From Escherichia coli (GTDB taxonomy: Bacteria > Pseudomonadota > Gammaproteobacteria > Enterobacterales > Enterobacteriaceae): a stretch of 202 nt of DNA. The position numbers were made by a program, and so were the translations under genes. The notes beneath the pieces are model-generated. The model worked only from the letters and a program-made list of their open reading frames with translations, had not been told where the DNA came from and made no database searches. Each line of letters starts with the position of its first letter. Position 1 is the first letter of the stretch. The stretch is taken from NCBI RefSeq assembly GCF_003334385.1, contig NZ_QOWN01000231.1. One strand, written 5' to 3'. Shown piece by piece: positions 1-202 of this stretch.

Positions 1-119
1 TTACAGAAAAAATACCGCTCACCGCCCTGTACCGTCAGGTCGATTTCCCAGAGCACCACCCGCGGTGACTGCTCTGACTTAACCGACTCGTTCAGACTTT
101 CTTCGTGAATATCCTGCAT
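1..119 (-). CDS. L: Phage tail tip / minor tail protein L (lambda gpL family), 5' partial: start codon plus first 39 codons, gene continues beyond window position 1
   Basis: Minus-strand translation from the ATG (read from 119 down to 117) gives MQDIHEESLNESVKSEQSPRVVLWEIDLTVQGGERYFFC with no stop down to position 3; positions 2-1 are the first two bases (AA) of codon 40. This closely resembles the N-terminus of lambda L as I recall it (MQDI...EQS..VVLWEIDLT..GGERYFFCN). It is the first ATG after an in-frame stop (TGA, plus 135-137), with an AGGTGG Shine-Dalgarno 7 nt upstream. All three plus-strand frames have stops inside this interval (106-108, 80-82, 66-68). Confidence 0.85.
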   Translation of the reverse strand, partial: MQDIHEESLNESVKSEQSPRVVLWEIDLTVQGGERYFFC

Positions 120-202
120 CAGTTCACCACCTGCTCAATCGTACAACTGAAATCACTGTACCTGGCGTTATCTGTGACGCTCCACTCCCGGCACACCACC
201 CT
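119..202 (-). CDS. M: Phage minor tail protein M (lambda gpM family), 3' partial: last 27 codons plus TGA stop at 119-121; gene begins beyond window position 202
   Basis: The minus-strand frame ending at TGA (plus 119-121) is open to the window edge and translates as RVVCREWSVTDNARYSDFSCTIEQVVN*. The ...EQVVN* ending and the Cys/Trp-containing stretch before it resemble the lambda M C-terminus as I recall it (...KVTCAKWSSRVSMLRVEFSAEFEQVVN*). Its position immediately upstream of L, with a TGATG stop/start overlap, matches the lambda M-L arrangement. Confidence 0.8.
   Translation of the reverse strand, partial: RVVCREWSVTDNARYSDFSCTIEQVVN
127..132 (-). promoter_or_regulatory. Shine-Dalgarno (AGGTGG on minus strand) for gene L, embedded in the last codons of M
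   Basis: Plus strand 127-132 is ccacct, which is AGGTGG on the minus strand, followed by a 7-nt spacer (TGAACTG) before the L ATG. This is a good match to the anti-SD complement at typical spacing, consistent with translational coupling to M. Confidence 0.55.

Follow-up and report, generated by a model that had tools for sequence, protein, structure and literature searches.

The closest described counterpart of the locus considered here is the pair of tail-tip genes M and L of phage lambda. In the lambda reference genome (NC_001416), M occupies 13100-13429 and L occupies 13429-14127, so the two genes share a single base within a TGATG at position 13429. In the lambda virion, the two products are neighbors in the same complex, gpM as a hexameric ring and gpL as a trimer, and the gpL residues Cys173, 182, 205, and 212 bind an iron-sulfur cluster (PMC10721106).

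For the translation of overlapping genes, the closest counterparts are native gene pairs of E. coli. Overlaps of one base (-1) are the second commonest arrangement among same-strand gene pairs of this bacterium (PMC6728339, PMC10666635), and coupling by termination and reinitiation has been measured in four of five native pairs (PMC6728339). Removal of the Shine-Dalgarno (SD) sequence lowered coupling in four of the five, and gaps of about 20 nt abolished it (PMC6728339, PMC10666635). All of the tested pairs overlap by four bases (-4) and none by one, and the bioBF pair overlaps without being coupled (PMC6728339). The coupled pairs of Huber et al. (2019, 2023) resemble M-L in three respects, namely a stop-start overlap of -1 or -4, the location of the SD within the upstream gene, and the joining of the products in one complex; they differ in being chromosomal and -4 in every tested case, whereas the M-L pair described here is prophage-borne, -1, and known from sequence. 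In the literature searched, we found no published experiment specific to coupling of M and L or of the lambda late genes.

Here, we describe the M-L junction in a 202-nt stretch of E. coli DNA (contig NZ_QOWN01000231.1, hereafter the window), compare it with that of lambda and of near and distant relatives, and weigh what the arrangement may mean for the translation of L and for the evolution of the tail module.

Anatomy of the M-L junction

TGATG occurs once in the window, at 117-121 on the minus strand, where the text runs ...ATT GAG CAG GTG GTG AAC TGA TG CAG GAT ATT... (Table 1). The initial annotation had quoted this text and read from it a one-nucleotide overlap of TGA and ATG; the sequence matches, and the boundaries it drew agree with the annotated end of M and start of L, which fall on the same base of an identical prophage. 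The M-like frame has no stop from the window edge at 202 to the TGA (27 codons, ...RVVCREWSVTDNARYSDFSCTIEQVVN*), and the L-like frame has none from the ATG to the opposite edge (39 codons, MQDIHEESLNESVKSEQSPRVVLWEIDLTVQGGERYFFC). The ATG at 119-117 is the sole ATG, GTG, or TTG that the L frame offers after the preceding in-frame stop and ahead of the conserved N-terminus.

Taken by itself, the pentamer is no rarer than chance (0.49 expected, with at least one in 79 of 200 shuffles). It is the context that makes the junction non-random: the two reading frames have lambda M and L as their homologs, the lambda junction is identical, and, of 80 close relatives (viral contigs whose L is 96-100% identical, found with a single L protein query), 69 retain TGATG. 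The junction is the ordinary, already annotated M-L tail-tip gene boundary of a lambda-like E. coli prophage. Its description as a known lambdoid feature holds, the same junction being present in the lambda reference annotation.

Table 1. Features of the M-L junction and of the porin insertion; positions are those of the window unless a locus is named.
Feature	Position	Strand	Basis or remark
3' end of lambda-M-like gene (distal tail protein, Pfam Phage_min_tail)	119..202	-	last 27 codons and TGA
M stop codon, TGA	119..121	-	window sequence; annotated M end at L001 12084
L start codon, ATG	117..119	-	A at 119 common with M stop; annotated L start at L001 12084
5' end of lambda-L-like gene (tail hub protein)	1..119	-	39 codons and 2 bases
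Shine-Dalgarno of L, AGGTGGTGA	124..132	-	within the final four sense codons of M (Gln-Val-Val-Asn)
Junction island	108..135	-	identity profiles and haplotype table
Porin gene	L096 8541-9704 = NZ_CP075632.1 190583-191746		NCBIfam OmpC subfamily, 496.7 bits (cutoff 484)
Further loci with a porin gene at the junction	L060, L062, L064, L065, L068, L069, L074, L077, L083, L085, L094		

Gene identities and genomic context

Of 5,426 complete E. coli genomes, 1,869 contain a match to the window. The matches number 6,380 in all, the median per genome being 2 and the maximum 12; a further 150 phage records match as well, for the most part Stx-converting phages. Three E. coli chromosomes match it at 100% (contexts L001, L097, and L098). 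In each, the gene that ends within the window is annotated as 'phage tail protein' and the one that begins there as 'phage minor tail protein L', with one base in common. Gene order in these contexts is tape measure (H), M, L, K (a C40 peptidase), I, and J, with L between M and K, which is the order of the lambda tail module; the head genes of the L001 prophage are HK97-like.

Since the window holds codons 1-39 only, the profile tests of L were run on the full-length gene (232 aa) of the identical context. The protein aligns without gaps to lambda L at 77% identity, reaches 362.1 bits on TIGR01600, an NCBIfam equivalog with a cutoff of 70.75, and matches PF05100 (E = 1.1e-91). The four cysteines that bind the iron-sulfur cluster in lambda are all kept (NTC..DEC..DRC..KC..GC), at positions outside the window. 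M, of 113 aa (L001 11743-12084), has diverged from lambda M to 45% protein (E = 1e-32) and 49% DNA identity; it matches PF05939 over its full length (E = 2.7e-28) as well as phrog_14, and no NCBIfam model matched it. Lambda homology and the family profiles TIGR01600, PF05100, and PF05939 agree on the M and L identities that had been assigned from the window.

At its other end, M begins with a GTG that overlaps the tape-measure gene by 8 nt (L001 11743-11750, GTGGCTGA), whereas lambda M begins within a 4-nt ATGA overlap on H. The codon aligned to the lambda M ATG is ATA (Ile4), and the start of M is therefore shifted three codons upstream relative to lambda. Farther along the same prophage, 3' of the tail fiber genes (L001 20862-24202), lie a gene for an adhesin with a YadA C-terminal domain and the start of a gene for an S6-family (autotransporter) peptidase, which are likely virulence-type cargo or genes of an adjacent island.

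A Shine-Dalgarno sequence within the last codons of M

An SD had been proposed inside M, and the element is indeed there: AGGTGGTGA pairs with the 3' end of 16S rRNA, 5'-GAUCACCUCCUUA-3', at -12.1 kcal/mol and is one mismatch from its perfect complement. It is the best of its kind on the minus strand of the window, where the other candidate ATG, GTG, or TTG starts score -2.4 to -7.5 kcal/mol. A distance of 7 nt separates its GGTGG core from the ATG. Judged by this pairing energy, the element would be strong enough for fully independent initiation of L.

Aligned against the lambda M-L junction (GAACAGGTGGTGAACTGATGCAGGATATC in lambda, GAGCAGGTGGTGAACTGATGCAGGATATT in the window), the arrangement is identical and the SD unchanged. 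A run of 25 nt, CAGGTGGTGAACTGATGCAGGATAT (window 109-133), is the same in both, and near-identity extends over some 30 nt at the junction, as an island between flanks that are 23-50% identical.

The heptamer GGTGGTG, which the SD contains, occurs three times on the minus strand of the 202 bases (194-200, 125-131, and 54-60) against 0.12 expected, a count reached in none of 200 shuffles. The copies lie 69 and 71 nt apart and each encodes Val-Val (RVVC, QVVN, and RVVL); of the three, the middle copy alone is followed by a start codon, and lambda has the full heptamer at this middle site only. The threefold occurrence is probably the product of codon choice and chance. A reading of the heptamer as part of a Chi site was rejected, as the next base is T, A, or C, and the result is not GCTGGTGG.

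Junction form across relatives

Among the 80 close relatives, the 11 that are not counted with TGATG have a porin gene exactly between M and L. At locus L096 (NZ_CP075632.1), where the tail module is otherwise syntenic, M (7992-8333) is followed by a complete gene for a 387-aa porin and then by L (9901-10599), all three on one strand. Some 1.58 kb has taken the place of the 9 nt GGTGAACTG (window 128-120), and M and L lie 1.57 kb (1567 nt) apart. The inserted DNA includes an AT-rich region upstream of the porin gene and a strong hairpin that resembles a terminator (GGGGCGCATTGCGCCCC, then T7). Similarity to the M of the window ends directly after CAGGT; M then ends in EQVIR* (CAGGTAATAAGATAA), the SD motif is lost, and L has an SD of its own, GGGTGGA, which is weaker (-7.1 kcal/mol). 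With query coverage of 80% or more required, the arrangement is found in 52 complete E. coli genomes.

In the Salmonella prophage Gifsy-1, L is 75% identical, M ends in ...EQVVI, and L starts with MQDI. There is no overlap here; a 9-nt spacer with a canonical GAGGAGG SD takes its place, and the end of M forms no SD, its Val-Val being encoded by GTT GTT. The motif GGTGGTGA is present at the end of M where L starts there (in lambda and in both classes of close relative described below), and it is absent from the end of M in Gifsy-1, with its separate SD, and in the porin-insertion prophages, which implies that it serves L and not M.

A wider comparison took in 13 annotated relatives with L 27-75% identical, in which the starts are gene-caller predictions. 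The overlap is -4 in six (LittleDog, phiE125, KBS-S-2A, HK633, pAEv1818, and, at the K junction only, others) and -10 in one, while gaps of +3 or +9 are found in three and of +54 or +62 in two; SECphi27 and Mcat6, with L set apart from the M stop, are among those with spacers of 9 to 62 nt. The 4-nt overlap is the commonest form in the wider family. In the HK97-type pair gp17-gp18 and in HK633, LittleDog, KBS-S-2A, pAEv1818, and phiE125, the L homolog (28-40%) has a same-strand gene tight against it on the upstream side; the overlap there is 4 nt (ATGA or GTGA) compared to 1 nt here, and the SD pairs at -2.5 to -13 kcal/mol. On these comparisons, tight spacing of M and L appears to be common, and the one-base form appears particular to the lambda group. 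Phage mEp021 (L005 1-700) has an L homolog at 45% identity with its own AGGTG site; no M is annotated upstream, and three small opposite-strand genes lie there.

Translation of M and L

From the overlap and the SD, coupled translation of M and L is plausible. M and L are read on the minus strand within one long late operon, H-M-L-K-I-J. A ribosome terminating at the TGA of M would sit right on the ATG of L, where pairing between SD and anti-SD would hold it, making reinitiation on L possible, while free 30S subunits would also start L unaided by way of the strong SD. We infer, for the proportion as for the event itself, that ribosomes terminating on M most likely reinitiate at L. The reading that we favor, with good confidence, is accordingly a mixed one, in which the one-base overlap and the SD would tie L output partly to the translation of M, by termination and reinitiation, and leave it partly independent, by free initiation.

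The reason first offered for coupling, that tail assembly genes call for stoichiometric products, is imprecise. The lambda virion holds 6 gpM and 3 gpL (PMC10721106), and a ratio of 2:1 means that assembly does not require equimolar output of M and L.

A gate made of RNA structure, in which a hairpin would hide the L start until translation of M opened it, was rejected, as the folding of the 121-nt RNA across the junction does not stand out from that of shuffled sequences (z = +0.46; 130 of 200 fold as well) and the lone helix in contact with the SD has no conserved counterpart in lambda. An Rfam search of the window returned no known RNA element, even at E <= 1.

The foremost alternative is that L is translated wholly on its own from its strong SD and that the overlap is a by-product of tight packing in the late operon. 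The pairing energy of the SD and a start codon free of occluding structure would allow this. In Gifsy-1, SECphi27, Mcat6, and the porin-insertion prophages, L begins anywhere from 9 to 1567 nt beyond the M stop, which suggests that the family can express L without an overlap; bioBF provides an E. coli precedent for overlap without coupling, and the fact that 6 of the 13 junctions in the same prophage module (L001) overlap, by 1, 4, or 8 nt, suggests general compaction. Against this, the downstream gene depended on upstream translation in four of the five overlapping E. coli pairs tested, a terminating ribosome would cover the ATG so that some reinitiation is hard to avoid, and TGATG has been kept in lambda and in most of the close relatives. 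We regard wholly independent translation of L as possible but on the unlikely side, and retain the mixed reading.

The junction as a mosaic boundary

The 69 close relatives with TGATG fall into two classes, A and B, one with the M of the window (...CTIEQVVN*) and one with a lambda-like M (...AEFKQVVN*). Over the 3' end of the tape-measure gene (H) and all of M, the classes are 30-60% identical in nucleotide sequence (e.g., L016 compared to L020); from about 16 nt before the ATG of L (window ~135) and through L, they are 97-100% identical. This sharp rise in identity at about -16, from roughly 40% to roughly 98%, indicates that the initiation region of L travels with L and that a sub-module boundary lies on the junction. 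Mosaicism of lambdoid phages is well known, and the boundary fits it with no need for a special mechanism.

The same data admit a second explanation of the 25-30 nt of near-identity, namely that they owe their conservation not to selection on translation but to their role as a recombination joint between an H-M and an L-K-I-J sub-module. Both identity profiles are in its favor, the step between classes A and B as well as the island that stands out from its flanks in the lambda comparison, and so is the porin gene, inserted at exactly the same point. Selection on functional recombinants would, however, yield joints at gene boundaries in any case, with no special 'linker', and the island comprises exactly the SD, the stop and start, and the first codons of L, which translation alone would conserve; the recombinants at hand, moreover, amount to two M classes and one insertion type. 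We think it rather unlikely that recombination accounts for the island, although the idea is compatible with partly coupled translation of L.

Carried further, the ~25-nt island may be a preferred point of crossover and insertion, at which H-M and L-K-I-J halves re-assort and cargo such as the porin gene is admitted. The C-terminal QVVN of M would then be dictated by the ribosome-binding site of L and not by the function of M. We put this forward tentatively, as a conjecture with the chances against it.

Intactness of the genes and the prophage

The initial annotation took the overlap to confirm that both genes are intact at this junction. For the window itself this stands: both frames are open, and the three identical genomes carry M and L at full length, with no interruption of L beyond position 1 and no frameshift of M beyond 202. 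As a general rule it does not stand. Two close relatives, L073 (with GAG changed to TAG at codon 11 of L) and L090, have a perfect TGATG junction and SD together with a premature stop in L, so an intact junction is no proof of an intact gene pair; by their sequences, these two appear to be decaying copies.

The portal gene is annotated as 'frameshifted' (a pseudogene) in two independent prophages, the identical context L001 (2771-5517) and the porin-carrying L096 (1-1765). The flag could reflect real decay, a sequencing or annotation problem shared by both, or a recoding event. Given this flag, the junction by itself is no proof of a working prophage either, and the copy of the prophage that carries the window might never give rise to a functional phage.

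Many such multi-copy E. coli prophages are defective. The last explanation, that the window belongs to a prophage that is defective and in decay and in which the junction is an inherited relic with no present function, draws on this, on the portal flag, on the number of copies per genome, and on the L073 and L090 stops, yet it is quite improbable, as the three identical genomes have M, L, and the rest of their tail genes intact and the recurrence of the portal flag in an independent prophage makes an annotation problem or a shared feature possible.

Conclusions

We have placed a one-base overlap in a short stretch of E. coli DNA within the known diversity of lambdoid tail modules, and its significance can be set out as follows:

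(i) The reading frames and gene boundaries within the window are now fixed. Taken alone, this is of slight significance, being the re-identification of a junction that is routinely annotated in about one-third of complete E. coli genomes.

(ii) The junction offers a small, clean example of dual coding, in which the ribosome-binding site of L lies within the last codons of M and is gone once L has been relocated.

(iii) The overlap would be dispensable, if the porin-insertion prophages make tails.

(iv) The M-L boundary is a place of recombination within the tail module and of insertion of porin cargo.

Follow-up and report, generated by a model that had tools for sequence, protein, structure and literature searches.

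The window, the 202-nt stretch of Escherichia coli DNA analysed here, carries on its minus strand the 3' end of a gpM-family gene (distal tail protein M, 119..202) followed by the 5' end of a gpL-family gene (tail tip hub protein L, 1..119). Translation of the M frame gave 27 codons (202..122, minus strand) whose product, RVVCREWSVTDNARYSDFSCTIEQVVN, is the C-terminus of M, closed by a TGA stop at 121..119, and translation of the reverse complement of positions 1-119 gave MQDIHEESLNESVKSEQSPRVVLWEIDLTVQGGERYFFC, the first 39 residues of L, with the ATG at 119..117, codons 1-39 at 119..3 and the first two bases of codon 40 at 2..1. Stop and start codons share base 119 in a TGATG (117..121, minus strand), a 1-nt overlap that is read directly from the sequence; stop/start overlaps of this kind are customary for translationally coupled genes. 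An SD-like AGGTGGT (126..132, minus strand) lies inside the last M codons, 6 nt from its last base to the L start codon, and the depositors of the lambda imm21 record annotated a ribosome_binding_site at the homologous AGGT. With this putative initiation motif inside the M end and the TGATG overlap, M and L would probably be translationally coupled. Notable reading frames occurred on the minus strand only, with both the M and the L frame open to the window ends, and searches of the window returned 0 Rfam families at a permissive threshold, 0 sigma-70 promoter-like sites and 0 intrinsic terminators.

A repeat search of the window found only short pairs containing GGTGGTG, matching RVV/QVV codons. 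The heptamer occurs three times on the minus strand (window 46-61, 120-134 and 186-201), within RVVC and QVVN in M and RVVL in L; considered as a meaningful element, these repeats were judged probably chance occurrences, and they are not Chi sites.

Both partial genes were assigned by homology. Using tblastn against phages, the L 39-mer gave E=4e-20 for identical matches and 3e-12 for lambda, and the M 27-mer gave E=6e-11, with 60 phage records at an identity of at least 99% and only 91 at no less than 95%. Full-length L, taken from a locus that matches the window exactly (L001), scored 362.1 bits on TIGR01600 (cut-off 70.75) and 306.2 bits on Pfam PF05100 (Phage_tail_L; E=1.1e-91), and it aligned with the solved lambda tail tip protein L (8iyk_L) at 419 bits across all 232 residues. 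The 39-mer alone reached 31.5 bits on TIGR01600 (E=1e-7), which is under the cut-off, as is usual for a fragment that covers about 13% of the model, and matched PHROGs minor tail protein families at 1e-17 to 1e-26. Full-length M of the same locus matched Pfam PF05939 (Phage_min_tail) at 98.9 bits (E=2.7e-28, residues 6-112 of 113) and phrog_14 at E=3.4e-36; no NCBIfam model matched M, and the M 27-mer alone had no profile match in NCBIfam or PHROGs but did retrieve M genes by tblastn. These BLAST and profile searches, by which an earlier note on this DNA had proposed to check its call of a gpL/gpM pair, thus returned significant matches to both families, and RefSeq names the product at a 100%-identical locus 'phage minor tail protein L' (WP_012601557.1).

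In lambda, gpM forms the hexameric distal tail ring and gpL contributes an HDI hub domain and a [4Fe-4S] domain to the trimeric tail tip, with C173, C182, C205 and C212 of gpL holding the [4Fe-4S] cluster (PMC10721106). All four cysteines (lambda numbering) are present in the L of the exact-match locus, outside the window, where they would be predicted to bind such a cluster, and among 58 L relatives C173, C205 and C212 were invariant and C182 nearly so. There is virtually no chance that the resemblance is a coincidental or non-coding match and that the window holds no tail protein genes: we found nothing in favour of that reading, and the E-values for the two short peptides, the frames open to both window ends, the identity to annotated M and L in E. 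coli chromosomes with a complete tail module, and the lack of any RNA family, promoter or terminator signal in the window all oppose it, and we regard it as refuted by synteny, HMM scores and tblastn E-values.

The window DNA was 100% identical in three complete E. coli chromosomes (strains 2013C-3033, SW070917 and JNEC-KY177), and matches to it occurred at 6380 places, spread over 1869 of the 5426 E. coli genomes searched (median 2 per genome, maximum 12). At L001 the genes run in the order terminase, capsid, portal, head-tail connector, major tail subunit, chaperones, tape measure, M, L, K, I and J, and the genes on the head side are annotated with names of the HK97 family, for instance 'HK97-gp10 family putative phage morphogenesis protein' or 'phage head closure protein'. 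RefSeq places the tape measure (H) at L001:8508-11750, M ('phage tail protein') at L001:11743-12084, L ('phage minor tail protein L') at L001:12084-12782, a C40 peptidase (K) at L001:12793-13536, a tail assembly protein (I) at L001:13533-14114 and gpJ at L001:14366-17896. The tape measure therefore lies upstream of M, and K, I and J lie downstream of L, which is the flanking order that the earlier note had suggested looking for.

Across phage records, identity to the L 39-mer was bimodal, with 147 records at no less than 95% and a second set of 119 at 60-80%, the lambda group standing at 71.8%. The 96 records with a 100% identical 39-mer were nearly all long-tailed Stx1a-, Stx2a- and Stx2c-converting phages and their relatives, and the prophage is of a type common to many long-tailed Stx1- and Stx2-converting phages. 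The window is not near-identical to lambda DNA: its L portion shares 71% and its M portion 51% identity with it. We hold it very probable that in this window M meets L within the late (tail) operon of a lambdoid E. coli prophage that is not lambda itself; this high confidence covers jointly the identity of the junction and two further elements developed below, a relaxed N-terminal arm of L and a 25-nt island that would serve as an exchange patch.

Three further features of these loci were observed in passing. The portal gene of the exact-match prophage (L001:2771-5517) is annotated as a frameshifted pseudogene, and this copy may be defective and may yield no virions, or the assembly may have an indel error; other carriers of window-type sequence are on record as complete genomes of Stx phages. 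Immediately downstream of the tail fibre genes, L001:20862-24202 encodes a YadA C-terminal-domain protein and a large peptidase of the S6 family, which, to judge by its family name, might be a SPATE-type autotransporter; the two may be virulence cargo at the prophage end or belong to the adjoining chromosome. In PhiR12_1 (L007:1975-2538), opposite-strand hypothetical genes are annotated right after L, where K is expected, and either a moron-like insertion or a rearranged L-K interval may account for them.

The first 39 residues of lambda L, MQDIRQETLNECTRAEQSASVVLWEIDLTEVGGERYFFC, were read from NC_001416 and agreed letter for letter with the lambda L sequence given in the earlier note. In an ungapped comparison 11 of the 39 residues differed (5, 6, 8, 12, 13, 14, 15, 19, 20, 30 and 31), so that the estimate of roughly 11 differences, mostly at residues 5-20 and 30-31, proved exact in number and all listed positions fit; residues 21-29 (VVLWEIDLT) and 32-39 (GGERYFFC), which that note had called conserved, are both identical to lambda. 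At the codon level, 11 of the 39 codons differ non-synonymously and 9 only synonymously. DNA identity to lambda was 92% in codons 1-4, 52% in codons 5-20 and 82% in codons 21-39. The variable segment, codons 5-20 (60..107, minus strand), differs from lambda at 9 of 16 residues and would lie in an N-terminal arm before the first predicted beta-strand of the HDI beta-sandwich. Downstream of it, codons 21-29 lie in a 26-nt run identical to lambda (34..59, minus strand) that encodes the predicted first beta-strand, and codons 30-31 (27..32, minus strand), which read VQ here and EV in lambda, fall in the turn between two conserved strands and have the top entropy of that turn (2.52 and 2.19 bits).

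Taken as a block, the first 39 L residues showed no significant excess of differences from lambda over the remainder of the protein (11/39 vs 42/193, Fisher p=0.41). Residues 5-20 were enriched in differences (9/16 vs 44/216, p=0.003), with the limits having been chosen post hoc, and a second patch of like divergence lies outside the window at residues ~131-147. Codons for residues shared between the window type and lambda were identical in only 61% of cases across L, which puts synonymous sites near saturation.

The same stretch varied across the family. In 64 full-length gpL relatives, clustered at 90% identity and 69-95% identical to the query, residues 5-20 had a mean column entropy of 1.18 bits against 0.70 overall, the highest of any 16-residue window, which bears out the description of this region as a variable stretch. 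Entropy was near or above 2 bits at positions 5, 12, 15, 20, 30 and 31, and E11, L23, W24, E25 and D27 were invariant in a 58-sequence aligned subset. Family models begin late on L, at residue 11 for TIGR01600 and residue 31 for Pfam PF05100, and the alignment with an F2-pyocin hub protein begins at residue 19. The AF2 model of L built from the 58-sequence alignment was poor overall (mean pLDDT 58, pTM 0.54, residues 1-15 and 156-232 below 50) and was used for the two N-terminal strands only: these were predicted at residues 20-27 and 35-39 with pLDDT about 80, and residues 1-15 were unstructured at pLDDT below 50. The model is weakly consistent with residues 1-15 being a flexible N-terminal arm ahead of the beta-sandwich. 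A literature search found no described function for the gpL N-terminus, and the tail-tip papers treat residues 1-166 as one HDI domain; the cryo-EM papers resolve full-length gpL and do not describe contacts of residues 1-20. We suggest that residues 5-20 belong to a weakly constrained N-terminal arm, with relaxed constraint as the probable cause of their variability; the differences from lambda would then cluster there because the stretch precedes the first conserved beta-strand and is variable family-wide.

Partial blastn matches located a mosaic boundary inside the window. Among the sampled matches, 28 of 36 began at nt 65 in minus orientation, 4 at nt 70 and 4 at nt 132, and the nt-65 start held both at 93-99% identity (phages with window-type L and lambda-type M) and at 74-77% (lambda type). 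The boundary, at which DNA homology to phages of the other M type ends, corresponds to position 138 (minus strand), 19 nt upstream of the L ATG. On its two sides alleles were combined differently: in Stx2_KH16-043 and PhiR12_1 an M of the lambda type (identity 80% to lambda M and 44% to window M) precedes a window-type L (94-99% identical, N-terminus 100%), the L of PhiR12_1 being 99% identical overall, and in vB_EcoS-689R5 a window-like M (67%) stands before an L that is lambda-like (93%). All four combinations of M type and L type were found among seven loci, lambda and the window type included. These results showed a sharp homology boundary and reassortment of M and L alleles, as the earlier note had proposed in describing mosaic tail modules.

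This reassortment also bears on whether the N-terminal variation is adaptive, with residues 5-20 co-evolving with a partner (gpM, gpJ or the side-fibre collar) or escaping a host factor that recognises the tail tip. In such a case one might point to variable positions that recur family-wide, at about 2 bits or more at 5, 12, 15, 20, 30 and 31, beside the invariant E11, L23, W24 and E25. However, one and the same L N-terminus occurs beside two M types that share only 44% identity (L001/L004 vs L003/L007), contacts with the side-fibre collar are known for gpV and gpM and not for gpL (PMC12617516), and the saturated synonymous sites of the segment allow no dN/dS on the window-lambda pair. Co-evolution with gpM in particular is unlikely because an identical L N-terminus occurs with such different M proteins, and overall we consider an adaptive origin very unlikely in comparison with a relaxed arm.

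Right beside the boundary lies a 25-nt island, CAGGTGGTGAACTGATGCAGGATAT (109..133, minus strand), which codes for QVVN-stop/MQDI, holds both AGGTGGT and TGATG, and shows no mismatch among the window type, lambda and Stx2_KH16-043. When the window type is aligned with lambda over M and L, this island is among the two longest runs of perfect identity, and upstream of it different M types share only about 50% of their sequence. Coding constraint stacked on translation-initiation constraint would keep the island alike between M alleles that are otherwise unalignable. Because alignability between M types ends right beside it, we propose that the island is probably the homology patch for exchange of M and L alleles among co-resident lambdoid prophages, with crossovers falling within it; selection of illegitimate joints would be the other route to such a boundary. 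A stronger version, which we put forward tentatively and regard as possible though doubtful, is that the island is a preferred crossover site, beyond being a by-product of coding, for reassorting M (with upstream H) against L-K-I-J alleles among lambdoid prophages of EHEC-type E. coli, with codons 5-20 as a second, smaller exchangeable or diversifying segment. If the island is such a crossover site, the lambdoid tail module has a defined functional seam in this window.

Codons 5-20 could themselves have been replaced as a separate micro-module, swapped by recombination between flanking conserved islands and not altered by drift. The drop in DNA identity to lambda to 52% in these codons, from 92% before and 82% after them, would fit such a swap, as would their position between the two longest identical runs of the M-L stretch (25 and 26 nt). 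The homology of HannyBb, Ayreon and PhiR40_1, whose matches to the window start no earlier than minus-orientation nt 132 (L codon 17), with DNA homology lost upstream, points the same way, as does the identity of the N-terminal 39-mer, which in nearly all divergent allele pairs among the seven loci was below that of whole L (for example 82 vs 91 and 74 vs 91). However, the two flanking runs are not outliers, as other parts of L have runs of 23, 23 and 20 nt, and in the seven loci the N-terminal type always matched the type of the rest of L, with no window-type N-terminus seen on a lambda-type L body. Since the flanking runs barely exceed others in L, replacement of codons 5-20 is not proven over fast drift, and we judge a separate exchange unlikely and retain the weakly constrained arm as the preferred reading of this segment.

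Comparison of the L-K region across loci also touched on the annotation of lambda itself. The 148-nt 'intergenic' gap between lambda L and K (L002:5129-5276; NC_001416 14128-14275), compared with L008:2700-2848, L010:801-1544 and L001:12793-13536, encodes MTQTESAILAHARRCAPAESCGFV...GEPEA. Its homologue in other lambdoid phages is the N-terminal stretch of ~46 residues with which their 247-aa K (C40 peptidase) begins, but in lambda it is out of frame with the annotated 199-aa K. The lambda reference reads GAGGC-TATTTCC where lambda imm21 reads GAGGCGTATTTCC, and a 60-mer with the extra G was at least 99% identical in 39 phage records, the 100% matches among sampled records including lambda imm434, DE3, DN1 and O276. 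With the extra G, K has 247 aa and starts 6 nt after L, as RefSeq annotates it in O276; the depositors of DE3 and imm21 retained the 199-aa K call. The comparison suggests a 1-nt error or a strain polymorphism in the lambda reference, and that an N-terminal region of gpK is absent from the standard annotation. In addition, lambda gene I (L002:5774-6445) is annotated 33 codons longer at its 5' end and overlaps K by 103 nt, whereas in the prophage (L001:13533-14114) and in O276 (L010:1541-) the start of I overlaps the K stop by 4 nt; the lambda I start may be another annotation difference.

The genes, the L variant (WP_012601557.1) and the phage group are already catalogued and nothing here is new: mosaicism of lambdoid tails is textbook knowledge, and the divergence of the L N-terminus from lambda is ordinary phage mosaicism. 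What the analysis adds is a mosaic boundary inside the window mapped to + coordinate 138. Because the same L allele occurs across this boundary with M proteins that are 44% identical, the gpL N-terminus needs no matched gpM type, which is a modest constraint for the engineering of chimeric lambda-like tails or for typing Stx prophages by tail genes.

Compared with lambda, the L protein is alike in length and in its cluster cysteines: lambda gpL (PDB 8IYK chain L; NP_040597.1) and the window-type L both have 232 residues, align without gaps at 77% identity and share the four [4Fe-4S] cysteines, and the TGATG overlap is also present in lambda, where the M end and L start share base 13429. They differ by 53 substitutions, of which 11 fall within residues 1-39, among them lambda C12, which is S in the window L, and DNA identity over L is 75%. 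Protein identity to the lambda tail module was 26% for H (C-terminal part only), 45% for M, 77% for L, 91% for K, 67% for I and 67% for J, and this comparison supports the earlier note's reading of a lambdoid prophage distinct from lambda.

The window-type M resembles lambda gpM in belonging to the PF05939 family, in its place between H and L, in its last four residues (QVVN) and in the junction DNA, but is only ~45% identical to it, with 113 aa against 109 aa. Its annotated start is a GTG (L001:11743-12084) and the protein begins VAEIKTLHLV, whereas lambda M (L002:4101-4430) begins MKTFRWKV. In Ur-lambda, K2 and W6 of gpM contact the collar of the side tail fibre (Stf) (PMC12617516), and the window-type M is without these two collar-contacting residues; the M type might go with the side fibre or collar type of the phage.

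Exchange of lambdoid modules at short conserved sequences has been described as homeologous, Red-mediated recombination (Martinsohn, Radman and Petit 2008, PMC2327257). The present junction departs from that model in that the island is only 25 nt long and that the constraints of coding, SD and stop/start could by themselves explain its conservation. It agrees with the model in that relatedness shifts abruptly where two genes meet, next to a short conserved patch, in the reassortment of alleles on either side, and in the presence of up to 12 copies per genome as possible partners. The closest relatives are the Stx-converting lambdoid phages, some of which have a lambda-type M upstream in place of the window-type M; in Stx2 phage 1717 (NC_011357), YYZ-2008, Stx2_EH2201 and PhiR12_1 the 39-residue N-terminus of L is identical to that of the window, with essentially no difference, and in Stx2_EH2201 and others the window DNA as a whole is 98.5% identical.

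Follow-up and report, generated by a model that had tools for sequence, protein, structure and literature searches.

Three GGTGGTG heptamers at the tail gene M/L junction of a lambdoid prophage: very probably Val-Val codon pairs, the middle copy also a probable Shine-Dalgarno sequence of gene L

The heptamer GGTGGTG occurs three times on the minus strand of a 202-nt stretch of Escherichia coli DNA (the window, positions 1 to 202). We consider it very probable that the three copies are three Val-Val pairs encoded at the junction of the tail genes M and L, that the middle copy is in addition the probable Shine-Dalgarno (SD) sequence of L, and that two octamers resembling Chi are inactive by-products. 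Each copy is formed where GTG, the locally dominant Val codon, is used twice after a codon ending in G, and the copies at 54-60 and 194-200 would have no role beyond coding. The evidence for this reading comprises the coordinates and frames of the copies, codon statistics, conservation, the predicted pairing with the anti-SD sequence and the occurrence of the octamers in lambda, which is free of Chi.

The window carries the M/L tail-gene junction of a lambdoid prophage in reverse complement, with the minus strand as the coding strand. Its match to E. coli 2013C-3033 (NZ_CP027323.1, 2012020-2012221) is 100%; matches at 90-99% were obtained to about 1,880 further E. coli records, as well as to 150 from phages, most of them Stx-converting. 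By its sequence, the source element is a relative of lambda and not lambda itself: the sequence-only reading had spoken of tail genes and of wild-type lambda, of which the tail genes stood, and the element was specified as a lambdoid prophage, the DNA identity with lambda 13346-13547 being 81% over the window. The 3' end of gene M (minor tail, gpM homologue) occupies 119-202 on the minus strand with its last 27 codons and a TGA stop at 121-119. This gene is the RefSeq CDS 'phage tail protein' (L001 19743-20084), located between the tape-measure gene (L001 16508-19750) and L; its product shares 45% identity with lambda gpM over 110 aa (E=1e-32), which together with this position agrees with the gpM type, and a search of the NCBIfam models with M gave no match. 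The M translation in the window, ...RVVCREWSVTDNARYSDFSCTIEQVVN, includes RVVCREWS and ends with EQVVN. The 5' end of gene L (minor tail, gpL homologue) occupies 1-119 on the minus strand, with the ATG at 119-117. L is the RefSeq CDS 'phage minor tail protein L' (L001 20084-20782) and belongs to the TIGR01600 phage_tail_L equivalog, scoring 362.1 bits against a cut-off of 70.75 over profile positions 1-224 of 224; it is 77% identical to lambda L, and its translation in the window is MQDIHEESLNESVKSEQSPRVVLWEIDLTVQGGERYFFC (MQDI...SPRVVLWEIDL). The M stop and the L start share one base in TGATG, the end of M and the start of L both being L001 20084.

The window is ordinary protein-coding DNA, and the M/L junction is already well known from lambda. 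Both elements have the same gene order, the same 1-nt stop/start overlap TGATG and an identical 25-nt block, CAGGTGGTGAACTGATGCAGGATAT, and in both M ends with EQVVN and L begins with MQDI...VVLWEIDL. In contrast, lambda has Val-Thr in place of the first Val-Val, C and not G before the Val-Val of L, and ACAGGTGG in place of GCAGGTGG. As a result of these differences, the homologous positions of lambda have a single one of the heptamers and lack both one-mismatch octamers.

On the plus strand, CACCACC was found exactly three times in the whole window, at 54-60, 125-131 and 194-200, and on the minus strand every copy reads G-GTG-GTG and specifies Val-Val in the annotated frame of M or L; the positions and the in-frame Val-Val coding given by the sequence-only reading were both borne out. 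The copy at 194-200 encodes the Val-Val of Arg-Val-Val-Cys in M (RVVCREWS) and is coding only. The copy at 125-131 encodes that of Glu-Gln-Val-Val-Asn-stop at the C-terminus of M (EQVVN) and is also the probable SD sequence of L, as judged from its predicted anti-SD pairing and its conservation. The copy at 54-60 encodes Val21-Val22 within Pro-Arg-Val-Val-Leu of L (PRVVLWEIDL) and is coding only.

How unusual such a cluster appears depends on the null model. In dinucleotide shuffles of the window (n=200), 0.06 heptamers were expected against the three observed, and 0 of 200 shuffles reached three; this null is misleading because the window is coding DNA. When the M and L proteins were fixed and their codons resampled synonymously according to phage codon usage (20,000 trials), the mean was about 0.8 copies with P(>=3) = 0.019. 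Nucleotide-shuffle nulls therefore greatly overstate the significance (0.06 against about 0.8 expected), although three copies at p about 0.02 under the codon-aware null still count as a point against the codon reading. Some 7-mer is present at least three times in 26 of 397 (6.5%) real half-overlapping 202-nt windows of the same 40 kb prophage region. Among 329 kb sampled on both strands, which hold 128 occurrences of GGTGGTG, only this 202-nt window contains three; a Poisson scan gave p roughly 0.05-0.1 for such a cluster at this sample size, or about one per E. coli genome. The heptamer cluster is mildly dense and unremarkable at the scale of a genome-wide scan. M and L jointly carry five GGTGGTG copies in 1 kb, each with a preceding G, which, like the uniqueness of the cluster in the 329 kb, weighs against the codon reading. 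The density is mainly due to protein composition, namely the three Val-Val pairs: the window has three per 67 codons against an average of about 6 per 1,000. Two of the three Val-Val contexts, EQVVN and VVLWEIDL, are conserved in lambda.

The codon choice within these pairs was examined in the structural module of the prophage, defined as terS to J (5,440 codons), and in a host sample of 180 kb of chromosome (51,363 codons). GTG accounts for 68% of Val codons in the module and for 39% in the host sample. Of 36 Val-Val pairs in the module, 24 are GTG-GTG, 12 of which follow a codon ending in G, and all 12 sense-strand GGTGGTG of the module are in the xxG-GTG-GTG phase. Among the Val-Val pairs of the host, 70 of 294 are GTG-GTG (24%, against 15% under independence), and the share in phages is 63-67%. 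The string G-GTG-GTG was observed 28 times in the host against 13.5 expected from independent codon choice, 5 times against 2.7 in the lambda late genes, and 12 times against 6.8 in the prophage structural genes. Since this excess of about 2-fold is common to host, lambda and prophage, it represents a general codon-pair effect and not a local one. The description of GTG as an E. coli 'consensus codon', together with non-random codon pairing, fits the excess (bioRxiv 10.1101/2021.07.08.451572). The sequence-only reading had explained the repetition by GTG-GTG codon usage plus the SD sequence, and had proposed a comparison with the expectation from host codon usage. GTG-GTG usage as the cause was upheld, whereas the heptamer frequency proved to be about 2-fold above that expected from independent codons; all tests, including the phase of the copies, their loss by synonymous change and the retention of the SD copy, agreed with the explanation as a whole. 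The lesson is that, in E. coli and its phages, GTG as the dominant Val codon and codon-pair bias commonly give rise to GGTGGTG and to octamers one mismatch from Chi.

Conservation was analysed in 80 viral contigs with an L protein at least 96% identical, representing 40 distinct window variants. The L copy (54-60) is intact in 10 of the 80, the other 70 having the synonymous GGTGGTA, and the lambda position reads CGTGGTG. The M copy (194-200) is likewise intact in 10 of 80; GGTGGTA is present in 13 and GGTTGTG in 2, while in 44 the site encodes the lambda-type Lys-Val-Thr or Lys-Val-Ile (AAGGTGAC/TC), and lambda itself has AAGGTGACC. The middle copy (125-131) is intact in 69 of 80 and identical in lambda and ev017, lying within the perfectly conserved 25-nt block that spans the junction. 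The two flanking copies, each lost in 70 of the 80 relatives, do not show the conservation of a functional repeated motif of the iteron type, and their retention in only 10 of 80, with mostly synonymous change, indicates no selection on the motif itself.

The middle copy is most likely the SD sequence of L, a role in vivo that the following predictions point to. Between the 20 nt upstream of the L ATG and the 3' end of 16S rRNA, a duplex of -12.1 kcal/mol was predicted, one of the strongest for the 16 structural-gene starts examined (range -0.3 to -13.1), and the pairing of the middle copy stops 5 nt before the ATG, within the 4-10 nt spacing of an SD sequence. Combined with the overlap TGATG, this gives the arrangement usual in translational coupling. 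Because the start overlaps the stop and the middle copy pairs with 16S rRNA, ribosomes terminating on M may re-initiate on L, or new ribosomes may be recruited there. Divergent homologues, chosen from the spread of tblastn matches separately from the 80 close relatives, lack the heptamer and yet retain an SD-like string 5-10 nt before the L start: phi467 has GAGGT, Erwinia phage Ehr49 AGGTG, Serratia phage Ulliraptor GGGAGGT and a Mannheimia phage TAGGTGA, and the host's second prophage, whose M and L do not overlap, has TAGGAG. As judged from these alignments, the conserved feature is the ribosome-binding function and not GGTGGTG. As in SD-led coupling of phage late operons, the upstream gene contains within its 3' end the purine-rich AGGUGGUGA, complementary to the anti-SD sequence; the particulars of M/L, predicted here, are a core of AGGUG/GGUGA rather than GGAGG, and there is otherwise nothing unusual.

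Several observations were made on the surroundings of this junction among the relatives. A mosaic breakpoint is located just upstream of the L ribosome-binding site, at window about 132-140 (L001 about 20063-20070). Among the near-identical-L loci (n=80, L005-L084), about 26 have the M 3' end of the window and about 44 the lambda-type M 3' end, and the two types differ by roughly 40% in the last 70 nt. Identity returns in both groups at GCAGGTGGTGAACTGATG, the bases just 5' of it being TTGA in one and TTTAA in the other. In 11 of the 80 (L049 1-600, L057, L063, L083 and others), the 3' end of a porin-like gene (...VGMTYQF), and not M, is found upstream of L; two terminator-like hairpins follow the porin-like end, one of them AGGGGCGCATTGCGCCCCT and provided with a T-run, and next comes ATGGGTGGATGTTT-ATG. 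The L gene of those 11 loci has the SD-like string GGGTGGA. From their sequence, these porin-like/L joins resemble either the remnants of a deletion or a different joining of modules.

Functions for the internal copies at the RNA level have also to be considered, and both that we weighed appear very improbable. The copy at 54-60 could be kept as the 3' arm of a hairpin in L mRNA (window 77-49, minus strand; L codons 15-26) with a regulatory effect on translation or on mRNA stability. This hairpin, predicted with 13 bp and -17.3 kcal/mol, has z = -3.7 against shuffles and is also present in the minimum-free-energy fold of the entire window. The region was, however, chosen post hoc, the fold of the entire window is not better than that of shuffles (z = -1.4), and by our estimate chance alone gives about 0.5 inverted repeats of 7 bp within 40 nt per 202 nt. 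No compensatory changes were detected in six homologues, with a positive covariation term; in the majority variant, GGTGGTA, a C-G pair of the hairpin is lost without compensation, and four pairs of the outer stem are broken in the host's second prophage. A search of the window against Rfam gave no RNA family at E<=1. Equally slim is the chance that the three SD-like GGUGGUG were selected as a set for ribosome pausing or recruitment, tuning M/L stoichiometry or co-translational folding. All three heptamer contexts are among the better anti-SD binders of M and L (-11.2 kcal/mol for the M copy and -11.8 for the SD copy, against a mean of -4.0), and their spacing is near-regular, 69 and 71 nt. 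Against selection as a set, each internal copy is missing from 70 of the 80 relatives, and from lambda, through a synonymous G>A change or the replacement of a residue, and L contains stronger anti-SD binders without the heptamer, such as CAGGGCGGTGAG at -12.5. The idea of pausing by SD-like motifs is itself contested, reportedly by Mohammad et al. in 2016.

A few further candidates were set aside. Similar coding, RVV-L-W-E against RVV-C-R-E-W, explains the 16-nt imperfect direct repeat 46-61/186-201 (81%), which is not conserved because lambda-type M genes lack the copy in M. The H. influenzae/Dickeya-type GGTGGTGG was ruled out by eye, the heptamers being followed by C, A and T, and inspection by eye found no KOPS (GGGNAGGG) in the window.

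The scan of the window for Chi (GCTGGTGG) detected no exact match on either strand, and only two one-mismatch octamers, both deviating at position 3 with G or A in place of T. GCGGGTGG (63-56, minus strand; 56-63 on the plus strand) is composed of the last base of Pro19, CGG of Arg20, GTG of Val21 and the first base of Val22 of L. GCAGGTGG (134-127, minus strand; 127-134 on the plus strand) is xxG-CAG-GTG-G (Glu-Gln-Val-Val) at the end of M. In shuffles (n=200), 0.23 one-mismatch octamers were expected against two observed, and 9 of 200 reached two; the octamers are not independent of the heptamers, since both contain GGTGG from them. Such octamers arise automatically when the codon before Val-Val is CGG (Arg) or CAG (Gln), in the frame in which CTG (Leu) followed by GTG (Val) spells Chi, and xxG-CTG-GTG-G (Leu-Val) is the commonest genomic frame of Chi. 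The octamers share with the E. coli Chi of RecBCD seven of eight bases, the frame of most genomic Chi and the lambda-active orientation, but differ from it at position 3, which is T in Chi, and single changes in Chi abolish activity where tested. The octamers are not conserved, as the homologous positions of lambda have ACAGGTGG for GCAGGTGG (two mismatches) and CAGCGTGG for GCGGGTGG. The hypothesis that the lambda M/L junction was the site of a chi+ mutation (chiA) was rejected, lambda having there ACAGGTGG with its two mismatches.

True Chi sites are present elsewhere in the prophage, an element of about 56.5 kb bounded by the tRNA-Ser/int end and the potB side. It carries 13 exact Chi, 10 on the late-gene sense strand and 3 on the other, all within the early and lysis regions (L002 1-21216; L001 575-582 and 3956-3963), and none from terS to J, the structural module that includes the window. 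The exact-match scan called for by the sequence-only reading thus returned none in the window, in lambda or in the structural module, and 13 elsewhere in the prophage. In its many exact Chi, with a majority in the same orientation, the prophage is like the Chi-rich lambdoid phages of the LLS class (Zheng et al. 2025, PMC12315714), but the density is 1 per 1.9 kb in that class and 1 per 4.3 kb in the prophage, near the E. coli average. The Chi pattern is a property of the prophage element, outside the window.

The octamers themselves are hardly likely to be weak or context-dependent Chi sites that attenuate degradation by RecBCD or stimulate recombination in the tail-gene region. They are located on the late-gene sense strand, in the orientation common to 10 of the 13 exact Chi of the prophage and active in lambda, where it corresponds to the top strand (PMC12315714), and the activity of Chi is modulated several-fold by flanking sequence (PMC5041463). 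Wild-type lambda, however, is functionally Chi-free (PMC5041463; PMC12315714), and yet it carries the identical octamers on the top strand, GCAGGTGG at 16164 and at 38481 (inside cII) and GCGGGTGG at 45025. In the lambda genome, which has no exact Chi, one-mismatch octamers are common, 71 against 39 expected or about one per 0.7 kb, and the occurrence of GCAGGTGG 5 times and GCGGGTGG 4 times in the 56.5 kb prophage is ordinary for such octamers. The single-base variants GCTAGTGG, ACTGGTGG and GTTGGTGG are said to have kept partial activity in the hands of Cheng and Smith in 1984. The chi+C mutation of Sprague et al., from 1978, reportedly turns the GCAGGTGG of cII at 38481 into GCTGGTGG; this conversion would make GCAGGTGG chi-null by definition. 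In the strongest engineered Chi, a single change to GTTGGTGG lowered the hotspot activity from 14.1 to the baseline of 2.1. Mutations that create Chi and those that inactivate it all lie inside the octamer (PMC5041463). Of all 25 one-mismatch variants surveyed in Proteobacteria among 2,063 species, five candidate Chi motifs were retained, neither octamer being among them, and neither shows Chi-like over-representation or strand polarity in any proteobacterium (PMC8022716). A search of the available literature did not turn up hotspot assays of GCAGGTGG or GCGGGTGG themselves. Lastly, RecBCD entering from the lysis-gene end, as in lambda, would meet ten correctly oriented true Chi before the octamers, so that any weak activity of the latter would be irrelevant. 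If active, the octamers would be the first functional variants of Chi at position 3, in a module otherwise avoiding Chi, and the evidence opposes this.

There is similarly little probability that the 2-fold excess of G-GTG-GTG, locally extreme in M/L, reflects selection unrelated to translation, such as for a reservoir of one-step Chi precursors or for a weak modulation of RecBCD. As a reservoir, X-Val-Val sites, of which Leu-Val-Val is Chi, would let lambdoid phages gain or lose Chi as modules are shuffled; for modulation, position-3 variants in favourable flanking contexts would act weakly on RecBCD. We infer instead that the near-Chi octamers are probably inactive by-products of Val-Val coding, their inactivity in the prophage context and the exclusion of residual weak activity being argued indirectly through lambda. 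Of what the sequence-only reading had said on this point, both one-mismatch octamers were recovered as the sole such matches in the window, neither is canonical, and the description of near-Chi sites in tail genes as a minor curiosity, wild-type lambda lacking Chi, agrees with the absence of exact Chi from lambda and the presence of both octamers there in the active orientation.

In the L gene of phi467 (L085 about 351-362, homologous to window 54-65), the sequence is GCG-CTG-GTC-GTG (Ala-Leu-Val-Val), and the GCTGGTCG within it is one synonymous change (GTC to GTG) short of a perfect Chi in the Leu-Val frame, which shows how X-Val-Val sites can become Chi.

Some features of the host assembly were also noted. 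The prophage contains an annotated 813-aa 'exonuclease', and its portal gene (L001 10771-13517) is annotated as frameshifted, owing either to a defective prophage or to an indel error in the assembly. In the host strain, recB (L090 13665-17206; NZ_CP027323.1 3013665-3017206) is annotated as a frameshifted pseudogene, and yeeJ and recB are both flagged as frameshifted in the same assembly. Were the recB frameshift genuine rather than an error of the assembly, the host would be without RecBCD, and Chi would be moot in that strain. The int side of the prophage (L002 21127-29673) adjoins tRNA-Ser, mtfA and yeeJ, and the tail side (L001 35342-40202) adjoins potB, potA, pepT and roxA. On the K-12 map these two flanks are, we assume, about 0.86 Mb apart and roughly symmetric about the terminus, which suggests an inversion between prophages or a hybrid prophage. 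At another location (L092 35182-49806), the genes yaaX, thrCBA, arcA, creDCBA and robA to gpmB are next to a copy of IS621, and this yaaX-gpmB segment is presumably inverted locally relative to the K-12 map.
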